NCBI GenBank assembly: GCA_024697575.1
Contig: JAILFM010000128.1
Location: 7,973 to 71,972 of the forward strand
Origin: Clostridiales bacterium
Lineage (GTDB): Bacteria > Bacillota > Clostridia > Oscillospirales > Acutalibacteraceae
Direction: 5' to 3'
Length of the DNA: 64,000 bases
In this document: positions 1 through 64,000 of the stretch, piece after piece
Layout: the number at the start of each line of letters is the position of its first letter
How positions within the stretch are numbered: the first letter of the stretch is position 1
Notes under the pieces: model-generated
What the model was told of the DNA's origin: nothing
The model's database searches: none
What the model saw: only the letters and a program-made list of their open reading frames with translations
Translations under genes and position numbers: made by a program

Positions 1-2
1 GT

Positions 3-314
3 AAAAAAGAAAGCCAGATTCTTCAGGCACAGGCGGATAAAGAAAGCGCAATTCTTGCCGCCGAAGCCGTTAAAGAAGCGAAAATCAAAGAGGCTGAAGG
101 TGAAGCGGACGCCATTCTCAAGGTCGAACAGGCCAAGGCGAAAGCCATTGAGCTTATCAACACCGCTGCTCCGAAGGACGGCTATCTCACAATCAAGAGC
201 CTTGAAGCGTTTGAAAAAGCGGCTGACGGCAAAGCAACAAAAATTATCATTCCATCTAACCTTCAGTCGGTGGCAGGTCTTGCAGCCGGCATAAAAGAAG
301 TTATTAACAACTGA
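3..314 (+). CDS. SPFH/Band-7 (stomatin-like) protein, 3' fragment only
   Basis: Frame open from the window edge: KKESQILQAQADKESAIL..AEGEADAI..KSLEAFEKAADGKATKIIIPSNL..stop at 312-314. Resembles the coiled-coil and C-terminal tail of Band-7 proteins. Not in the ORF track. Confidence 0.75.
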   Translation, partial: KKESQILQAQADKESAILAAEAVKEAKIKEAEGEADAILKVEQAKAKAIELINTAAPKDGYLTIKSLEAFEKAADGKATKIIIPSNLQSVAGLAAGIKEVINN

Positions 315-318
315 AATC

Positions 319-371
319 AAAAGCACCCCGTTAATCGCCGTCATGACGGCAGTGTTTAACGGCGGTGTTTT
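319..371 (+). terminator. Extended stem-loop, probable intrinsic terminator
   Basis: Nested inverted repeats AAAAGCACC/GGTGTTTT, CCGTTAA/TTAACGG and GCCGTC/GACGGC, ending in a T run right after the stop. Confidence 0.6.
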
Positions 372-388
372 ATTGAATTGTTTATCCG

Positions 389-1684
389 GTGATTAAAATG
401 AAAGCATTTAAAAAAGTCCTTTGTATTTTAATGTCCGTTTCTTTGCTTTTCGGCAGTTTCGTTATTTATTCCGGCGCCGAGAAAATTGACAACGCGGACA
501 CCATTCAACCTTCGCAGGCTTATAAAAACGAATACCCGATAGTTTTTGTCCACGGTCTTTTCGGCTGGGGACAGTACGAGGGAATCAACGGTATGCTGCC
601 TTACTGGGGTGCGACAACCGGCGATTTGTGCGACTATCTGACAAGTGAAGGATGGGAATGCTACAGCGCCTCTGTCGGTCCGCTTTCGAGCGCTTGGGAC
701 AGAGCATGCGAGCTCTATGCCCAGCTTACAGGCACAACCGTTGACTACGGCGAAGCGCATTCAAAACAGCACGGTCACCACCGTTACGGCAGAACCTATT
801 CAAATCCGTTTTTTGAAGGCTGGGGCAGTGACAAAAAAGTGCACCTTATCGGTCACTCATTTGGCGGCACAACCGTGCGTATGCTCATGTATCTTTTGAC
901 AAACGGAGATGAGAATGAAGTTGCCGCTGCCGGGGACAGCGTTTCTCCGCTTTTCACCGGCGGCAAAGAGGACTATGTTCAGTCTGTCACAACAATCTGC
1001 ACCCCGCACAACAATGTTCCTACATATTATCTGACAAAGAGAACCGGAATTTGGAACAATGCGATTCTGATTCACGCTTTCGTTGTATCGCTAATCGGCA
1101 GAAGCCCTCTTAACGGCACGGTTGTCGACTATCACCTTGAACAGTTCGGTCTGACAAACATTCCCGGCAAAAACAATGCGGAGAGATACCTCAAAGCAGT
1201 CAAAAACTTCTTAAAAAACACCGACGACACCTGCCAGTATGACCTGGGTCCCGAAGGCAATAAAAAGCTCAACGATATGCTCGATATAAGCAAAAACACA
1301 TATTATTTTTCATACGCCTATTCGGCAACCCACAAGGGTCTTTTCGGCACATATGTTCCGGACAGAACCATTAATCCCCTGCTTTTCTTAATTTCGTTAT
1401 GGATAGGTCTTCATCCGACTTTCAAGGACAAAGTCACGGGCACTGTTTATAATGAGGAATGGCGCGACAATGACGGCCTTGCCAGTACAATAGCTGAGAC
1501 ATATCCGTTTGATGAAGCGTCAACACAGTTCAATGAGGAAGATATTAACCGCGGTGTTTGGAACGTCATGCCCATTCAGAAGGGTGACCACGGTCAGGCT
1601 ATAGGTCTGTATGAGAAGGATGAGAAAACTCACTCATTTTATCTTAACCTTCTTGACATGTTAAACTCCCTTGACAAAGATTAA
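389..1684 (+). CDS. Secreted lipase (alpha/beta hydrolase, similar to Staphylococcus/Geobacillus lipases)
   Basis: N-terminal signal peptide; PIVFVHGLFGWG, SSAWDRACELYAQL, GHSFGG nucleophile, NDGL Asp and DHGQAIG His. Start may be the ATG at 398. Confidence 0.85.
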   Translation: MIKMKAFKKVLCILMSVSLLFGSFVIYSGAEKIDNADTIQPSQAYKNEYPIVFVHGLFGWGQYEGINGMLPYWGATTGDLCDYLTSEGWECYSASVGPLSSAWDRACELYAQLTGTTVDYGEAHSKQHGHHRYGRTYSNPFFEGWGSDKKVHLIGHSFGGTTVRMLMYLLTNGDENEVAAAGDSVSPLFTGGKEDYVQSVTTICTPHNNVPTYYLTKRTGIWNNAILIHAFVVSLIGRSPLNGTVVDYHLEQFGLTNIPGKNNAERYLKAVKNFLKNTDDTCQYDLGPEGNKKLNDMLDISKNTYYFSYAYSATHKGLFGTYVPDRTINPLLFLISLWIGLHPTFKDKVTGTVYNEEWRDNDGLASTIAETYPFDEASTQFNEEDINRGVWNVMPIQKGDHGQAIGLYEKDEKTHSFYLNLLDMLNSLDKD

Positions 1685-1698
1685 GTCTGTGCTATAAT
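1671..1698 (+). promoter_or_regulatory. sigma70-type promoter for fba
   Basis: TTGACA-16 nt-TATAAT with extended TGn; the -35 lies in the last lipase codons. Confidence 0.7.
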
Positions 1699-1731
1699 AT
1701 TGAACGATTTTAACAACAGGAGATAAATTAT

Positions 1732-2667
1732 ATGCCACTTGTAACCACTAAAAAAATGTTCAAAGATGCCTACGAAGGTCACTATGCAGTCGGCGCTTTC
1801 AATGTTAACAACATGGAAATCATTCAGGGTATTGTTGAGGCCGGCAAAAAGCTCAACGCCCCCCTTATCCTTCAGGTTTCAAAAGGCGCCAGAGCATATG
1901 CTAACCACACCTATCTTGTCAAGCTTGTTGAAGCGGCTGTTGAAACAACAGGTCTTCCCATTGCTCTTCACCTTGACCACGGCCCCGATTTTGAGACCTG
2001 CAAGGCCTGCATTGACGGCGGTTTTACATCCGTTATGATCGACGGCAGTCATCTGCCTTATGAGGAAAATGTCGCTTTGACAAAGAAGGTCGTTGACTAT
2101 GCCCACGCTCACGGTGTTGTTGTTGAGGGTGAACTCGGCAGACTTGCAGGCGTTGAGGACGATGTTAAGGTTTCCGCAGAGGACAGCTCTTACACAAGGC
2201 CCGAAGAAGTTTATGATTTTGTTACCCGTACGGGAGTTGACTCACTGGCTATAGCTATCGGTACCAGCCACGGCGCGTTCAAATTCAAACCCGGTCAGGA
2301 TCCGAAGATTCGTATTGACATTCTTGAAGAGGTTGAAAAGAAGCTTCCCAACTTCCCGATTGTTCTTCACGGCGCATCCTCCGTTATTCCCGAATTTGTT
2401 GAGCAGATTAACAAATACGGCGGAAAAATGGAAAACGCCATCGGTATCCCCGAAAGTGAACTTCGCAAAGCCGCGGAACATGCCGTTTGCAAAATCAATA
2501 TTGACTCTGACCTTCGCCTTGCTATGACAGCGGCTGTGAGAAAATACATGGCTGAAAATCCGTCACATTTTGACCCGAGGCAGTACCTTGCCCCTGCGCG
2601 TGACGCAATTCAGGGTATGGTTGAGCACAAGATTAACGAGGTTCTCGGCTGCGCCGACAAAGCGTAA
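1732..2667 (+). CDS. fba: Fructose-1,6-bisphosphate aldolase, class II
   Basis: AVGAFNVNNME, HLDHG, FTSVMIDGS, AIGTSHGAFK, VLHGASS and KINIDSDLR motifs. Confidence 0.96.
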   Translation: MPLVTTKKMFKDAYEGHYAVGAFNVNNMEIIQGIVEAGKKLNAPLILQVSKGARAYANHTYLVKLVEAAVETTGLPIALHLDHGPDFETCKACIDGGFTSVMIDGSHLPYEENVALTKKVVDYAHAHGVVVEGELGRLAGVEDDVKVSAEDSSYTRPEEVYDFVTRTGVDSLAIAIGTSHGAFKFKPGQDPKIRIDILEEVEKKLPNFPIVLHGASSVIPEFVEQINKYGGKMENAIGIPESELRKAAEHAVCKINIDSDLRLAMTAAVRKYMAENPSHFDPRQYLAPARDAIQGMVEHKINEVLGCADKA

Positions 2668-2692
2668 TTCAGTGTAATAAATATTATTTTAA

Positions 2693-2721
2693 AGCCGCCC
2701 GGCATTCTTTGTCGAGCGGCT
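2693..2721 (+). terminator. Hairpin after fba
   Basis: AGCCGC(C)..(A)GCGGCT inverted repeat; no strong T tail. Confidence 0.4.
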
Positions 2722-2748
2722 GAATTCATTGCAGTTTGAGACTATTAT

Positions 2749-3585
2749 ATGGACAGAATTATTGAATATGATATAAAGGAAAGTGACAGTAACATCAAAA
2801 TCTACACTTTTCTAAAATACAGGAACGGCTATTCAACACATCTGATACGAATGTTAAAATTCCGGGATAACGGAATATTGCTGAACGGCGCCCCGGCGAA
2901 AACCATTGACCTTGTTAACACCGGCGATAAACTGGTTGTGTCAATACCCGGTGAAGAAAGCGATATCGAGCCTGTTGACATTCCGCTGGATATTGTGTAT
3001 GAAGATGATGACATTCTGATTATCAACAAACCGCCGACACTCGCCATGCACCCGACTCACAACCATCAGGGCGACACCTTAGCAAACGGGGTTGTCTTTC
3101 ACTTGTTAAAAGAAGGCAAAAGCACCTCGTATAAGGCTGTGGGAAGACTTGACAAGGGCACTTCCGGTCTTGTTGTGCTGGCGCTGAATCTTTTGGCGGC
3201 ATGTAAACTCAGCGGCAAAACAGAAAAAGAATACGAAGCTGTTGTCAAAGGGCAGCCGGCGCAGCAGGGCACGGTCTCAACGCCGATTTACAGACCCAAC
3301 CCTATGAAGACCTTAAGAGCATGCAGTGACGAACTGGGCGTTGAAAAAGCCGTAACTCACTGGAAAGTTGTTGAGAGATACGACAACAGCGCAAAAATAG
3401 CGCTTAAACTTGAAACCGGCAGAACTCATCAAATCAGAGTTCATATGGCAAGTATAGGTCACCCGCTCGCCGGCGACAGTTTTTACGGCGATTTTAAGCC
3501 GGAAATCGGCCATCAAATGCTGACATGCAAAAAGTGCTCCTTTATACACCCGGTTACGGGCGAAAAGATGCACTTTGAAATCTGA
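2749..3585 (+). CDS. RluA/RluD-family pseudouridine synthase
   Basis: N-terminal S4-like region, INKPP, RLDKGTSG (catalytic Asp), LETGRTHQIRVHM and GHPLAGD. Confidence 0.92.
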   Translation: MDRIIEYDIKESDSNIKIYTFLKYRNGYSTHLIRMLKFRDNGILLNGAPAKTIDLVNTGDKLVVSIPGEESDIEPVDIPLDIVYEDDDILIINKPPTLAMHPTHNHQGDTLANGVVFHLLKEGKSTSYKAVGRLDKGTSGLVVLALNLLAACKLSGKTEKEYEAVVKGQPAQQGTVSTPIYRPNPMKTLRACSDELGVEKAVTHWKVVERYDNSAKIALKLETGRTHQIRVHMASIGHPLAGDSFYGDFKPEIGHQMLTCKKCSFIHPVTGEKMHFEI

Positions 3586-3593
3586 TAAAAAAT

Positions 3594-3639
3594 ACCGGGG
3601 AGCCAAGAGTAAAAATTCACCGAATGCTCCCCGGTTTTT
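3594..3639. terminator. Bidirectional terminator between convergent genes
   Basis: ACCGGGGAGC/GCTCCCCGGT 10-bp stem flanked by an A run and a T run. Confidence 0.7.
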
Positions 3640-3647
3640 GATTTTAT

Positions 3648-4523
3648 TTAATATTTAAAATCGCTGTATACAATGTGGGTTCTGCCGCTTGCGGAGCCCT
3701 TGCCGAGACCGATGTCAATGAAAACGGAAATATCCATTTCAATCTTCATATTTGTTATTTCACCTGTTTTTGAATTGACCGTCATATAAACCTTGGCGTT
3801 TGAATAGTTTTCCTCAATCTTTGCGGCAGCGTATGTTCCGCTGATAGCATCGTAAATTACCGGACCTGTCTTATGGTCAAAATAGTTTTTATCCTTGTCG
3901 CCTACACAGATACCGCACTTATCAATTGAAGCGGATGTACGCTTTTCATTTTTGTTGCCGACGCTGGAACCGCTGTTTACGGACATTTCAATAACAAAAT
4001 TGTCTCCGTTTTGTTTAACAACAGCGCTGCTGACATCGGACGCTGTAAGGGTCGACTTTCTGAGATAATGCCTCATTTCGTCGCTGTCCCACTGACCTTT
4101 GGTTACATTTTCATTGTATCTGTTTTCATCGCCGATACCGACAAATTTTTCGACCAGTGATTTAAAAGCGCGAAGAGCTACGCTCATATCGAACGAGGCG
4201 TTATCGGTATAACGCTTTTTGCTGAATCCGACCTTTTCATCGTAAGCCTTGTTGACTGCAGTGTTGTAATACTCAATAATCTCTTCTTTGGTTTCCGGAA
4301 CCTTAACCTGCTCCTCTGTTGTTTCTTCAACCGTTGTTTCTTCGAGCGTAGTTGTTTCAATTACCGTTTCTTCTGTAATTTCGACTGCAGTTGTTTCATC
4401 GCCGTTTACAACAGGCTCCGTTTCGGCAGCAGCAGACGATACTTCGCCGGTGGAAGACTTACCGCAGGATGCAAAGCAAAATACTAAGGCAAAGACAAGA
4501 ATAATTGCAGAAATTTTTTTCAT
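3648..4523 (-). CDS. Lipoprotein of unknown function with a Thr/Glu-rich stalk
   Basis: Start MKKISAIILVFALVFCFASC at 4523 (lipobox FASC), then ETT-rich low-complexity linker and a globular domain. The ORF-track start at 4607 overlaps serA and is unlikely. Confidence 0.75.
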   Translation of the reverse strand: MKKISAIILVFALVFCFASCGKSSTGEVSSAAAETEPVVNGDETTAVEITEETVIETTTLEETTVEETTEEQVKVPETKEEIIEYYNTAVNKAYDEKVGFSKKRYTDNASFDMSVALRAFKSLVEKFVGIGDENRYNENVTKGQWDSDEMRHYLRKSTLTASDVSSAVVKQNGDNFVIEMSVNSGSSVGNKNEKRTSASIDKCGICVGDKDKNYFDHKTGPVIYDAISGTYAAAKIEENYSNAKVYMTVNSKTGEITNMKIEMDISVFIDIGLGKGSASGRTHIVYSDFKY

Positions 4524-4536
4524 ATCCGTTCCCCTG

Positions 4537-5676
4537 TTATGATTTAATAGTTCTTTGTCTGATGATACCTTCAATACCGTCGGCGCTGATTTCTTTATCA
4601 CAGTCAATTACGGTATAAGCAGTGCCTTTTTTTACCGCGGTGAAAAATACACCGCAGGGGCAAAGTGCCTTAAGCTGTTGTGTAACCGACTCGCTGTCTT
4701 TATAAATGAAGATATTGCGAACATTAAATGACCCTGAAACAGCCGTATTCGGCATATTGACGGAGTTTTTAATAATACCCTTTTCAAGGTAATCTGCAAC
4801 TTCCTGCGCTGCCATAGCGGCGCAGTTTTCTTCGCTTTCCGGTGTTGAAGCTCCGAGGTGAGGTATTGCAGTAACACCGGGATGAGAAAGCTGCGCATCG
4901 GTCGGGAAATCCGTAACATAGGCGGAAACCTTGCCGCTGTCAAGTGCGCTGATAAGGTCGTCGCTGTCACAAAGCTCGCCGCGTGCAAAGTTGAGAATTC
5001 TGACACCGTCTTTCATTTTCGCTATTGAAGCGGCGTTAACTGTGCCTCTTGTGGAATCATTAAGCGGAACATGAAGTGTAATATAATCAGCCTGAGCGTA
5101 AATACCATCGAGATCTTCGACAATTTTAATGCCCTTTGCTTCAAAATCGGAAGCGGCGGCGGAATTTAAAAACGGGTCATAGCCGACAACATTCATTCCC
5201 AGAAGCTTTGCGCTGTCGGCAACCATGGCGCCGATGGCGCCCATACCGATAACGCCGAGGGTTTTGCCGAGAATTTCGGGACCCGCAAATGCGCTTTTGC
5301 CCTTTTCAACCGCCTTGCCGACACCTTCGCCCTGACCCTTGAGGGTTTTGCACCAGTCGATCGCGTCCGCTATTTTTCTTGACGCAAGGAATAACGATGC
5401 AATTACAAGTTCCTTAACAGCGTTCGCGTTTGCGCCGGGGGTATTAAAAACGCAAATGCCTTCATCCGCACACCTGTCAACGGGAATATTGTTAACGCCC
5501 GCACCGGCTCTGCCGACAGCGATTGTTTCGGGCGCAAATGTCATTTCATGCATTGACGCCGAACGGACGAGTATCGCATCCGGATTTTTAATGTCATCGC
5601 CGCAGGTGTATTTTGACTTATCAAGCTTGTCAAGCCCAACCTTTGAAATCTTGTTTAATGTAAGAATATTATACAC
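4537..5676 (-). CDS. serA: D-3-phosphoglycerate dehydrogenase
   Basis: RAGAGVNNIP, NTPGANANAVKEL, GVIGMGAIG Rossmann motif and PHLGASTPESEENCA; follows serC. Confidence 0.9.
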   Translation of the reverse strand: MYNILTLNKISKVGLDKLDKSKYTCGDDIKNPDAILVRSASMHEMTFAPETIAVGRAGAGVNNIPVDRCADEGICVFNTPGANANAVKELVIASLFLASRKIADAIDWCKTLKGQGEGVGKAVEKGKSAFAGPEILGKTLGVIGMGAIGAMVADSAKLLGMNVVGYDPFLNSAAASDFEAKGIKIVEDLDGIYAQADYITLHVPLNDSTRGTVNAASIAKMKDGVRILNFARGELCDSDDLISALDSGKVSAYVTDFPTDAQLSHPGVTAIPHLGASTPESEENCAAMAAQEVADYLEKGIIKNSVNMPNTAVSGSFNVRNIFIYKDSESVTQQLKALCPCGVFFTAVKKGTAYTVIDCDKEISADGIEGIIRQRTIKS

Positions 5677-5688
5677 TTTAAAATCCCC

Positions 5689-6768
5689 TTAATTGTTTTT
5701 TTCAAACGCTTTCATAAATTCAACAAGCTTTTCAACGCCTTCAATAGGCATAGCGTTGTAGATACTCGCTCTCATGCCGCCGACAGAACGGTGACCCTTG
5801 AGGTTGACAAAGCCCGCCTGAGCCGCTTCTTTGACGAATTTTGCGTTAAGCTCGTCGCTTTCAGTAACAAAGGTGACATTCATCATTGAACGATCCGGCT
5901 TGTTAACAGGGTTTTTAAACATTGAGCTTGAATCAAGGAAATCGTAAAGAATCTGCGCTTTCTTCTGATTGTGAAGCTGCATTTTTTCAAGACCGCCGAT
6001 GCTTTCAATCCACTCAAGAACAAGCTTGCACATATATATCGACCAGCAGGGCGGAGTGTTATACATCGAATCATTGTCCGCAAGCACTTTATAGTCAAGC
6101 ATAACAGGAGTAATATCCCTCGCTTTTCCGAGAAGATCTTCACGAACGATAACCACGGTCAAACCTGCGGGAGCTACATTTTTCTGAGCTCCGCCGTAAA
6201 TAACGCCGTATTTTGAAACATCCATCGGTTCGCTCAAAAAGCACGACGAAACGTCGGCAATAAGCGGAACGTCGCCGGTATCGGGCAGCGTTGTGAAACG
6301 GGTGCCGTAAATGGTGTTGTTCTGGCAGATATAGAAATAGTCGGCGTCCGGTCTGAACTGAGACTTGTCAAGCGCCGGGATACAGCTGAAATTCTGTTCT
6401 TTTGAAGAAGCGACGGCTTTAACATCGCCGTATTTCTGTGCTTCTTTATACGCTTTTGTCGAAAACTGACCCGAAAGGACATAATCCGCTTTTCCGCTGC
6501 CGTTCATAAAATTAAGGGGAATTGCGGCAAACTGGGTTGAAGCGCCGCCCTGGCAAAAGATGATTTTGTAATTGTCAGGTACATTCAGCACCTTTCTGAA
6601 AAGGTCAAGCGCACCATAAATAATCGGCTCATAAGCCTTTGAGCGGTGTGACATTTCCATTACGGACTGGCCGGTACCCTCATAGTTAAGCATCTGCGCC
6701 GCCGCTTCATTCAAAACGCTCTCGGGCAGCATTGACGGGCCGGCTGAAAAATTATAAACTCTGTCCAT
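5689..6768 (-). CDS. serC: Phosphoserine aminotransferase
   Basis: MDRVYNFSAGPS, MEMSHRS, GAQKN (PLP Lys), YNTPP and GHRSVGGMRASIYNA. Start set at the ATG at 6768 after GGAGG. Confidence 0.95.
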   Translation of the reverse strand: MDRVYNFSAGPSMLPESVLNEAAAQMLNYEGTGQSVMEMSHRSKAYEPIIYGALDLFRKVLNVPDNYKIIFCQGGASTQFAAIPLNFMNGSGKADYVLSGQFSTKAYKEAQKYGDVKAVASSKEQNFSCIPALDKSQFRPDADYFYICQNNTIYGTRFTTLPDTGDVPLIADVSSCFLSEPMDVSKYGVIYGGAQKNVAPAGLTVVIVREDLLGKARDITPVMLDYKVLADNDSMYNTPPCWSIYMCKLVLEWIESIGGLEKMQLHNQKKAQILYDFLDSSSMFKNPVNKPDRSMMNVTFVTESDELNAKFVKEAAQAGFVNLKGHRSVGGMRASIYNAMPIEGVEKLVEFMKAFEKNN

Positions 6769-6794
6769 CTTAAATCCTCCATATGCCAAAGGCA

Positions 6795-8597
6795 TTATTT
6801 ATTATTATTTTCACTCACTTGGATTCCGAGATCCGTGAGCTGAATTTCGTCAACTGCCGCCGGGCAGTCAGTCATCGGTTCGCTTGCATTCTGAACCTTG
6901 GGATATGCGATAACATCGCGCAGACTCTCAGCGCCAATCATTTGCATAATAAGTCTGTCAAGCCCTATGCCCATGCCGCCGTGCGGCGGAGCGCCGTATT
7001 TGAAAGCGTCGAGCAAATAGCCGAATTTCGCATGCGCCTGTTCGTCACTGAGCCCCAGCAAAGTAAAGATTCTTGACTGCAAATCGGGGTTTGTTATTCT
7101 GATTGAACCGGATGAAAGCTCTATTCCGTTAAGAACAAGGTCATACGCTTTTGCCCTGACTTTCGCTTTATCCGTTTCAAGATAGTCAAGGCACTCGTCA
7201 AGTGGTGCGGTGAAAGGATGGTGCATGGCAACAAACTGACCCAGGTCCTCATCCCAGTCAAAGAACGGGAACTCAGTAATCCAAAGCAGATTATATTGCC
7301 CTTCGGGAATAATGTCAATCTTTTTCGCAACAACCTGCCTTAACTGACCCAGAACCGAAAGAACGATCGAATTCTTTGTGTCACCGACAATCAACAGAAC
7401 ATCGCCGGGTTTCGCGTCCGCTTTTTCAAAAATCGCCTTCAGCTCATCCTCTGTCATAAACTTGGCGAACGATGCGTTGAATGAGCCGTCCGGCGCCATA
7501 CGAACATAAGCCAGACCCTTTGCTCCGCTGCCCTTGGCGGTTTCAGTCAGCTTATCTATTTCTTTACGAGTAAGAACCGAATATGCATTTTTTACATTGA
7601 TGCAACGAACCGAACCTCCGGCTGAAACAGCGCCGGAAAATACCGAAAAACCGCAGTCTTTGACAGTTTCGCTTAAATCAATGATTTCAAGGCCGTATCT
7701 CGTGTCCGGTTTATCGGAGCCGTAACGCTCCATAGCTTCTTTGTATGTAAGCCTCGGCAGAGGAAGAGATATATCAACCCCCAAAGCCTCTTTAAATACG
7801 CACTGAATATACCCTTCGCCGATTTTCAGCACATCCTCCATATCGACAAATGACATTTCAAGGTCAATCTGGGTAAACTCGGGCTGCCTGTCGGCGCGCA
7901 AATCCTCATCGCGAAAACACCTTGCCATCTGCATATACCGGTCAAAACCCGCGACCATTGAAAGCTCTTTGTAAAGCTGGGGCGACTGAGGCAGAGCGTA
8001 AAACTTGCCTTTATGCACTCTTGACGGCACAAGATAATCGCGCGCGCCTTCGGGAGTGGATTTAATCAAAATCGGGGTTTCAATTTCAATAAAACCGTTT
8101 TTATCAAAATAGTCCCTGGTAATTTTAACAATCTTGTGACGCATCATTATATTCTTTTGAAGAGGGGCGCGTCTTAAATCAAGATAGCGGTATTTTAAGC
8201 GGGTCAATTCCGCTGTCTGACAGTTGTCGGTTATTTCAAACGGAGTTGTTTCGCTCTCCGAAAGGATTCTTAAATCGCTGACTTCAATTTCTATATCACC
8301 TGTGGGTATATCCTTATTCTTTGACGAACGCTCACGGACAATGCCCTTCGCCATAAGAACATATTCGCTCCTTACAGAAAAAGCCTTGTCAAAAACTTCT
8401 TTTTCACTTTTTTCGTCAAAGGCAAGCTGAACTATGCCGCTTCTGTCCCTTAAATCAATAAATATCAGCGCGCCCAGGTCCCTTTGACGCTGAACCCAGC
8501 CGGCAACGGTAACGGTTTTGCCGACATCGCCTATGCGTATATCACCGCAGTAATGTGTTTTTTTTAAACCTGTCATAAAATCCATTTTATTTGTCAC
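6795..8597 (-). CDS. aspS: Aspartate-tRNA ligase
   Basis: THYCG, RDLG, STPEGARDYLVPSR, LPQSPQ, RCFRDEDLRADRQPEFTQ and YGAPPHGG motifs. Confidence 0.97.
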   Translation of the reverse strand: MTNKMDFMTGLKKTHYCGDIRIGDVGKTVTVAGWVQRQRDLGALIFIDLRDRSGIVQLAFDEKSEKEVFDKAFSVRSEYVLMAKGIVRERSSKNKDIPTGDIEIEVSDLRILSESETTPFEITDNCQTAELTRLKYRYLDLRRAPLQKNIMMRHKIVKITRDYFDKNGFIEIETPILIKSTPEGARDYLVPSRVHKGKFYALPQSPQLYKELSMVAGFDRYMQMARCFRDEDLRADRQPEFTQIDLEMSFVDMEDVLKIGEGYIQCVFKEALGVDISLPLPRLTYKEAMERYGSDKPDTRYGLEIIDLSETVKDCGFSVFSGAVSAGGSVRCINVKNAYSVLTRKEIDKLTETAKGSGAKGLAYVRMAPDGSFNASFAKFMTEDELKAIFEKADAKPGDVLLIVGDTKNSIVLSVLGQLRQVVAKKIDIIPEGQYNLLWITEFPFFDWDEDLGQFVAMHHPFTAPLDECLDYLETDKAKVRAKAYDLVLNGIELSSGSIRITNPDLQSRIFTLLGLSDEQAHAKFGYLLDAFKYGAPPHGGMGIGLDRLIMQMIGAESLRDVIAYPKVQNASEPMTDCPAAVDEIQLTDLGIQVSENNNK

Positions 8598-8610
8598 TTA
8601 CCTTTCAGTT

Positions 8611-9954
8611 TCAAAAATTCAACAGTGAATCCAGCTTTGAAAGCTCTTCGTCACTGAAGGATGACCCAAGCGATGAAGCGGCATCGTCAAGAATAAGGCG
8701 GGTAAAATCCATGTCAAAATCCTCAAGCCCGAGTTCGGTTGTGTCGCCGCTTGCCATATTTTTGACATTTGCGGCATTTCTCACAATTTCATCGTCGCCG
8801 AGAACGCAGGTGTATTTTGCGCCGATTTTGTCGGCATATTTCATCTGAGCTTTGAGCGAGCGCCCGACAACATCGGTCAAAGCGAAAATACCGGCGCTGC
8901 GAAGCGTGCTCGTAAGTTCCATAGCTTTTTGAAGAGCGTTTTCACCCATAGGCGCAACATAAATGTCGCATTCTTCAGCCTTTGGAAGCTCAATTCCCTG
9001 AGATTTCATAACCATCATCAGCCTGCCCGTACCCATACCGAAGCCCAGAGCGGGCGTATCGGGACCGCCGAGTTCTTTCACAAGCCCATCATAACGTCCG
9101 CCGCCGCAGACAGTTCCCTGCGCGCCGATATTGTTTGAAACAAACTCAAAAACGGTTCTCGTGTAATAATCAAGACCGCGGACAATACGCGGATTAACGG
9201 TGAATTTTATTCCCATAGCCATCAGATATTTCTGAACGCCTTTAAAATGTTCGCTGCACTCGTCGCATAGATAGTCCGTAATGAACGGAGCACCTTCACA
9301 AAGCTGTTTGCAAGCGGGATTTTTGCAGTCAAGGATACGCATCGGGTTTTTGTCAAGCCTTTCAAGGCAGGTTCCGCAAAGCTTCTCCGCGTTTTTCTCA
9401 AAATATTCCTTCAGCGCTTTGTGATAATTTGCACGGCAAGCAGGGCATCCGATTGAATTAAGCTGAAGCTCAAGGTTTTCAATGCCGAAAAACTCAAAAA
9501 TACCGTTTGCAAGTGAAATCACCTCCGCATCGGCGGCAGGTGAAGCGGAGCCGAACATTTCCACACCGAACTGCTGAAATTCACGCCAGCGACCCGCCTG
9601 CGGTTTTTCATAGCGGTAACAATTGAGAATGTAGCAAAGCTTTGCAGGAACGGCATCGTTAAACAGGCCGTGCTCCAAAAAAGCTCTTACCGCGCCTGCG
9701 GTTCCCTCCGGCCTTAATGTGATTGACCTGTCACCCTTATCGGTGAAGGTGTACATTTCTTTCTGAACAACATCGGTGGTTTCCCCAACCCCGCGCTGAA
9801 ACAGCTCCGTATGCTCAAAAACGGGTGTTCTTATCTCTCTGAAGCCGTATTTACCGGCAATTTCAAGAAGAGTGTTTTCGACAAACTGATGCTCATGCAC
9901 ATTTTCAGGCAAAATATCCTGGGTGCCCTTAGGTGCCTTTGTAAGCAGTGCCAT
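8611..9954 (-). CDS. hisS: Histidine-tRNA ligase
   Basis: PKGTQD, LRPEGTAG, RYEKPQAGRWREFQQFG, VRGLDYYTRT and GGGRYDGL motifs. Confidence 0.97.
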   Translation of the reverse strand: MALLTKAPKGTQDILPENVHEHQFVENTLLEIAGKYGFREIRTPVFEHTELFQRGVGETTDVVQKEMYTFTDKGDRSITLRPEGTAGAVRAFLEHGLFNDAVPAKLCYILNCYRYEKPQAGRWREFQQFGVEMFGSASPAADAEVISLANGIFEFFGIENLELQLNSIGCPACRANYHKALKEYFEKNAEKLCGTCLERLDKNPMRILDCKNPACKQLCEGAPFITDYLCDECSEHFKGVQKYLMAMGIKFTVNPRIVRGLDYYTRTVFEFVSNNIGAQGTVCGGGRYDGLVKELGGPDTPALGFGMGTGRLMMVMKSQGIELPKAEECDIYVAPMGENALQKAMELTSTLRSAGIFALTDVVGRSLKAQMKYADKIGAKYTCVLGDDEIVRNAANVKNMASGDTTELGLEDFDMDFTRLILDDAASSLGSSFSDEELSKLDSLLNF

Positions 9955-9977
9955 AATGTAATATCTCCAAATTGAAA

Positions 9978-10379
9978 TTATTTCGGGTTAACAATATCGC
10001 GCCAGTCAAGGTCTCCCCTTGCGAGCGAATGTATGAGCGCCTCGGCGGTTGCGATATTCGTCGCAACCGGAATATTATGGACATCGCAAAGGCGCAGAAG
10101 GTTATCCTCATTCTCCTGAGTTTCGGAATCTGTCATGGAATCACGGAATATCAAAAGAAGATCGATTTCATTACAGGCTATTCTTGATGCAATTTGTTCC
10201 CCGCCGCCCTGAGGACCGCTGAGAAACTTGGCAATTTCAAGTCCGGTGGCCTCAGCCACCATTTTGCCCGTCGTTCCCGTCGCAAAAAGATTGTGCCTTG
10301 ACAATATGCCGCAGTATGCGATGCAAAACTGAACCATCAACTCTTTTTTGCCGTCATTTGCAATTAACCCTATATTCAT
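9978..10379 (-). CDS. mgsA: Methylglyoxal synthase
   Basis: MNIGLIANDGKKE, FATGTTG, SGPQGGGEQI and LCDVHNIPVATNIATAE. Start at the ATG at 10379; the longer ORF-track start overlaps gyrA. Confidence 0.9.
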   Translation of the reverse strand: MNIGLIANDGKKELMVQFCIAYCGILSRHNLFATGTTGKMVAEATGLEIAKFLSGPQGGGEQIASRIACNEIDLLLIFRDSMTDSETQENEDNLLRLCDVHNIPVATNIATAEALIHSLARGDLDWRDIVNPK

Positions 10380-10413
10380 ATAACACCTTCTCTTTCGCTT
10401 TGTTAAAATATGT

Positions 10414-12975
10414 TTATTCCTCCGGTGTTTGCGTTGCTTGATCGGAGAGCGTGTTTTCACTGTCTTCGCTGTCCTGCCCGGAATTTTCAACGCTGACAAC
10501 ATCATCGTCCTCTTCATCCTTTGAAAGGCTGACAGCGGAAATAAGCCTGTCACCCTCGTTAAGTCTCATCAAGATAACACCCTTTGACGGTCTTGAATGA
10601 GGCGTTACGCCACAGAGTGAAACCTTAACAACCATGCCGTTAAGAGATATGAGCATAATATTGTCATCCTGATTGACAAGACCTGTGAAAATAACATTGC
10701 CGTATTTTTCGGTATGGTAGTTAATAAGACCTTTGCCGCCCCTTGAGTGAACCGGGAAGTCAGTAACCGGACTTAACCTGCCGAAACCGTTTTCGGATAT
10801 GGTAAGAATATATTTGCTCTCGTCAATAATGTCAAGACCGACAACCTCATCACCTTCGGCAAGCTTCATTGCCCGCATACCTCTCCCGGATCTGCCGATT
10901 GCCCTCGCCTGGTCGGTCGAGAAGCAAACACATTTGCCGAACTTTGAAGCCACAATAATGGTATTATCGTTTGAGTCAATCGCCGCGAGCGCAAGCTCGT
11001 CCCCTTCATCAAGACTGATAGCTATAATACCTGTCTGCCTTATTTTTTTAAACATATCAAGGCTGCATCTTTTGATAACGCCTTTTTTCGTAACCATATC
11101 AATAAAGTATTCGCCCGAATCAAATACCGGAACCTTGAGCATTACGGAAACCTTTTCGCCGGGCATCAGAGAAAGCATATTCACAACGCTTGTCCCCTTT
11201 GCAGTCCTCGAGCTTTCCGGAACCATATAGCCCTTTATGCTGTAAACCCTGCCAAGCGAAGTGAAGAACATAATATTGTCATGGCTGGAACAGGTGAACA
11301 TGGTCTTTATGTTATCTTCGTCACGCTGAGTTATACCCTTAACGCCTTTACCGCCTCTGCCCTGAAGCTTGTATTCGGCAACGGGCGTTCTCTTAATAAA
11401 CCCGCGCTCAGTGAGCGCAAAAACACAGTCTGTCACGGGGATAAGGTCTTCAACATCAACCTCACCGCTGACATTCTGAATTTCGGTTCTTCTCTCATCG
11501 CCGAATTTCTCGGCAATCGAGATTAATTCGTCCTTTAAGACGCCGTTGATTTTGTTTTCATCGGCAAGAATACTGCGAAGGTTTGCTATTTTTTCTTCAA
11601 GGTCCCTGTATTCGCTTTCAAGCTTTTCCTTGTCCAGCCCCTGAAGGGCTTTCAAACGCATATCAAGAATCGCCTGGGTCTGAATTTCATCAAGACCGAA
11701 GCGGGACATCAGCCTTTCTCCGGCATCGTCATAACTTGTGCGGATAATGTGAATGACTTCATCGATATTTGACTGCGCCGTGAAAAGTCCTTCGATAATA
11801 TGCGCACGGGCAAGCATCTTTTTAAGGTCAAAATTAATTCTGCGGCGGATAACCTGCTTCTGGAAGAAGAGATATTCGTCGATAACTTCTTTAAGAGAAA
11901 GAATTTTCGGCTGTTTCTGGTCATCAACAAGAGCGCGCATGATGATGCTGAAGGTGCTCTGCATTGCCGTCTGGGCAAAAAGCCTGTTCAAAACAACATT
12001 GGGATTGGCGTCTCTTTTAAGCTCAATAACAATGCGCATGCCCTTTTTGTCTGTTTCGTCGCGAAGGTCGGAAATGCCCTCAAGGCGTTTTTCTTTAACC
12101 TGGTCGGCAATAGATTTGATAAGAGCGCGCTTTTTGACAGTATAAGGCAGCTCGGTGACAATAATCCTTGTTCTTGATTCTCTGCCGTATTCCTCAAAAT
12201 TGGCTTTTGCCCTGACAACAACCTTGCCTCTGCCGGTTGCATAAGCGGCGCGTATTCCCGCCCTGCCCATAATAATACCCTTTGTGGGGAAATCAGGTCC
12301 TTTGATATGCTCCATGAGCATGTCAAGAGTCGCATCCGGATTATCGAGAACGCAGACACACGCACCGACCACCTCTTTAAGGTTATGCGGCGGAATGCTG
12401 GTAGTCATACCGACTGCAATACCCTGCGAACCGTTCACAAGCAGATTGGGGAACTTTGAAGGCAATACCTTCGGCTCTTTTCTGGACTCGTCAAAATTCG
12501 GGTTCCAATCAACCGTATCTTTATCAATATCTTCAAGCAGTTTGTTGCTGATTTTACTAAGCCTCGCCTCTGTGTAACGGTATGCGGCAGGCGGGTCGCC
12601 GTCAACGGAGCCGAAATTGCCGTGACCGTCAACAAGCATATATCTCATTGAAAAATCCTGCGCAAGGCGAACCATGGCATCATAAACCGAAGCATCGCCG
12701 TGCGGATGATATTTACCCAGAACGTCGCCGACGCAAGCCGCGGCTTTTTTGAACGGCTTATCGCTTGTCATACCGTCCTCATAAAGAGTGTAGAGAATGC
12801 GGCGGTGAACGGGCTTTAAGCCGTCGCGTACATCCGGTAAAGCTCTGTCAACAATAACGGACATAGAATAGTCCAGCATTGCTTTTTTCATCTCGGCGAC
12901 GATATTGCTCTCTGTAATAACCTGATCGGGGAACATTATGTCCTCCGGTTTGTAGTCCCTGTTATGTGCCATCAC
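10414..12975 (-). CDS. gyrA: DNA gyrase subunit A
   Basis: [24 protein letters not shown] (catalytic Tyr), GyrA-box QGRGGKG, beta-pinwheel repeats and an acidic tail. Confidence 0.95.
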
Positions 12976-12984
12976 TTCACCTCC

Positions 12985-15030
12985 TTAAACATCAAGATTT
13001 TCAACATAAATTGCGTTTTCTTCAATCCATTCGCGGCGCGGGTCAACTTCTTCACCCATAAGAAGGCTGAAAACTTCGTCCGCCGCAACGGCGTCCTCAA
13101 GGGTAATACGGCGAAGAGAACGCTTTTCGGGATCCATTGTGGTATCCCACAATTCGTGCGCATCCATTTCACCAAGACCTTTGAAACGGCTGATGTCGAT
13201 TTTTGCGTTTTCATTGTCGCCCCTCATCTGTGAGGAGATCGCATCACGTTCGGCGTCTGAATAAGCCACCCTCTGGGTTTTGCCTTTTGTGATTTTATAA
13301 AGCGGAGGAACCGCCGAATAGACATATCCGTTTTCAATAAGCGGACGCATGTAGCGGAAAAAGAAGGTCAACAGAAGAATTCTGATGTGCGCGCCGTCAA
13401 CATCGGCATCCGACATAATGATAATTTTGTGATAACGCAGTTTTTCAATATTGAATTCGTCGCCGATTCCCGCACCCATGGCAACAATCAGCGGATTAAG
13501 TTTTTCGTTGTTATATACTTTGTCTATTCTCGCTTTTTCGACATTGAGCATTTTGCCCCACATGGCAAGAATAGCCTGAAACCTTGAATCGCGCCCCTGA
13601 ATCGCAGAGCCGGCAGCCGAATCGCCCTCGACAATATAAAGCTCGCAAAGGGATGCGTCACGTTCGTTACAATCCTGAAGTTTATCGGGCATCTGGCCGC
13701 TTTCAAGCCCGGTCTTACGCCTGACGGATTCCCTCGCCTTACGCGCGGCTTCTCTGGCTCTGTTAGCCATAAGCGCTTTTTCAAGAATTGCTTTGCCGAC
13801 AGCGGGATTCTGGTCAAAGTATTCTTCCAGCTCTTCGGTAACGATGGAATTGACAAGAGGCCTGATTTCGATGTTACCCAGCTTTGCCTTTGTCTGACCC
13901 TCAAACTGAGCGTCGGTTAATTTGACGGAAATAACACAGGTTATACCCTCGCGGCAGTCTTCGCCGGTAACTTTTTCGTCACCTTTGAGCAAATTGATTT
14001 TTTTGCCGTATTTGTTCAGAGCACCGGTCAGCGCGCGTTTAAAGCCGTCAACATGCATGCCGCCCTCCGGAGTGTGCACATTATTGGCAAAAGAAACAAT
14101 CGTTTCGTTGTATGAGTCGTTATACTGGAAAGCAATTTCGCAGTCTGCATTCTGCTTTTTTCCGGACATATAAATTATATCTTCGTGAACCGGCGTTTTA
14201 TATTTATTGAGGTATTTGACATATTCTCTTATACCGCCCTCGTAGCACAAAACGTCCTTGCGGTCTTTTTCACTCTTGCCGGCGCTTTCTTCGCGGGTAT
14301 CTTCAATTGAAATCGTAAGCCCCGCATTAAGAAACGCTTCTTCACGCATACGCTTGTGAAGCACTTCGTAGTCATAGACTGTAGTGTCCGTGAACATAAC
14401 CGGGTCAGGCTTAAAGCGAACATGGGTTCCGGTTATATCAGTTTCGCCCACAATACGCATTTTTTCGGTCACATTGCCGCGTTCGAACCTCATTTTATAG
14501 ATTTTTCCGTTTTTGTGAACAAAAACCTCGAGCCATTCCGACAAAGCGTTGACAACGGAAGCGCCAACACCGTGAAGGCCGCCGGCAACTTTATAACCGC
14601 CTCCGCCGAATTTGCCGCCGGCGTGAAGCACAGTGAAAACAACCTCAAGGGCGGGCAGACCGACCTGTTCCTGTATATCAATGGGAATTCCGCGCCCGTT
14701 ATCCGTTACACTGATGATATTTCCCGGTTCAATCACAAGATTTATTCTTGTGCAGTAACCCGCCAGCGCTTCGTCAATGGCGTTATCAACAATTTCATAT
14801 ACAAGGTGATGCAGACCGGATGAACTTGTTGTGCCTATATACATTCCGGGCCTTTTACGAACCGCCTCAAGCCCTTCAAGAACCTGAATCTGCTCTGCGC
14901 CGTATTCCTGTGTCACAGCTGTACTCACGGGCGAATCGGTGCTTTCAAAATCAACATATTCATCCTTGACTTCTTCAACGGGATATATTCCGTTTTCGGT
15001 GTCGATGATTTCTTCACTGTAATTATCCAT
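12985..15030 (-). CDS. gyrB: DNA gyrase subunit B
   Basis: IQVLEGLEAVRKRPGMYIG, EIVDNAIDE, GLHGVGASVVNALS, TOPRIM EGDSA and DADVDG, RFKGLGEM. Confidence 0.96.
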   Translation of the reverse strand: MDNYSEEIIDTENGIYPVEEVKDEYVDFESTDSPVSTAVTQEYGAEQIQVLEGLEAVRKRPGMYIGTTSSSGLHHLVYEIVDNAIDEALAGYCTRINLVIEPGNIISVTDNGRGIPIDIQEQVGLPALEVVFTVLHAGGKFGGGGYKVAGGLHGVGASVVNALSEWLEVFVHKNGKIYKMRFERGNVTEKMRIVGETDITGTHVRFKPDPVMFTDTTVYDYEVLHKRMREEAFLNAGLTISIEDTREESAGKSEKDRKDVLCYEGGIREYVKYLNKYKTPVHEDIIYMSGKKQNADCEIAFQYNDSYNETIVSFANNVHTPEGGMHVDGFKRALTGALNKYGKKINLLKGDEKVTGEDCREGITCVISVKLTDAQFEGQTKAKLGNIEIRPLVNSIVTEELEEYFDQNPAVGKAILEKALMANRAREAARKARESVRRKTGLESGQMPDKLQDCNERDASLCELYIVEGDSAAGSAIQGRDSRFQAILAMWGKMLNVEKARIDKVYNNEKLNPLIVAMGAGIGDEFNIEKLRYHKIIIMSDADVDGAHIRILLLTFFFRYMRPLIENGYVYSAVPPLYKITKGKTQRVAYSDAERDAISSQMRGDNENAKIDISRFKGLGEMDAHELWDTTMDPEKRSLRRITLEDAVAADEVFSLLMGEEVDPRREWIEENAIYVENLDV

Positions 15031-15055
15031 AAAAACTCCTCTTTGCGCTATTGCC

Positions 15056-15937
15056 TTAACCTAACCCGTTTGTCGGTGTAAAGGGATTTTTCACCTTTTT
15101 CTTGGGCTTGTATTTCGGCGGATTTTCAAGCCGGATTCTTGCCCCTTTGCCGTCCTTTGAATAAAGATAACGGTTAACGTTGATAACAGCCGGCGCAAGG
15201 TCGTCGCTCATATAGTCAACGCAGTTTGCCAATAGCTCCTGGTCGTTTTCAAGCGCTCCGAGAATGGTTACGCAGATAATCCCCTGAGTCTCGTTTGTGC
15301 CGTCTTCGTAAATATCGTTAAGAAGGTTAAAAAGCTTTTTCATTTTGACCGAATCGTTCTCTCTGATTGTGGCAACCGCCGCGGGCGTGCCGTAGTTGAT
15401 GAAGAAATCTTCCGGAAGAAACATTCCGTATTTTTCGCAATTCATCCGGTACGCCTCGCGAAGCTCGGGATAAATCGCCGTGAAACGGGAAGCGAGGGTG
15501 TTCGGGTCATATGAAAGCATGCCGCTTTTCGCCTGCGCCTTCGACACGGGAGTCGGCAGCTTTGTCTTCACGGGTTTAACGGTTTTTGTGCCGAAAAACT
15601 CAACCAGAGTGTCCGAAAAATCATTGACGACGTAGCGGATATCTTTAGCGTTTGCCGTTTCGCTTTCAAGTAAAGTCAAAGTCAAACGCGAATAATCCGA
15701 GGGGAGAACTTCACCCTCTTTCATCGCGCCGTAAAGCGCGATTTTATCGTTGACATATTCAACCTTCGCCTTTTTGCCTTCACCGGCAAACTCGACATAT
15801 GAACTGCCGTCCGTCCCTTCGACAACCGGAGTTCCCTTCCCCTGCGGGTAAACTATTTCCATACCGCACTCGCCGACAGTGTTTGTCATGCCGGCGCAAA
15901 CTTCTGATAAAACAGTGTTGATATCTGCCATATTCAA
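15056..15937 (-). CDS. Hypothetical protein leading the gyrB-gyrA run
   Basis: 293-aa ORF with normal composition, 25 bp upstream of gyrB; no family recognised. Confidence 0.7.
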   Translation of the reverse strand: MNMADINTVLSEVCAGMTNTVGECGMEIVYPQGKGTPVVEGTDGSSYVEFAGEGKKAKVEYVNDKIALYGAMKEGEVLPSDYSRLTLTLLESETANAKDIRYVVNDFSDTLVEFFGTKTVKPVKTKLPTPVSKAQAKSGMLSYDPNTLASRFTAIYPELREAYRMNCEKYGMFLPEDFFINYGTPAAVATIRENDSVKMKKLFNLLNDIYEDGTNETQGIICVTILGALENDQELLANCVDYMSDDLAPAVINVNRYLYSKDGKGARIRLENPPKYKPKKKVKNPFTPTNGLG

Positions 15938-16135
15938 TCCCTTTCAAAAGATAAAAAGTAAAAATCATATACCTTGGTATTATACCACAAATACTTTATT
16001 TATTGTTCTTTTTTGGAATTAAATCGCATTATTTTAATATATTAAAATTTTTATATTATAGATTTAGCAATTCGGTTGACCGAACAGACTTTTTATGCTA
16101 ATATAAAAAAAACCGTGGCTGTGAGGTAAGTAAGC

Positions 16136-17212
16136 ATGGGTTATTCGCAATATCCGAAAGTTATACGGCAAAAAATGCGCAAACGGGAACGCCGCCGCTC
16201 AAAAGTGATAATTGTTGCCGTGTTATGCGCAGTACTGTTTATTACAGCCTGCGGCTGCGCCGCCTTTATAGTCATGCGTTCAAAAGGCAAAAGCAGTCTT
16301 TCACTCGAAGCGCCGGAAGAAATCACGGGTGTTATGCAAAGTGAAAAAATCAAACCAGTTGTCAAAAACTCCGGCAAAATAATCAATTATGACGGCAAAG
16401 AATACGCTTTTAACGAAGACACAGTCGCCTTTTTATTCATGGGTCTGGATAAAGAAATCGCTGAAAATTCAAACGGACCCGCCGGAACTGCCGGCCAGAC
16501 CGACGTTCTGATTGTCGCCGTATGGGACACGGCAAAAAACAAAATTCAATTTCTTGTTATCCCGCGTGACACCTTGGCTGACATCAATGTCTTTTATACA
16601 GACGGCAACTACAAAAGCATTATGAACGCTCAGATATGTCTCGCCTTTGCCTACGGCAGCGGCGGAAAGGACAGCTGTGAAAATGTGCTTTCCTCTGTCA
16701 GCAGGCTTTTAATGGGCGTTAAAATAAAGCAGTATTTCTGCCTTGACCTTGACGGTGTTCCGGCTTTAAATGACCTTGTGGGCGGAGTAACACTGACACC
16801 TGTTGAAACCTTCGGGAACTTTGTTAAAGGAAAGCAGGTGACTCTTTTGGGTCAGGATGCCGAAAACTACATCCGCTTAAGAGATTTTGAAAAAATCGAC
16901 GCAGATAATTCAAGGCGTCTTCGCCAAAAACAATATCTTGAGGCTTTTGCAGGGGTGCTGACGGAAAAAATAAAAATCAACTTCGGCTTTTCAAGAACTT
17001 TTTATAATGAAGCATCAAAGTATTCGGTAACAAATATTTCTCCTAACGAAGCGGCGTTTCTTGCCTCCGAATATATGACAAAACGCCCGTCGGCTGATTC
17101 TTTCATTACCGTTCCGGGCAAATATCAAAAAGGTGAAACAAGCCCCGAATATATTCCGGATAACGCCGGACTTTTCCGTATTGTTCTTGATTTGTTCTAT
17201 ACCGAAGTCTGA
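16136..17212 (+). CDS. LCP (LytR-CpsA-Psr) cell-wall glycopolymer transferase
   Basis: Basic N-terminus plus one TM helix; FLFMGLD, TDVLIV, IPRDT, YIRLRD and RRLRQKQYL motifs. Confidence 0.88.
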   Translation: MGYSQYPKVIRQKMRKRERRRSKVIIVAVLCAVLFITACGCAAFIVMRSKGKSSLSLEAPEEITGVMQSEKIKPVVKNSGKIINYDGKEYAFNEDTVAFLFMGLDKEIAENSNGPAGTAGQTDVLIVAVWDTAKNKIQFLVIPRDTLADINVFYTDGNYKSIMNAQICLAFAYGSGGKDSCENVLSSVSRLLMGVKIKQYFCLDLDGVPALNDLVGGVTLTPVETFGNFVKGKQVTLLGQDAENYIRLRDFEKIDADNSRRLRQKQYLEAFAGVLTEKIKINFGFSRTFYNEASKYSVTNISPNEAAFLASEYMTKRPSADSFITVPGKYQKGETSPEYIPDNAGLFRIVLDLFYTEV

Positions 17213-17251
17213 GATTTACCGCGGCATTAAATACCGATAAATAAAAATAAC

Positions 17252-17280
17252 TTGACAAACCGGACTCTAACCATTAAAAT
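17252..17280 (+). promoter_or_regulatory. sigma70-type promoter
   Basis: TTGACA-17 nt-TAAAAT, 57 bp upstream of the ATG at 17337. Confidence 0.7.
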
Positions 17281-17336
17281 GACTCAATGTCACATTGACA
17301 TTTATAATATATTTAATTTTGAAAAGAGGATTTATC

Positions 17337-17765
17337 ATGAAAAAGATTTATGCTTTACTTTTGGCGGTTGTCATTGCCGCCGTTTCACTCTGCGCTCTTT
17401 CGGTCACTGTTTTTGCCAAAGATGACCCCGAAGCGACAGTTCCGCCCGCAACAGCAGCCGCTCCCGCAGTCACCGCCGCTCCGACTACAGCCGCTCCGGC
17501 AACAACAGCCGCCCCTGCGACAACAGCCGCTCCCGCGACTACTGCCGCTCCGGCAGCCGAAGACGATGATGAAATCTACACCAATCCCGAAGGTATGACC
17601 GCTATTGACGATGGAGACGAAGTTAAGACAAAGGTTTATACCCCCGCTGCGGTTGACACTCACAACCCCGGCACGGGCAGCAACCCGACAGTCGCCGTTG
17701 TTTCACTGATAGCGCTTACCTGCGCCGCAGCAGTTGCCGTCAGAACAAAGAAAGAAGATAAATAA
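17337..17765 (+). CDS. Small Ala/Pro/Thr-rich surface protein with an NPxTG sorting signal
   Basis: Signal peptide MKKIYALLLAVVIAAVSLCALSVTVFA, PATTAA repeats, then NPGTG, a hydrophobic stretch and an RTKKEDK tail. Confidence 0.75.
   Translation: MKKIYALLLAVVIAAVSLCALSVTVFAKDDPEATVPPATAAAPAVTAAPTTAAPATTAAPATTAAPATTAAPAAEDDDEIYTNPEGMTAIDDGDEVKTKVYTPAAVDTHNPGTGSNPTVAVVSLIALTCAAAVAVRTKKEDK
17445..17558 (+). repeat. Degenerate 18-bp tandem repeat encoding PATTAA
   Basis: About 6 units of CCNGCNACNACNGCCGCN, with one unit of 15 bp. Confidence 0.8.
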
Positions 17766-17781
17766 TTCAAACACTATTGCC

Positions 17782-17832
17782 GCGGGGCATCGGAATGCAA
17801 GTTGCAAACCGGTGCCCCGCATTTTTTGTTTT
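17782..17832 (+). terminator. Intrinsic terminator between convergent genes
   Basis: GCGGGGCATCGG/CCGGTGCCCCGC stem with an inner TGCAA/TTGCA stem, followed by ATTTTTTGTTTTT. Confidence 0.75.
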
Positions 17833-17847
17833 TGGGAAACGCTGTTT

Positions 17848-20800
17848 TTATTTTTTGAATTTCTTTATGAACGAGTCAAGCGGAGATTTGGCGGATGTAT
17901 CGTCTGCATTCGCGGTTTTCGCTTCGGCTTTTTTGATTGAAGGCGTCATATAAACGAACATAACCGAGCACTGCGTTGCTTCGGCGGCTTTAGTGAAAAT
18001 ACTGTAGCTCATGCCGTATTCAATCCACTTTTCAAGCCTTTGAGAGAGCATCTCAGGGCTGTTCCCCGAGGTAGATATTTTTTCAATAATTTTGTCTATA
18101 TTCATCTCTCCCAAAGTCTGCGCAAGCCCTGTCAAAGATTTTATTCCCTCCTCTGACATCAGTGCTTTAACGGCATCAACAAGCTCGCTGTTTTTGTTGA
18201 GAGATTTTTGGAGATCGGAAAGTGCCGAAAGTGTTTCAGGCAGATTTTCAACGGCGGCAATAACTTCAGGATCGCTTAAATCTTCAAGAAGTGACGACAG
18301 CGCCGGCATTGAATCGCCCATTCCCGCAAGCTTTGACAAAAGCCCGGCGACATTTGAATCGGTAAGGGCTTTGAGAGCTTTGATATTATCTTCATCCGTG
18401 AGAAGATTGATAAGCTCGTTAAGCTGCTCGGCATACTCAGGCTCACCGTACTTTGTAAGCAAATCAATTAGCTTGCGGTTGGATGAATAAAGGCTGAGCG
18501 CTTTTGAAATTGAGTTTACAAGTTCACCGACACCTTCGCCGCCCTTCTGAAGAGCACTAATTAGCTGCGCGGGATCGGTAAGTGAAACGGCATTTTCTAT
18601 ATCGCCCACAGCGGCGATAAGATTCTTCATCTGTTCCGATGTGTCGCCGGAACCGAGACCGATATTAAGGGCGCTGAGAGGTATCACCGCAAAATACATA
18701 TTGCCGAGTTCAAAATCGGAGGCGTTCGCAGTAACGCTTGCGCTTGAACCGAGGCTCATTCCGCTCAAGTCAGACAACCCCGCTTCGTCAAGTCCGAGAC
18801 TTTCGCTCATACCGGGCATACCGAAAAAGGCAACAATCTCTTTTGTCCCGTCGCCCAGCGATTTGCCGTTTTCAACCGTAACGGCAGTGAATTCACTCTC
18901 CGGCATAATGCACCCGCCGACCGCCACAACAGGCAGATAGATTTTTTGCTTTTTGCCGCCCAAATCAACGGTTTTATGCATGTTGTTTGTCATTTTTACC
19001 TGAATTTTAACTTTACCGCTCTTGCCCTTGATTTTTTCCGGTGAAATCTTTTTGCCGTCAAGATAATAGCTTATATCAAATGTTACAGGAAGCTTTTTAT
19101 CCGTAGTACCGCTGTAATAAAGGTCTGTAGTTGCCATGTTCCAAGCAACATTTTCGCCGTCTATAACCGGCTCGGTATCGTCCTTGATGCTTTCAATGTT
19201 TTTAAGGTCGCTTATGTCCTTTGCGCACACTTCGCCTTTGTCCGTGTGAAGCCAATCGGTAACATTGACCGCCTGCTCCCTGCCGTCACTGTCAATGTTA
19301 ACATAGACTGTTTCATTCTTTGTCAGAAAACCGGGCTCCGAGCTGTATGACAACTGCACGGGTTCGGCTGTTGTTTTATCATCGCCGACGGATTTTTCGC
19401 TTTTTGAGCCGCATGCGCAAAGGCTTAAAAGCATTGCAACAGTAATGACCGACGCCGCTGTGCGTTTTAATATGTTGTTTACACTCACTTTTCTTTTCTC
19501 CTTTTCTTTCTTCGGCGGTTTTTCGCTTTTCCAATACATAGTCGTTTTTCCTATAAGCGGTTCAAATGTCAGAAGAACCGGGGTCAGCAAAAGAATTATC
19601 ACAGCCGCACTGACAACCGCGCCCCTGGCAAGCATTGCGCAAAGGGATGAAACAATTTCTATATTGCACACGGCGTAAACTCCGAAAGTAGCGCTGAAGA
19701 AAACAAGCGCGCTCTGGAATATCGACACATCCGCCGCGTCGGCGGCATCTTTAATTGCCCTGCGCCTGTCCTTTCCCCTGCGCAGTTCTTCGCGAAATCT
19801 TGTTGTCAAAAGGATAGCGTAATCAACCGTTGCGCCAAGCTGAACGCAGGAAATAACCGTCGGGGCAATAAACGAAACATTTGCGCCTGTGATAAGAGGA
19901 AACGCTTCGTTGATAAAAATCGCAAGCTCGATAGCCGCAACAAGCAGTACCGGAATAAGAAGGGACTTGAAGCTGATTGCCATAAGAGTAAATATCGCCG
20001 CAATAGAAATAATATTGGTGATTTTAAAATCCCTGGCTGTGACTTCGATAAGGTCCTTGCTCATCGCTCCCTCGCCCGTCAGGTAGCCGTTCGGGTCGTA
20101 TTTTTTAATTATTGAGAGCATTTCTTCAATCTGGGCGTTTTCTTCATCCGATGACGCTTCAAAGCTTGTATTTATCATCATCATCTGATATCCGTCTTTA
20201 ACGGCGATTTCTTTAATCTTATCCGGCAGAACCTGTGAGGCTATTGCCGAACCGATATAAGAGTTAAGAGACACTATACCGGTTATTCCGTCAACATGGG
20301 ATATTTCTTCAATCATCTGCGACACCTTACCGCCGGGAGTATCGCTGTCAATAATAATAAAATGAGTGGTGGCCATGTTGAAGTCTTTTTTAAGCTTGTC
20401 AAGCGACTTTACAGACTGCAGCTGCTCCGGCAATGCGTTTGCAATACAGTAATCAAGCGGCACAACGCTTTTAAGGACAAACATGGGTACAATCAACGCA
20501 AGAAAAACCGCCGTAAACAGTCTGTTATGTTTAACGATAAAGTTATTTATTCCGGAAAAGGACGGCAAAATCCTCTTATGGCGGAATCTGCTTATCGGTT
20601 TGTCAAAAACAAGCAGGAAGGCGGGCAAAACAACAATGACCGTCGCAACGCCGAAAAGAACACCCTTCGCCATAACAATGCCTATATCAAAACCGAGAGT
20701 AAAGCTCATAAAACACAGCGCCAGAAAGCCGAAAATTGTTGTCAGTGAACTGCCGGTAAGGGAGAGGAAAGTTGAAACAACGGCGTTTGACATTGCGCTG

Positions 20801-21594
20801 CGGTTATCGGCGTTCTTTTGCTTTTCTTCATTAAACCTGTCCATCAGAAAGACGGAATAATCCATGGTAACGCCAAGCTGAAGTATTGCGGCAATGCTCT
20901 GCGTTATGTAGGAAATACCGCCGGGCATAAAAAAGTTGGTCCCCATATTATATATAACGGCATAACCCAGAGCAACAAGAAGAACAAACGGCAAAACAAA
21001 TGAATCCATTGTAAATGACAGGGCGATAAGGGCAAGCGCCACGGCAATTGCAATATACACCGGTGCCTCTTTGTCGGCAAGGTCCTTTGTTTCAGCCATA
21101 ATGGCACTCATTCCGCTGAGAAAACACTGTTTGTTGAGCAGCGATTTGATAGTTTTAATTGCCTTCATTGTTCCGGTTGACGCCGATGAACCACTGAACT
21201 GAATCATAACAAGCGTTGATCTGCCGTCGGGTGTATAAAAAACATCTTTCAAGGCGTCGGGCAGCGCCTGCTGAGGCACTGTGATATCGATGATATCATC
21301 GGCCCAGATAACATTGCTCACACCCTCAACCGCCGCTATTTTTTCTTTTAATTCTGACACATCTTTGCTTTTCATATTCTCTATAACAAGAAAAGCGTTG
21401 GCGGCGCACTCAAATTTTTCGTCAAGAATTTCTTCGCCCTGAACAGATTCAATACTTTGCGGAAGATATGACATAATATCATAATTGACAAAAGTGCTTA
21501 TATATCCAAAAGCGGCCGGAATAAGAAGAAGCGTTGCCGCAAGCAAAACCGTTTTCGGAAATTTGATGATAAATGAAGCAATTTTATGAACCAT
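17848..21594 (-). CDS. MMPL/RND-family transporter fused to a YhgE/Pip-like extracellular domain
   Basis: Two MMPL repeats (LGVTMDYSVFL..RFNEE and LGATVDYAILL..RFREE) in aa 1-~690, then TKNETVYV..VTDWL, LPVTFDISYYLDG and a helical region. Confidence 0.85.
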   Translation of the reverse strand: MVHKIASFIIKFPKTVLLAATLLLIPAAFGYISTFVNYDIMSYLPQSIESVQGEEILDEKFECAANAFLVIENMKSKDVSELKEKIAAVEGVSNVIWADDIIDITVPQQALPDALKDVFYTPDGRSTLVMIQFSGSSASTGTMKAIKTIKSLLNKQCFLSGMSAIMAETKDLADKEAPVYIAIAVALALIALSFTMDSFVLPFVLLVALGYAVIYNMGTNFFMPGGISYITQSIAAILQLGVTMDYSVFLMDRFNEEKQKNADNRSAMSNAVVSTFLSLTGSSLTTIFGFLALCFMSFTLGFDIGIVMAKGVLFGVATVIVVLPAFLLVFDKPISRFRHKRILPSFSGINNFIVKHNRLFTAVFLALIVPMFVLKSVVPLDYCIANALPEQLQSVKSLDKLKKDFNMATTHFIIIDSDTPGGKVSQMIEEISHVDGITGIVSLNSYIGSAIASQVLPDKIKEIAVKDGYQMMMINTSFEASSDEENAQIEEMLSIIKKYDPNGYLTGEGAMSKDLIEVTARDFKITNIISIAAIFTLMAISFKSLLIPVLLVAAIELAIFINEAFPLITGANVSFIAPTVISCVQLGATVDYAILLTTRFREELRRGKDRRRAIKDAADAADVSIFQSALVFFSATFGVYAVCNIEIVSSLCAMLARGAVVSAAVIILLLTPVLLTFEPLIGKTTMYWKSEKPPKKEKEKRKVSVNNILKRTAASVITVAMLLSLCACGSKSEKSVGDDKTTAEPVQLSYSSEPGFLTKNETVYVNIDSDGREQAVNVTDWLHTDKGEVCAKDISDLKNIESIKDDTEPVIDGENVAWNMATTDLYYSGTTDKKLPVTFDISYYLDGKKISPEKIKGKSGKVKIQVKMTNNMHKTVDLGGKKQKIYLPVVAVGGCIMPESEFTAVTVENGKSLGDGTKEIVAFFGMPGMSESLGLDEAGLSDLSGMSLGSSASVTANASDFELGNMYFAVIPLSALNIGLGSGDTSEQMKNLIAAVGDIENAVSLTDPAQLISALQKGGEGVGELVNSISKALSLYSSNRKLIDLLTKYGEPEYAEQLNELINLLTDEDNIKALKALTDSNVAGLLSKLAGMGDSMPALSSLLEDLSDPEVIAAVENLPETLSALSDLQKSLNKNSELVDAVKALMSEEGIKSLTGLAQTLGEMNIDKIIEKISTSGNSPEMLSQRLEKWIEYGMSYSIFTKAAEATQCSVMFVYMTPSIKKAEAKTANADDTSAKSPLDSFIKKFKK

Positions 21595-21601
21595 ATTTAT
21601 C

Positions 21602-22189
21602 CTATGCCTCCAATATCCTGAAAACTGAATTTTTCAGGTATTCTTTTACTTCGTCCATGCTAAACGGTATATTTCCCATAACTGCGTCGCACATAACAGA
21701 ACCGACAAGGTCGGTGATTAAATAAATTGTCATCTGCGCATCCCGCTCGCTGTAACCGTTCACCACAAACTGACTGACAAGCGTGTGACCGATTGACGAA
21801 TACTCTTCACTTTCACCCGAAAAAAAGGCTCTCACGCAAAGCGACAGTTTTTTGTCAAGTAAAGTAGTGAAGTTTTTATTTTTCTCCAAAAAATCACAGA
21901 CATAGCTGACCATGCAAAGAATCATATCGTTTAATGCTTTGCTTTTTACGCTGTTTTTAACAAACTTTATGGCATTTACAAGCAGTTCCGCGCTTTTATA
22001 GATTACAATCTGATCAAGCAAATCATATTTATCCTTGAAATACAGATAAAATGTACCCTTGGCAACGCCCGCCATCTTGACAATATCATCAACAGCCGTT
22101 GAAGTCACCGAGCTGATTGAAAAAAGATTAAAAGCGGAGTCAAGAATTCTTTTCCTTTTTATCTTCTTATTTTCTGCGGCAGAAGGCAT
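21602..22189 (-). CDS. TetR/AcrR-family transcriptional regulator
   Basis: HTH RILDSAFNLF..TAVDDIVKMAGVAKGTFYLYFKDKYDL. Start set at MPSAAE. Confidence 0.9.
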   Translation of the reverse strand: MPSAAENKKIKRKRILDSAFNLFSISSVTSTAVDDIVKMAGVAKGTFYLYFKDKYDLLDQIVIYKSAELLVNAIKFVKNSVKSKALNDMILCMVSYVCDFLEKNKNFTTLLDKKLSLCVRAFFSGESEEYSSIGHTLVSQFVVNGYSERDAQMTIYLITDLVGSVMCDAVMGNIPFSMDEVKEYLKNSVFRILEA

Positions 22190-22217
22190 TATATCATCCC
22201 CCGGTAGGTAAAATAAA

Positions 22218-22269
22218 TGACTGTCAGTCACTTTTTCTGAATCTTACTCCAAAAATGACTGACAGTCAA
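22218..22269 (-). promoter_or_regulatory. tetR-MMPL promoter with two palindromic operators
   Basis: Minus strand TTGACT-17 nt-TAAGAT. TGACTGWCAGTCA occurs at 22256-22268 (over the -35) and at 22218-22230 (just after the predicted +1). Confidence 0.85.
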
Positions 22270-22351
22270 TATTTTTTGTTGCAGTTTAACAGTTTATTAA
22301 CAATCCGTTTACTTTATAATTCACATAAAGCCGATGATTTTGCATATATGT

Positions 22352-22960
22352 TCATTTCAGCACGCCGTTTTGAACATATGCGTCCACAACACCCTTGACA
22401 ATGTGCCAAAGACCGGGACTGATTTGCCTGATTATATCCATTCTGTCAAGCACCTGCTGCAGTTTGACATTCCCCTCGCGCCAGGTTAAGCCGTCTGTAA
22501 GGTAATTATGCAAAAGCGGTTGCAAACGGTCACAGGCGTTGGCAAACTTAGATTCTGTTGTTGCCTTTTCTTCAAATTCCTCCCACAAAGAGCGCAGCAT
22601 CAGACTCTGATCCGGGTCAAGAAGCGAAAAAAGCCTGTCGGCAGAAGCCGCTTCGCGTTCCTTTTTGTCTTTATACCCGTCGGTATCATAAGCGAAAGTG
22701 TCGCCCGCGTATATCTCAATCAGGTCATGACAGACAACCATTTTAACGGTATGCTCAACATCAATCTTCTCACTGCAGTGTTCATTGAGTAACATTACAT
22801 AAAGAGCAAGATGCCACGAATGCTCCGCGTCATTTTCACGCCTTGATGCATCAACAAGCGCATTACGGCGGAAAACATTTTTCATTTTGTCAATCTCGGT
22901 CAAAAACTCAAGCTGTTTTTTCAGCCTTTTGTTTTCTACAAACTCAAAATCCATAATCAC
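22352..22960 (-). CDS. HD-domain phosphohydrolase (putative nucleotidase)
   Basis: RENDAEHSWHLA, HDLIEIYAGD, EFEE and DRLQP motifs. Confidence 0.85.
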   Translation of the reverse strand: MIMDFEFVENKRLKKQLEFLTEIDKMKNVFRRNALVDASRRENDAEHSWHLALYVMLLNEHCSEKIDVEHTVKMVVCHDLIEIYAGDTFAYDTDGYKDKKEREAASADRLFSLLDPDQSLMLRSLWEEFEEKATTESKFANACDRLQPLLHNYLTDGLTWREGNVKLQQVLDRMDIIRQISPGLWHIVKGVVDAYVQNGVLK

Positions 22961-24219
22961 AGCTCAAGTGTTTTTTCAACAGCTGATTTTTTAACGCACA
23001 GAGTCAAAATTTCCGCTGCCGTCTTAAGTTCGTCAAGGTCAGGGAATGTGGGAGCAATACGAATGTTTTTATCTTCAGGGTCCTTTCCGTAAGGATATGT
23101 TGCGCCCGCACCCGTCAGGGTAACGCCCGCCTGCGAGCAAAGCTCAACGGTCCTTTTGGCAGTGCCGGGCATAACGTCAAGAGAGATAAAATAACCGCCC
23201 TTTGGCTTTGTCCAGGAAGCGATACCCAAAGAAGTAAGCTCCCTGTCAAGAATTTCAAGCACAAGATCAAACTTCGGCTTGATAACAGCCGCGTGTTTTT
23301 TCATATGCTCTTTGATGCCGTCGTAATTCTTAAAAAATGCGGCATGCCTTAACATGTTTATTTTGTCATGACCTATAGTCTGAACAGTCATTCTTTTTTT
23401 AACAGAAGCGATGTTTGCTTTTGATGCCGCCATAACAGATACGCCCGCGCCGGGGAAGGTAATCTTTGAAGTCGAAGTAACTTCAATGAACATATCTTCG
23501 CTTGAATACTCTTTCGCAACCTCAAAAACATTAAGAAGAGTGTCTCCGTTTTCTTCTAAATGATGAACACAATAAGCGTTGTCCCAAATTACCCTGAAAT
23601 CCTTTGCGGCAGGCTTAAGCGCAGCAAAGGCACGCACAACATCATCGCTGAAAGTTACTCCGCCGGGGTTTGAATACATCGGAACACAGATAACACCCTT
23701 AACTTTCTCATCCCTGACATATTCTTCGATAAGAGCCATATCCGGACCGTCTTCACCCATCGGGATATTTATCATTTCAATGCCGAAGTGCTGAAGAATT
23801 GCAAAATGCCTGTCATAACCCGGCACGGGGCAGAGAAATTTAATGCCGCCCTGTTTTGCCCACGGCTCACCGCCGGCGCCGAAAAGCATGCACTGCGCGA
23901 TATAATCGTACATTATGTTAAGACTGGCGTTACCGAACACAATAAGGTTTTCACAGGGCACGCCGAGCATCTGAGAAAAAATCGTCTTAATTTCCGGAAT
24001 CCCGTCAAGAACGCCGTAATTTCTCACATCAAAGCCGCATTCACTCCTGAACGAGCCGAGAAGAGAAGGATCAAGTATTCCGTTTGATAATTCAAGCTGT
24101 GCTTTACCGGGCTTTCCGCGCGCCATATTCAAAGAAAGATTCTGCGCCCTGTATTCGTCAAGTTCCTTATCAACATCACTCAGAAGAGTATTAAGTTCCT
24201 CTTTTTTGAAGTTTTGCAT
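22957..24219 (-). CDS. PLP-dependent aminotransferase, class I/II fold
   Basis: LNMARGKP, PVPGYDRHF, VPMYSNPGG, WDNAY, STSKITF (PLP Lys) and IRIAPTFP. Confidence 0.88.
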   Translation of the reverse strand: MQNFKKEELNTLLSDVDKELDEYRAQNLSLNMARGKPGKAQLELSNGILDPSLLGSFRSECGFDVRNYGVLDGIPEIKTIFSQMLGVPCENLIVFGNASLNIMYDYIAQCMLFGAGGEPWAKQGGIKFLCPVPGYDRHFAILQHFGIEMINIPMGEDGPDMALIEEYVRDEKVKGVICVPMYSNPGGVTFSDDVVRAFAALKPAAKDFRVIWDNAYCVHHLEENGDTLLNVFEVAKEYSSEDMFIEVTSTSKITFPGAGVSVMAASKANIASVKKRMTVQTIGHDKINMLRHAAFFKNYDGIKEHMKKHAAVIKPKFDLVLEILDRELTSLGIASWTKPKGGYFISLDVMPGTAKRTVELCSQAGVTLTGAGATYPYGKDPEDKNIRIAPTFPDLDELKTAAEILTLCVKKSAVEKTLEL

Positions 24220-24378
24220 AAAAACACCTCTTATATTTCAGTAAATTGTTACATAATAAAATTCTGTAGCATTCTACTCCTTTAACATATTTCAGTCAAG
24301 AAAAAAATCGTTTTACCCCTTTATTTTGACGCAAAATGGTGTATAATGAATGGTGTAAAACGGAAAAGAGGATACATC

Positions 24379-25245
24379 TTGAAAAAAGCGCTCATTGTTT
24401 TTGTTCTTATTATTCTTGTCGCCGGCGCAATACTGATTTTATCGGTAAACAACAGACCCGACACAGTTAATGTTTCCGCAACAACCGCTTCGGAAACATC
24501 CGGCACATCTGCACAAACGGTAGTTAAAACGGCAGCTGTAACATCAGGCGGAAGCCGGGTCGAACATCAGACCGGCAGCCCCGAAAACGAAGTATATACA
24601 GACGAACAGCTTTCAAAAATGATAGCTTTCACATTTGACGACGGTCCGATTGCCAAGTTCACCAACAGAGTACTTGACGCTATGGAGCCTTACGGTTACA
24701 CAGCGACATTCTTTGTAATAGGGCGTAACATCGATGAAGAAGGCTCAAAAGCCATGAGACGCGCTGTCAAAATGGGGTGTGAAATAGGCAATCACACCGA
24801 AAACCACAACCTGAAATTCGATTCTCTTGAAATACAGACCCGTACGGCGGAGATTGAAGAAAGCAGCGCAAAAATCGAAAAAGCCGCCGGAGTTAAGCCC
24901 CTGCTTTTAAGACCGCCCGGAGGGGTTTGCAAAAACATAAGGGGCAATATAGACAGCCCGATTATTCTGTGGTCTGTTGACACAAACGACTGGCGCAAAA
25001 AAGCGAACGCCGGCAACGAACAGGCAGCGCAGGAACTCGCTCAGTACATCATGGATGAGGTTAAAGGCAAACCGGGGTCAATCGTTCTGATGCACGATGT
25101 TTATCAATTCAGCGCCGAAACGGTTGAAAAGGTTATGCCGATGCTTCACGAAGAAGGGTACATTGTAAAATCCGTTTCTTCCCTTGCGAAAGCGTACGGA
25201 ACAGCGCTTGAAAACGGCACAGTTTACAGAACAATTAAAAGATAA
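24379..25245 (+). CDS. Membrane-anchored polysaccharide/peptidoglycan deacetylase (NodB, CE4)
   Basis: TM helix, then TFDDGP, EIGNHTENH, LRPPGG, WSVDTNDW and IVLMHD. TTG start at 24379 follows AAGAGG. Confidence 0.88.
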   Translation: MKKALIVFVLIILVAGAILILSVNNRPDTVNVSATTASETSGTSAQTVVKTAAVTSGGSRVEHQTGSPENEVYTDEQLSKMIAFTFDDGPIAKFTNRVLDAMEPYGYTATFFVIGRNIDEEGSKAMRRAVKMGCEIGNHTENHNLKFDSLEIQTRTAEIEESSAKIEKAAGVKPLLLRPPGGVCKNIRGNIDSPIILWSVDTNDWRKKANAGNEQAAQELAQYIMDEVKGKPGSIVLMHDVYQFSAETVEKVMPMLHEEGYIVKSVSSLAKAYGTALENGTVYRTIKR

Positions 25246-25247
25246 GT

Positions 25248-25290
25248 TGTTTTTGGGGGTCACTCGTTAATCGAGTGACCCCCAAAAACA
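25248..25290. repeat. Perfect 19-bp inverted repeat
   Basis: TGTTTTTGGGGGTCACTCG-TTAAT-CGAGTGACCCCCAAAAACA. Confidence 0.9.
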
Positions 25291-25331
25291 CACAATTACG
25301 CTGTCATTGCGGTTTTTTCGCATAATTTTTA

Positions 25332-25495
25332 AGGGAAACGCTGATTAAATCGGGGTGTTTAGAACGGCGAGCAGGTTTTTCGACTGATGAAGTCGAAAAA
25401 TTGCAGAAATAATTTGTTTATTTCAAGATTTGAGACAAAATCAGGCGGAAAAGCTGCCGCCGTTATGAGTGCGGTGATTTAATCAGCGTTTCCCT
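25332..25495. mobile_element. MITE-like non-autonomous element, 164 bp, with 20-bp terminal inverted repeats
   Basis: AGGGAAACGCTGATTAAATC (25332-25351) and its exact reverse complement (25476-25495); internal hairpins; no transposase; related copy at 35343-35378. Confidence 0.7.
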
Positions 25496-26521
25496 AAGAC
25501 ATCCTTTTGCTTTTTCCAGCGCGGTACCCCAGAAGGGCAGAAGGCACACTGCTGTAATAAGAACCGCAATCAGAATTTCATAAAGCGGCAGTTTTGAAAC
25601 AAAATAAGCCGGCAGATTGTATTTTTCGCTCACAAATTTCAAAAGCAAAACCATCAGCGGATAATGAACGGCATAAACCTGAAGGCTTTTTGCTCCCCAC
25701 CTTGATAAATGCCCGAAAGGGGTTTTTGAAGGCGTGAGTGAAATGACGCAAAAAGTCATAACAGCCGATACGGCATAACATATCAGACGGAAGGTAAACG
25801 CATAGGGGCAGTTCGGTTTTATAACCGAATAAGAATTTCTGCCGGTAAAAATAAATTTGATATCCTTTATGCTGTCATAAAAGACAGCGGCAATAATAAT
25901 TCCGGCGGCTAATAAAATGGCGGAAATAATTCTCAGCTGCCACTTTCTTTTTTCAAAAAAAACCTCAACTTCCTTCGGATTTAAAATGTACCCCAAATAG
26001 TAAAACGGATAGTAGGCAATCACTCTCGAAAGGCACAGAAAATCCCCTATGCTGTTGTCATAGCCGGCAATGCACGCAAGAATAATCCAAAAGATAATAA
26101 GTGCGGAAGGTTTTGCATTTTTGGTCAGCATAGTTATAATGCTGAAAAAGAAAAGCGCAAGAATATACCACGCCGCTCCGCTTGTTGAAAAGAGTTTAAA
26201 AGCGGGCTTTGTTCCGTTTGCCGCCCAGCGTGAAATAAAAATCAAAGAGTGGATTATAAGATACAGCACAAGGTAGGATGCAAGATTATTCCACCTTTTT
26301 TCATCAATATTCTTTTTGCCGAAAAGCCCCGACACAAAGATGAATGCCGGCATATGAAAAGAATAAATGATAAATCTAAGACAGCCCGTTGCGTAAGACA
26401 CATCGGCAAACCTGTCCGCAACATGGCCCAGAACAACAAGAAAAATCAGGATGAATTTGAGATTATCCCATTTCTGAGAGCGATTCTGTATTGAAAAAGT
26501 GTTAGTTTTCATCTGTTCCAA
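25463..26521 (-). CDS. Acyltransferase-3 family membrane O-acetyltransferase
   Basis: WDNLKFILIFLVVLGH, IYSFHMPAFIFVSG, WYILALF and YAVHY motifs; about 10 hydrophobic segments. Confidence 0.87.
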   Translation of the reverse strand: MEQMKTNTFSIQNRSQKWDNLKFILIFLVVLGHVADRFADVSYATGCLRFIIYSFHMPAFIFVSGLFGKKNIDEKRWNNLASYLVLYLIIHSLIFISRWAANGTKPAFKLFSTSGAAWYILALFFFSIITMLTKNAKPSALIIFWIILACIAGYDNSIGDFLCLSRVIAYYPFYYLGYILNPKEVEVFFEKRKWQLRIISAILLAAGIIIAAVFYDSIKDIKFIFTGRNSYSVIKPNCPYAFTFRLICYAVSAVMTFCVISLTPSKTPFGHLSRWGAKSLQVYAVHYPLMVLLLKFVSEKYNLPAYFVSKLPLYEILIAVLITAVCLLPFWGTALEKAKGCLRETLIKSPHS

Positions 26522-28041
26522 AACTTTCTGTCAAGGCTTCTGAACTGTACAGCGCGGGCAATATGCTCCGCTTCAATATTAACGCTGTTTTCAAGGTCGG
26601 CTATTGTTCTTGCGACGCGTAAAATTTTATCATAGGACCTTGCTGAAAAATCAAGCTTTTCAAACACCTGTTCAAGCAGTACCATGGCCTTGGGCGTGGG
26701 GCAGCAGAACTGCCTTGTCATTGCGGCATCCATTTTTGCGTTGCAGGTTACCGGAGTACCTTTTAGTCTTTCATTTTGAATTTTACGGGCGGCTTTTACC
26801 CGTTCTCTTATTGCGGCGCTGCTTTCGCCGGGAACTTTGCCGGACAGCTTTTCAAAATCAACCGGCGGCACTTCAATGTGAATATCAATACGATCGAGCA
26901 TGGGTCCCGAAACCTTTGAAATATATTTACGCGCGCTTCCCGGCGAACAGGTGCACTGCTTCTTCGGGTGACCGAAATATCCGCACGGACACGGGTTCAT
27001 GGCGCACACAATCATTGCAGAACATGGATAGGTGAGCGAACCTGCCGCCCTGGAAATTGTCACACTGCCGTCTTCAATCGGCTGGCGCAGAACCTCCATT
27101 GAACGGCGTGAAAACTCCGGCAGCTCATCAAGAAACAATACGCCGTTATGAGCCAAAGAGATTTCACCCGGACGCGGAACGGCTCCGCCGCCCGACAGAC
27201 CCGCCGGCGACACAGTATGATGAGGCGAGCGAAACGGTCTTTCGCGAATAAGCGACACTCCCTCAGGCAATGCGCCGGCTATCGAATATATTTCTGTTGT
27301 GGCAAGGCTTTCTTCAAATGTCATTTCCGGCAGGATTGACGGCAACCTTTTTGCAAGCATGCTTTTGCCGCTCCCCGGAGGACCGACCATAATAATGTTG
27401 TGACCGCCGGCAGCTGCAATCTCAAGGGCATACTTTGCCTCCTGCTGACCCATAACATCCTTGAAATCTGGTAACGGAGCGTGACAGCGCATTTCTTCGT
27501 TTTCATTGAACTCAACCGGACGCAGTTTTTCAACACCCTTGAGGTGATCAATTAACTGCCTGATATTTTCAACGCCGTATACATTGATTCCGTCAACAAC
27601 GCTGCTTTCATTCGCATTGGCTGCCGGCACAAAAACATTTTTTATGCCGCTGTTTCTTGCTCTTATAACCATGGGCAAAACGCCGTTAATATGTCTTACA
27701 AGCCCGTCAAGCGAAAGCTCACCGACAAATGCGCTGTCATTCGTGTCACAGTTTATCTGGTTCCCCGCTTTCAAAAGCGCAACAAGTATGGGCAGGTCAT
27801 AAACAGGGCCCTCTTTTCGCACATCGGCAGGAGAAAGATTAATCGTTATGGCAGATGACGGCATATAAAGGCCGGAATTTCTTATGGCGGAGCGGACACG
27901 GTTTTTTGATTCCGAGACAGCAGTATCCGGTAAGCCCACTATTTCAACTTTCGGCAAACCGCCCTGACCGAAGTCAACCTCAACACCGACCATATAGCTG
28001 TCAATACCGTAAAGACCCATACTGTTGATTCTCGCAAACAT
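26509..28041 (-). CDS. comM: YifB/ComM-family Mg-chelatase-like AAA+ ATPase
   Basis: IVGLPDTAVSESKNRVRSA, NLSPADVRKEG, GPPGSGKS, HNGVLFLDE and AMNPCPCG. Confidence 0.9.
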   Translation of the reverse strand: MFARINSMGLYGIDSYMVGVEVDFGQGGLPKVEIVGLPDTAVSESKNRVRSAIRNSGLYMPSSAITINLSPADVRKEGPVYDLPILVALLKAGNQINCDTNDSAFVGELSLDGLVRHINGVLPMVIRARNSGIKNVFVPAANANESSVVDGINVYGVENIRQLIDHLKGVEKLRPVEFNENEEMRCHAPLPDFKDVMGQQEAKYALEIAAAGGHNIIMVGPPGSGKSMLAKRLPSILPEMTFEESLATTEIYSIAGALPEGVSLIRERPFRSPHHTVSPAGLSGGGAVPRPGEISLAHNGVLFLDELPEFSRRSMEVLRQPIEDGSVTISRAAGSLTYPCSAMIVCAMNPCPCGYFGHPKKQCTCSPGSARKYISKVSGPMLDRIDIHIEVPPVDFEKLSGKVPGESSAAIRERVKAARKIQNERLKGTPVTCNAKMDAAMTRQFCCPTPKAMVLLEQVFEKLDFSARSYDKILRVARTIADLENSVNIEAEHIARAVQFRSLDRKFWNR

Positions 28042-28136
28042 AATAAGCTCCTCTCCGAGGCCGTTTACTGCCTGTACGCTCCATATATTAGCATATAATA
28101 ATTGTTTTGAAAACCCTTTACTTTTTAAACCTAATG

Positions 28137-28249
28137 TGTTATAATGCAGGAGCTTTCGCCCGCTTCCCGGTCCCCGGAGTAAGCCGCCATAGCGGAATTC
28201 ACCTGCCGGTCACTGAGAAACGAGGCAAATAAATTAATGAGGTGAAAAA
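28137..28249 (+). promoter_or_regulatory. rpsO promoter and structured 5' leader
   Basis: Extended -10 TGTTATAAT (28137-28145), then about 100 nt with hairpins GCTT-CCGG/CCGG-AAGC and CCGC/GCGG before the GAGGTG SD. Confidence 0.5.
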
Positions 28250-28513
28250 ATGACACAGGCTGAAAAACAGGCAATCATGGCTGAATACGCAACCCACGAG
28301 GGTGACACCGGTTCACCCGAAGTTCAGGTAGCTGTTCTCACAAAAAGAATTAACGACCTTAACGAGCACCTTTCAGTGCACAAAAAGGACCATCACTCAA
28401 GAAGAGGTCTTCTTATGATGGTCGGTCGCAGAAGAAACCTTCTCGCATACCTTCAGAAGAACGACATTGAGCGTTACCGCGCTCTTATCGCAAAACTCGG
28501 TTTGCGTAAATAA
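28250..28513 (+). CDS. rpsO: 30S ribosomal protein S15
   Basis: [40 protein letters not shown]. Confidence 0.98.
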
Positions 28514-28526
28514 TTCGGATTGTGTC

Positions 28527-28569
28527 GCAGGCGGAGTTTTGCGCTCCGCCTGCACTGTTTTTGTTTTTT
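28527..28569 (+). terminator. Intrinsic terminator after rpsO
   Basis: GCAGGCGGAG/CTCCGCCTGC stem, then a T-rich tract. Confidence 0.8.
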
Positions 28570-28693
28570 ACAGTCTTAAAGGGGTTTAGCAGTTGATTGA
28601 GAATATACGGTGAGGATTGCTGCTTTGTATTCTGAATCCATTGCTAAAACCGGAGACTGTGGAATATATTTTTACAGAAAAGAGGTAAATGCA

Positions 28694-30874
28694 ATGTTTT
28701 TTGAATCCTTCAAAAAGTATGAAACCGAAATTGCCGGCAGACCGTTTGTTGTTGAAGTCGGCAAAATGGCACAGCTTGCCGGCGGAGCATGCCTTGTTCG
28801 TTACGGCGGCACAAACGTGCTTTGCACCGCAACCATGGCGCCGAAGCCCCGCGAAGGCGTTGACTTTTTCCCGCTGTCTGTTGACTATGAAGAAAAGCTT
28901 TATTCAGTCGGTAAAATTCCCGGCTCATTCCAGCGCCGTGAAGGCAAAGCGAGCGAAAAGGCTACTCTCGCTTCGCGCGTAATCGACAGACCAATCCGTC
29001 CCCTTTTTCCCAAGGATATGCGCAACGATGTAGGCGTTGTCGCGACGGTTATGTCCGTTGACCCGGACTGTGAACCGGGCATCACCGCTATGCTCGGCGT
29101 TTCGGTCGCCATTTCAATCTCAGAAATTCCCTGGGACGGTCCCATCGCCGGCGTAGTTGTCGGCCTTGTTGACGGCAAATATGTCATAAACCCGACTCTT
29201 GAGGAAAGAGCAAAAACCGATATGTATGTTACCGTCGCTTCAACAAGCGATCTTGTCGCTATGATTGAAGCCGGCGCAAACGAAGTGAGCAACGAAGATA
29301 TGTTTGACGGCATTATGTTCGCTCACAAGGAAAATCAGCGCCTGGTTGAATTCATAAACGGCATTAAAGCTGAAATCGGCAAGGAGAAGGTTGACTTCCC
29401 GTCAAACGACCCCGACCCCGAAATGTATGAGGCTATCAAGGATTTTGCCATTGATGATATCCGCATTGCTCTTGATACTGATGACAAGAGAATACGCGAC
29501 GAGAGATTAAAACCCGTTTATGAAAAAGTTCATGAGAAATTCGATGAAATCTACCCCGAAATGGAAGTTAAGATTGACGAATGTCTCTATAAAGTGCAGA
29601 AATACGTTGTCCGCCGCTGGCTGCTTGACGACGGCAAGCGTGTTGACGGCAGAGGTATTGATGAAATCAGACCTCTTAACGCAGAAATTGACCTGCTTGA
29701 CAGAGTCCACGGCTCAGGTATGTTCACCAGAGGTCAGACCCAGGTACTGTCCGTTACAACCCTCGGCCCGATGAGCGACAATCAGTTGCTTGACGGTCTT
29801 GACGAGGAAGACAGCAAGCGTTACATCCATCACTACAATTTCCCGTCCTATTCGGTCGGCGAAACCAAACCTTCAAGAGGTCCCGGTCGCCGCGAAATCG
29901 GTCACGGCGCTCTTGCGGAGCGTTCACTGATACCTGTTTTACCATCGGTTGAGGAGTTCCCGTATACAATCCGCGTTGTGTCTGAGGTTCTTTCGTCAAA
30001 TGGCTCAACTTCACAGGGCTCCGTATGCGGCAGCACCCTTTCGCTCATGGCAGCGGGCGTTCCCATCAAAGCTCCCGTCGCCGGCATTTCATGCGGTCTT
30101 ATAACCGAAGGCGAGCGCTTCATGACAATGGTTGACATTCAGGGTCTTGAGGATTTCTTCGGCGATATGGATTTCAAGGTTGCCGGCACAAAGAAGGGCA
30201 TCACATCCATTCAGATGGACCTCAAGGTTCACGGCCTGACACCCGCTATCATCAAAGAAGCGCTTGAAAAGACCTACAAAGCCCGTTGCTACATTATAGA
30301 TGAGATTATGACTCCTGTTATTGCCGAGCCGCGCAAGGAGCTTTCAAAGTGGGCGCCCAAGATGCTCACAACAAAAATCGATCCCGATAAGATCGGCGAT
30401 GTCATCGGCAAACAGGGCAAAGTCATTCAGAAAATCTGCGCCGAATGCAACTGCAAAATCGATGTTGAAGAAGACGGCAGTATCTACATTTCTTCAACCG
30501 ATATTGATGACGCAAGGCGCGCGCTTGAAATTGTTGAAACCATCGCAAACGATCCCGAAGAGGGCGCTATCTATAACGGAGTTGTTACAAGGCTCATGTC
30601 ATTCGGCGCTTTTGTTGAAATCGCACCCGGTAAAGAGGGTATGGTTCACATAAGCCAGCTTGATGTCAAGAGGGTTGACAAGGTCGAAGATGTTGTAAAC
30701 GTCGGCGACACCGTTATGGTAAAGGTTTTGCCAAAGGACGAACAGGGCAGGCTTAACTTCAGCCGCCGCGACGCTCTTATTGAAGTTAAAGGCCTCGTTC
30801 CCGAAAACGACCCGGCGCCGAGAGCTCCGTCAAGGGGCGCCCACGGCAACAGAGGCGGCAGACCCAGAAGATAA
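28694..30874 (+). CDS. pnp: Polyribonucleotide nucleotidyltransferase
   Basis: FFPLSVDYEEK, HGSGMFTRGQTQ, RREIGHGAL, SNGSTS, GDMDFKVAG, KH and S1 domains. ATG at 28694 follows AGAGGT. Confidence 0.97.
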   Translation: MFFESFKKYETEIAGRPFVVEVGKMAQLAGGACLVRYGGTNVLCTATMAPKPREGVDFFPLSVDYEEKLYSVGKIPGSFQRREGKASEKATLASRVIDRPIRPLFPKDMRNDVGVVATVMSVDPDCEPGITAMLGVSVAISISEIPWDGPIAGVVVGLVDGKYVINPTLEERAKTDMYVTVASTSDLVAMIEAGANEVSNEDMFDGIMFAHKENQRLVEFINGIKAEIGKEKVDFPSNDPDPEMYEAIKDFAIDDIRIALDTDDKRIRDERLKPVYEKVHEKFDEIYPEMEVKIDECLYKVQKYVVRRWLLDDGKRVDGRGIDEIRPLNAEIDLLDRVHGSGMFTRGQTQVLSVTTLGPMSDNQLLDGLDEEDSKRYIHHYNFPSYSVGETKPSRGPGRREIGHGALAERSLIPVLPSVEEFPYTIRVVSEVLSSNGSTSQGSVCGSTLSLMAAGVPIKAPVAGISCGLITEGERFMTMVDIQGLEDFFGDMDFKVAGTKKGITSIQMDLKVHGLTPAIIKEALEKTYKARCYIIDEIMTPVIAEPRKELSKWAPKMLTTKIDPDKIGDVIGKQGKVIQKICAECNCKIDVEEDGSIYISSTDIDDARRALEIVETIANDPEEGAIYNGVVTRLMSFGAFVEIAPGKEGMVHISQLDVKRVDKVEDVVNVGDTVMVKVLPKDEQGRLNFSRRDALIEVKGLVPENDPAPRAPSRGAHGNRGGRPRR

Positions 30875-30907
30875 GCGCGTTAATTTTTCCGTACACTGTT
30901 CACTAAA

Positions 30908-30939
30908 AAACGCCCGTACCTGATTTTGTACGGGCGTTT
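30908..30939 (+). terminator. Terminator after pnp
   Basis: AAACGCCCGTAC/GTACGGGCGTTT 12-bp stem. Confidence 0.75.
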
Positions 30940-30969
30940 AAAAATATTTACGAACTGATTTTATTAACT

Positions 30970-31659
30970 ATGGACATAAAGAAAAAAATAAAAAGCTTTT
31001 CGATTCTTTTAGTTTTAGGAGTAATAATTATGCTTTCGCTTTTTGGATGCGGCAGGAACAAGCATAAGCTGAATTTTGACGGTTTCGGCTTTGAAAGCGC
31101 CAAAACATTATATGCCGCCGGGGAAAAGGTAACCGTGTACTACCCTATGGTCGCAACAGACACCGACTATCATTTCACTTTGAGTGATGACAGCATTACT
31201 CTGAGTGAGGATTATGACAGTAAACACGGTTTCGTTCTCACCTTTGTGATGCCGGACAGTGACATTTCGCTTAAAGTAACCTCCCGTAACAGCATGACTC
31301 AATCATCACAAATTACTTTCATCAACGAAGTGGAAAAAGCCGACATTTGGATTTTGCCCCAAACACAGGAAAACATGAAAAGCTCTTTATGGGGCAGCGC
31401 AACAATAAAAAATCTGCTGGCCGGGGAACAGCGTGAAATTCAAACAGGCAACACGGCAGAGGAAGAAAATTTCATTATCAGAATAATTGACGATCAACAC
31501 GCCTACTACAGTGCGAACGGTGTTACGCTGAACGACGGCTGTGTAATACGCTTTATGACCGATGATTCCAGATTTGACGCTGTTATCGAAATAACCGATT
31601 CACAAGGGAATATTCTTTACAGCCGTAAGGCCTTCACGGGAGTATTCGGCGCCGAATAA
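30970..31659 (+). CDS. Lipoprotein of unknown function
   Basis: Signal peptide with lipobox LFGC; beta-rich mature region. Confidence 0.7.
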   Translation: MDIKKKIKSFSILLVLGVIIMLSLFGCGRNKHKLNFDGFGFESAKTLYAAGEKVTVYYPMVATDTDYHFTLSDDSITLSEDYDSKHGFVLTFVMPDSDISLKVTSRNSMTQSSQITFINEVEKADIWILPQTQENMKSSLWGSATIKNLLAGEQREIQTGNTAEEENFIIRIIDDQHAYYSANGVTLNDGCVIRFMTDDSRFDAVIEITDSQGNILYSRKAFTGVFGAE

Positions 31660-31662
31660 CCT

Positions 31663-32475
31663 TTACCGCCGTTTTTCAAGATAAAGCCGGATATATTCGT
31701 TCATAAGTTCATTTGCCTTTTCGGCGGCTTCAGGGTCCATGCCAAGGGCGTGTCCGGAGTTTTCGTAGATTATTAAGTCGCACGTCACTTCCATGCCTTT
31801 AAGCCTGTTGACAAATGAAACCACCTGATTATAAGGCACAATTTCATCTTTTTTCCCCTGGCAAACAGCAATCGGGACTGAGGAATTACTAATATATTTC
31901 AGCGGAGAAATGTTTTTAAGAGCTCCCTGCGACTCGGGGGACATAAAATTCCGCTTTGTTATCTTCATTGAACAGCAGTCTGAAAGTACTTCATATTTCC
32001 AGTTTTCAAACTCACCGTTAATTCCGATTAAAAAATCCGGAGCGGCGCAGTCAACCGGCGGACAACTGCAAAACAAAGCGACGATTTCAAGCGGAGATTT
32101 ATTCGTCATTGTGTAAGCATACAACATTGAAAGATGCGCTCCGGCGCTGCCGCCGGTAAGCATAACCTTTGTGAGATTGCAGCCGTACTGCGCGCAAACT
32201 TCCTTAATTCTTTGAAGAGCCGCCGTTATGTCGCTGAGTTCATCCGAAATATTGATACTTTCAGACACAAAACGGTAGTTCATCGCCGCGCTTATATATC
32301 CCAGAGAGCAAAGGCGCTGCGCGTCGGCAGAGTGAATTGATTTGTCGCCCGTCTTCCACCCGCCGCCGTGGATTATCAGAACAACTCCCTCGCGGGTTTT
32401 CGGATTGTCGGGGATATAGATATCCACTATATTCCTTTCATGGGTGCCGTATGAAACATCATTGAGAACAGTCAT
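31663..32475 (-). CDS. Carboxylesterase/lipase (HSL-like alpha/beta hydrolase)
   Basis: HGGGW oxyanion motif, GGSAGAHL nucleophile, QGKKDEIVP Asp and SGHAL His; no signal peptide. Confidence 0.88.
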   Translation of the reverse strand: MTVLNDVSYGTHERNIVDIYIPDNPKTREGVVLIIHGGGWKTGDKSIHSADAQRLCSLGYISAAMNYRFVSESINISDELSDITAALQRIKEVCAQYGCNLTKVMLTGGSAGAHLSMLYAYTMTNKSPLEIVALFCSCPPVDCAAPDFLIGINGEFENWKYEVLSDCCSMKITKRNFMSPESQGALKNISPLKYISNSSVPIAVCQGKKDEIVPYNQVVSFVNRLKGMEVTCDLIIYENSGHALGMDPEAAEKANELMNEYIRLYLEKRR

Positions 32476-32742
32476 TTTTTCTCCTGTAAATTAAAGCTCA
32501 ATAAACCAACTATACAACGCGTAAAGATAAAATGCATTCATTTGCGCCGGTCCTTTTAAAGCCAAAAATGCGAGAGACATCCGTCCCCCACATGAGGATA
32601 TAAAACTTACAATGAGTTATGCTTCATTCGTTTTGATCCTTTCTTGTTTTTTCTTTAATCTACCATATTTTAACAACCATTACAAGCATTTTTTATATGG
32701 CGTTGATACGCACAGAATAAAAAACAGTGCAGGAGGAAAAGC

Positions 32743-34671
32743 ATGTATAATGTATCGGTACCGATTACGCTGAAAACATGCGAAAGGTACGGGGTTGAAA
32801 AATACATTGAAAAACTGCGTGAAGTCGGCGCGGTTCGTGTTCTGATTTCAATAGGCTGTTACGAAACCGACAGCGACAAGCGTCAAGCCCAGATGTCCGC
32901 GCTGAAAAAATTCATCCCGGTTTTTAAGAAAGCCGGGTTTGAAACAGGCGTATGGCTGTGGGCTTTTATGGTGCAGAGGGTCAGCCGTTATATCCATATG
33001 TCATCGCCAAGCGGCGGTGAAAGTAAAAACCAGGTCTGCCCGTCCGACGCGTCATTCCGGCAATTTGCCGCAGAATATGCCGCACAATTAGCCGCTTGTG
33101 CTCCGGATATGATTTTGTATGACGACGACTACCGTTACGGCTTTCAGGATTTCGGCCTTGGCTGTGCCTGCCCTAATCACAGGCGGCTTTGGTCTGAACT
33201 GACAGGTGATGAAACCCTGCCGGATGATATCGGCAAAAAAATATTCGGCGGCAAAAGCAATAAATACCGTTCGGCATTTCTAAAAGCAAACGGTCATTTT
33301 CTGAAACTGTTCGCAAGTGAAATGCGCGAAGCTGTTGACCGCGTTAATCCGGACATACGCATAGGGCTTTGCGCCTGCATGGACGTGTGGGATTTCTGCG
33401 GCGTTTCGGCGGACGAAATCAGCGTACTGCTCGCAGGCAGAACAAAACCGTTCCTGCGCCTGATCGGCGCGCCGTATTGGAGCCAGAATAGATTTTTCGG
33501 CTGCCGTTTGCAGGATGTAATTGAGCTTGAGCGTATGGAAAGCGCCTGGTGCCGTGAAGGGTTGGAGATTGTCTCTGAAGGTGACTGCTACCCGAGGCCG
33601 CGTTTTGCCTGCTCGGCAAGCAGGCTGGAATGCTTTGACATTGCCTTGAGAGCTTCGGGCTGTACGCACGGCATTCTTAAATATATGTTTGACTATTCGT
33701 CAAGCCCCGACTATGAACCGGGTTATACGGACAGACACATTAAAAACCGCTCACTTTATGAAAAGGTGCATGCAGCGTTTGCGGATAAGACAGCAACCGG
33801 CATACGCGTATTTGAGTTCAAAAACAAATTTGAAACAATGACGGTGACAGGCAGCTTTGACGGAAAAGATGATATAGAAAACACCTTTTTTTCAGCCGCT
33901 TCAAAGCTCATGACAGCCTGCTCGGTACCTACAGTATATGTGGGTAAGGGTGTCGCAGGTGTTGCATTCGGTGAGAACGCTCGGTATCTTTCGGATGAAG
34001 AAACCGGCAGCGGATTGATTCTTGATGTTCGCGCAGCCGAAATCCTTCTCTCTCTCGGAGTGGACACCGGACTTGTCGAAATAGGGGCTTGCTCACCGGC
34101 TGAAGAAGAATACTTTGTTCAAAGCGGGGAATATGTCAACATGAACAGTTCGGAGTTCTTTGACATAAAAGTTAAAGACAACGCTGTGATTGAAAGCTAT
34201 GCCGTTAGAAAAAATGAAAAAACCGTTGCCTCATACCGGTATGAAAATAAGAACGGTCAGCGTTTTTTGGTATTTGCCTTTGACGGATACTATGCGGGTG
34301 AGCATGCGTTCAAACAGTACGCAAGAGCGAGTCAGATTGAACAGACAATAAGGTATTTCGGCAAAGCGCTGCCCGCGTTTCTTTTCGGTTATCCCGACAC
34401 ATATATCATGTGCAGTGAAGACAAAGATGAGCGCTCGGTACTGATAGGCAACTTCTTTGACGACGCAATAGAAAACGCCGCCGTTAAGGTCGGCGGCGGA
34501 TTTACAGACGCAAAATTCATAAACTGTGAAGGAAGGCTTTTGGGTGACAACGTCGTGATAGAGCATATTGCGCCGTTTACCTGCGCAATTTTCACTGTAA
34601 AACTTAAGCAAAGCAAAGACTCAGAGCTATCAGATACTGCGCAATGTAATAGGTCACGTGGTTCGTTATAA
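32743..34671 (+). CDS. Uncharacterised cytoplasmic protein, possibly glycoside-hydrolase-like (TIM barrel)
   Basis: 642-aa ORF with a strong GGAGG SD; motifs CPSD, LYDDDYR, CACPNH and EGDCYPR. The fold is inferred, not confirmed. Confidence 0.55.
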   Translation: MYNVSVPITLKTCERYGVEKYIEKLREVGAVRVLISIGCYETDSDKRQAQMSALKKFIPVFKKAGFETGVWLWAFMVQRVSRYIHMSSPSGGESKNQVCPSDASFRQFAAEYAAQLAACAPDMILYDDDYRYGFQDFGLGCACPNHRRLWSELTGDETLPDDIGKKIFGGKSNKYRSAFLKANGHFLKLFASEMREAVDRVNPDIRIGLCACMDVWDFCGVSADEISVLLAGRTKPFLRLIGAPYWSQNRFFGCRLQDVIELERMESAWCREGLEIVSEGDCYPRPRFACSASRLECFDIALRASGCTHGILKYMFDYSSSPDYEPGYTDRHIKNRSLYEKVHAAFADKTATGIRVFEFKNKFETMTVTGSFDGKDDIENTFFSAASKLMTACSVPTVYVGKGVAGVAFGENARYLSDEETGSGLILDVRAAEILLSLGVDTGLVEIGACSPAEEEYFVQSGEYVNMNSSEFFDIKVKDNAVIESYAVRKNEKTVASYRYENKNGQRFLVFAFDGYYAGEHAFKQYARASQIEQTIRYFGKALPAFLFGYPDTYIMCSEDKDERSVLIGNFFDDAIENAAVKVGGGFTDAKFINCEGRLLGDNVVIEHIAPFTCAIFTVKLKQSKDSELSDTAQCNRSRGSL

Positions 34672-35302
34672 TGTCAACGGGGCGTGATTTGCCTTCACCG
34701 AAATATGTGCCGCTGAGTATCAAGTCTGAAACGGCAAAGAAAACACTCGCTGTAAATATCATAACACAAACGGTGTTTTTAAACCCGCCGAGCAAAGCCA
34801 TTGAAAATGACAGGGCAACAAACGAAAAAAGAATAATGCTGTAAAAAACCGTAATTCCCTTGTACTCACCGTACCTGAGTTTCATTAATTTCTCACTTAA
34901 AACATTCAGTACGGCAACCAGAATCGCGGCGGCGACCGGAACAACGACATACAGAGTTTTGCCTTGAACATAAAAGTTTTTTATTAAGAACGCTATATAA
35001 AAAACATGGCCGACGGCAAAAACAATAAACCCCGCAAATGTATATACCTTTGCGCTTTCGGGATGGGCAAACTTCTGGTCAAGAAAAATATCGCCTAACA
35101 TACCGAACATAAGCCCTAAGCAAACCGCAAGCGCGGTTTTGTCTGCACATTTATAAACTGCACTGAACACTGTGAGCATAAACCCGATGGACACGGACGC
35201 TTTGATAACCGTCACCTGAGCGCACGGTCCTTTGCTGACTCTGAATTTTAAAAATACACAGAGCAACGCAAAACCCAAACCCGTAAAAACATATGGTAGC
35301 AT
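34604..35302 (-). CDS. YhhN/lysoplasmalogenase-family membrane protein
   Basis: GLMFGMLGDIFL, FAVGHVFY, FAVSDLIL and TYYIAQYLIA motifs; 7-8 TM segments. Confidence 0.8.
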   Translation of the reverse strand: MLPYVFTGLGFALLCVFLKFRVSKGPCAQVTVIKASVSIGFMLTVFSAVYKCADKTALAVCLGLMFGMLGDIFLDQKFAHPESAKVYTFAGFIVFAVGHVFYIAFLIKNFYVQGKTLYVVVPVAAAILVAVLNVLSEKLMKLRYGEYKGITVFYSIILFSFVALSFSMALLGGFKNTVCVMIFTASVFFAVSDLILSGTYFGEGKSRPVDIITNHVTYYIAQYLIALSLCFA

Positions 35303-35342
35303 CGTTTTTTCCTCCGAATAACAACATATAAATATATTCTCA

Positions 35343-35378
35343 AAGGAAGCACTTCGATTTAATCAGCGTTTTCCTAAG
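35343..35378. mobile_element. Collapsed remnant of the 25332-25495 element
   Basis: GATTTAATCAGCGTTTTCCTAAG (35356-35378) matches 25476-25498 at 22/23 positions; preceded by a degenerate left end AAGGAAGCACT. Confidence 0.6.
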
Positions 35379-35413
35379 CCGTTTTCAAATAATTCCGACC
35401 AAATACTTATCAC

Positions 35414-36664
35414 TTATTCATACAGCGGATGCGCACCGCAGATTTTTCCGACCTCATCACGGATTTTTTCTTCGCTGTTTTCAAAATCGGTAACACAAAG
35501 GGCGATAAAACGGGCAATTTTATCCATATCCGCCTCTTTAAGTCCCCTTGTGGTGACAGCCGCCGTACCGAGTCTTATTCCGCTTGTCACAAACGGCTTT
35601 TCCGGGTCATTGGGAACCGCATTTTTATTGACGGTGATATAAACGCTGTCAAGGCGCTTTTCAAGTTCTTTGCCGGTTACGCCCGTGCCCCTGAGGTCAA
35701 CGAGGATGAGATGATTATCCGTTCCGCCGGAAACCATATTAATCCCGTTTTCTCTTAACCCTTCGGCAAGAGCGGCGCAGTTGGCGACTATTTGTTTCTG
35801 ATAAGTTTTAAACTCATCTTTAAGCGCCTCTCCAAAGCAAACAGCCTTTGCAGCAATTATATGCATGAGCGGTCCGCCTTGATTGCCCGGGAAGATGGCC
35901 TTATCAACGGCGGCGCCCAGCTCTTTTTTAGAAAGGATAAGACCGCCTCTGGGTCCCCTCAAAGTCTTATGAGTAGTTGAAGTTACAATATCGGCATAAG
36001 GAACAGGCGAAGGATGAACGCCCGCAGCTACAAGCCCGGCGATATGCGCCATATCAACCATAAAGTATGCGCCGACCGACTTTGCAATCTCACTTATTCT
36101 TTTAAAATCAATTATTCTCGGGTAAGCCGAAGCTCCCGCAACAATCAGCTTCGGGTGTTCGGTATTCGCCAATTCTTCAATTTTGTTGTAGTCAATATAT
36201 CCGTTTTCATCAAGACCGTAGGATATGAAGTTGTAAAGTTTTCCGCTGGCGTTGACCGGTGAACCGTGGGTCAGGTGACCGCCGTTTGCAAGCGACATAC
36301 CGAGCACCGTGTCACCCGGTTTCAAAACCGAGGCATATGCCGCCATATTCGCCTGAGCGCCTGAGTGCGGCTGAACATTGGCGCAGTCTGCGCCGAAAAG
36401 CTTTTTGGCTCGCTCAATAGCGATAATTTCAATCTTGTCAACCTCTTCACAGCCGCCGTAATATCTTTTGCCGGGGTAACCCTCGGCATACTTATTTGTC
36501 AAAACGGAACCCATTGCCGCCATAACAGCCGGCGAAACAATGTTTTCGCTGGCAATAAGCTCAAGGTTTCTTCTCTGCCGCTCAAGTTCGCTTTTCATCG
36601 CCGAGCCGACTTCGGCGTCAACGCCGGCGACATAACCTATTGTGTCAATATAATCTGAAAACAA
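35414..36664 (-). CDS. glyA: Serine hydroxymethyltransferase
   Basis: [34 protein letters not shown] and [12 protein letters not shown]. Confidence 0.97.
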
Positions 36665-36681
36665 CTCAAAATCCTCCGTCG

Positions 36682-38433
36682 TTATATTCTGTATCTTTGT
36701 TCAAATTTTGAAAATGTTTCAATAAACCTGCTGTTGTCATATTTAATGCTGTTAAGATATTTGTGAGTATCAAAGCTGCCTTTATAAAGTTCAATAACCG
36801 CAACGGCTATGTTGGAACAGTGGTCGCTTATTCTTTCAAAATTCGTCAGTGTGTCCGAAAGCACAAAGCCCATTTCAATGGTGCAGCCGCCGCTCTGAAG
36901 TCTGTTAATATGGTGAGACTTTATTTCAACCGTCAGGCTGTCAATTACCTGTTCAAGAGGCTCAACCTCACACGCAAGATTCAAATCATTGTTCTCAAAG
37001 GCAACCATGGTGATTGAAATAATGTTTTCAACCGCTTCGCGGAGAACGGCAAGCTCTCTTTCCGCATCGCCGGTAAAGGCAATATTTTTGTCGTGCATTT
37101 CCTGAGCGGTTTTCATAAGGTTGACGGCGTGGTCACCGAGGCGTTCAAAATCCCCGATTGTGTGAAGCATTTTTGAAATACGGTGACTGTCAGCCGGCAG
37201 CATAGCCCTTGAAGAAAGCTTGACAAGGTATGACCCGATTGCGTCCTCAAGCCTGTCAATGGTATCCTCTTCTTCCAAAACTTTTTTCGCAAGATTTTTA
37301 TCATACCGGTGCATGAGCCCGAAGGAATCAAGAAGCACCTCGTGGGAAAGCTTTGCCATTTTCAACGTATAGCTTTCACATTCGTTAACGGCAACCGACG
37401 GCTGGCGAAGAAGCAGGTCATCGAGTTTAAACACTTCTTCGCTCTGAGCTGCTTTTTTCTTATCCTTTACCATATTCTCCGCAAGCTTTATAAGAAGCTT
37501 TGCAAACGGCATAAGAATAGCCGTCACAAGAATGTTATATACAGAATGTATCAAAGCAATGTGCACGGCGTTAACCGTAATGGCGGAATACGCTTTACCG
37601 GTAACACCGTCAACAATAAGGTAAAGCGGCAGAAAAACCAAAGCTCCGATAACCTTAATAGCCGTGTGGACAAAAGCAACCCGCTTTGCCGACGCATCGG
37701 TACCGATACAGGATATAACAGCAGTTATACATGTGCCGATATTAAGACCTATGACAATAGGTACCGCCATACCGAGGGTGATACTGCCGGTCATGGCAAG
37801 CGCTTGCAAAATACCAATCGACGCCGCCGAAGACTGAATGACAGCCGTTACGACAACACCGATAAGCATGCCTATTACCGGGTTTGAGAACGAAGTAAGA
37901 AGCGATGTAAATGCCGGCATCTGCGCCACCGGACTGACGGCATCGCTCATAAACTTCATGCCATACATCAAAACCGCGAACCCGGCAAAGATATTGCCGA
38001 TATTTTTCTTTTTTTCATCCTTGCTTATCATTGCCATAAACACGCCGATAAAAGCAAGAACGGGCGAAAAGTTCTCGGGCTTCAGCATCTTAAGTATGAA
38101 AGTGTCGCTCTGTATACCTGTAAGCGACAAAATCCACGCTGTCAGTGTTGTGCCTATATCCGCGCCGAAAATAACATATACCGTCCTGGAAAACTCCATT
38201 ATACCGGAATTGACAAGACCGACTATCATGACCGTCGTTGCCGACGACGACTGGATTGCTATAGTTATCCCCGCGCCGAGAAGAAGACTCAAAAACGGCT
38301 TTGCCGTCATCTTTTTTAGGGCGTATTCCAATTTGCCGCCTGCCATTCTTTCAAGGCCGGAGCTCATTGTGCTCATGCCGAAAAGAAAGAACGCAAGACC
38401 CAAAAAAAGTTTAAGAAAAGAAAAAAAGTCCAT
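36682..38433 (-). CDS. Na/Pi cotransporter family protein with PhoU-like C-terminal domains
   Basis: Two QSSSA/QSSAA repeats, GADIGTT and GLNIGTC; C-terminal [11 protein letters not shown] and [10 protein letters not shown]. Confidence 0.9.
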
Positions 38434-38478
38434 TCTGTACCTCAGCTGTTTTCATGGTAACGGGACTGCCTGATTACA

Positions 38479-39267
38479 TCAAATATAAAAGGACAGTTCT
38501 TTAAGATTTTTAACGGCGATATCGGCTTTTATCGGTGACGACATATACTCTTTTTCATCCGTTACACCGCTGTAAACCAGCGCACAGGGAATTGAGTGGT
38601 TCATGCCTATGGCAATATCGGTTGCCAGCCTGTCACCGACAAAGGCAATTTCATCCCTGCCGCAGGCAAAGTGCCTTGTAATGTAGTCAACCGTAGGTGT
38701 TTCAGGTTTGCCGAGCACAACCGGTCTTCTACCGGTTGAAGTGTAAAAAAGCTCGATAAATGACCCTGCGTCCGGCATAAAGCCGTCTGCCGTCGGGCAG
38801 TTCACATCCGGATGTGTCGCAAGGTAAACACAGCCCCCGGCAATATATCTTGAGGCTTTGTGAATTTTTTCATATGTAATCGTTGTGTCAAAACCGAGCA
38901 AAACTATGTCCGGCTCATCCTCAGTCAACTTCACACCGGCTTTTATCATATCGTTTCTGAGCCTTTCATTGCCCAGAAGATAAACGGACGCGCCGGGATA
39001 GCGGCTGTTTATATAATCTGCGGCAACAAAGGTCGAAATTATTATTTTATCTTCTCCGACCGGAAAGCCCATTTTTTGAAGCTTATCACAACAAACGGCA
39101 ACATTGTTTGACGAATTGTTCGTGAAAAAGCAGTAATCCCTGCCCGTTGATAACAGTTTATCGATAAAATCGACACTGCCGGATATAAGAGAGCCGCTTA
39201 AATAAAACGTGCCGTCCATGTCAATGATAAAATATCTGGTTTTTGCAAAGACAGATTTCCCGCCCAT
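38479..39267 (-). CDS. HAD-IIA (NagD-like) phosphatase
   Basis: DMDGTFY, FFTNNSS, LGKP and VGDRLATDI motifs. Confidence 0.9.
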   Translation of the reverse strand: MGGKSVFAKTRYFIIDMDGTFYLSGSLISGSVDFIDKLLSTGRDYCFFTNNSSNNVAVCCDKLQKMGFPVGEDKIIISTFVAADYINSRYPGASVYLLGNERLRNDMIKAGVKLTEDEPDIVLLGFDTTITYEKIHKASRYIAGGCVYLATHPDVNCPTADGFMPDAGSFIELFYTSTGRRPVVLGKPETPTVDYITRHFACGRDEIAFVGDRLATDIAIGMNHSIPCALVYSGVTDEKEYMSSPIKADIAVKNLKELSFYI

Positions 39268-40032
39268 TCAATTTTCACTCACTGCGTTGCCGGTAACAGA
39301 GGCAACATATGCTTTGGCATCTTTGATTTCCTTAAGAGCGTTTTCAACAGCCGAATCAACCCTCGCAATAACGTCATTGGAAAAATCAGAAGCGGATACT
39401 CTGATTTCTTCTGACCACTTATTTGCCTTGGCTATCGCTTCTTCGCTTGTTTTCTTCGCAAGCTGAACCATTTCTTCGGCTTTTCTGTAAGCATCCTTGA
39501 TTATTGAATCCGCCTGCTGCTGAGCGTCGGAAACGGTTGCAGCTGCAGCATCCTGAGCTTCCTTCGTGACGGTATCCGCCGTTTCGCGGGCCCTGATAAC
39601 AACCTCACTCGCTTCAACCATTGCCGCCGCCTCGGCGTCGGCGGCATTTTTAACGGCAGCCGCCTCTTCTTTAGCTGTGTTGACAATCTGCCTCGCCCTT
39701 GCTTCGGCTTCATCAACCTTGTTCTTACAATAGGTTTCGGTCTTCATGGCAAGGTCTCTGACCTTGTCTTCAGCCGCACTGACAAGAGCGCGCGATTTCT
39801 CCTGCGCAGTGGTCGTTGCGGCAACCGCCTCGTCCTTTGCCTTGACGAGAATATTGTTTCTGTCGGCAACGATAGCTTTCGCCTGCGCAATTTCTGTCGG
39901 CAAAGACAGGCGGATATCTTCAAGAAGTGTCTTCATCTGTTTGCCGTCAATTGCTATTTTGTTGCTGAAAGCAACCTTGGAACCGTTTTCGGCAAGGTCG
40001 TCAAGTTCATCAAGATACTGATCAATGTTCAT
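39268..40032 (-). CDS. Ala-rich coiled-coil protein downstream of coaD
   Basis: Start MNIDQYLDEL at 40032 overlaps the coaD stop; LPTEIAQAKAIVADRNNIL, then repeated EAxxIVxxA heptads. Confidence 0.75.
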   Translation of the reverse strand: MNIDQYLDELDDLAENGSKVAFSNKIAIDGKQMKTLLEDIRLSLPTEIAQAKAIVADRNNILVKAKDEAVAATTTAQEKSRALVSAAEDKVRDLAMKTETYCKNKVDEAEARARQIVNTAKEEAAAVKNAADAEAAAMVEASEVVIRARETADTVTKEAQDAAAATVSDAQQQADSIIKDAYRKAEEMVQLAKKTSEEAIAKANKWSEEIRVSASDFSNDVIARVDSAVENALKEIKDAKAYVASVTGNAVSEN

Positions 40033-40526
40033 TTTGATAAGTTCCTTCCTTTTATCTTTTTTATCACATCTTCGCAAATCTGCGGCGGAAGAAAATCCGT
40101 AACATCTCCGCCGAATTCGCAAACCTGCTTAACAAGGCTTGAAGACAGGAACATATGGTCCCCGTCAGCGGGTAAAAATACCGTTTCAAAATCCGGATTT
40201 ATTTTTTTGTTTGTCAGAGCCTGCTGAAATTCATACTCAAAGTCTGACATGGCTCTTAAGCCTTTTACAACAGCGCAGGCGTTCACTTTTTTAACATAAT
40301 CCGCCAAAAGTCCGCCGTATACGTCGGTTTTAACGTTAGGTATATCCTCAACACTGCGTTTAATTAAACGGGATCTTTCCTCAGCGTCAAAACAGCCGGA
40401 AGATTTATAATAATTAATCATCACGACCACGATTACTTCGTCAAAAAGCGCCGCAGCGCGTCTGATAATATCCACATGTCCCTTTGTTATCGGGTCAAAA
40501 GAACCCGGGCAAACGGCGATTTTCAA
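40029..40526 (-). CDS. coaD: Phosphopantetheine adenylyltransferase
   Basis: CPGSFDPITKGH, KGLRAMSDFEYE and SSSLVK. Confidence 0.96.
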   Translation of the reverse strand: MKIAVCPGSFDPITKGHVDIIRRAAALFDEVIVVVMINYYKSSGCFDAEERSRLIKRSVEDIPNVKTDVYGGLLADYVKKVNACAVVKGLRAMSDFEYEFQQALTNKKINPDFETVFLPADGDHMFLSSSLVKQVCEFGGDVTDFLPPQICEDVIKKIKGRNLSK

Positions 40527-40530
40527 ATAA

Positions 40531-41067
40531 TCACTCTTTTCTGTAAATAGTTACGGCTATTTTACCGTATTTATATTCTCTGTCTTTAACCAGATGATTG
40601 ATTTCGGGCGGTAAAACTGCACCGAACGGATGTTCGCAAACGACAACGCCGCCGGTTGCAAGGAACTGTCCGATTTTTTCAAGCGAATTTTCAAGAAGAC
40701 CTGTGTTATAGGGCGGATCGAGAAAGACAATATCATAGGTATCGCCCGACATATTAAGAAATGCGGAAGAATCCGTTTTTACAACCCTCGCTTTTATCGA
40801 AAGCCCTGTTTTTTTCAGATTTTCCTCAACTATTTTAACAGCTTCCTGAGAACTGTCAACAAAAACACAGCTTTTTGCGCCCCGACTCAGAGCCTCTATA
40901 CCCATTTGACCGGAACCTGCAAAAAGGTCAAGCACTCTTCTGCCCTCAATCTCAAACTGAAGCGCGCTGAAAACCGCTTCTTTAACCTTTTCGGATGTCG
41001 GCCTTGTGTTAAGATTATCCGGAGTTTTCAAGCGTATTCCGCGTGAAATGCCGGTAATGACTCTCAT
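40531..41067 (-). CDS. rsmD: 16S rRNA m2G966 methyltransferase
   Basis: MRVITG, RPTSEKVKEAVF, LDLFAGSGQMGIEALSRGA and FLDPPY. Confidence 0.93.
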   Translation of the reverse strand: MRVITGISRGIRLKTPDNLNTRPTSEKVKEAVFSALQFEIEGRRVLDLFAGSGQMGIEALSRGAKSCVFVDSSQEAVKIVEENLKKTGLSIKARVVKTDSSAFLNMSGDTYDIVFLDPPYNTGLLENSLEKIGQFLATGGVVVCEHPFGAVLPPEINHLVKDREYKYGKIAVTIYRKE

Positions 41068-41087
41068 ATTATTCCTCCGATACTGAC

Positions 41088-44030
41088 TCAGCGTGAAATA
41101 TATTTTGACGGATCTTTTAACTCTCCGTTATAAATAACTTCAAAATGAAGGTGAGGACCGCTTGAGTTGCCGGTTGAGCCGACCTTACCGATTTGCTGAC
41201 CTGCCTCAACATACTCCCCAACTGAAACAGTTATTGAACCCACAACCATATGTGCGTATCTTGTCTTGAAGCCGTCACCGTGATTGATAAGAACCATCTG
41301 ACCGTAGCCGGACATTGAACGCTGAACAACCTCAACTCTGCCGGATTTTGCCGCGATTACGGGCGAACCGTATGCCGTGCCGTTACCGGTGCAAAGATCA
41401 ATTCCCTTATGCCAGCCGCTTGACCGCCAGCCGTATCCCGACGACGTGCTGCGGCAGTGAGGCGCCGGCCATAAAAAGCCGTAATCTGACGCTTCACCGA
41501 TATAAACGCCGTTATACGATGTCATGGAACCTACCATAACAACCTCATTAACCGGCTCAACAAGAGTATCAAAGGAATACTCCGTTCCGCTCATCTCTCC
41601 GTTAATATATGTAACGGTTTTGGTGACCCTCTCACTGCCGTCGACGCCCTTTTGAAGAACCGTAAAGAATCCGCTGTATTTCGAGGGATCTTTTTTCCGC
41701 TCGGTTGAATATTTTACCGTGCGTACGGAAGTGGTAGTCATGGTTTTTTTTATGTTTACAAGCCCGTCAACAACCGGCAAAAGGATTCTGTCGCCCACGA
41801 CAAGGTGCGTCAGATCATAATCCGGGTTGGCCTGCTGCACCATTTGCTCGGTAACGGAGTTTCTGTCACAGATTGAAGAAACGGTATCGCTTTCACTGAT
41901 GATATAAACCATGGTGTTGCCCTTTTCGCCGGCAACAACCGACTCGAGCTTTGACGGCTCCCATATGATATCTTCGCTGTCGGCGTAAGCCCCTTGGATA
42001 TAATCTATCTTTTCGGCAAAACCGATAACATAGCCTTCTTCCTCCGCCTGCTGTTCATAAGGCTCAAGAATATTGTAAAAAACCGTTTTAGCGTCCGTTT
42101 CATTCTTGACAGCGCATATAAACCTGCCGTCAATATATACTCCGCATGCGTCGGTCAGGTTATCAATACTGCTGTGAACCATTTTGTCGGATATAGTGTT
42201 CGCGTCGCTAAGTTTATCAAGTGATACGATTGCGAGGGCGTATTGTGAGGATGAACCTTCGGGCAGACTTTGTGACGCCGTCCGTTCAAGAAACTTATCT
42301 TTTGCGTCAAGAAAAACCGATTCGTCGCTTATATAGCCGATGCTCTCACCGTCATAGATAACCTCAAGAGCAAATGTCAGACTTTTCAAAGATGAGAAGG
42401 CTGTTATAAGAACAACAAGCGACGCTACGGGAAGAATATCAAAAAAAATGCTTTTAAAAAGTCCCCTGTGATTTATTAAAGCCTTTTTTGTATAATGTGA
42501 GATAACCCCCGGCAGTTTTTTCGGTTGAGCTATCGCTTTGCGAAACGCCCGTGACGATGTACGGATTTCAAAGCGGAAAACAGCCATTTCTTTAATAAAA
42601 GCCATTTTAGCTTTTTTTCTTGAAAGCCGTAAATCCTTTGTTAAAAGGCGGAATTTATCTCTTAAAAATATGAACGGAAAAGTAATAACAAAAACTATAA
42701 TTCGAAAAACAGTCGAAATTATTTTTGTGACACAATCGCCTAATGAATAAACAGCTTTGTATAAGGAACTTTTACCGTTAAAGGAAAAACTTTCTTCATT
42801 CTGATTTTCGGGCACAGATAAAGCTGAAATATCGGGCATGATATCCGATTTTTCTTCGTTTTCTCCGGTCAGAACGGTAATATTAAAAACCTCAGGTTCT
42901 TTTTGAATTCCTGTTTCCGAAGCGGGCAATTCACCGGCGGCAATGCTGTCGTGATTTTTCAGCGCTTTTTCAAGCTGCTGTGAATAACGGCGTTCTATAT
43001 CTTCGCGGATACCCTGCATTTCTATTTCGCTTTTTTCGCTGAACGCCTTTTTTCTCTCATCAAACCTCTTTTCCGCGTTAAAATCGGAGTAAGTTTCGGC
43101 AAGACTCTGAAATTTGTCCATTATCTCGTCAAAAATTCCGGAACCGGTGGCACTGTCAGCAGTTGTATTGCCGGATGAATTATTAATACAATTCATGCCG
43201 GTTAAAAAGCGCCTGACAGCGTCCTGCCATGACGGCAGACGGTCAAACCCGGCACTGTCGAGAGATGATTTTGATAACCGTGAATTTAAAGGTCTTTGCG
43301 CCCTTGAGGGATATTCTGCGGTTTTTATAGGTGTTACCGTTGTATTCTTACCGGCAACATCAAAAACGTATTTTGCAAGCTGAGCCCAGGAGCAAACGCC
43401 TTCGTTAGTTGCGTGGTAAACGCCGTATTTATCCGAAAAAACCATTGAACACAGCAGCGGCGCAAGGTCTTTAGTGTATGTCGGCGAACCGATTTGATCG
43501 TCAACAACACTGATACTGTCCTTTTCTTCGCTCAAGCGAAGCATGGTTTTTATAAAATTTTTGCCGTTTTCTCCGAAGACCCATGAAATCCTGACAATAA
43601 AATATTTTGAGCAGTTTTTTCTGATGATTTCCTCGCCCTGATATTTTGTTAATCCGTAATAGTTAACCGGGTTAACAGGCGAATCAATTCCGGAAAAATT
43701 TTCACCGGAGTTATCAAAAACATAGTCTGTACTTGTGTAAAGCAAAGCGGCATTGATTTTCTCACACGCCTTGGCAATGTATAAAGTTCCGTCGCAGTTA
43801 ATTTTTTTGCATTCATCCCTGTTTTCCTCTGCAGCGTCAACATCGGTAAAAGCGGCAAAATGCATAACAGCGTCGGGTTTTTCACGAAACAGAAATTCCG
43901 AAATCTCTTTTTCGTCAGTTATATCAATATCCGGCAGGTCGGCGCCGATGCATTCAATGTTGTTCTTAAGCAAAAATTCAACAACGTCGCTGCCAAGCTG
44001 ACCCTTAGACCCTGTCACAACAATTTTCAT
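41088..44030 (-). CDS. rfbD: dTDP-4-dehydrorhamnose reductase (RfbD/RmlD) fused to a membrane-anchored LysM-G5-M23 peptidase
   Basis: aa 1-278: GSKGQLG, STDYVF, YGLTK, RISWVFG and DDQIGSPTY. C-terminus: LysM (ISESDTVSSI..LVVGDRILLP), G5 (KGVDG..VTYING..EPVNEVVMVG) and M23 (HKGIDL, RYAHM, GPHLHFEV). Confidence 0.85.
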   Translation of the reverse strand: MKIVVTGSKGQLGSDVVEFLLKNNIECIGADLPDIDITDEKEISEFLFREKPDAVMHFAAFTDVDAAEENRDECKKINCDGTLYIAKACEKINAALLYTSTDYVFDNSGENFSGIDSPVNPVNYYGLTKYQGEEIIRKNCSKYFIVRISWVFGENGKNFIKTMLRLSEEKDSISVVDDQIGSPTYTKDLAPLLCSMVFSDKYGVYHATNEGVCSWAQLAKYVFDVAGKNTTVTPIKTAEYPSRAQRPLNSRLSKSSLDSAGFDRLPSWQDAVRRFLTGMNCINNSSGNTTADSATGSGIFDEIMDKFQSLAETYSDFNAEKRFDERKKAFSEKSEIEMQGIREDIERRYSQQLEKALKNHDSIAAGELPASETGIQKEPEVFNITVLTGENEEKSDIMPDISALSVPENQNEESFSFNGKSSLYKAVYSLGDCVTKIISTVFRIIVFVITFPFIFLRDKFRLLTKDLRLSRKKAKMAFIKEMAVFRFEIRTSSRAFRKAIAQPKKLPGVISHYTKKALINHRGLFKSIFFDILPVASLVVLITAFSSLKSLTFALEVIYDGESIGYISDESVFLDAKDKFLERTASQSLPEGSSSQYALAIVSLDKLSDANTISDKMVHSSIDNLTDACGVYIDGRFICAVKNETDAKTVFYNILEPYEQQAEEEGYVIGFAEKIDYIQGAYADSEDIIWEPSKLESVVAGEKGNTMVYIISESDTVSSICDRNSVTEQMVQQANPDYDLTHLVVGDRILLPVVDGLVNIKKTMTTTSVRTVKYSTERKKDPSKYSGFFTVLQKGVDGSERVTKTVTYINGEMSGTEYSFDTLVEPVNEVVMVGSMTSYNGVYIGEASDYGFLWPAPHCRSTSSGYGWRSSGWHKGIDLCTGNGTAYGSPVIAAKSGRVEVVQRSMSGYGQMVLINHGDGFKTRYAHMVVGSITVSVGEYVEAGQQIGKVGSTGNSSGPHLHFEVIYNGELKDPSKYISR

Positions 44031-44141
44031 TCCGGCGCCCCCTTCCTCTCAATATTGAATAAACTACTGTAATCAGCAAAAATTCACTATATTATAGCAC
44101 AACAATACGAAGTAAACAACAATAATTTTTTTGTTATACTG

Positions 44142-44170
44142 TTGACAAACCGCGAAAGTTCTGCTAGAAT
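44142..44170 (+). promoter_or_regulatory. sigma70-type promoter for tRNA-Gly
   Basis: TTGACA-17 nt-TAGAAT. Confidence 0.8.
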
Positions 44171-44183
44171 ACCACCTGTTGTT

Positions 44184-44259
44184 GCGGATGTAGCTCATCT
44201 GGTAGAGCGCCACCTTGCCAAGGTGGAGGTAGCGAGTTCGAGCCTCGTCATCCGCTCCA
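44184..44259 (+). tRNA. tRNA-Gly (GCC)
   Basis: 76 nt: acceptor stem GCGGATG/CATCCGC, D-loop, anticodon stem CCACC-TTGCCAA-GGTGG, TTCGA loop and encoded CCA. Confidence 0.97.
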
Positions 44260-44365
44260 TTTTTTTGTCTGAACCGGCGCTGGTATATAACAGCATTAAC
44301 AGCTTCAGCCTTCGCTCATTCCAAAATGAAGAGCGAAGGCTGAATTATTATTGTTTACAGAAAAC

Positions 44366-44391
44366 GCCCGGACGGCATAAACCGCCCGGGC
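44366..44391 (-). terminator. Terminator for the 1908-aa gene
   Basis: GCCCGGACGG/CCGCCCGGGC stem; GTTTTCTG follows on the minus strand. Confidence 0.65.
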
Positions 44392-44405
44392 AATCTCATT
44401 GTGGT

Positions 44406-47400
44406 TTATTTTGCGTTTTTGGGAGTAAGAGTCGGCAATGTGCCGGTCTTGGTCCACTGAGTCCATCTGTAGTTCGGGTCGTCTGTTCTTGTATCCTTCT
44501 TGCCGTCACCGTTCGTGTCAACATATGAATACTGATTCTTAAGCATCATATAGTTGAAGAGCGTGTCAATATCGTTCTTATCAATATTAAGCTTTGTTGT
44601 GTCAGGATAGACGCCGGGCGATACTGTTGAGAAGTCAACATCAGCGGCAACCTTCTGAGCGGGCTTAAGCGAAACAAGGTTTTCGCCCTGACTTGCGGCG
44701 AGCATGTAAAGGTAGTCAGTTGTGTCGATTCTTGTGTCACCGTTGATATCGCCGAAGATAACAGCTGTGTAGCTGTATGCAGGTGAACCGTTCGCAAGGG
44801 TACCGGTAAGAACAGAACCTGTGCCGTAGCCTTTTTCACCCTGGATAACTTCGGGAACCGATGCCGCAAGACCGGTTACACGGAAGTCTTTGCTGGAAAG
44901 CTGAGCGGCTTCTCTGCCAAGGAACAGGAAACGGTAGATTGTATCATTGCCGTTTGCGTCAATCTCTGTAACAACAGTTGTGTTGCCGTCGTCGTCGGTA
45001 GGCTTGATTGTGGGAACAGTGTTGAAAACAAGATTACTGATTGCCTTATTAAGGTTATCAATAAGCTGGTCAATGAAATCCTGCTGGTCAATTGTACCGT
45101 GATAGTTAACCTTGTCGGAAACCTCAGCGAATCTTACAATATGCGCCGCATCATATTCACCGACGAGCGCCGCGTATGTTGTGGGATCTATTTCGTAGGC
45201 CGGGGCAACACCCTGAGAAGCGTCAGTTGTCTTTTCACCGTTCGCAGTGAAGTAAACCTGGAGACCGTCATCTGTCTTAAGAAGATTATTGCCGTATTTG
45301 ATTATTTCATAAGCTCTGGCAAGAACGGCATCCATGTTCGCCCAGTCAATCTTTTCGCCGGCAGGTTTAAGAGCGCGCCATGCTCTGTACAGGCCCTTGA
45401 AAGCGTGGGTAACCATTGTCTGGGTAAGGTCGGTTGTGTTGACCTTGGCGGTGTTAATCAGACAGGTAGCAAAGTCATACGCTTTATAGAAATCGGAGAA
45501 TGTGTTAACAGTCCACATAATCTCACTGTCAATTATTCTCCTGCCGTCAACGTAAACATAGATAACGTTGCCGTTCTCATCTCTTGAATATCTGTAGTTT
45601 CTTCTGCCGCTTTCACCTGTAAGGTCGGGTTTAACAAGGTTTACAAGCCACTGAAGAGCAGTTGTGTCAACAACAGTAAGTCTGCGGCTTTCGGCAAGGT
45701 CGAAACGCCAGCCGAGAAGATCATAGTAATCAAGGATATTATCCTGATAATCTACAACAGCGGTGATATATTTCTGATAAGCTTTCCTTATCTGCTTCTT
45801 CACCTGATCCGTATCGGTTGTGCCGGTGACAGCACTGTTTGAAGGAACAACAGAGCAGTCATCATACGATTCACCGTTCTTGATATAAATCTTGCAGATT
45901 GATGTCGGTTCTTTAACGGGTGTGGATGATGTCGACTGAAGCGCCTGTGTAGCAGTTGAAAGGAATCTGAAATAAGGTCTTGAGATTTCCATTTTTTCGG
46001 TATCGAATGTATAACCGAGGTCGGCACACATCTGGGTAACCGTCTGAACCTGAGCGGCTGAAAGATCCTGGAGTGAATTAATAGTGCCATGGTATGTGTT
46101 TTTTGCATCCGGGATAAAATCTACACTGTTTGAATTAAGAGCAAGTTTTACAACATCTTCCGTCTGCTGTTTTGTAAGCGGAACATTGCAGGACGGATCC
46201 TGTCCGAGGCTTATTGCAAAAGCCAGAGTTTCATAATTCTTGGTGTTGATATTGTTAAGCTTAAATGTTTTTGTCGGCTGAGCACCGGTATGGCTTTCAA
46301 GACCGTCGTTAATGGTAAAGGAGTTTGTCGAAGCAAGTTCAAAGAACGGGAAAATCGAATTGGGAACAGCAGGCGCCGAATCATCGGCTACACCGTCATT
46401 ATCGGAGTCCAAGAGAGTTGCCTTAAGAAGTCTTGTCCTGATTGAATACGCCATCCAATCTCCGTAAGCTGAACCTAAGTCTTCCTGATAAAACTTTTCG
46501 TACTCTGTTACGAATTCATCAACCTGTTCAATGGCGTCATCGGCTCTGCCGTAATACTTATATGCGCCGATTTTGTTGATATTGAAGTCCTCGCAGTGGA
46601 ACATAAGGTAACCGTTCGGGTCATAGCTGACGGTACCGCCGTTCGCCGCTGAGCGCGGAGTGTAGGAAGCGTATGAGAAGTTTGAATAATTCATTACAAT
46701 GTCGCCGAAGCTGTCCTGGGTTTCGGTAGCCGTACCGGCGATTTCAAGATAGCTTCTCGAAGTTGTCAGGTAATAGATTGAATGTCTGCGGTTAAGCTCA
46801 TCCTTATAGATTTCTCTCTCAGTGCCACCGTTTTCAAAATATTTTGATGCCGCCTCCGCGTCAATGGCGTTTGTGTAACCGTACTTGAACGTTACATAGT
46901 GCATATCGGTTGTGCCGGGAACAAGCTCTTCACTGACTGTTGCGCCCGCATTCTGTTCGGCAAGCAACGCGTTCTTTGTTGAAAGCTGTATTGTCAGCTG
47001 ATTTTCAGGTATTCTGACTGTGTTGTTGCGGTTATCAAGAGCATTTGAATAGTTCTTAAGATCTTCAATGCCATAGTTTGTATTGGTATAGTACTGTGCC
47101 TCAGCCCTGGGAACGGTGTCGTTTCTCATAAGAAGCGGCATAATAGTCGCAAGGAATGCGGGACCGTAGTAATAAAGGTCGGCAATTAAGCAACTCAGAA
47201 TAATCGCAACATTACCGGAATAGAGAAGACCGGTATCGCTTGTGGATGTAAGGCGTGTTACGCGTGTGGGGATACTGAATATCTGAAGCTTGGTTGTGCT
47301 TCCGGAGACAAAGCCAGACCTTGCGACAGTATCGGCCTTGTAGTTTGAAGGCATGGACATACCGGCATGCGGGAATACACCGTTGCCGCCCATCAGCATA

Positions 47401-50132
47401 CCGATTACTCTGTCAAGAAGAGAAATTACAACAGCGATTATATTGCCGCTGTATCTGCCGTCACAGCCGAGGTCGCCCGTTACATTTGCGGAAAGAATGC
47501 TCAGGAATTTCTGAAGGTCAAGGTGACTGAGTGAATTAGCGAACCAATCGATTGCAAAGCCCCAGACGCCTTCGTCCGCTATCGGGCATTCATCGGTGTT
47601 GACAAGCCAGGTTATAGGCGTAATCTGGGTGAGGGTTGCGTCTACGAAACTCCAGCAGCAGCTGAAATCCGCGTTGGCAACCGCGGTCCTTGAGTTGTAG
47701 CCGCTGCTGCCGTAAATGGTTGTTACCATGGTGTTTACAAGATCCTGCCAAACGCCCTTCTTTGAGCCGGGGATAAGTGAAAGGCCGTCGTTTGAAAGAG
47801 AACCCGCGATGTTTGAATATGTCTGAGCGGAGCCGGTCTTTGATCCGGTCATAACAGAAGCAAAGTTTGTTATACCCCAGAGACAGAATTCATATGTAAA
47901 CTGTTCAAATGTCGTCGTCTGATACGGGTCGTTGTTGTTGTAGTAGGAGAAATTAACAGGTGTGATGTCCCAGATACCGTTAAGGAAGTAAGCGCCGGAA
48001 ATCGCGCCGATATCAAGCGCCGCTCTGGGTATTTCAACCGTCCTTGTCTTTGTTGTGCCGGTCTTTGAGTCAACATAGGTGTTTGAAGCCATTTCAACCC
48101 AGGGCAATTCCGCAACATCGCCGACAACAAGTCTGCCGCTCGCGTCACGGTAGCCGATCTTCTTGCCCGTTGTTTCGGATACATAGCAAACCGCATTTTC
48201 ACCGAACTTTGCCTTCAGCGCTTCGGGATGGTGGTTGTAGTAGTACGCGTCAAGTCTTTCATAAAGGTCAAGACCCGGCAGATAGTTCATAACATTCGCC
48301 GCAAGGGTATAAGCGCCCGCGCCGGATATGGAGTCACAGAACTCGGGGAAGTAAATATCGTCAACAAACGAATTGAAGACAATCTTGACAATGCCGGCAT
48401 AAACCTGCTGCATTGAGAGGACATACTTAAATTTGATTAACGAGGGATTTTTATAATCGGATTGAGAAGGATCGGTTGTGTTGACAACTGCGCCTTCGGT
48501 GTATGTGCCGTCCGCATTGGCGGTTACATAGCGGTACTGCGAAGTTTTCGCATCGCCTGTATCGATTGATTTGAACACAACGGATGAAGGTTTGCTGAAT
48601 GTTCCGAAGGTTTCAAGAAGAACCTGGTCTTCAAGGACAACCTGCTCGCCGCCTACATTGCTGATAATGTCAACAGGAGGAACGGTTTCTGTCATTTCAG
48701 CCGTTGTGTAGCAGATGCCGTCGGGAACATCAAGACCCATCATCGGGAAGAACCCGGGAAGGAGTCTGCAAAGGTCGTTGAGAAGAGCCATGAGGTTGTC
48801 TGTAATGTTGATTCCGCTCACATCGATTTTGATGAAGGCCTCAAGGCCGCCGTCTTCGAGAAGCCAGTCAAGAAACGCATTAATTTTCGGAACGGGATAA
48901 ATATCGGCATCGCCTTCGAATTTAATTTCAGGCGCGCCGTTATCCTCAAGAAGCGAAACTACAGCGCCGATGATGAGGCCGCCGGTTGATCCGGGGGCTA
49001 TTGCGCTCTCATTACCCAGACCGTTATTCTTTGTCACATCAACGTCAAGAGCGTTGATGAGCGCATTGTAGAGAAACTCACGAGCCAAACCGTTAAGAGC
49101 GGCGGTAATGGCGTTGTAGCCGAGCTGATAGAGATCCATATGCTTATCCGCTTTGCCGTCGCCGTCAGAGTCAAACATCTGACCATAAATGCCGGCTTCA
49201 CCGGGAAGCCCCTTCATACCGGGCAGAATAGCTTCATGATTTTCACCGAGCATCGACCTACCGCCGTCAGCCGCGCTTGAACCTGTGCCGTCAATCAAAG
49301 CCCAGTTAACGAGGCTCTGGATACCGTCGTCAATTGTTTTGCCCTCGGGCAGACCGGTATCTTCGGTAGTGTCGTCAATAAGCGATGAATAGAGTATTCT
49401 CTCAACAAGCTGACCGGGGTTGGCGATTATCTCCTTAATGGTCATGCCGTTGATTTTTTTGTCGATTTTTTTGATAATAAAATCAAGGATCGTGCCGAAC
49501 TCCGCATCACCGCACAGAAGCTTTGTCAGCGGCTCCTGCTGGTTGTAAAGCCATGTCAGCAGTGACATAAGAACCTTGAGATCGGATGAAGGAGTACCGG
49601 TGCGGTCGCGCTTACCGTCGGCCTTTCTGTAAATCGAGGACGAAAGACCCTGCGAGTTAAGATCCTCGACAACGCCGAGATTGACCATTTTAAGAATACT
49701 CGTTAAAGCGCCTGTAACACCGATACCTATGAGCTTGGCTTTGACGATCGTTTTGTCGCTGTCATTTACCATGCCGACAAGATGCCTGATCGTGTAGCAC
49801 AGATCGTCAACGGATGACAGATAGAATGTGATCCTGAGGAATGTACTGGCATCCTCATCACCAAGAGCGTAAATCTCCATTGACTCTTCAAAGCTTTCGC
49901 CGAGCATCTTATCTAACTGATCAAGAAGATACGACGCGCCCTGCTCCGGTGTGAACTTCAGTTTGTCAACCGAATCAAGGTAACTCGCCGCGTCTGTATG
50001 CACGCCGTCACGAAAAGCCGTGTAATCCCAGGTGGATCTGACCGTTGTTTTTGCAAAAACGGTCACACCGGCACCGGAAAAAATCATGACCGCGGCAATC
50101 AAGAGCGTAAAAATTCGCTTTGCCTGTTTCAT
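44406..50132 (-). CDS. Giant secreted/surface protein with a C-terminal dockerin-like domain
   Basis: Signal peptide (MKQAKRIFTLLIAAVMIFSGAGVTVFA); FIVAR-like helical segments; GTGSVL..YTAVIFGDINGDTRIDTTDY..AADVD..IDKND; several DxDxDG motifs. Confidence 0.8.
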   Translation of the reverse strand: MKQAKRIFTLLIAAVMIFSGAGVTVFAKTTVRSTWDYTAFRDGVHTDAASYLDSVDKLKFTPEQGASYLLDQLDKMLGESFEESMEIYALGDEDASTFLRITFYLSSVDDLCYTIRHLVGMVNDSDKTIVKAKLIGIGVTGALTSILKMVNLGVVEDLNSQGLSSSIYRKADGKRDRTGTPSSDLKVLMSLLTWLYNQQEPLTKLLCGDAEFGTILDFIIKKIDKKINGMTIKEIIANPGQLVERILYSSLIDDTTEDTGLPEGKTIDDGIQSLVNWALIDGTGSSAADGGRSMLGENHEAILPGMKGLPGEAGIYGQMFDSDGDGKADKHMDLYQLGYNAITAALNGLAREFLYNALINALDVDVTKNNGLGNESAIAPGSTGGLIIGAVVSLLEDNGAPEIKFEGDADIYPVPKINAFLDWLLEDGGLEAFIKIDVSGINITDNLMALLNDLCRLLPGFFPMMGLDVPDGICYTTAEMTETVPPVDIISNVGGEQVVLEDQVLLETFGTFSKPSSVVFKSIDTGDAKTSQYRYVTANADGTYTEGAVVNTTDPSQSDYKNPSLIKFKYVLSMQQVYAGIVKIVFNSFVDDIYFPEFCDSISGAGAYTLAANVMNYLPGLDLYERLDAYYYNHHPEALKAKFGENAVCYVSETTGKKIGYRDASGRLVVGDVAELPWVEMASNTYVDSKTGTTKTRTVEIPRAALDIGAISGAYFLNGIWDITPVNFSYYNNNDPYQTTTFEQFTYEFCLWGITNFASVMTGSKTGSAQTYSNIAGSLSNDGLSLIPGSKKGVWQDLVNTMVTTIYGSSGYNSRTAVANADFSCCWSFVDATLTQITPITWLVNTDECPIADEGVWGFAIDWFANSLSHLDLQKFLSILSANVTGDLGCDGRYSGNIIAVVISLLDRVIGMLMGGNGVFPHAGMSMPSNYKADTVARSGFVSGSTTKLQIFSIPTRVTRLTSTSDTGLLYSGNVAIILSCLIADLYYYGPAFLATIMPLLMRNDTVPRAEAQYYTNTNYGIEDLKNYSNALDNRNNTVRIPENQLTIQLSTKNALLAEQNAGATVSEELVPGTTDMHYVTFKYGYTNAIDAEAASKYFENGGTEREIYKDELNRRHSIYYLTTSRSYLEIAGTATETQDSFGDIVMNYSNFSYASYTPRSAANGGTVSYDPNGYLMFHCEDFNINKIGAYKYYGRADDAIEQVDEFVTEYEKFYQEDLGSAYGDWMAYSIRTRLLKATLLDSDNDGVADDSAPAVPNSIFPFFELASTNSFTINDGLESHTGAQPTKTFKLNNINTKNYETLAFAISLGQDPSCNVPLTKQQTEDVVKLALNSNSVDFIPDAKNTYHGTINSLQDLSAAQVQTVTQMCADLGYTFDTEKMEISRPYFRFLSTATQALQSTSSTPVKEPTSICKIYIKNGESYDDCSVVPSNSAVTGTTDTDQVKKQIRKAYQKYITAVVDYQDNILDYYDLLGWRFDLAESRRLTVVDTTALQWLVNLVKPDLTGESGRRNYRYSRDENGNVIYVYVDGRRIIDSEIMWTVNTFSDFYKAYDFATCLINTAKVNTTDLTQTMVTHAFKGLYRAWRALKPAGEKIDWANMDAVLARAYEIIKYGNNLLKTDDGLQVYFTANGEKTTDASQGVAPAYEIDPTTYAALVGEYDAAHIVRFAEVSDKVNYHGTIDQQDFIDQLIDNLNKAISNLVFNTVPTIKPTDDDGNTTVVTEIDANGNDTIYRFLFLGREAAQLSSKDFRVTGLAASVPEVIQGEKGYGTGSVLTGTLANGSPAYSYTAVIFGDINGDTRIDTTDYLYMLAASQGENLVSLKPAQKVAADVDFSTVSPGVYPDTTKLNIDKNDIDTLFNYMMLKNQYSYVDTNGDGKKDTRTDDPNYRWTQWTKTGTLPTLTPKNAK

Positions 50133-50362
50133 AATATACCTCCCGAGGCGCCCTTCATAAAGGGTGGTTAGCTTGGTTTTGAGGGCACTACCCCCACAAA
50201 CACTCTTTTACGATTTAAATTAAATGAAAAGGATGTTGCGGAGAGACTGTGAGATTATGAACAGTTTGTAAATTTTTTGTTGTAATTATCCTGTTAAAAA
50301 ATTATCGGAAAACCCTGCAAAAAACAATGCAAAAAAACAATCAACTAAACAATCCCAATTCC

Positions 50363-50391
50363 TTGACAATTGCGGTTCTTTTTTATATAAT
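50363..50391 (+). promoter_or_regulatory. Consensus sigma70 promoter for greA-lysS
   Basis: TTGACA-17 nt-TATAAT. Confidence 0.85.
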
Positions 50392-50432
50392 TAATCGGTT
50401 TTATAAGTACATCACCGAAAGGAGTGTTAACA

Positions 50433-50891
50433 ATGGCTCAGTTTACAAGAGAAGAATATGAAAAGTTAACCGAAAAGTACAGATACCTGACCACCGTAGG
50501 CAGAGACGAAATGGCTGAAAAGCTCAAAGAAGCCCGCTCTCACGGCGACCTTTCCGAAAATGCGGAATATGACGAGGCAAGAAACGACCAGGCAAAAATG
50601 GAAGCCGAAATTCAAGACCTTGAAAAAGCTCTTGAAGGCGCGGAAATCATTGACGAGTCCACCCTTTCCGCAGACGCCGTTCACCTCGGTTCTGTCGTCA
50701 CTCTTTTTGACATTGAAATGGCTGAAGAAGTAACATATAAAATCATGGGTAAAAGCGATATCGTCAACGACATTATTTCGGATGAAAGCCCGGTGGGAAT
50801 AGCCTGTATGGGCAAAAAGGTCGGCGACACAGTTGATGTATTACTTCCCGGCGGTAAAGTCGCGCCTATGAAAATTGTCGCAATCGGGTAA
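50433..50891 (+). CDS. greA: Transcription elongation factor GreA
   Basis: LKEARSHGDLSENAEYDEAR and ISDESPVG. ATG at 50433 follows AAGGAG. Confidence 0.96.
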   Translation: MAQFTREEYEKLTEKYRYLTTVGRDEMAEKLKEARSHGDLSENAEYDEARNDQAKMEAEIQDLEKALEGAEIIDESTLSADAVHLGSVVTLFDIEMAEEVTYKIMGKSDIVNDIISDESPVGIACMGKKVGDTVDVLLPGGKVAPMKIVAIG

Positions 50892-50906
50892 TTACGGAGA
50901 ACTGAA

Positions 50907-52853
50907 ATGGACGAACAGACAAGAAACAACTATGCCCCCGCGCAGGATATGAACGAGCTGCGCAAAGTACGCCTTGAAAAGCTTCAGTCACTTCAAAGTG
51001 AAGGCAAGGATCCTTTTCAAATAACAAAATACGATGTCACAAATCACAGCGGCGATATAAAAGGTGATTTTGACTCTTTTGAAGGCAAAACCGTTTCCCT
51101 CGCCGGCAGAATGATGTCAAAGCGCATCATGGGAAAGGCAAGCTTTTGCAACATTCAGGACCTTACCGGCAATATTCAGTGCTATGTCGCAAGGGACAGC
51201 ATAGGCGAAGAGAGCTACGCCGGGTTCAAAAAATTCGACGTCGGCGATATAATCGGTATCGAAGGCGCGGTCTTTAAGACAAAAACGGGTGAAATCTCAA
51301 TTCATGCGTCAAAAGTCACTCTTCTCACAAAAAGCCTTCAGACTCTGCCGGAAAAATATCACGGGCTGACCAACACCGATGTCCGCTACCGTCAGAGATA
51401 TACCGACCTGATTATGAATCCGGAGGTTAAAGACACTTTCGTTAAGCGGTCAAAAATCATATCTTCAATCCGCTCATACCTTGAAGACAGAGGATTCATC
51501 GAAGTTGAAACGCCCATGCTCGTTTCAAACGCCGGCGGAGCGGCGGCAAGACCCTTTGAAACGCATTACAACGCCCTTAACGAAGACGTTAAACTCAGAA
51601 TATCCCTTGAACTGTATCTCAAGCGACTTATTGTCGGCGGTCTTGAAAAAGTTTTTGAAATCGGGCGCGTTTTCCGCAATGAGGGTGTTGACACCCGCCA
51701 CAATCCGGAATTTACCCTGATGGAGCTTTATCAGGCATATACCGATTATCACGGCATGATGGATTTAACCGAGGATATGTTCCGCCATCTTGCCATGAAG
51801 GTCTGCGGTTCAACAACAATCAAATACGGTGAAAATATCATTGATTTAGGCAAGCCCTTCCGCCGCCTGACCATGATTGACGCCGTCAAAGAGTACGCCG
51901 GTGTTGATTTTGACAAGATTCCCGATACCGAAACCGCAAAAGCAATCGCCCGTGAAAAGCATGTTGAATTTGAAGACCGGCACACCAAGGGAGATATTCT
52001 TAACCTCTTCTTTGAGGAATACTGCGAAGAGAAGCTTATTCAGCCAACCTTTATTATGGATCACCCGGTTGATGTTTCACCGCTGACAAAGCGTAAGCCC
52101 GATAAACCGGACTATGTGGAACGCTTCGAGCTTTTCATAAATACATGGGAAATGTGCAACGCTTACAGCGAGCTCAACGACCCGGTCGACCAGCGCGAGC
52201 GTTTCAAAGCGCAGGACGCTGCTGCGGCGGCGGGTGACGAGGAAGCCAACCACACCGACGAAGACTTCCTCAACGCCCTCGAAATCGGCATGCCGCCTAC
52301 AGGCGGAATAGGCTACGGCATTGACAGGCTTGTAATGCTTTTGACAGATTCCCCGGCAATCAGAGATGTTCTGCTTTTCCCGACAATGAAGAGCATTGAC
52401 ATTGATAAAAAACCGGCTGAAAGCGAAAACGAGGAGACACAGCCTGCAGAGCAGCCCGCCGAAAAAGAAGAGATTATTGATTTTTCAAATGTGGAAATCG
52501 AAGAGCTGTTTAAAGACTCGGTTGACTTTGAAACTTTCTCAAAAAGCGATTTTCGCGCCGTCAAAGTTCTCGAATGCTCAGCCGTTCCCAAATCAAAAAA
52601 GCTTCTTGAATTTAAACTCGATGACGGTTCCGGCGAAACAAGAACGATTCTCAGCGGCATTCACGCATATTACGAGCCCGAAGAACTTGTCGGCAAAACC
52701 TGCATAGCAATCACTAACCTTCCTCCCAGGCAGATGATGGGCATTGAAAGCTGCGGCATGCTGCTGTCAGCTGTTCACAAGGAAAACGGTGAAGAAAAGC
52801 TGCACCTTCTTATTGTGGATAATCATATCCCCGCCGGAGCAAAGCTGTATTAA
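50907..52853 (+). CDS. lysS: Lysine-tRNA ligase (class II) with an appended C-terminal tRNA-binding OB-fold
   Basis: [42 protein letters not shown] and RDVLLFP, plus about 110 aa resembling the MetRS C-terminal/Trbp111 domain. Confidence 0.96.
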
Positions 52854-52920
52854 TACAGAAAGAACCTTAAACTTGATTGATTTCACTAAACCCGATTATT
52901 ATCTTTACGGAGGACAAATA

Positions 52921-53415
52921 ATGATTAAAAAAGTAAGCAACATCCCGTTCAGCGGCACAGCGGAGCAGGAAGAAAAGCTAAAAGCTGTCATCGAAGAATG
53001 CAAAAGCGACAAAAGTCTTCTTATGCACGTTATGCAGCAGGCTCAGGAAATCTATGGTTATCTGCCGATAGAAGTTCAAATCATGATTGCGGAGGGCATG
53101 GATGTTCCCCTTCAGAAGGTTTACGGTGTTTCTACATTTTATGCCCAGTTTGCGCTTTCACCCAAAGGCAAATACAATATCTCGGTTTGCCTCGGCACCG
53201 CTTGCTATGTAAAAGGCAGCCAGCAGATTCTTGACAAAATTGTTGAAATTCTCGGCATTGGACCGGGCGAATGCACACAGGATGTTAAGTTTTCGCTTGA
53301 AGCGTGCCGCTGCATTGGCGCGTGCGGACTTGCGCCCGTATTCACCGTTAACGACGATGTTTACGGCCGTGTAACACCCGACAAGGTTGCGGATATTCTC
53401 GCTAAATACAAATAA
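52921..53415 (+). CDS. [FeFe]-hydrogenase [2Fe-2S] subunit (NuoE/HydC/HndA-like)
   Basis: QEIYGYLP, GVSTFYAQF, CLGTACYVKG and CIGACGLAP. Start MIKK at 52921 follows GGAGG. Confidence 0.9.
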   Translation: MIKKVSNIPFSGTAEQEEKLKAVIEECKSDKSLLMHVMQQAQEIYGYLPIEVQIMIAEGMDVPLQKVYGVSTFYAQFALSPKGKYNISVCLGTACYVKGSQQILDKIVEILGIGPGECTQDVKFSLEACRCIGACGLAPVFTVNDDVYGRVTPDKVADILAKYK

Positions 53416-53434
53416 TATTATCAGGAGCTCCCGA

Positions 53435-53788
53435 ATGACAATTCATGACATAAAAGAGCTTTTAGATGCCCGTGTATGCTGCGGCGAAGAGATACTGAAC
53501 AGGAGTATCCTCTCAGCGTGCGCAAGCGATATGATGAGCGATGTTCTCGCATTTGCAAAAAACCAGGCAATACTTGTTACCGGTCTGATGAACCCTCAGG
53601 TTATCCGCACAGCCGAAATGATGGATATGAAATGCATCGTTTTCGTAAGATCGAAAATGCCTTCCGACGAGATGGTTAACCTTGCTGAAAGCTGTTCAAT
53701 CGTTCTGCTGTCCACAGATATGCTTATGTTTGAAACCTGCGGCGTACTGTTCACAAAAGGTCTTATAGGCAAAGGTGACACACAATGA
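53435..53788 (+). CDS. DRTGG-domain protein
   Basis: SACASDMMSDVLAF, ILVTGLMNPQVIRTAEMMD. Confidence 0.75.
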   Translation: MTIHDIKELLDARVCCGEEILNRSILSACASDMMSDVLAFAKNQAILVTGLMNPQVIRTAEMMDMKCIVFVRSKMPSDEMVNLAESCSIVLLSTDMLMFETCGVLFTKGLIGKGDTQ

Positions 53789-54210
53789 GCGAAGAGCTGA
53801 AATTCACCTACAACGTTGACGGTGAAGATTTCAACTCCGCCGGTCAGGCATCGGTCAGTGTGAAGAAAAATCTTCGCCAGCTGGGCATTGACCCGGAAAT
53901 TATCCGCAAAGTGTCCATCGCCATGTACGAAGGCGAAATCAACATGGTTATTCATGCCCACGGCGGCACAGCGGATGTTTTTGTGGATGATGAAAAAATC
54001 GGCATCGTTTTATCGGATAAAGGTCCCGGCATTGCGGACATATCAAAAGCCATGCAGGAGGGCTATTCAACCGCTACGGACACCGTCCGGGCTTTAGGTT
54101 TCGGCGCGGGCATGGGTTTGCCGAATATGAAGAGATATACCGACTATATGAATATCGAATCTCAAATCGGCGAAGGAACAACAATCACCATGCACGTCAA
54201 GTATCAATAA
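53785..54210 (+). CDS. Anti-sigma-type Ser/Thr kinase (HATPase_c)
   Basis: YEGEINMVIH, DKGPGI and GAGMGLPNMKR (N, G1 and G2 boxes). Confidence 0.85.
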   Translation: MSEELKFTYNVDGEDFNSAGQASVSVKKNLRQLGIDPEIIRKVSIAMYEGEINMVIHAHGGTADVFVDDEKIGIVLSDKGPGIADISKAMQEGYSTATDTVRALGFGAGMGLPNMKRYTDYMNIESQIGEGTTITMHVKYQ

Positions 54211-54232
54211 AGTATGTGAAAGGGCATTTGGA

Positions 54233-55528
54233 ATGTCAACGTATATTCATTCAGTTTCTCTTGACGCCTCAAAATGCACCGGATGCACAACATGCATGAA
54301 ACACTGCCCGACGGAGGCTATCAGAATAAAAGACAACTGCGCGTGCATTGACGCGCAGCGCTGTATAGACTGCGCCCAATGCATAAGGCACTGCCCCAAC
54401 CACGCAAAAAAAAGCAATTACTCATCACTGAGTGAAATTCAGAAATACAAATATAAGATTGCACTGCCTGCCCCGGCGCTGATGGCTCAATTTGAAAACC
54501 TTGACAGTGTGGATATCGTTTTGCAGGGTCTTCTTGATGTAGGCTTTGACGATGTGTTTGAGGTTGCAAGGGGCGCGGAGATAGTTTCGGCATATACCAG
54601 AAGCTACCTTGCGACACCCGGCATAAAAAAGCCGGTTTTGAGCACAGCCTGCCCCGTCATTGCAAGGCTGGTCATGCTCAGATTTCCCTTTTTAAAGGAT
54701 AATCTGATTCCTCTTTTACCCCCGATTGAAATTGCAGCCGACCTTGCGGTTAAAGAGGCAAAAGAAAAGCACCCGGAACTGCGTGACGAGGATATCTGCA
54801 CCTGCTTTATATCCCCCTGCCCGGCAAAGGTCAGTTACATAAAAAACGGGTTCGGCTCATATAAAAGCAAAATCACCCTTGCAGTTTCAATGAGCGAGGT
54901 TTACATGCATCTGCTGCATGTTATGAAGCATGATGTCCCCGCCGAAGTTTCCGCCCGCGCAGGCCGCGTCGGATTAAGCTGGGCGATGTGCGGCGGTGAA
55001 GCTTCCGCTCTTCTCAATGATAAAATCATCGCCGCAGACGGTATTGACAATGTTATTTCAGTACTTGACCAGATTGAGGACGGCAACATTTCAAATGTTG
55101 ATTTTGTTGAACTGAACGCCTGCCCCGGCGGCTGTGTCGGCGGCGTGATGGCGCTCGAAAACCCGTTTATAGCCAAAAACAGGCTTCACACCATAAGGCG
55201 TTATATGCCCGTAACTCAGGAGAATATTAAACAGTTTGAAGGCGCAATACCGGACAGCGGATTCACCGAAAATCTGCCGGACTATAAGCCTCTGAATAAA
55301 CTCAGCGACAATATAGCTGAAAGCATGCGCTTAATGAACAAAATACAACTTATGTGCAAAGAACTGCCGGGAATTGACTGCGGCTCATGCGGCGCGCCGA
55401 ACTGCCGGGCGTTTGCAGAGGATGTTGTCAGGGGACTTGCGGACAGAAACGACTGCATAATAGCATACCGTGACTATATTAAGGACTATATAAATAACTA
55501 CCCCGGGAGCCGTAAAAATGACGGTTAA
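54233..55528 (+). CDS. [FeFe]-hydrogenase-like Fe-S protein, putative sensory type
   Basis: 2x[4Fe-4S] N-terminus; variant H-cluster motifs STACPVI, SPCPAK and ELNACPGGCVGG; C-terminal LPGIDCGSCGAPNC..C cluster. Confidence 0.8.
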   Translation: MSTYIHSVSLDASKCTGCTTCMKHCPTEAIRIKDNCACIDAQRCIDCAQCIRHCPNHAKKSNYSSLSEIQKYKYKIALPAPALMAQFENLDSVDIVLQGLLDVGFDDVFEVARGAEIVSAYTRSYLATPGIKKPVLSTACPVIARLVMLRFPFLKDNLIPLLPPIEIAADLAVKEAKEKHPELRDEDICTCFISPCPAKVSYIKNGFGSYKSKITLAVSMSEVYMHLLHVMKHDVPAEVSARAGRVGLSWAMCGGEASALLNDKIIAADGIDNVISVLDQIEDGNISNVDFVELNACPGGCVGGVMALENPFIAKNRLHTIRRYMPVTQENIKQFEGAIPDSGFTENLPDYKPLNKLSDNIAESMRLMNKIQLMCKELPGIDCGSCGAPNCRAFAEDVVRGLADRNDCIIAYRDYIKDYINNYPGSRKNDG

Positions 55529-55847
55529 TGAACTTTCAAACAACGACTTTCTCACCCCGGTCGTCATATGCGACGCCGGTGTCGAAATCAGCGGCGTTTA
55601 TATCGGCGACCTTTTAAGCTGGGTCATGAATACCCTTCAGGAAGGTCAGCTTTGGGTGACAATAATGTCAAATATAAATATCCTCGCCGTTGCTTCTCTT
55701 AAAGAGGCGTCGGCAATTATCCTGGCGGAGGGAGTGAAACTTCCGGAGGATATTCAGGAAACGGCAAAAGCGAAGGGAATTAATGTTTTATCTTCAACGA
55801 TGCCTGCCTATGAAACGGCGAAAAAGCTTTCAATGCTCGGCTTTTAA
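55518..55847 (+). CDS. DRTGG-like protein
   Basis: YIGDLLSWVM, LWVTIMSNINILAVASL. Confidence 0.7.
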   Translation: MTVNELSNNDFLTPVVICDAGVEISGVYIGDLLSWVMNTLQEGQLWVTIMSNINILAVASLKEASAIILAEGVKLPEDIQETAKAKGINVLSSTMPAYETAKKLSMLGF

Positions 55848-55849
55848 AT

Positions 55850-56584
55850 ATGAAAAAGTATTTTTACGACCTTCATATTCACTCATGCCTTTCACCCTGC
55901 GGTGACGATGACTCAACGCCTGCAAGCATTGCCGGAATGGGCGCTGTCACAAAGCTTGATGTTATGGCGCTGACAGATCATAATACAGCGCGCAACTGCC
56001 CTGCATTTTTTGAAGCGTGCCGTTTTTACGGCATTGTGCCGATAGCGGGTATGGAACTGACAACAAGCGAAGATATTCACACAGTCTGCCTTTTCAGAAA
56101 TCTTGAAGAAGCAATGAGTTTTAACGATTATATTGATACATGCAGAATCAAGATAAAAAACAAAACTGAAATTTTCGGCAACCAGCTGATTATGAACAGC
56201 AACGACGAAATCACAGGCACTGATGAGTACCTTTTGCCGCCCGCAACATCGGTTTCTATTGAAGAAATAAGTTCAATTGTAAAAAAATACTCCGGTATAT
56301 GCTACCCGGCTCATATTGATCGCGAATCAAACGGAATTATCGCCGTTCTGGGAACCTTTCCCGAACACCTTGATTTTAAAGCGGCAGAGATGCGTGACAA
56401 AAACAAGCTTGATGAATACAAAAAAAAATATCCTGCGTTAGATAAAAAACAGTTCGTTTTTTCATCGGATGCACACCACCTGTGGGATATTAATGAAGCA
56501 GTCAACTGTTTTGAACTCGAATGTGAAGAGGATGAACAAAGCGTCATAGATGCAATATTCAATAAGCTGGAACAGGTTATATGA
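55850..56584 (+). CDS. PHP-domain phosphoesterase
   Basis: DLHIHS, ALTDHN, GMELTT, PAHIDR and SSDAHH. Confidence 0.88.
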   Translation: MKKYFYDLHIHSCLSPCGDDDSTPASIAGMGAVTKLDVMALTDHNTARNCPAFFEACRFYGIVPIAGMELTTSEDIHTVCLFRNLEEAMSFNDYIDTCRIKIKNKTEIFGNQLIMNSNDEITGTDEYLLPPATSVSIEEISSIVKKYSGICYPAHIDRESNGIIAVLGTFPEHLDFKAAEMRDKNKLDEYKKKYPALDKKQFVFSSDAHHLWDINEAVNCFELECEEDEQSVIDAIFNKLEQVI

Positions 56585-57126
56585 CAGAATTATCACTTAA
56601 TATTCTTGATATTTCGCAAAATTCGGTAAAAGCGGGAGCAGATACAATCAATATTACACTCACTGAAACCGAAGAAACGCTGGAGTTTGTTATTAAAGAC
56701 AACGGCTGCGGAATGGACGAAGAGACAGTCAACAGCGTAACCAACCCGTTTTACACCACACGAACCACAAGAAATGTCGGTCTGGGCGTTCCCCTTTTAA
56801 AACTTGCTGCGGAACAAACCGGCGGCGATATCGAAATCAACTCTGTCACAAAAGAGCAGGATCCATTGATCCACGGCACCGAACTCAAAGCATTGTTTTA
56901 TAAAAACCACATCGACTTTACCCCATTAGGCGACATTATTTCAAGTGTCGTTACAATGATTCAGGGCGCACCCGATATACGCTGGTCATTTGTTCACACG
57001 GCGCCCGGCAAAGAAGTCACCCTTTTTACCGACGAGTTGAAAGCGGTTCTCGGCGACATCCCTCTTGATAACGCCGAAGTTATTACATGGATAAAAGAAT
57101 ACCTTAAAGAAAGCTATAGCAATTAA
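56581..57126 (+). CDS. Histidine-kinase-like ATPase (HATPase_c only)
   Basis: LDISQNSVKAGA, DNGCGM, PFYTTRTTRNVGLGVP; no HisKA or TM region. Confidence 0.82.
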   Translation: MTELSLNILDISQNSVKAGADTINITLTETEETLEFVIKDNGCGMDEETVNSVTNPFYTTRTTRNVGLGVPLLKLAAEQTGGDIEINSVTKEQDPLIHGTELKALFYKNHIDFTPLGDIISSVVTMIQGAPDIRWSFVHTAPGKEVTLFTDELKAVLGDIPLDNAEVITWIKEYLKESYSN

Positions 57127-57190
57127 ATAAGGCAATAAATATATGCAAATATATTAGGAATAACTATATTATACAGAAAGGTTTAATGTT

Positions 57191-57556
57191 ATGAAATCAT
57201 TGGCAGAACTTGCCGCGATCAGAGAAAAAATGAAGGATAAGGTTATCCTTCGTGAAGGATCGGGCGAAACAAGAGTAGTTGTCGGTATGGCAACATGCGG
57301 TATTGCCGCCGGCGCAAGACCGGTTCTTAACGCATTTGTCGAGGAAGTGAGCAAACAGGGTCTTTCAGAAAAGGTCACCGTTGCGCAGACAGGCTGCATA
57401 GGTGTTTGCCGCTTTGAACCGGTTGTTGAAATTTTTGAAGCCGGTAAAGAAAAGGTCACTTATGTCAAGATGACAGCCGATAAAGCAAGGGAAGTTGTTG
57501 AAAAACATCTTAAGGGCGGCAATGTCATAACAGAATATTTAATCACAAACGTATAA
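57191..57556 (+). CDS. Thioredoxin-like [2Fe-2S] ferredoxin subunit (HydD/HndB-like)
   Basis: VGMATCGIAAGA, TGCIGVCRFEP. Confidence 0.85.
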   Translation: MKSLAELAAIREKMKDKVILREGSGETRVVVGMATCGIAAGARPVLNAFVEEVSKQGLSEKVTVAQTGCIGVCRFEPVVEIFEAGKEKVTYVKMTADKAREVVEKHLKGGNVITEYLITNV

Positions 57557-57574
57557 TTTGGAGGGCAAAAAACT

Positions 57575-59389
57575 ATGATTCGTTCACAGGTTTTAATCTG
57601 CGGCGGCACCGGCTGCACCTCTTCGGGCAGCAAGCTTCTTATCTCATCCTTTGAAGAAGAGATAAAGAAGAACGGAATTGAGGATGAAATCAAAATCGTT
57701 CCCACCGGTTGCTTCGGTCTTTGCGAAAAAGGTCCCGTTGTCATTGTCTACCCCGAAGGGACTTTTTACAGCCATGTCGCAAAAGATGATGTTCCTGAAA
57801 TCGTCGAAGAACACCTTCTCAAGGGTCGCCCGGTTACAAGGCTTGTTTACAATGATGTTGCTGAAGAAGTTAAAGAGGATGTTAATGAGGAAGCGACAAA
57901 AACCGCTTCACTTAATGACACTACCTTTTACAAGGCGCAGAAAAGAGTTGCCCTTCGCAACTGCGGTCTTATAAACCCCGAAAGTATTGATGAATATATC
58001 GCCATGGACGGCTATTCGGCTTTGGGCAAGGTCCTCACCGAAATGACACCGAAGGATGTTATCAAGTGCATTACAGACTCCGGTCTTCGCGGCAGAGGCG
58101 GCGGCGGCTTCCCGACCGGCAGAAAATGGTCATTCACAGCCGCCAACAAAGCCGATCAGAAGTATGTTGTTTGTAACGCCGACGAGGGTGACCCCGGAGC
58201 ATTCATGGACCGTTCGGTTCTTGAAGGCGATCCGCACTGCATCGTGGAAGCGATGGCAATCTGCGGCTACGCGACGGGCGCAACAGAGGGCTATGTTTAT
58301 GTCAGAGCGGAATATCCGATAGCGGTAAAACGCCTTCAGATTGCCATTAATCAGGCTAAGGAATACGGGCTTTTAGGCAAAAATATTTTTGACTCGGGCT
58401 TTGATTTCGACCTTCATATCCGTCTTGGCGCAGGCGCTTTCGTTTGCGGTGAAGAAACAGCTCTCATGACCTCAATCGAGGGCAACCGCGGCGAGCCGCG
58501 TCCCCGTCCGCCGTACCCTGCAGTAAAGGGCCTTTTCGGAAAACCGACGACTGAAAATAACGTTGAAACCTTTGCCAATATCCCGCAGATTATCCTCAAG
58601 GGCGCCGAATGGTTCGCGTCAATGGGTACGGAAAAATCAAAGGGCACAAAGGTCTTTGCTCTCGGCGGTAAAATAGCCAACACGGGTCTTGTTGAAATAC
58701 CAATGGGCACAACTCTTCGCCAGATTATCGAAGATATCGGCGGCGGTGTTCCCAACGGCAAAAAGTTCAAAGCCGCCCAGACAGGCGGACCTTCCGGCGG
58801 CTGTATCCCGGCAAGCCTCATCGATACACCGATTGACTACGACAACCTCACCGCAATCGGCTGCATGATGGGCTCCGGCGGTCTGATTGTTATGGACGAA
58901 GACAACTGTATGGTTGACATTGCCAAGTTCTTCCTTGACTTTACGGTCGACGAAAGCTGCGGCAAGTGTGCTCCGTGCCGCATCGGTACCATGAGGATGA
59001 AGGAAATCCTTGAAAAGATAACTTCCGGCAACGGTACTCTTGAAGATATTGACAAGCTTGAAGAACTCGCAAAATATATCAAAGAGAATTCACTTTGCGG
59101 TCTTGGTCAAACAGCACCGAATCCTGTTCTTGCCACACTGAAATTCTTCAGAGAAGAATATATCGCCCATGTTGTTGAAAAGAGATGCCCCGCCGGCGTT
59201 TGCAAGGCTCTTCTTAACTATAAAATTGATCCGGTTAAATGTAAGGGCTGCACAAAGTGCGCAAGGAACTGCCCGGTCGGCGCAATCACCGGCAAAGTCA
59301 AAGAGGCACATGTTATCGACACAGCTAAATGCATTAAGTGCGGCGCCTGTATGGGCAACTGCAACTTCGGTGCTATCAGCAGGAGCTAA
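57575..59389 (+). CDS. NAD-binding flavo-Fe-S subunit (HydB/HndC/NuoF-like)
   Basis: N-terminal [2Fe-2S]; GRGGGGFPTG, NADEGDPGAFMDR, GAGAFVCGEETAL, SCGKCAPCR and a C-terminal 2x[4Fe-4S]. Confidence 0.93.
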   Translation: MIRSQVLICGGTGCTSSGSKLLISSFEEEIKKNGIEDEIKIVPTGCFGLCEKGPVVIVYPEGTFYSHVAKDDVPEIVEEHLLKGRPVTRLVYNDVAEEVKEDVNEEATKTASLNDTTFYKAQKRVALRNCGLINPESIDEYIAMDGYSALGKVLTEMTPKDVIKCITDSGLRGRGGGGFPTGRKWSFTAANKADQKYVVCNADEGDPGAFMDRSVLEGDPHCIVEAMAICGYATGATEGYVYVRAEYPIAVKRLQIAINQAKEYGLLGKNIFDSGFDFDLHIRLGAGAFVCGEETALMTSIEGNRGEPRPRPPYPAVKGLFGKPTTENNVETFANIPQIILKGAEWFASMGTEKSKGTKVFALGGKIANTGLVEIPMGTTLRQIIEDIGGGVPNGKKFKAAQTGGPSGGCIPASLIDTPIDYDNLTAIGCMMGSGGLIVMDEDNCMVDIAKFFLDFTVDESCGKCAPCRIGTMRMKEILEKITSGNGTLEDIDKLEELAKYIKENSLCGLGQTAPNPVLATLKFFREEYIAHVVEKRCPAGVCKALLNYKIDPVKCKGCTKCARNCPVGAITGKVKEAHVIDTAKCIKCGACMGNCNFGAISRS

Positions 59390-59407
59390 TTCAGGAGGAA
59401 GTCAACA

Positions 59408-61150
59408 ATGGAAAATGTAAATATTAAAATCAATAATGTTGAATACAGCGTTCCCGCCGGAATTTCAATCCTTGAGGCTGCAAGATACGCCGGTATTGAA
59501 ATCCCCACTCTCTGCTATTTGAAAGAAATCAACGAAATCGGCGCCTGCCGTATGTGCATGGTTGAAGTCAAGGGCGCACGCTCAATGGTCACCGCCTGCG
59601 TTTACCCCGTAAACGAAGGTATGGAGATTTTTACCAACACCGAAAAAGTCAGAACCAGCCGCAGACACACTCTTGAACTTATTCTTTCAACTCACCGTAA
59701 AGAATGCCTTTCATGCATTCGCTCGGGGACCTGCGAGCTTCAGGCTCTTTGCAAGGAATTCGGCGTCACAGATGAAAACGCATTCGCAGGCGCTGTGCCT
59801 GAGTTTGAGTTTGACGATTCCGCCGCTCATATGATAAGAGATAACAGCAAATGTATCCTCTGCCGCCGCTGTGTTGCCGCTTGCCAGCAGCAGGATGTTG
59901 CGGTTATCGGCGCAAACGCCCGCGGCTTTGACACTCATATTTCATCGGCCTTTGACAGAGACCTGGCGAATGTGTCCTGCATTTCCTGCGGACAATGCAT
60001 CGTCAACTGCCCCACCGGCGCTATTTATGAAAAAGATGACACCGATAAAGTCCTTGCCGCAATTAACGATCCGTCAAAGTTTGTCGTTGTTCACACTGCG
60101 CCGTCAATCAGGGTTACCCTCGGCGAAGCGTTCGGATACAGAATCGGTACAAATGTACAGGGCAAAATGGTTGCCGCATTGAGAAGACTCGGTTTCAACA
60201 AGGTTTTTGACACCGATTTTGCAGCTGACCTTACGATCATTGAGGAGTCAAACGAGCTGCTTGAAAGAATCACCAACGGCGGCACACTTCCCATGATTAC
60301 ATCCTGTTCACCCGGATGGGTCAAATATTGCGAACATTATTATCCCGAGCAGCTTAAGCACCTTTCAACCTGCAAATCACCGCAGCAGATGTTCGGCGCA
60401 ACAATCAAAACATGGTATGCCAAAAAAATGGGAATTGACCCGAAGGATATTGTCGTTGTCGGCATTATGCCCTGCACAGCAAAGAAATTTGAGGCGCAGC
60501 GTGACGATCAGTCGGCATCCGGCTACCCCGATATTGATATTTCTCTTACAACAAGAGAACTTGCAAGAATGATTCAGTCGGCAGGCATCTTCTTCCGCAG
60601 ACTTCCGGATGAAGAGTTTGACAGTCCTCTCGGCGATGCTTCGGGCGCCGGCGTAATTTTCGGCGCAACCGGCGGTGTTATGGAAGCGGCGTTAAGAACA
60701 GCAGTTGAGAAACTGACAGGCAAGGAACTTAAGGATGTCGAGTTCACCGATGTTCGCGGCACAAAGGGTATCAAAGAAGCAACTTATAATGTAAACGGTC
60801 AGGAAATCAAGGTCTGCGCCGCCAGCGGAATCGCAAACGCCAAAATCGTTATGGAGCAAATTAAAAACGGCACTTCGCCCTACACCTTTATAGAAATAAT
60901 GGCGTGTCCGGGCGGCTGTGTAAACGGCGGCGGTCAGCCGGTTCAGCACGCAGTTGTTCGTAACTTCAACGATCTGAAATCAAGAAGGGCGGCGGCTCTG
61001 TATGAAGCGGACAAAAATCTTCCCGTAAGAAAATCACACGAAAACCCCGCTATCAAGACAGTTTATAAAGAGTTTTTCGGCGAACCCGGCTCACACAAAG
61101 CGCATGAAGTTCTTCACACAAGCTATGTTGCAAGACCCAAATACAAATAA
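59408..61150 (+). CDS. hydA: [FeFe]-hydrogenase catalytic subunit (group A3, HydA/HndD-like)
   Basis: Canonical H-cluster motifs TSCSPGW, MPCTAKKFE and EIMACPGGCVNGGG; N-terminal F-clusters; HEVLHTSY small-subunit tail. Confidence 0.94.
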   Translation: MENVNIKINNVEYSVPAGISILEAARYAGIEIPTLCYLKEINEIGACRMCMVEVKGARSMVTACVYPVNEGMEIFTNTEKVRTSRRHTLELILSTHRKECLSCIRSGTCELQALCKEFGVTDENAFAGAVPEFEFDDSAAHMIRDNSKCILCRRCVAACQQQDVAVIGANARGFDTHISSAFDRDLANVSCISCGQCIVNCPTGAIYEKDDTDKVLAAINDPSKFVVVHTAPSIRVTLGEAFGYRIGTNVQGKMVAALRRLGFNKVFDTDFAADLTIIEESNELLERITNGGTLPMITSCSPGWVKYCEHYYPEQLKHLSTCKSPQQMFGATIKTWYAKKMGIDPKDIVVVGIMPCTAKKFEAQRDDQSASGYPDIDISLTTRELARMIQSAGIFFRRLPDEEFDSPLGDASGAGVIFGATGGVMEAALRTAVEKLTGKELKDVEFTDVRGTKGIKEATYNVNGQEIKVCAASGIANAKIVMEQIKNGTSPYTFIEIMACPGGCVNGGGQPVQHAVVRNFNDLKSRRAAALYEADKNLPVRKSHENPAIKTVYKEFFGEPGSHKAHEVLHTSYVARPKYK

Positions 61151-61164
61151 AAGCACTGTAAAAA

Positions 61165-61196
61165 AACAGCCTCAATCCTTTCGGATTGGGGCTGTT
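61165..61196. terminator. Hairpin between convergent hydA and aldolase genes
   Basis: AACAGCCTCAATCC-TTTC-GGATTGGGGCTGTT stem-loop. Confidence 0.75.
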
Positions 61197-61220
61197 GCCT
61201 TAGTAACCATATGTTTTTTA

Positions 61221-62417
61221 TTATTTTTCGGCCTGTTTTGAATACTTCTTAAGATATATTAATCTCATTAGAATTGATTCAATGGGGTTAATTACTTTTG
61301 AAGCGGTGTATATATAAGAAGCAAGCTCCGCAAGGGCACTTTTTGACATAATCATATCAACCGCTTCAGCATCACCGCCATTTTTGCCGCAACATAAAGC
61401 TCCGCTGTTTTTAACAAGAACGGCATTTTTGCCTTTGATTTTTTTAACTATCTTTTCACAGCTTTTAGCAACCTTGACCCTTGTGCCGCAAATCTGGGCA
61501 AAGTCATCCAGCCTCGGCTTCATTTTGCGACCGATTATCGACACGGCCGTCACTTCATCATCAGCATTATGAAGAATATTTCTGAAATCGGGATTTGACA
61601 AATAAATATCCCTGTGCGCCCTTGCAAACGCGGAGACAGGAGCATCACTTTCACCCGTTGTAAGGTTCATAACGGCTTTTTCACCGTTTCCGACACAGGT
61701 GAATGTGATTTCACCCTTATTTCTGTCGCACTCGCTGTTGTAAAGCAGTGTTCCGTCAGGCTTAGTGTTTTCACAAGCGCTGAGTCTTTCAACAATACAA
61801 TCACAGAGCCCGCCGATATCCGAAACAACTGTGTCAAATTTATCCCTTAATCCGTCAAAAAGATATTCCAGGCTGATTTTTTCAAGCTCAGAAGCAACAG
61901 CAAACGCTTCTTCACTGTCTTTGCCGAAACACAGAGCGCCGTGGTGAGCCATAATAACCGCTTTTGAATTCGACTCCTTTAAAGCGCCGATAACGCCTTT
62001 TTTCAGCTTTTTGGTGCCGGGCAGTCCGTATGAACCGATAAGAACACCGTCACCGATTATTTCAGCCGATTCGCCGAAAACAGCGTTAACGCCGGTTTTC
62101 AAGACGCTGACGGCTGATGCCGCTTTCTGATGCGTATGGATAACAAAATTAGCTTCCGGATGAATTTTGTATACTTCGGCATGAACTCCTTTTTCGGAAG
62201 ACGGCTTTACGTCACCCGACCAGAAAAGGTCGGCGATTTTCACCTCAACAATATCATCGGCGGTCAGGCCGATATATGGCTTGCCGCTGGGGGTTATAAC
62301 AAAGGTGTCAGCGTCAACGCGGCAACTGACGTTGCCCCATGTACGGGCTATCAGTCCGCTTTCAACAAGTCTTTCACCGGCTTTAATAACTTCAAGCTTA
62401 GCGTTAAGAATATCCAT
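61221..62417 (-). CDS. Class II aldolase/adducin-family protein with a duplicated domain
   Basis: N-domain TWGNVS, ITPSG, PSSEKGVH, HTHQ and AHHG; second domain similar but degenerate. Confidence 0.8.
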   Translation of the reverse strand: MDILNAKLEVIKAGERLVESGLIARTWGNVSCRVDADTFVITPSGKPYIGLTADDIVEVKIADLFWSGDVKPSSEKGVHAEVYKIHPEANFVIHTHQKAASAVSVLKTGVNAVFGESAEIIGDGVLIGSYGLPGTKKLKKGVIGALKESNSKAVIMAHHGALCFGKDSEEAFAVASELEKISLEYLFDGLRDKFDTVVSDIGGLCDCIVERLSACENTKPDGTLLYNSECDRNKGEITFTCVGNGEKAVMNLTTGESDAPVSAFARAHRDIYLSNPDFRNILHNADDEVTAVSIIGRKMKPRLDDFAQICGTRVKVAKSCEKIVKKIKGKNAVLVKNSGALCCGKNGGDAEAVDMIMSKSALAELASYIYTASKVINPIESILMRLIYLKKYSKQAEK

Positions 62418-62445
62418 TATATTACCCTTTTATATGTCAGTCGAT

Positions 62446-63915
62446 TCAGCCTATAAAACCAACCTTTGAGAACACACGGTCAAACGCCGCAAGGGCATTT
62501 TCAACATCCTCATCGGTATAAGCTGCATTGGTGTAAAGCCTGGAGCCGGCAAGGGTTACAAGACCTTCCGCCATATAAGCGGCGCCCATATGGGTCATCT
62601 CCTGCTTACGGACATTTGTTTCATCAAGAACTTTCGGAACTGTCCACAGCTTCTTCCAGTTAATAGAGAAATTGAGCGTACCGACAGTTTCAAGGTGACA
62701 GATTGAGCCCTGGTTAAATGCGACGAACGGCAGGTTGTATTTCGCAATAAGCTGCTGAAGACCGGCGGTAATCTTATCGCCGACCAAAGCCGCTTTGTAG
62801 CATGCGTCCGCCTTTTCCATCTCTTCGAGCATTGTATATCCGGCAACGCATGAAAGCGGGTTGGCGCTCATTGTGCCGCCGCAGAATGCTTTGTGTATTT
62901 TCTGGTTGCCGTCAAGACCCGCGCCGAGGTACTTCATGTATTCTTTCTTTCCGCCAAGACCGCCTGCACCGGGATATCCGCCGGCAATAACCTTGCCGAA
63001 AACCGTCAGATCGGGGGATACGCCGAAATAACCCTGTGCGCCGTTCATGCTCACACGGAAAGCTGTGACAACTTCATCGAATATAAGAAGCGCGCCGTAC
63101 TTGCGGCAAAGTCTCTCGACTCCTCTGCAGAAATTTTTGTCAACCGGTCTTGAACCGCTTTCGGGGCCGATAGGCTCAAGCATGACCGCGGCTGTACCGC
63201 CGCAAAGCCTGTTCGCGCGAAGCTTTCTCTCAAGATCGTTTAAGTCACCGGGGAAGAACTCTTCAGTGTCTTTGAATATGAACATAGGCACGCCGTGCGC
63301 CTGGGTCCACTTTGTGCCGGGTATACGTATACCGTAGCCAAGCTGGTCTGACCAGCCGTGATATGCGCCGCCCATTTTGAGAATCTTCTTTTTGCCGGTT
63401 GCAAGCCTTGCAACACGGATGGCGCACATACAGGCCTCGGTGCCTGAACCGAGCATACGGAACATATCAACATTGGGAATTAAATCCGCAACTTTTTTGC
63501 CGAGTTTATATTCATACTCATGGAAAAGACCTGTTGACGGACCGCAGTTGTTAAGAAGCTCGATAACCTTTTCACGCACTGCCGGCGGATTTGAGCCGAG
63601 AACCGTCGGCCCTCCGGCCTGAAGGAAGTCATAATACCTGTTGCCGTCAATATCATAAAGATATGCGCCGTCAGCCTTTGTGAATACAAGGGGAAACGGG
63701 TAATTAAACGCAAGGTTGTGCTGAACACCGCCGGGTATGACGGTCTTCGCCTTTGAGATCATTTCTTTTGACTTTTTGCACTTTTTGTCAAAATAATTCT
63801 TTTCATATTCCTTCAAAGCGTCGGGCTTAATGGAATAAATTGGGTTTTTAATAAGTTCGTCAAGCTGCTTTTGAACCTTGGCGGCGTCGGGATAAGTGAT
63901 AATTCCGGGATTCAT
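62446..63915 (-). CDS. Class III PLP aminotransferase (GSA-aminomutase-like)
   Basis: PGGVQHN, GAYLYDIDGNRYYD, SGTEACM, GAYHG, FDEVVTAFR and FGKVIAGG. Start set at MNPGII (63915). Confidence 0.87.
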   Translation of the reverse strand: MNPGIITYPDAAKVQKQLDELIKNPIYSIKPDALKEYEKNYFDKKCKKSKEMISKAKTVIPGGVQHNLAFNYPFPLVFTKADGAYLYDIDGNRYYDFLQAGGPTVLGSNPPAVREKVIELLNNCGPSTGLFHEYEYKLGKKVADLIPNVDMFRMLGSGTEACMCAIRVARLATGKKKILKMGGAYHGWSDQLGYGIRIPGTKWTQAHGVPMFIFKDTEEFFPGDLNDLERKLRANRLCGGTAAVMLEPIGPESGSRPVDKNFCRGVERLCRKYGALLIFDEVVTAFRVSMNGAQGYFGVSPDLTVFGKVIAGGYPGAGGLGGKKEYMKYLGAGLDGNQKIHKAFCGGTMSANPLSCVAGYTMLEEMEKADACYKAALVGDKITAGLQQLIAKYNLPFVAFNQGSICHLETVGTLNFSINWKKLWTVPKVLDETNVRKQEMTHMGAAYMAEGLVTLAGSRLYTNAAYTDEDVENALAAFDRVFSKVGFIG

Positions 63916-64000
63916 AAGAACTCCTCCGATAATAGTGATTATGATTATATTAAGTAAAACCCGGTGATTGCTCACCAATGTTTAATATAACTGTTTTTTA

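Follow-up and report, generated by a model that had tools for sequence, protein, structure and literature searches.

The 64-kb stretch of DNA analyzed here, which comes from an uncultured, gut-type member of the Clostridia and is called the window below, carries on its minus strand a single stop-free reading frame of 980 codons plus a stop codon (41088-44030), and the ORF list and domain matches agree with the original prediction on this point. The start codon, an ATG at 44030-44028, is preceded by a strong Shine-Dalgarno (SD) sequence, GAGGAAGGGGG (44037-44048), recognized by reading the sequence, and the gene is the first in an operon with rsmD and coaD. Pfam, NCBIfam, and alignments also bear out the proposed order of parts, in which an RmlD (dTDP-4-dehydrorhamnose reductase) domain is followed by a linker, hydrophobic segments, and LysM, G5, and peptidase M23 domains, with a LysM match that is borderline. 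All features described below lie on the minus strand.

Two halves in one frame

Residues 1-278 (43197-44030) constitute a complete RmlD module according to Pfam, NCBIfam, and alignment to RmlD proteins of solved structure. The RmlD_sub_bind model (PF04321) matches all of these residues at 3.4e-91 (305.7 bits, covering positions 1-284 of the 287 in the model), and the rmlD equivalog TIGR01214 reaches 286 bits, above its cut-off of 224. The motifs previously described as intact are indeed all there. The dinucleotide-binding GxxGxxG reads G7-S-K-G-Q-L-G13, and alignment to structures 3SC6 and 1VL0 places the catalytic triad at T101 (within STDYVF) and at the first and last residues of Y125-G-L-T-K129. 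The corresponding T/Y/K triad was defined for GacA as T101, Y127, and K131 (PMC4832382).

Gram-positive RmlD proteins are active as monomers (PMC4832382), and those from Streptococcus pyogenes (GacA, 4WPG), Bacillus anthracis (RfbD, 3SC6), and Clostridium acetobutylicum (1VL0) align end to end with residues 1-276 (1e-56 to 1e-65). These proteins are soluble, have ~280-300 amino acids, and terminate 5-6 residues past the equivalent of L276, whereas the window chain runs 700 residues further, into a membrane protein. The window copy also differs from them in having no rmlA or rmlC nearby: tblastn found no homolog of RmlA or RmlC in the 64 kb, so the earlier statement that the window contains no other rml genes holds for these two. 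Other RmlD fusions in databases (RmlC-RmlD, RmlA-like-RmlD, RmlD-glycosyltransferase, and RmlD-flippase-like) reveal that the domain can be joined at either end, mostly to another member of its pathway. Because Gram-positive RmlDs are monomeric and fusions of RmlD to other partners are common, a C-terminal extension should be tolerated. However, the partners in those fusions take part in polysaccharide synthesis as cytoplasmic or membrane enzymes, and a peptidoglycan hydrolase was not found as a partner elsewhere. The RmlD half, predicted to be cytoplasmic, would be expected to retain NAD(P)H-dependent reduction of dTDP-4-dehydrorhamnose.

The remainder of the chain begins with residues 279-425 (42756-43196), which alignment and composition define as an acidic, helix-rich, and presumably cytoplasmic N-terminal region of the M23 protein. 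This is the charged linker of ~150 amino acids noted earlier, with 29 D/E against 16 K/R. It carries two motifs conserved in the family alignment, FDEIMD-F and EMQ-IREDIERRYS-QLE, and is helical in a low-confidence AF2 model. That model, built on a 12-sequence alignment, reached a mean pLDDT of only 46.5 and a pTM of 0.22, and even the M23 domain came out unresolved, so it lends no weight to the topology or to any fold.

Hydropathy analysis reveals two peaks, H1 (~433-457, 42660-42734) and H2 (~524-550, 42381-42461). They flank a strongly basic juxtamembrane segment (~458-523, 42462-42659) that the positive-inside rule assigns to the cytoplasm; residues 458-527 contain 20 K/R against 4 D/E. 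H2 lacks charged residues in 11/11 homologs and has one Asp in the window copy, and the segment preceding it carries a charge of +12 to +18. On hydropathy and charge, H2 is predicted to be a signal-anchor transmembrane helix and the only membrane span, which gives an N-in/C-out topology. This topology is compatible with a cytoplasmic RmlD. H1 is more ambiguous. Its counterparts in homologs contain 1-4 charged residues (2-4 in 10 of the 11) and have a higher hydrophobic moment, and the window copy is more hydrophobic than these (KD 2.38, one charge). There is no signal peptide. H1 could form a second span, but if it truly did so with RmlD N-in, the M23 domain would have to lie in the cytoplasm, and H1 is probably either amphipathic or only marginal as a membrane helix. 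Both hydrophobic peaks exist, but a reading as two transmembrane segments is doubtful, since only H2 looks like a clean span.

Beyond H2 lies a conserved domain (~552-705, 41916-42377) that was delineated by alignment, has no Pfam match, is predicted to be extracytoplasmic, and adopts an alpha/beta fold in the low-confidence AF2 prediction. Next is a LysM-like segment (709-752, 41775-41906) whose Pfam score straddles the cut-off of 20.9 bits (19.8 on the whole protein, 21.4 on a sub-fragment). LysM is clear in several homologs and missing in 4 of 11. The G5 domain (PF07501; 765-835, 41526-41738) is matched at 5e-14, with 52.7 bits against a gathering score of 23. The catalytic Peptidase_M23 domain (PF01551; 874-974, 41109-41411) is matched at 4.5e-28, with 97.7 bits against a gathering score of 28.7 over model positions 3-96 of 96. 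The HxxxD and HxH zinc ligands reported for this domain are present, and 12/12 aligned sequences share the residues for metal binding and catalysis, H874-x-x-x-D878, H927, and H960-x-H962. Both these motifs and the LysM-G5-M23 architecture are described in a review of M23 peptidases (PMC9662197). The window protein shares the M23 fold signature with the characterized endopeptidases and activators LytM, lysostaphin, ShyA, MepM, DipM, EnvC, and SpoIIQ, and its HxxxD and HxH are intact as in active enzymes. However, its N-terminal organization differs from theirs, and it is not an orthologue of any named M23 enzyme because all NCBIfam equivalog scores fall far below their cut-offs. The M23 domain looks active, and this half would be expected to cleave peptidoglycan peptide bonds outside the cell.

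A conserved gene pair in relatives

The nearest homologs of residues 279-980 are standalone TM-(LysM)-G5-M23 peptidases of uncultured Clostridia and Oscillospiraceae that are 45-51% identical over this length (11/11; P0002-P0012). They possess the same cytoplasmic motifs, hydrophobic segments, domain without a Pfam match (~552-705), G5 domain, and M23 active site. Unlike the window protein, they begin at a Met that aligns with M279, and none has an N-terminal enzyme domain. Some distant members (P0263, P0179, P0196, P0199, and P0237) carry long N-terminal extensions that were considered as possible further enzyme fusions, and no Pfam domain was found there.

In 12/12 relatives checked, a gene for an RmlD of 280-296 amino acids lies directly upstream of, and on the same strand as, a separate M23 gene encoding 681-738 amino acids. 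Where this region was read at the nucleotide level, the two genes are separated by a stop codon and a spacer of 18-164 nt bearing an SD sequence (GGAG) in 8/8 relatives, and six of these spacers also contain a promoter-like element, TTGTxx-N17-TATAAT (also given with TTGTAA). Most of the standalone peptidase genes examined in this way therefore have a promoter-like element of their own, in addition to their own SD.

The RmlDs encoded next to these peptidases are the closest relatives of the window RmlD (55-61% identity, and 46% at locus L006). The best RmlD matches in a database search reach 56%, slightly under the neighboring proteins, as expected if the latter are orthologues. An ispE-PHP block adjoins the pair in nine relatives. 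It is missing in the window and at loci L006 and L130, yet the pair is kept there. Adjacency of rmlD and the M23 gene holds in three genomic contexts and down to identities of 46% for RmlD and 37% for M23, and both components exist as separate orthologous genes at 12 distinct loci. This conserved rmlD-M23 pair in uncultured gut and rumen Clostridia is a more robust result than the single fusion.

By eye, a CGGCATA...TATGCCG hairpin followed by T's can be seen in the spacers at L003, L005, and L085. These hairpins fell short of the thresholds of a terminator scanner, and we do not claim them as terminators.

The fusion junction

The two halves meet at 43194-43208, as judged from the sequence and the family alignment. 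A run of five T's, located at 43204-43208 just as first reported, supplies codons F275 (TTT) and L276 (TTA). These are followed by T277-G278 and then by M279 (ATG, 43196-43194), which aligns with the codon at which the standalone M23 genes start. No spacer is present, and the sequence ...WQDAVRRFL-TG-M279... leads directly from the end of RmlD into the former start. The peptide spanning the junction is FLTGMNCINNSSGNTTADSATGSGIFDEIMDK.

On the evidence of one assembly, we consider it likely that two genes, neighbors in the ancestor, have truly fused in frame in this lineage alone, which would tether RmlD to the cytoplasmic tail of the hydrolase. A deletion would have taken the last few rmlD codons, the stop codon, and the entire intergenic spacer, so that a complete RmlD domain now continues into what was the start Met of a membrane-anchored LysM/G5/M23 peptidoglycan endopeptidase. 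The product would be a bitopic membrane protein. Its cytoplasmic portion would comprise RmlD and the existing N-terminal region of ~250 amino acids, composed of the acidic helices, amphipathic helix H1, and the basic stretch. H2 would be the single span, and the ~552-705 domain, LysM, G5, and M23 would lie outside. In such an arrangement the hydrolase would depend on the promoter and start codon of rmlD, the two activities would be fixed at a 1:1 ratio, and RmlD would be pinned at the membrane beside the hydrolase's cytoplasmic tail.

Even if the fusion exists in the DNA, it could be a recent neutral or damaging lesion of one strain or population rather than a working protein with two functions. 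The M23 half could, for instance, be inserted incorrectly, it could be underexpressed without its own promoter and SD, or cleavage of the linker could release two proteins. In keeping with this, the fusion is a singleton whose persistence across species was not seen in our searches, the promoter-like element and SD of the hydrolase are gone, the window copy of H1 is more hydrophobic than usual, and proteases could plausibly attack the acidic linker, which is long and disordered. However, the C-terminal part has kept nearly all positions that are conserved in 11 homologs, including every M23 active-site residue. Likewise, no RmlD catalytic motif is missing, the M23 half is joined cleanly and in frame to a complete RmlD domain, and the gene, with its strong SD, is the first of an operon. 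We therefore regard a nonfunctional lesion as improbable.

Homopolymers are classic sites of indel errors, and the junction frame hangs on one of them. An assembly or sequencing error in the T5 run would mean that the true genome carries two genes, because either T4 or T6 would immediately create a stop. With T4, RmlD would end ...RRF-TAA and the M23 ATG would follow 5 nt on; with T6, it would end ...RFFNRHELY-TAA and overlap the M23 start by 17 nt. In either case the hydrolase would be translated by coupling. The split genes in 12/12 relatives agree with such an error, as does the lack of another fused protein among about 15 billion. The original prediction had named two observations that would count against the fusion, namely an extra T in this run and the absence of the fusion from any independent genome. 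The second is what we find among the relatives, but the sequence argues against the first. In 46/46 standalone RmlDs the residue equivalent to L276 is one of L, I, V, or M, and none of these proteins stops earlier. T4 would truncate RmlD ahead of this residue, and T6 would replace it with F, which occurs in none of the 46; neither of the two expected products is represented among them (0/46).

Moreover, the spacer and SD found in 8/8 relatives, and the promoter-like element found in 6/8, are missing from the window at any T count. No SD stands before M279, whereas one precedes ~64% of window genes as compared with 5.7% of internal ATGs. We also saw no other frameshift damage in the window: 89% of it lies inside ORFs of at least 200 amino acids, none of the other homopolymer runs in these ORFs breaks a gene (389 runs of at least 5 nt), and of 20 ORFs scanned with Pfam, 17 have a match and none contains a split domain. 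Because the T5 run encodes a conserved leucine, the intergenic signals are gone whatever the T count, and other frameshifts are lacking, a homopolymer error is disfavored and appears even less probable than a lesion.

Two further features of the T-run were considered and set aside. Programmed -1 slippage on UUUUUA, which would yield a free RmlD ending at the adjacent UAA, has no supporting evidence and no canonical heptamer. A weak terminator-like hairpin before the run (43229-43214) is attributed to chance, as it lies inside the conserved WQDAV codons and such hairpins are not clearly more numerous than in shuffled sequences.

Uniqueness of the fusion and a possible functional link

A search of 5.8 billion clusters and a full HMMER scan of 1.84 billion representatives, together covering about 15 billion proteins, recovered no second protein with both halves, and a literature search for the RmlD and M23 combination found nothing relevant. 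The original remark that no protein with this architecture had been described therefore stands. Junction-spanning tblastn matches at L001, L004-L006, L085, L125, and L147 initially resembled independent fusions, but each has a real stop after RmlD, and L125 and L147 lack a downstream M23 gene. A search of the protein database, where the next best protein is 50% identical, an exact-protein look-up, and a metagenome scan with junction peptides yielded no sequence from the same species or genus. Thus, the fusion is known from one contig of one assembly, and these searches found no second genome or locus. The architecture is a new arrangement of known modules.

As in Rosetta-stone fusions of neighboring genes, 12 relatives have two separate genes, side by side and in the same orientation, that one lineage carries in fused form. 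Because rmlD and the M23 gene are conserved neighbors, their fusion qualifies as such an event and offers indirect support for a functional link. The usual functional inference is weak here, however, because this fusion, unlike typical examples, has been seen only once. A fusion in one assembly hints that the two functions may be linked. To our knowledge, little is understood of the way in which Gram-positive bacteria match the addition of polysaccharides to the wall with regulated peptidoglycan cleavage. When rhamnose synthesis is lost, streptococcal cell division is disturbed (PMC4832382).

One tentative and rather unlikely proposal is a physical partnership, in which RmlD or the dTDP-rhamnose pathway would dock on the M23 endopeptidase of this Clostridia clade at its conserved, cytoplasmic N-terminal region. 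Synthesis of rhamnose polysaccharides and opening of peptidoglycan might then be coordinated across the membrane, and the association would have been made covalent in the window lineage.

The transmembrane device first envisioned would couple the place or time of M23 cutting mechanistically to the activity of RmlD or to its ligand state (dTDP-sugar, NAD(P)H), so that rhamnose-polysaccharide supply is coordinated with wall remodeling. This idea could draw on the adjacency kept across three contexts, on a strongly conserved cytoplasmic region that might bind a partner, and on the aberrant cell division of Streptococcus mutans that loses rmlD (PMC4832382), but it is the least probable account considered here, since the fusion was found only once, most relatives' hydrolase genes have their own promoter-like element so that the pair need not be co-regulated, and the RmlD product is a soluble nucleotide sugar for which enzyme position should matter little.

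If the fusion is a mere accident of one genome, it is a clear case of gene fusion by spacer deletion with little wider consequence. Together, the gene pair and the single fusion nominate a concrete, testable protein pair for the coordination of wall polysaccharides with peptidoglycan cutting. They also point to a family of M23 hydrolases, as yet uncharacterized, that are anchored in the membrane and share a conserved cytoplasmic domain.

The fused reading frame and its parts

The ORF at 41088..44030 (minus strand) comprises 980 codons without a stop, and the original observation of RmlD and M23 motifs within it was borne out by the ORF listing of the window, Pfam, NCBIfam, and alignments. Pfam assigns residues 1-278 to RmlD_sub_bind (3.4e-91, nearly the whole model covered), 765-835 to G5, and 874-974 to Peptidase_M23, so that these parts are placed by profile in known families; LysM (residues 709-752) scores at the borderline. 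The NCBIfam rmlD equivalog TIGR01214 scores 286 bits, where the cut-off is 224, and no named M23 equivalog in NCBIfam comes near its own cut-off for the fused protein. The RmlD module is judged complete because the solved monomeric-type enzymes 3SC6, 1VL0, and 4WPG align end to end with residues 1-276 and extend just 5-6 residues past the equivalent of L276, and because the nucleotide-binding motif, T101, and Y125xxxK129 are all in place. The M23 residues H874xxxD878, H927, and H960xH962 are likewise present and are invariant across the family alignment.

The 11 nearest homologues of the C-terminal 70% (P0002-P0012) are standalone proteins of 681-738 aa that share 45-51% identity and cover only residues ~279-980. 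Their start Met coincides exactly with M279 of the fused protein, and the conserved motifs FDEIMD-F and EMQ-IREDIERRYS-QLE start ~20 residues later. A LysM-G5-M23 architecture is already on record (PMC9662197). This membrane-anchored subfamily is without any characterised member.

Among 5.8 billion protein clusters searched, the window's own protein was alone in covering both halves. HMMER, run in full over 1.84 billion representatives of about 15 billion proteins, gave no protein matching both halves among the best 150 matches listed (at least 225 bits), where a fusion with a recognisable RmlD should rank because RmlD alone scores 225-313 bits. The long N-terminal extensions of a few distant M23-family members carry no known domains. 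The RmlD-M23 combination was found in no database or literature searched, which upholds the earlier statement that such an architecture had not been described. The novelty is the combination, as the constituent parts are known. Other RmlD fusions among the database matches (P0013-P0120, P0167, P0191, P0211) have different partners: a second SDR domain, RmlC, an RmlA-like nucleotidyltransferase, GT2 and GT1-like glycosyltransferases, PF01943 flippase-like proteins, and PF10131. RmlD is a frequent fusion partner and seems unusually prone to fusion; given also that Gram-positive RmlDs act as monomers (PMC4832382), a C-terminal extension is structurally plausible.

A conserved rmlD-M23 gene pair

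The sturdier result is that rmlD and the M23 gene are conserved neighbours in uncultured Clostridia/Oscillospiraceae. Looking up the contigs of eight M23 homologues and scanning other fetched loci by tblastn yielded 12 distinct loci (L001-L006, L085, L130 (=L132), L165, L166 (=L167), L168, and L169), and in every one the M23 gene is immediately preceded by a co-oriented rmlD (280-296 aa). In sequence, these neighbouring RmlDs are the nearest to the window RmlD (55-61% identity; 46% in L006), slightly exceeding the best database RmlD matches, which reach up to 56%. Nine loci (L001-L005, L165, L166, L168, and L169) form a tight group with a common upstream block, in which a divergent PHP-domain gene (67-90% identity) is accompanied, on all contigs long enough to show it, by an ispE-like GHMP kinase gene. 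In the window, L006, and L130 the block is absent beside the pair and the pair is kept, so the pair itself is conserved and is not merely part of a larger frozen block.

Eight of the 12 loci were read at the nucleotide level. In each, a real RmlD stop falls 5-8 residues past a W-Q-(D/N)-A-(L/V)-x-R-(F/Y/C)-L motif and is followed by an 18-164 nt spacer with a GGAG-type Shine-Dalgarno (SD) before the ATG. Six spacers conserve a promoter-like TTGTxx-N17-TATAAT element, here TTGT(A/G)(A/T)-N17-TATAAT (L001 5958-5986; L002 5810-5838; L003 4939-4967; L004 4940-4968; L005 2916-2944; L085 931-959), which suggests that the hydrolase gene of the relatives normally has a separate transcript. Seen by eye, a CGGCATA...TATGCCG hairpin overlaps the element in L003, L005, and L085.

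The junction

The window junction reads W-Q-D-A-V-R-R-F275-L276-T-G-M279-N-C-I-N-N. The RmlD tail, stop, promoter-like element, and SD are missing, leaving two codons between the last conserved RmlD residue and the ancestral start of the hydrolase. Judged from sequence, this is the expected remnant of a ~100 bp deletion, a pattern that a homopolymer miscall could not yield. The fusion is a singleton from one assembly and could be functionally neutral. That it is real but a recent, possibly damaging lesion, or that its product is cleaved, we consider unlikely.

The in-frame status of the halves hangs on a run of five T's, which lies at 43204-43208 as originally reported. Four T's would give RRF-TAA with an ATG 5 nt further on, and six would give RFFNRHELY-TAA. 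The run encodes L276, whose equivalent is L, I, V, or M in all 46 standalone RmlD homologues (none has F there or ends before it) and L in the eight syntenic relatives whose RmlD C-terminus was read. No SD was found ahead of M279; by a crude test, an SD precedes 28 of 44 window ORFs versus 5.7% of internal ATGs. ORFs of at least 200 aa occupy 89% of the window and contain 389 homopolymer runs of at least 5 nt. A Pfam check of 20 window ORFs, including every suspicious same-strand overlapping pair, detected no split domain in the 17 with a match, the other three having none; ORF coverage, homopolymer runs, and this check gave no signs of indel errors across the window. Together, the conservation of L276, the missing SD, and this clean background favour five T's. 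The assembled junction is very probably correct, and an indel artefact concealing two genes is more unlikely still than a lesion.

Predicted topology and consequences of fusion

The linker (279-425) is acidic. The first hydrophobic segment, H1 (~433-457), contains 1-4 charged residues among the homologues, 10 of 11 having 2-4. Its hydrophobic moment exceeds that of the second, H2 (~524-550), which is uncharged in all 11. Family-wide, the 70 residues after H1 carry a strong net positive charge of +12 to +18. The simplest reading predicts a cytoplasmic N-in region, H1 on or dipping into the membrane, and H2 as the sole span, which would put a domain with no Pfam match, LysM, G5, and M23 outside the cell. 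Because the natural N-terminus of the hydrolase is predicted to be cytoplasmic, an added RmlD domain should pose no export problem. The window copy of H1 exceeds those of the relatives in hydrophobicity; were it a true membrane span, fusion would mis-orient the protein. An AF2 model was too poor to inform topology.

A strong SD precedes the fused gene, which leads a co-directional run including rsmD, coaD, and others. Most likely each half would retain its own chemistry. Fusion would alter expression, since the hydrolase would now rely on the promoter of rmlD and on its start codon, and it would also lock the stoichiometry of the halves and tether RmlD at the membrane. The dedicated coupling device originally proposed is, as a specific mechanism, the most doubtful alternative, although it merits a test in view of the conserved gene pairing and the conservation of the cytoplasmic domain.

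Downstream, the co-directional run that contains rsmD, coaD, and a gene for a HAD hydrolase also includes 39268-40032 (minus), whose ~254-aa product is rich in Ala and Glu, probably coiled-coil, and unmatched in Pfam. Upstream, a 1908-aa ORF (44406-50132, minus) matches nothing in Pfam at 1e-4; its N-terminus is hydrophobic, and visual inspection suggests dockerin-like D-x-N/D-G-D calcium-loop repeats close to the C-terminus. A strong terminator-like hairpin at 44392-44365 closes this ORF. Divergent from the fused gene is tRNA-Gly(GCC) (44142-44259, plus), directly preceded by a near-consensus TTGACA-17-TAGAAT promoter-like site. Elsewhere, 50907-52853 (plus) encodes a 648-aa class II lysyl-tRNA synthetase with an extra C-terminal tRNA_bind (Trbp111/EMAP-like) domain, and a 1248-aa MMPL-family transporter (17848-22231, minus) directly follows a co-oriented TetR-family regulator gene, the two probably forming one regulated operon.

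Follow-up and report, generated by a model that had tools for sequence, protein, structure and literature searches.

The junction inside a 980-codon open reading frame (ORF) of this genome is most likely the former boundary between the rmlD and endopeptidase cistrons, which are stop-free as one frame in this genome only. We infer that the 15 nt preceding the ATG at 43196 have lost one base, in what was an overlapping, hairpin-coupled gene pair. We regard this reading, with its single-base loss, the position of the loss and the role of coupling, as somewhat probable. The window, i.e., the whole stretch of DNA analysed, is 64,000 nt long.

Organization of the open reading frame

The ORF (P0001) and the features at its junction were as follows.

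41088..44030, minus strand: 980-codon stop-free ORF, RmlD fused in frame with a membrane LysM-G5-M23 endopeptidase
43203..44030, minus strand: rmlD-homologous part by homology to RmlD, codons 1-276, ending in the conserved WQDAVRRFL
43197..43211, minus strand: 15-nt stretch CGC TTTTT AA CC GG C, to which any single-base loss would be confined
43203..43209, minus strand: C-TTT-TTA, the proposed slippery heptamer, coding for F275-L276 of the conserved RFL motif
43194..43196, minus strand: ATG aligned with the start codon of the endopeptidase in relatives, without a preceding Shine-Dalgarno (SD) motif
43183..43185, minus strand: TAA in the -1 frame, candidate original rmlD stop, giving a 14-nt overlap with the endopeptidase frame (ATGAATTGTATTAA)
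41088..43196, minus strand: endopeptidase cistron as a stand-alone gene, 702 aa, with a cytoplasmic N-region of about 240 aa, one transmembrane (TM) helix, and LysM-G5-M23 outside
About 42378-42464, minus strand: conserved TM helix (predicted hydrophobic segment)
Residues 709-752 of the ORF: LysM
Residues 765-835 of the ORF: G5
Residues 874-974 of the ORF: Peptidase_M23

The rmlD gene encodes dTDP-4-dehydrorhamnose reductase. PF04321 was matched at residues 1-278 with 305.7 bits and TIGR01214 with 286 bits, and the ORF was the sole strong RmlD match in the genome, where rmlC was also present. Alignments with six solved RmlD chains stopped at residue 276-279 of the ORF, and the solved chains end 5-6 residues past the position matching L276. 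An earlier note on this DNA had pointed out that the -1 frame, which reads AAC CGG CAT GAA TTG TAT TAA through the junction, gives an RmlD of normal length. This was borne out: 276 zero-frame codons plus NRHELY make 282 aa, and a 6-residue tail is normal because the solved enzymes have tails of 5-6 residues.

The junction letters given in that note were all present on the minus strand (CGC TTT TTA ACC GGC ATG AAT TGT ATT AAT, 43211-43182), with the T5 run at 43208-43204. The in-frame ATG that it had placed at 43196 was found at 43196-43194, aligned with the endopeptidase start of the relatives. The TAA at 43185-43183 sits 11 nt 3' of this ATG, solely in the -1 frame, and one added base is needed to bring rmlD to it. 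On the 5' side of the ATG, this genome (G000) reads TTTTTAACCGGC, with no GGAG-type motif. The single frame is free of stops, and the RmlD and endopeptidase domains are both intact.

Counted from the ATG at 43196, the endopeptidase has 702 aa, and its homologues have 681-738 aa. The relatives start with MD(N/K), 16-26 residues ahead of FDEI(M/T)D, and here the M stands 21 residues ahead of FDEIMD; the 20 residues past the ATG hold one charged residue. Of the hydrophobic segments, the second was strong in all relatives, while the first fell below the threshold in 5 of 17. The TM helix is preceded by 17-21 K/R versus 2-5 D/E and followed by an acidic stretch, indicating that the N-terminus of the endopeptidase lies inside the cell. 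A chimera with RmlD at this cytoplasmic end would therefore be topologically viable.

Comparison with related genomes and databases

Both rmlD and the LysM-G5-M23 endopeptidase gene were matched at E <= 1e-60 in 129 of the 132 genomes of the same genus, and the two were adjacent wherever coordinates were listed. A stop-free match over residues 1-980 was found in this genome alone (0/131 congeners), and four further whole-length matches in the genus contained in-frame stops. All 18 junctions that were read consist of two genes, with an rmlD stop, an SD motif (GGAG in 17/18, GGGA in 1/18) and an ATG matching that at 43196. At the heptamer site, the relatives code for RF(L/I/V/F) with different codons. 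Their rmlD stop lies 1-9 codons past RF(L), and the spacer between the genes ranges from 5 to about 170 nt. Fused genes were suspected in G013, G003, G009 and G010, which show apparent open frames of >1000 aa, but the DNA has stops and SD-ATG starts in every one of them.

These data (a stop-free frame in 1/132 genomes and two genes at 18/18 junctions) favor the last of three readings offered in the earlier note, a one-base deletion from two coupled genes. The alignment of the ATG at 43196 with the starts of the relatives, and the 6-residue tail that the -1 TAA would leave (1-9 residues in relatives), may also be counted for a one-base loss. An overlapping junction lacking an SD motif was found in none of the 18 relatives read, however, indicating that the supposed intact ancestor would itself be unique to this lineage, which counts against this reading.

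The nearest relatives were 50-61% identical. No other RmlD-M23 fusion was found among the 5.8 billion clustered proteins searched, and no exact copies turned up of either the 980-aa protein or the 702-aa form starting at the ATG. A junction-spanning query against metagenome and genome contigs returned just RmlD relatives of <=71% identity, in collections that may omit near-identical genomes. In the assembly, 336 frames of >=500 codons stay open across >5,000 homopolymers that range from 5 to at least 12 bases, and no other broken-looking gene was seen within the window, which argues against an assembly error.

In a crude survey of overlapping same-strand starts in this genome, 14 nt was the fourth commonest overlap (15/215), and by an equally crude count the strict SD core is missing from about half of the overlapping ATGs; both figures count in favor of the proposed gene pair.

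RNA structure at the junction

The mRNA around the junction is predicted to form a nested structure with the following elements.

43143..43253, minus strand: whole nested structure, comprising the outermost helix, side hairpin, outer helix and inner hairpin
43253-43249 with 43147-43143, minus strand: outermost helix, 5 bp
43239-43223, minus strand: side hairpin
43221-43213 with 43159-43151, minus strand: outer helix, 9 bp, enclosing the inner hairpin
43171..43201, minus strand: inner hairpin, 13 bp with one bulged C and the loop AUUA, CCGG-C-AUGAAUUGU / AUAAUUCAU-CCGG

The inner hairpin, which the earlier note had described, was recovered in full (43201-43171). Its energy was -13.9 to -14.5 kcal/mol with a z score of -4.5 to -5.8, and 0/200 shuffles were equally stable. 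The raw energy is less striking, in that 1.4% of the 39-nt windows on the minus strand fold as well. The 116-nt junction fold reached -44.1 kcal/mol (z, -3.3). A 101-nt junction window had a z score of -3.84 to -4.04, past all 260 control coding windows (mean, -0.21; standard deviation, 1.11; minimum, -3.81), and the junction was thus the most structured among the 261 coding windows tested.

The ATG at 43196 lies within the 5' arm of the inner hairpin, and the -1 TAA extends from the loop into the top of the 3' arm. This placement of the ATG in the stem and the TAA at the loop of the most structured coding window supports a one-base loss in a coupled gene pair. The downstream start is sequestered in a 13-bp hairpin that two further helices enclose and is without a strong SD motif of its own, as in coupled cistrons. 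The 5' arms of the helices code for conserved RmlD residues (DAVR), and the 3' arms fall in the unconserved N-tail of the endopeptidase. This N-tail is uncharged and rich in S/G/N/T in this genome, versus charged tails in all relatives read. Such a composition would be the expected look of a free side adapting to pair with a constrained side.

Hairpins also form at the start region of the endopeptidase gene in several relatives; UUUUUUGGAG pairs with AAAAAAGUG in L010, L102 and L106, and the L011 fold had a z score of -4.1. No Rfam match was found in 42900-43500, even at E <= 10. Two other interpretations of the structure were discarded. A mobile or repeated palindromic element does not fit, as the 81-nt junction has no second copy in the genome. 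An intrinsic terminator at the T run would consist of a weak hairpin (43229-43214) followed by GGCGCTTTTT, and the larger upstream hairpin had a z score of only -2.45; this reading was not adopted.

Chance expectation for the other junction features

The other features of the junction were compared with the whole ORF. The -1 frame has 81 stops in 981 codons, which gives a probability of 0.51 for a stop within 8 codons, so the -1 stop at the junction is not significant. The T5 run is not significant either, since the 2943 nt of the ORF hold 36 A/T runs of >=5, including a T8, an A8 and two A7. Canonical in-frame X_XXY_YYZ heptamers number 11, 2 of which are A_AAA_AAG, indicating that the imperfect heptamer at the junction is not special. 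Of the four junction "signals," three are thus at the chance level for this ORF, and the RNA structure alone is unusual. Since chance alone accounts for a -1 stop with a short homopolymer close by, these two features also weigh against a one-base loss.

Proposed loss of one base

In the intact form, rmlD would end at the TAA at 43185-43183 and the endopeptidase would start at the ATG at 43196, with a 14-nt overlap and no SD motif. The ATG would be buried in the stable nested mRNA structure, with the rmlD stop at the apical loop. On reaching the end of rmlD, a ribosome would open the structure and reinitiate 11 nt upstream. The two genes would be translationally coupled, and this coupling would keep the amount of the wall hydrolase from exceeding that of RmlD. 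With one base missing, the rmlD frame would miss its stop and enter the endopeptidase frame, producing the 980-codon ORF. No programmed event at the T run would be needed.

The loss would be confined to 43197-43211, because frame 0 holds right up to RRF(L) by homology and the ATG at 43196 must keep the endopeptidase frame. The T run is one candidate source of the missing base, but the adjacent AA, CC and GG are equally good ones. The base thus need not be a T, and the conserved RFL motif agrees at least as well with the loss of an A from the AA run. A loss inside the hairpin, with the bulged C as a quasi-palindrome correction, was rejected, since it puts the endopeptidase ATG out of frame and leaves no start before the conserved FDEI motif.

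Our guess is that the base is truly missing in the cell, which seems fairly probable; ribosomes would then read through and make an RmlD-endopeptidase chimera. There is a smaller though real chance that it is missing in the assembly only and that the cell has two ordinary genes.

Alternative explanations

The main rival to the loss of one base is an in-frame RmlD-M23 fusion, in which the 980-aa protein would be the normal, selected product and the -1 TAA and the T run would be coincidental; we consider this unlikely. Somewhere along the long branch leading to this species, an in-frame deletion would have removed the rmlD stop together with the SD-bearing spacer; alternatively, the stop would have mutated to a sense codon, for which a single substitution suffices (TAA to TTA), and decay would have followed. 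In the protein, an S/G/N/T-rich linker would tether the cytoplasmic RmlD to the membrane endopeptidase at its cytoplasmic tail. The stop-free frame and the intact scores of both halves agree with this, and a nearby -1 stop is a coin toss. The internal ATG without an SD motif, versus an SD motif in 18/18 relatives, and the 20 weakly charged residues after it, which look like a linker beside the charged tails of the relatives, are equally compatible with an established fusion and to that extent weaken the case for a lost base. A cytoplasmic endopeptidase N-terminus would keep RmlD in the cell, and natural fusions (RmlD-GT2, Wzx-RmlD, PTPS_related-RmlD and RmlC-RmlD) indicate that RmlD tolerates partners at either end. 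As rmlD is single copy and rmlC is present, rhamnose synthesis, if it occurs, requires the fused copy to be functional. The adjacency of the two genes in the genus suggests a functional link, and a distance of merely 50-61% identity to the nearest relatives left ample time for fixation. However, the fusion is a singleton, absent from all 131 congeners and with no other such protein found in the database. A fused ORF also needs no significant nested RNA structure that buries an ATG with a -1 stop at its loop, and a base-pairing constraint could explain the uncharged linker instead.

The earlier note had also proposed a programmed -1 frameshift. In a dnaX-type version of this reading, a set fraction of the ribosomes would slip on C-UUU-UUA with the help of the hairpin and end at the TAA to give the free 282-aa RmlD, and the rest would make the fusion. 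The U-rich heptamer, the stable downstream structure and the nearby -1 stop giving a normal-length RmlD are in line with it, but C_UUU_UUA is not of the form X_XXY_YYZ. Its first position breaks the rule, as "imperfect" in that note acknowledged, and a shift would require the tRNA-Phe in the P site to pair anew with CUU. In Escherichia coli, even a perfect U_UUU_UUA is far less shift-prone than A_AAA_AAG (PMC5009743). The spaced stem of the earlier note exists, but the base of the inner hairpin is 1 nt past the heptamer, not 6, versus a usual heptamer-to-structure spacing of 5-9 nt (PMC5009743); the portion that does start at 6 nt is an A/U stem worth -4.5 kcal/mol. There is no SD-like stimulator upstream of the heptamer, no Rfam match and no relative with the arrangement, and the ORF holds 11 better heptamers. 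With a noncanonical heptamer, a 1-nt spacer, no stimulator and a site not conserved in relatives, programmed frameshifting appears very improbable.

Even less credible is a reversible T5/T6 switch, by slipped-strand mispairing in DNA or by transcriptional slippage, that toggles between the fused and two-gene states. The T run does lie at the sole place where a one-base change swaps these states. Known homopolymer switch tracts are usually 7-8 nt or more, and five bases are below the tract length of both such switches and productive transcriptional slippage. The T8, A8 and two A7 runs in the ORF would be far more mutable, and T6 would give RFF where 11/18 relatives have L (F in 3). The anatomy of the junction thus did not uphold the T5/T6 slippage of the earlier note. 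Slippage is reviewed in PMC5009743. A combined possibility, in which a real chimera is accompanied by low, useful -1 slippage on C-UUU-UUA that frees RmlD at the TAA at 43185, with a restart at the ATG at 43196, is also highly doubtful. If true, three products would come from one mRNA, namely RmlD and the endopeptidase in free form and the two tethered together, and the junction would be a young recoding site that makes up for a fusion lesion, as a "savior indel" does in the usage of PMC5009743.

Relation to known systems

Overlapping cistrons that are translationally coupled and have a masked start site occur, for example, in MS2 (the coat/replicase and lysis restarts) and in many ribosomal-protein operons. 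Restarts of this kind are reportedly described by a scanning model of reinitiation from Adhin and van Duin in 1990. Like those cistrons, the junction has a downstream ATG without an SD motif in a stable stem and a -1-frame stop 11 nt downstream at the loop, and long-range helices link the 3' end of the upstream gene with the 5' end of the downstream gene. Unlike them, the upstream frame as assembled misses its stop, and the coupling layout, known here from sequence, appears only with one base added.

The -1 frameshift of E. coli dnaX uses A_AAA_AAG, an upstream SD and a hairpin 6 nt downstream (PMC5009743). As in dnaX, a -1 shift here would end early and give a shorter product beside the long one, and a hairpin lies past the site. 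The junction differs in its noncanonical heptamer, lack of an upstream SD and 1-nt spacer and in being conserved in 0/131 congeners.

The junction also resembles the chimeric ORFs made by frameshifts in draft genomes and metagenome-assembled genomes, in that it is a singleton fusion of genes that are separate in relatives and hinges on a single base close to the 3' end of the upstream gene. It differs from such lesions or consensus errors in that the assembly otherwise looks clean, and since the halves are intact and the chimera would be topologically viable, a real mutation could persist. With the natural RmlD fusions (RmlD-GT2, Wzx-like-RmlD, PTPS_related-RmlD and RmlC-RmlD), it shares the presence of extra domains, which there occur at either end, include membrane proteins and are found in gut Firmicutes. 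Those fusions, in contrast, recur in many clusters or contigs and join enzymes of one pathway, whereas RmlD-M23 was seen once.

The junction is of little importance as a recoding signal, and the evidence suggests either an ordinary lesion at a gene boundary or a fusion specific to this lineage. Annotations should not present the 980-aa "bifunctional" protein as a designed enzyme before the junction has been confirmed in reads. If the loss of the base is real, this genome would be a natural test of the tolerance for an RmlD tethered to the membrane. The genus-wide co-occurrence of rmlD and the endopeptidase gene, with a start site that tends to be masked by a hairpin, hints that expression of a wall hydrolase is kept linked to the synthesis of rhamnose polysaccharides in these uncultured Clostridia of the ruminant gut.

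The fused reading frame

The frame encodes a full RmlD joined to a membrane protein, the endopeptidase; its features and those of the rmlD-endopeptidase junction are as follows.

44030-41088, minus strand: one 980-codon frame
Residues 1-278, minus strand: full RmlD (dTDP-4-dehydrorhamnose reductase); PF04321, 305.7 bits; TIGR01214, 286 bits (cut-off, 224)
Remainder of the frame, minus strand: membrane protein with LysM, G5 and Peptidase_M23 domains
Residues 709-752, minus strand: LysM
Residues 765-835, minus strand: G5
Residues 874-974, minus strand: Peptidase_M23
43209-43203, minus strand: C-TTT-TTA heptamer, read from the sequence
43196-43194, minus strand: ATG in the zero frame, read from the sequence
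43185-43183, minus strand: TAA stop of the -1 frame (AAC CGG CAT GAA TTG TAT TAA), read from the sequence

The fused copy is the only strong rmlD in the genome that holds the window (G000), and rmlC is located elsewhere in that genome. Natural RmlD fusions to other proteins exist, at either end of RmlD. A search of 5.8 billion clustered proteins found no second RmlD-M23 protein, and contig scans and exact protein look-ups in other collections found no contig or protein of the same species.

The endopeptidase (41088-43196, minus strand) and its homologues P0002-P0012 are 681-738 aa long and conserve an N-terminal FDEI(M/T)DGFYDL motif. The single hydrophobic segment common to all relatives, a conserved TM helix, is directly preceded by a very basic stretch (17-21 K/R) and followed by an acidic stretch, from which the N-region of about 240 residues is predicted to be cytoplasmic; the RmlD of a chimera would then remain intracellular. 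On paper, the chimera would be viable if the mutation is real. The C-terminal half of the RmlD shares 67-71% identity with RmlDs of Oscillospiraceae, Butyricicoccus and Selenomonas MAGs, and comparison over the whole length with same-genus RmlDs gives only 52-61%; as the two ranges come from different regions, lateral exchange of rmlD is no more than hinted at.

The junction in relatives

Of the 132 genomes of the genus, 129 matched the query at E <= 1e-60; the named records of this genus are uncultured Clostridia of ruminant-gut origin. The two genes adjoin in the same order wherever coordinates were listed. A stop-free match over residues 1-980 was confined to G000 (2.16 Mb, 179 contigs, N50 17.6 kb); the four other whole-length matches all had in-frame stops. 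Open frames of more than 1000 aa had suggested fused genes in relatives, but reading the DNA revealed stop codons between both genes. Open-frame length from the genome search reads through stops and is not usable alone for calling fusions.

In all 18 junctions read, rmlD stops 1-9 codons past the conserved RF(L), a Shine-Dalgarno (SD) core is present (GGAG in 17, GGGA in 1), and the endopeptidase ATG opens MD(N/K)... 16-26 residues ahead of a conserved FDEI(M/T)D motif. The ATG at 43196 in G000 has neither an SD nor a preceding stop. Because it lies 21 residues ahead of FDEIMD, like the starts of relatives, it corresponds to their endopeptidase start codon.

Spacers between the two genes in relatives range from 5 to ~170 nt, and the long ones contain a promoter-like CTTGTAA-N17-TATAAT. 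A conserved element of this kind, (G)ACTTGTAA-N17-TATAAT, occurs in most relatives (loci L002, L005, L007, L008, L009, L011, L106 and L108), and where the element is present, the endopeptidase gene is apparently transcribed from a promoter of its own. In the compact-junction species (L003, L012, L101-L105 and G000), the endopeptidase gene must be co-transcribed with rmlD.

RNA structure at the junction

The hairpin that the earlier note had described at the junction is real, with 13 bp and one bulged C. Its energy is -13.9 to -14.5 kcal/mol (z, -4.5 to -5.8); judged on energy alone, 1.4% of the 39-nt windows on the same strand fold as well. Two further helices enclose it, an outer one of 9 bp and an outermost one of 5 bp. 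None of 260 control coding windows taken from the 64 kb (mean z, -0.21; sd, 1.11; minimum, -3.81) reaches the z of the 101-nt junction window (-3.84; -4.04 in another run). The inner hairpin carries the ATG in its 5' arm; the -1 TAA straddles the loop and the upper end of the 3' arm.

On the 5' side, the outer helices consist of codons for conserved RmlD residues (GAC GCT GTC AGG = DAVR), and the 3' partners of these codons lie within the first 20 endopeptidase codons. The endopeptidase N-tail is uncharged and S/G/N/T-rich in G000 (MNCINNSSGNTTADSATGSG), and charged and variable in every relative read. The N-tail, the side free to vary, seems to have adapted so that it pairs with the RmlD codons, which are constrained.

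The stretch 43249-43204 (minus strand) in the 3' end of rmlD also contains a 16-bp imperfect hairpin (-17.4 kcal/mol in 39 nt, with a z of only -2.45) and, 2 nt beyond it, the U5 run. The hairpin is thereby weakly terminator-like, and it competes with the junction outer helix for CGCUGUCAG.

Frameshifting and phase switching

The earlier note had offered three readings of the junction, the first two being programmed -1 frameshifting and a T5/T6 switch. The letters that it quoted (heptamer, zero-frame ATG and -1 stop) are exact on the minus strand. A shift at the heptamer would yield a 282-aa RmlD, and its normal length is borne out, since alignments to six solved RmlD chains stop at query L276-T279 and these chains run on for 5-6 residues, compared with the six of the NRHELY tail. 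Apart from the RNA structure, very little at the junction rises above chance as counted in the same 980-codon frame. The -1 frame has 81 stops in 981 codons, and a -1 stop within 8 codons of a random codon has P = 0.51. A or T runs of at least 5 number 36 (about 1 per 82 nt), T8, A8 and A7 among them. The imperfect heptamer is unremarkable because canonical in-frame X_XXY_YYZ heptamers occur 11 times in the frame, twice as A_AAA_AAG.

Programmed frameshifting was rejected. C-TTT-TTA does not have the X_XXY_YYZ form, and in E. coli even a perfect U_UUU_UUA is far less shift-prone than A_AAA_AAG (PMC5009743). The usual spacing between heptamer and structure is 5-9 nt (PMC5009743), whereas here the structure starts after 1 nt, and at 6 nt there is only an A/U stem of -4.5 kcal/mol. 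No SD-like stimulator upstream of the heptamer and no Rfam match at the junction were found, and the architecture is common to none of the relatives. The T5/T6 switch is unlikely on anatomy: a run of five bases is short for slippage, whether slipped-strand or transcriptional, and far more mutable runs occur in the same gene.

Origin of the fused frame

The site is nothing more unusual than a gene-boundary lesion or a fusion. The remaining reading of the earlier note, a one-base deletion from two coupled genes, is the best supported of its three, given the two-gene junctions of relatives and the aligned ATG, and a single-base loss at a coupled junction is the most likely history. The ancestor would have had two coupled genes overlapping by 14 nt, with one base then lost within CGC-TTTTT-AA-CC-GG-C (43211-43197). 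The loss is placed upstream of the ATG because the endopeptidase would otherwise be out of frame, and downstream of RRF because RRF is in frame by homology. The T run is not the sole candidate, since a lost T implies an ancestral RFF and a lost A retains RFL; the residue after RF is F in 3 and L in 11 of 18 relatives.

The main rival, an established in-frame fusion of RmlD and endopeptidase, would account for the absent SD and the linker-like tail with no extra assumptions, and the long branch to the G000 species (50-61% identity to its nearest congeners) allows time enough for fixation. Two points stand against this origin, which we consider rather unlikely: the fusion is a singleton, and a fused frame has no use for a structure of such high significance in which a retained ATG is hidden and the -1 stop is presented at the loop. 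As to an assembly error, the 50 frames of the window tile it at 95% and none of the other genes is broken, and the genome has 336 frames of at least 500 codons that remain uninterrupted although they cross more than 5,000 homopolymers (5 to 12 or more bases long). The assembly looks clean, and we therefore lean toward a real mutation as fairly probable.

For the proposed ancestral pair, the junction structure would mask the endopeptidase start site until it is opened by ribosomes completing the upstream rmlD cistron, which would restart a few bases back after termination; we infer such translational coupling as its role, and the hairpin is probably functional in it. This role is backed by a crude survey of same-strand starts overlapping an upstream stop in G000 (215 candidates), in which 14 nt ranks fourth among the overlap lengths and a strict SD core is missing from about half the starts. 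It is also backed by start-region hairpins in several relatives. At L010, L102 and L106, the U-rich/SD stretch CUUUUUUGGAG pairs with AAAAAAGUG (K-K-V codons), ~25 nt into the endopeptidase gene, in a recurring hairpin that conceals the SD and ATG of that gene. At L011, the start site has a strong structure of another kind (z, -4.1). Masking of its start may be a habit of the hydrolase gene throughout the genus.
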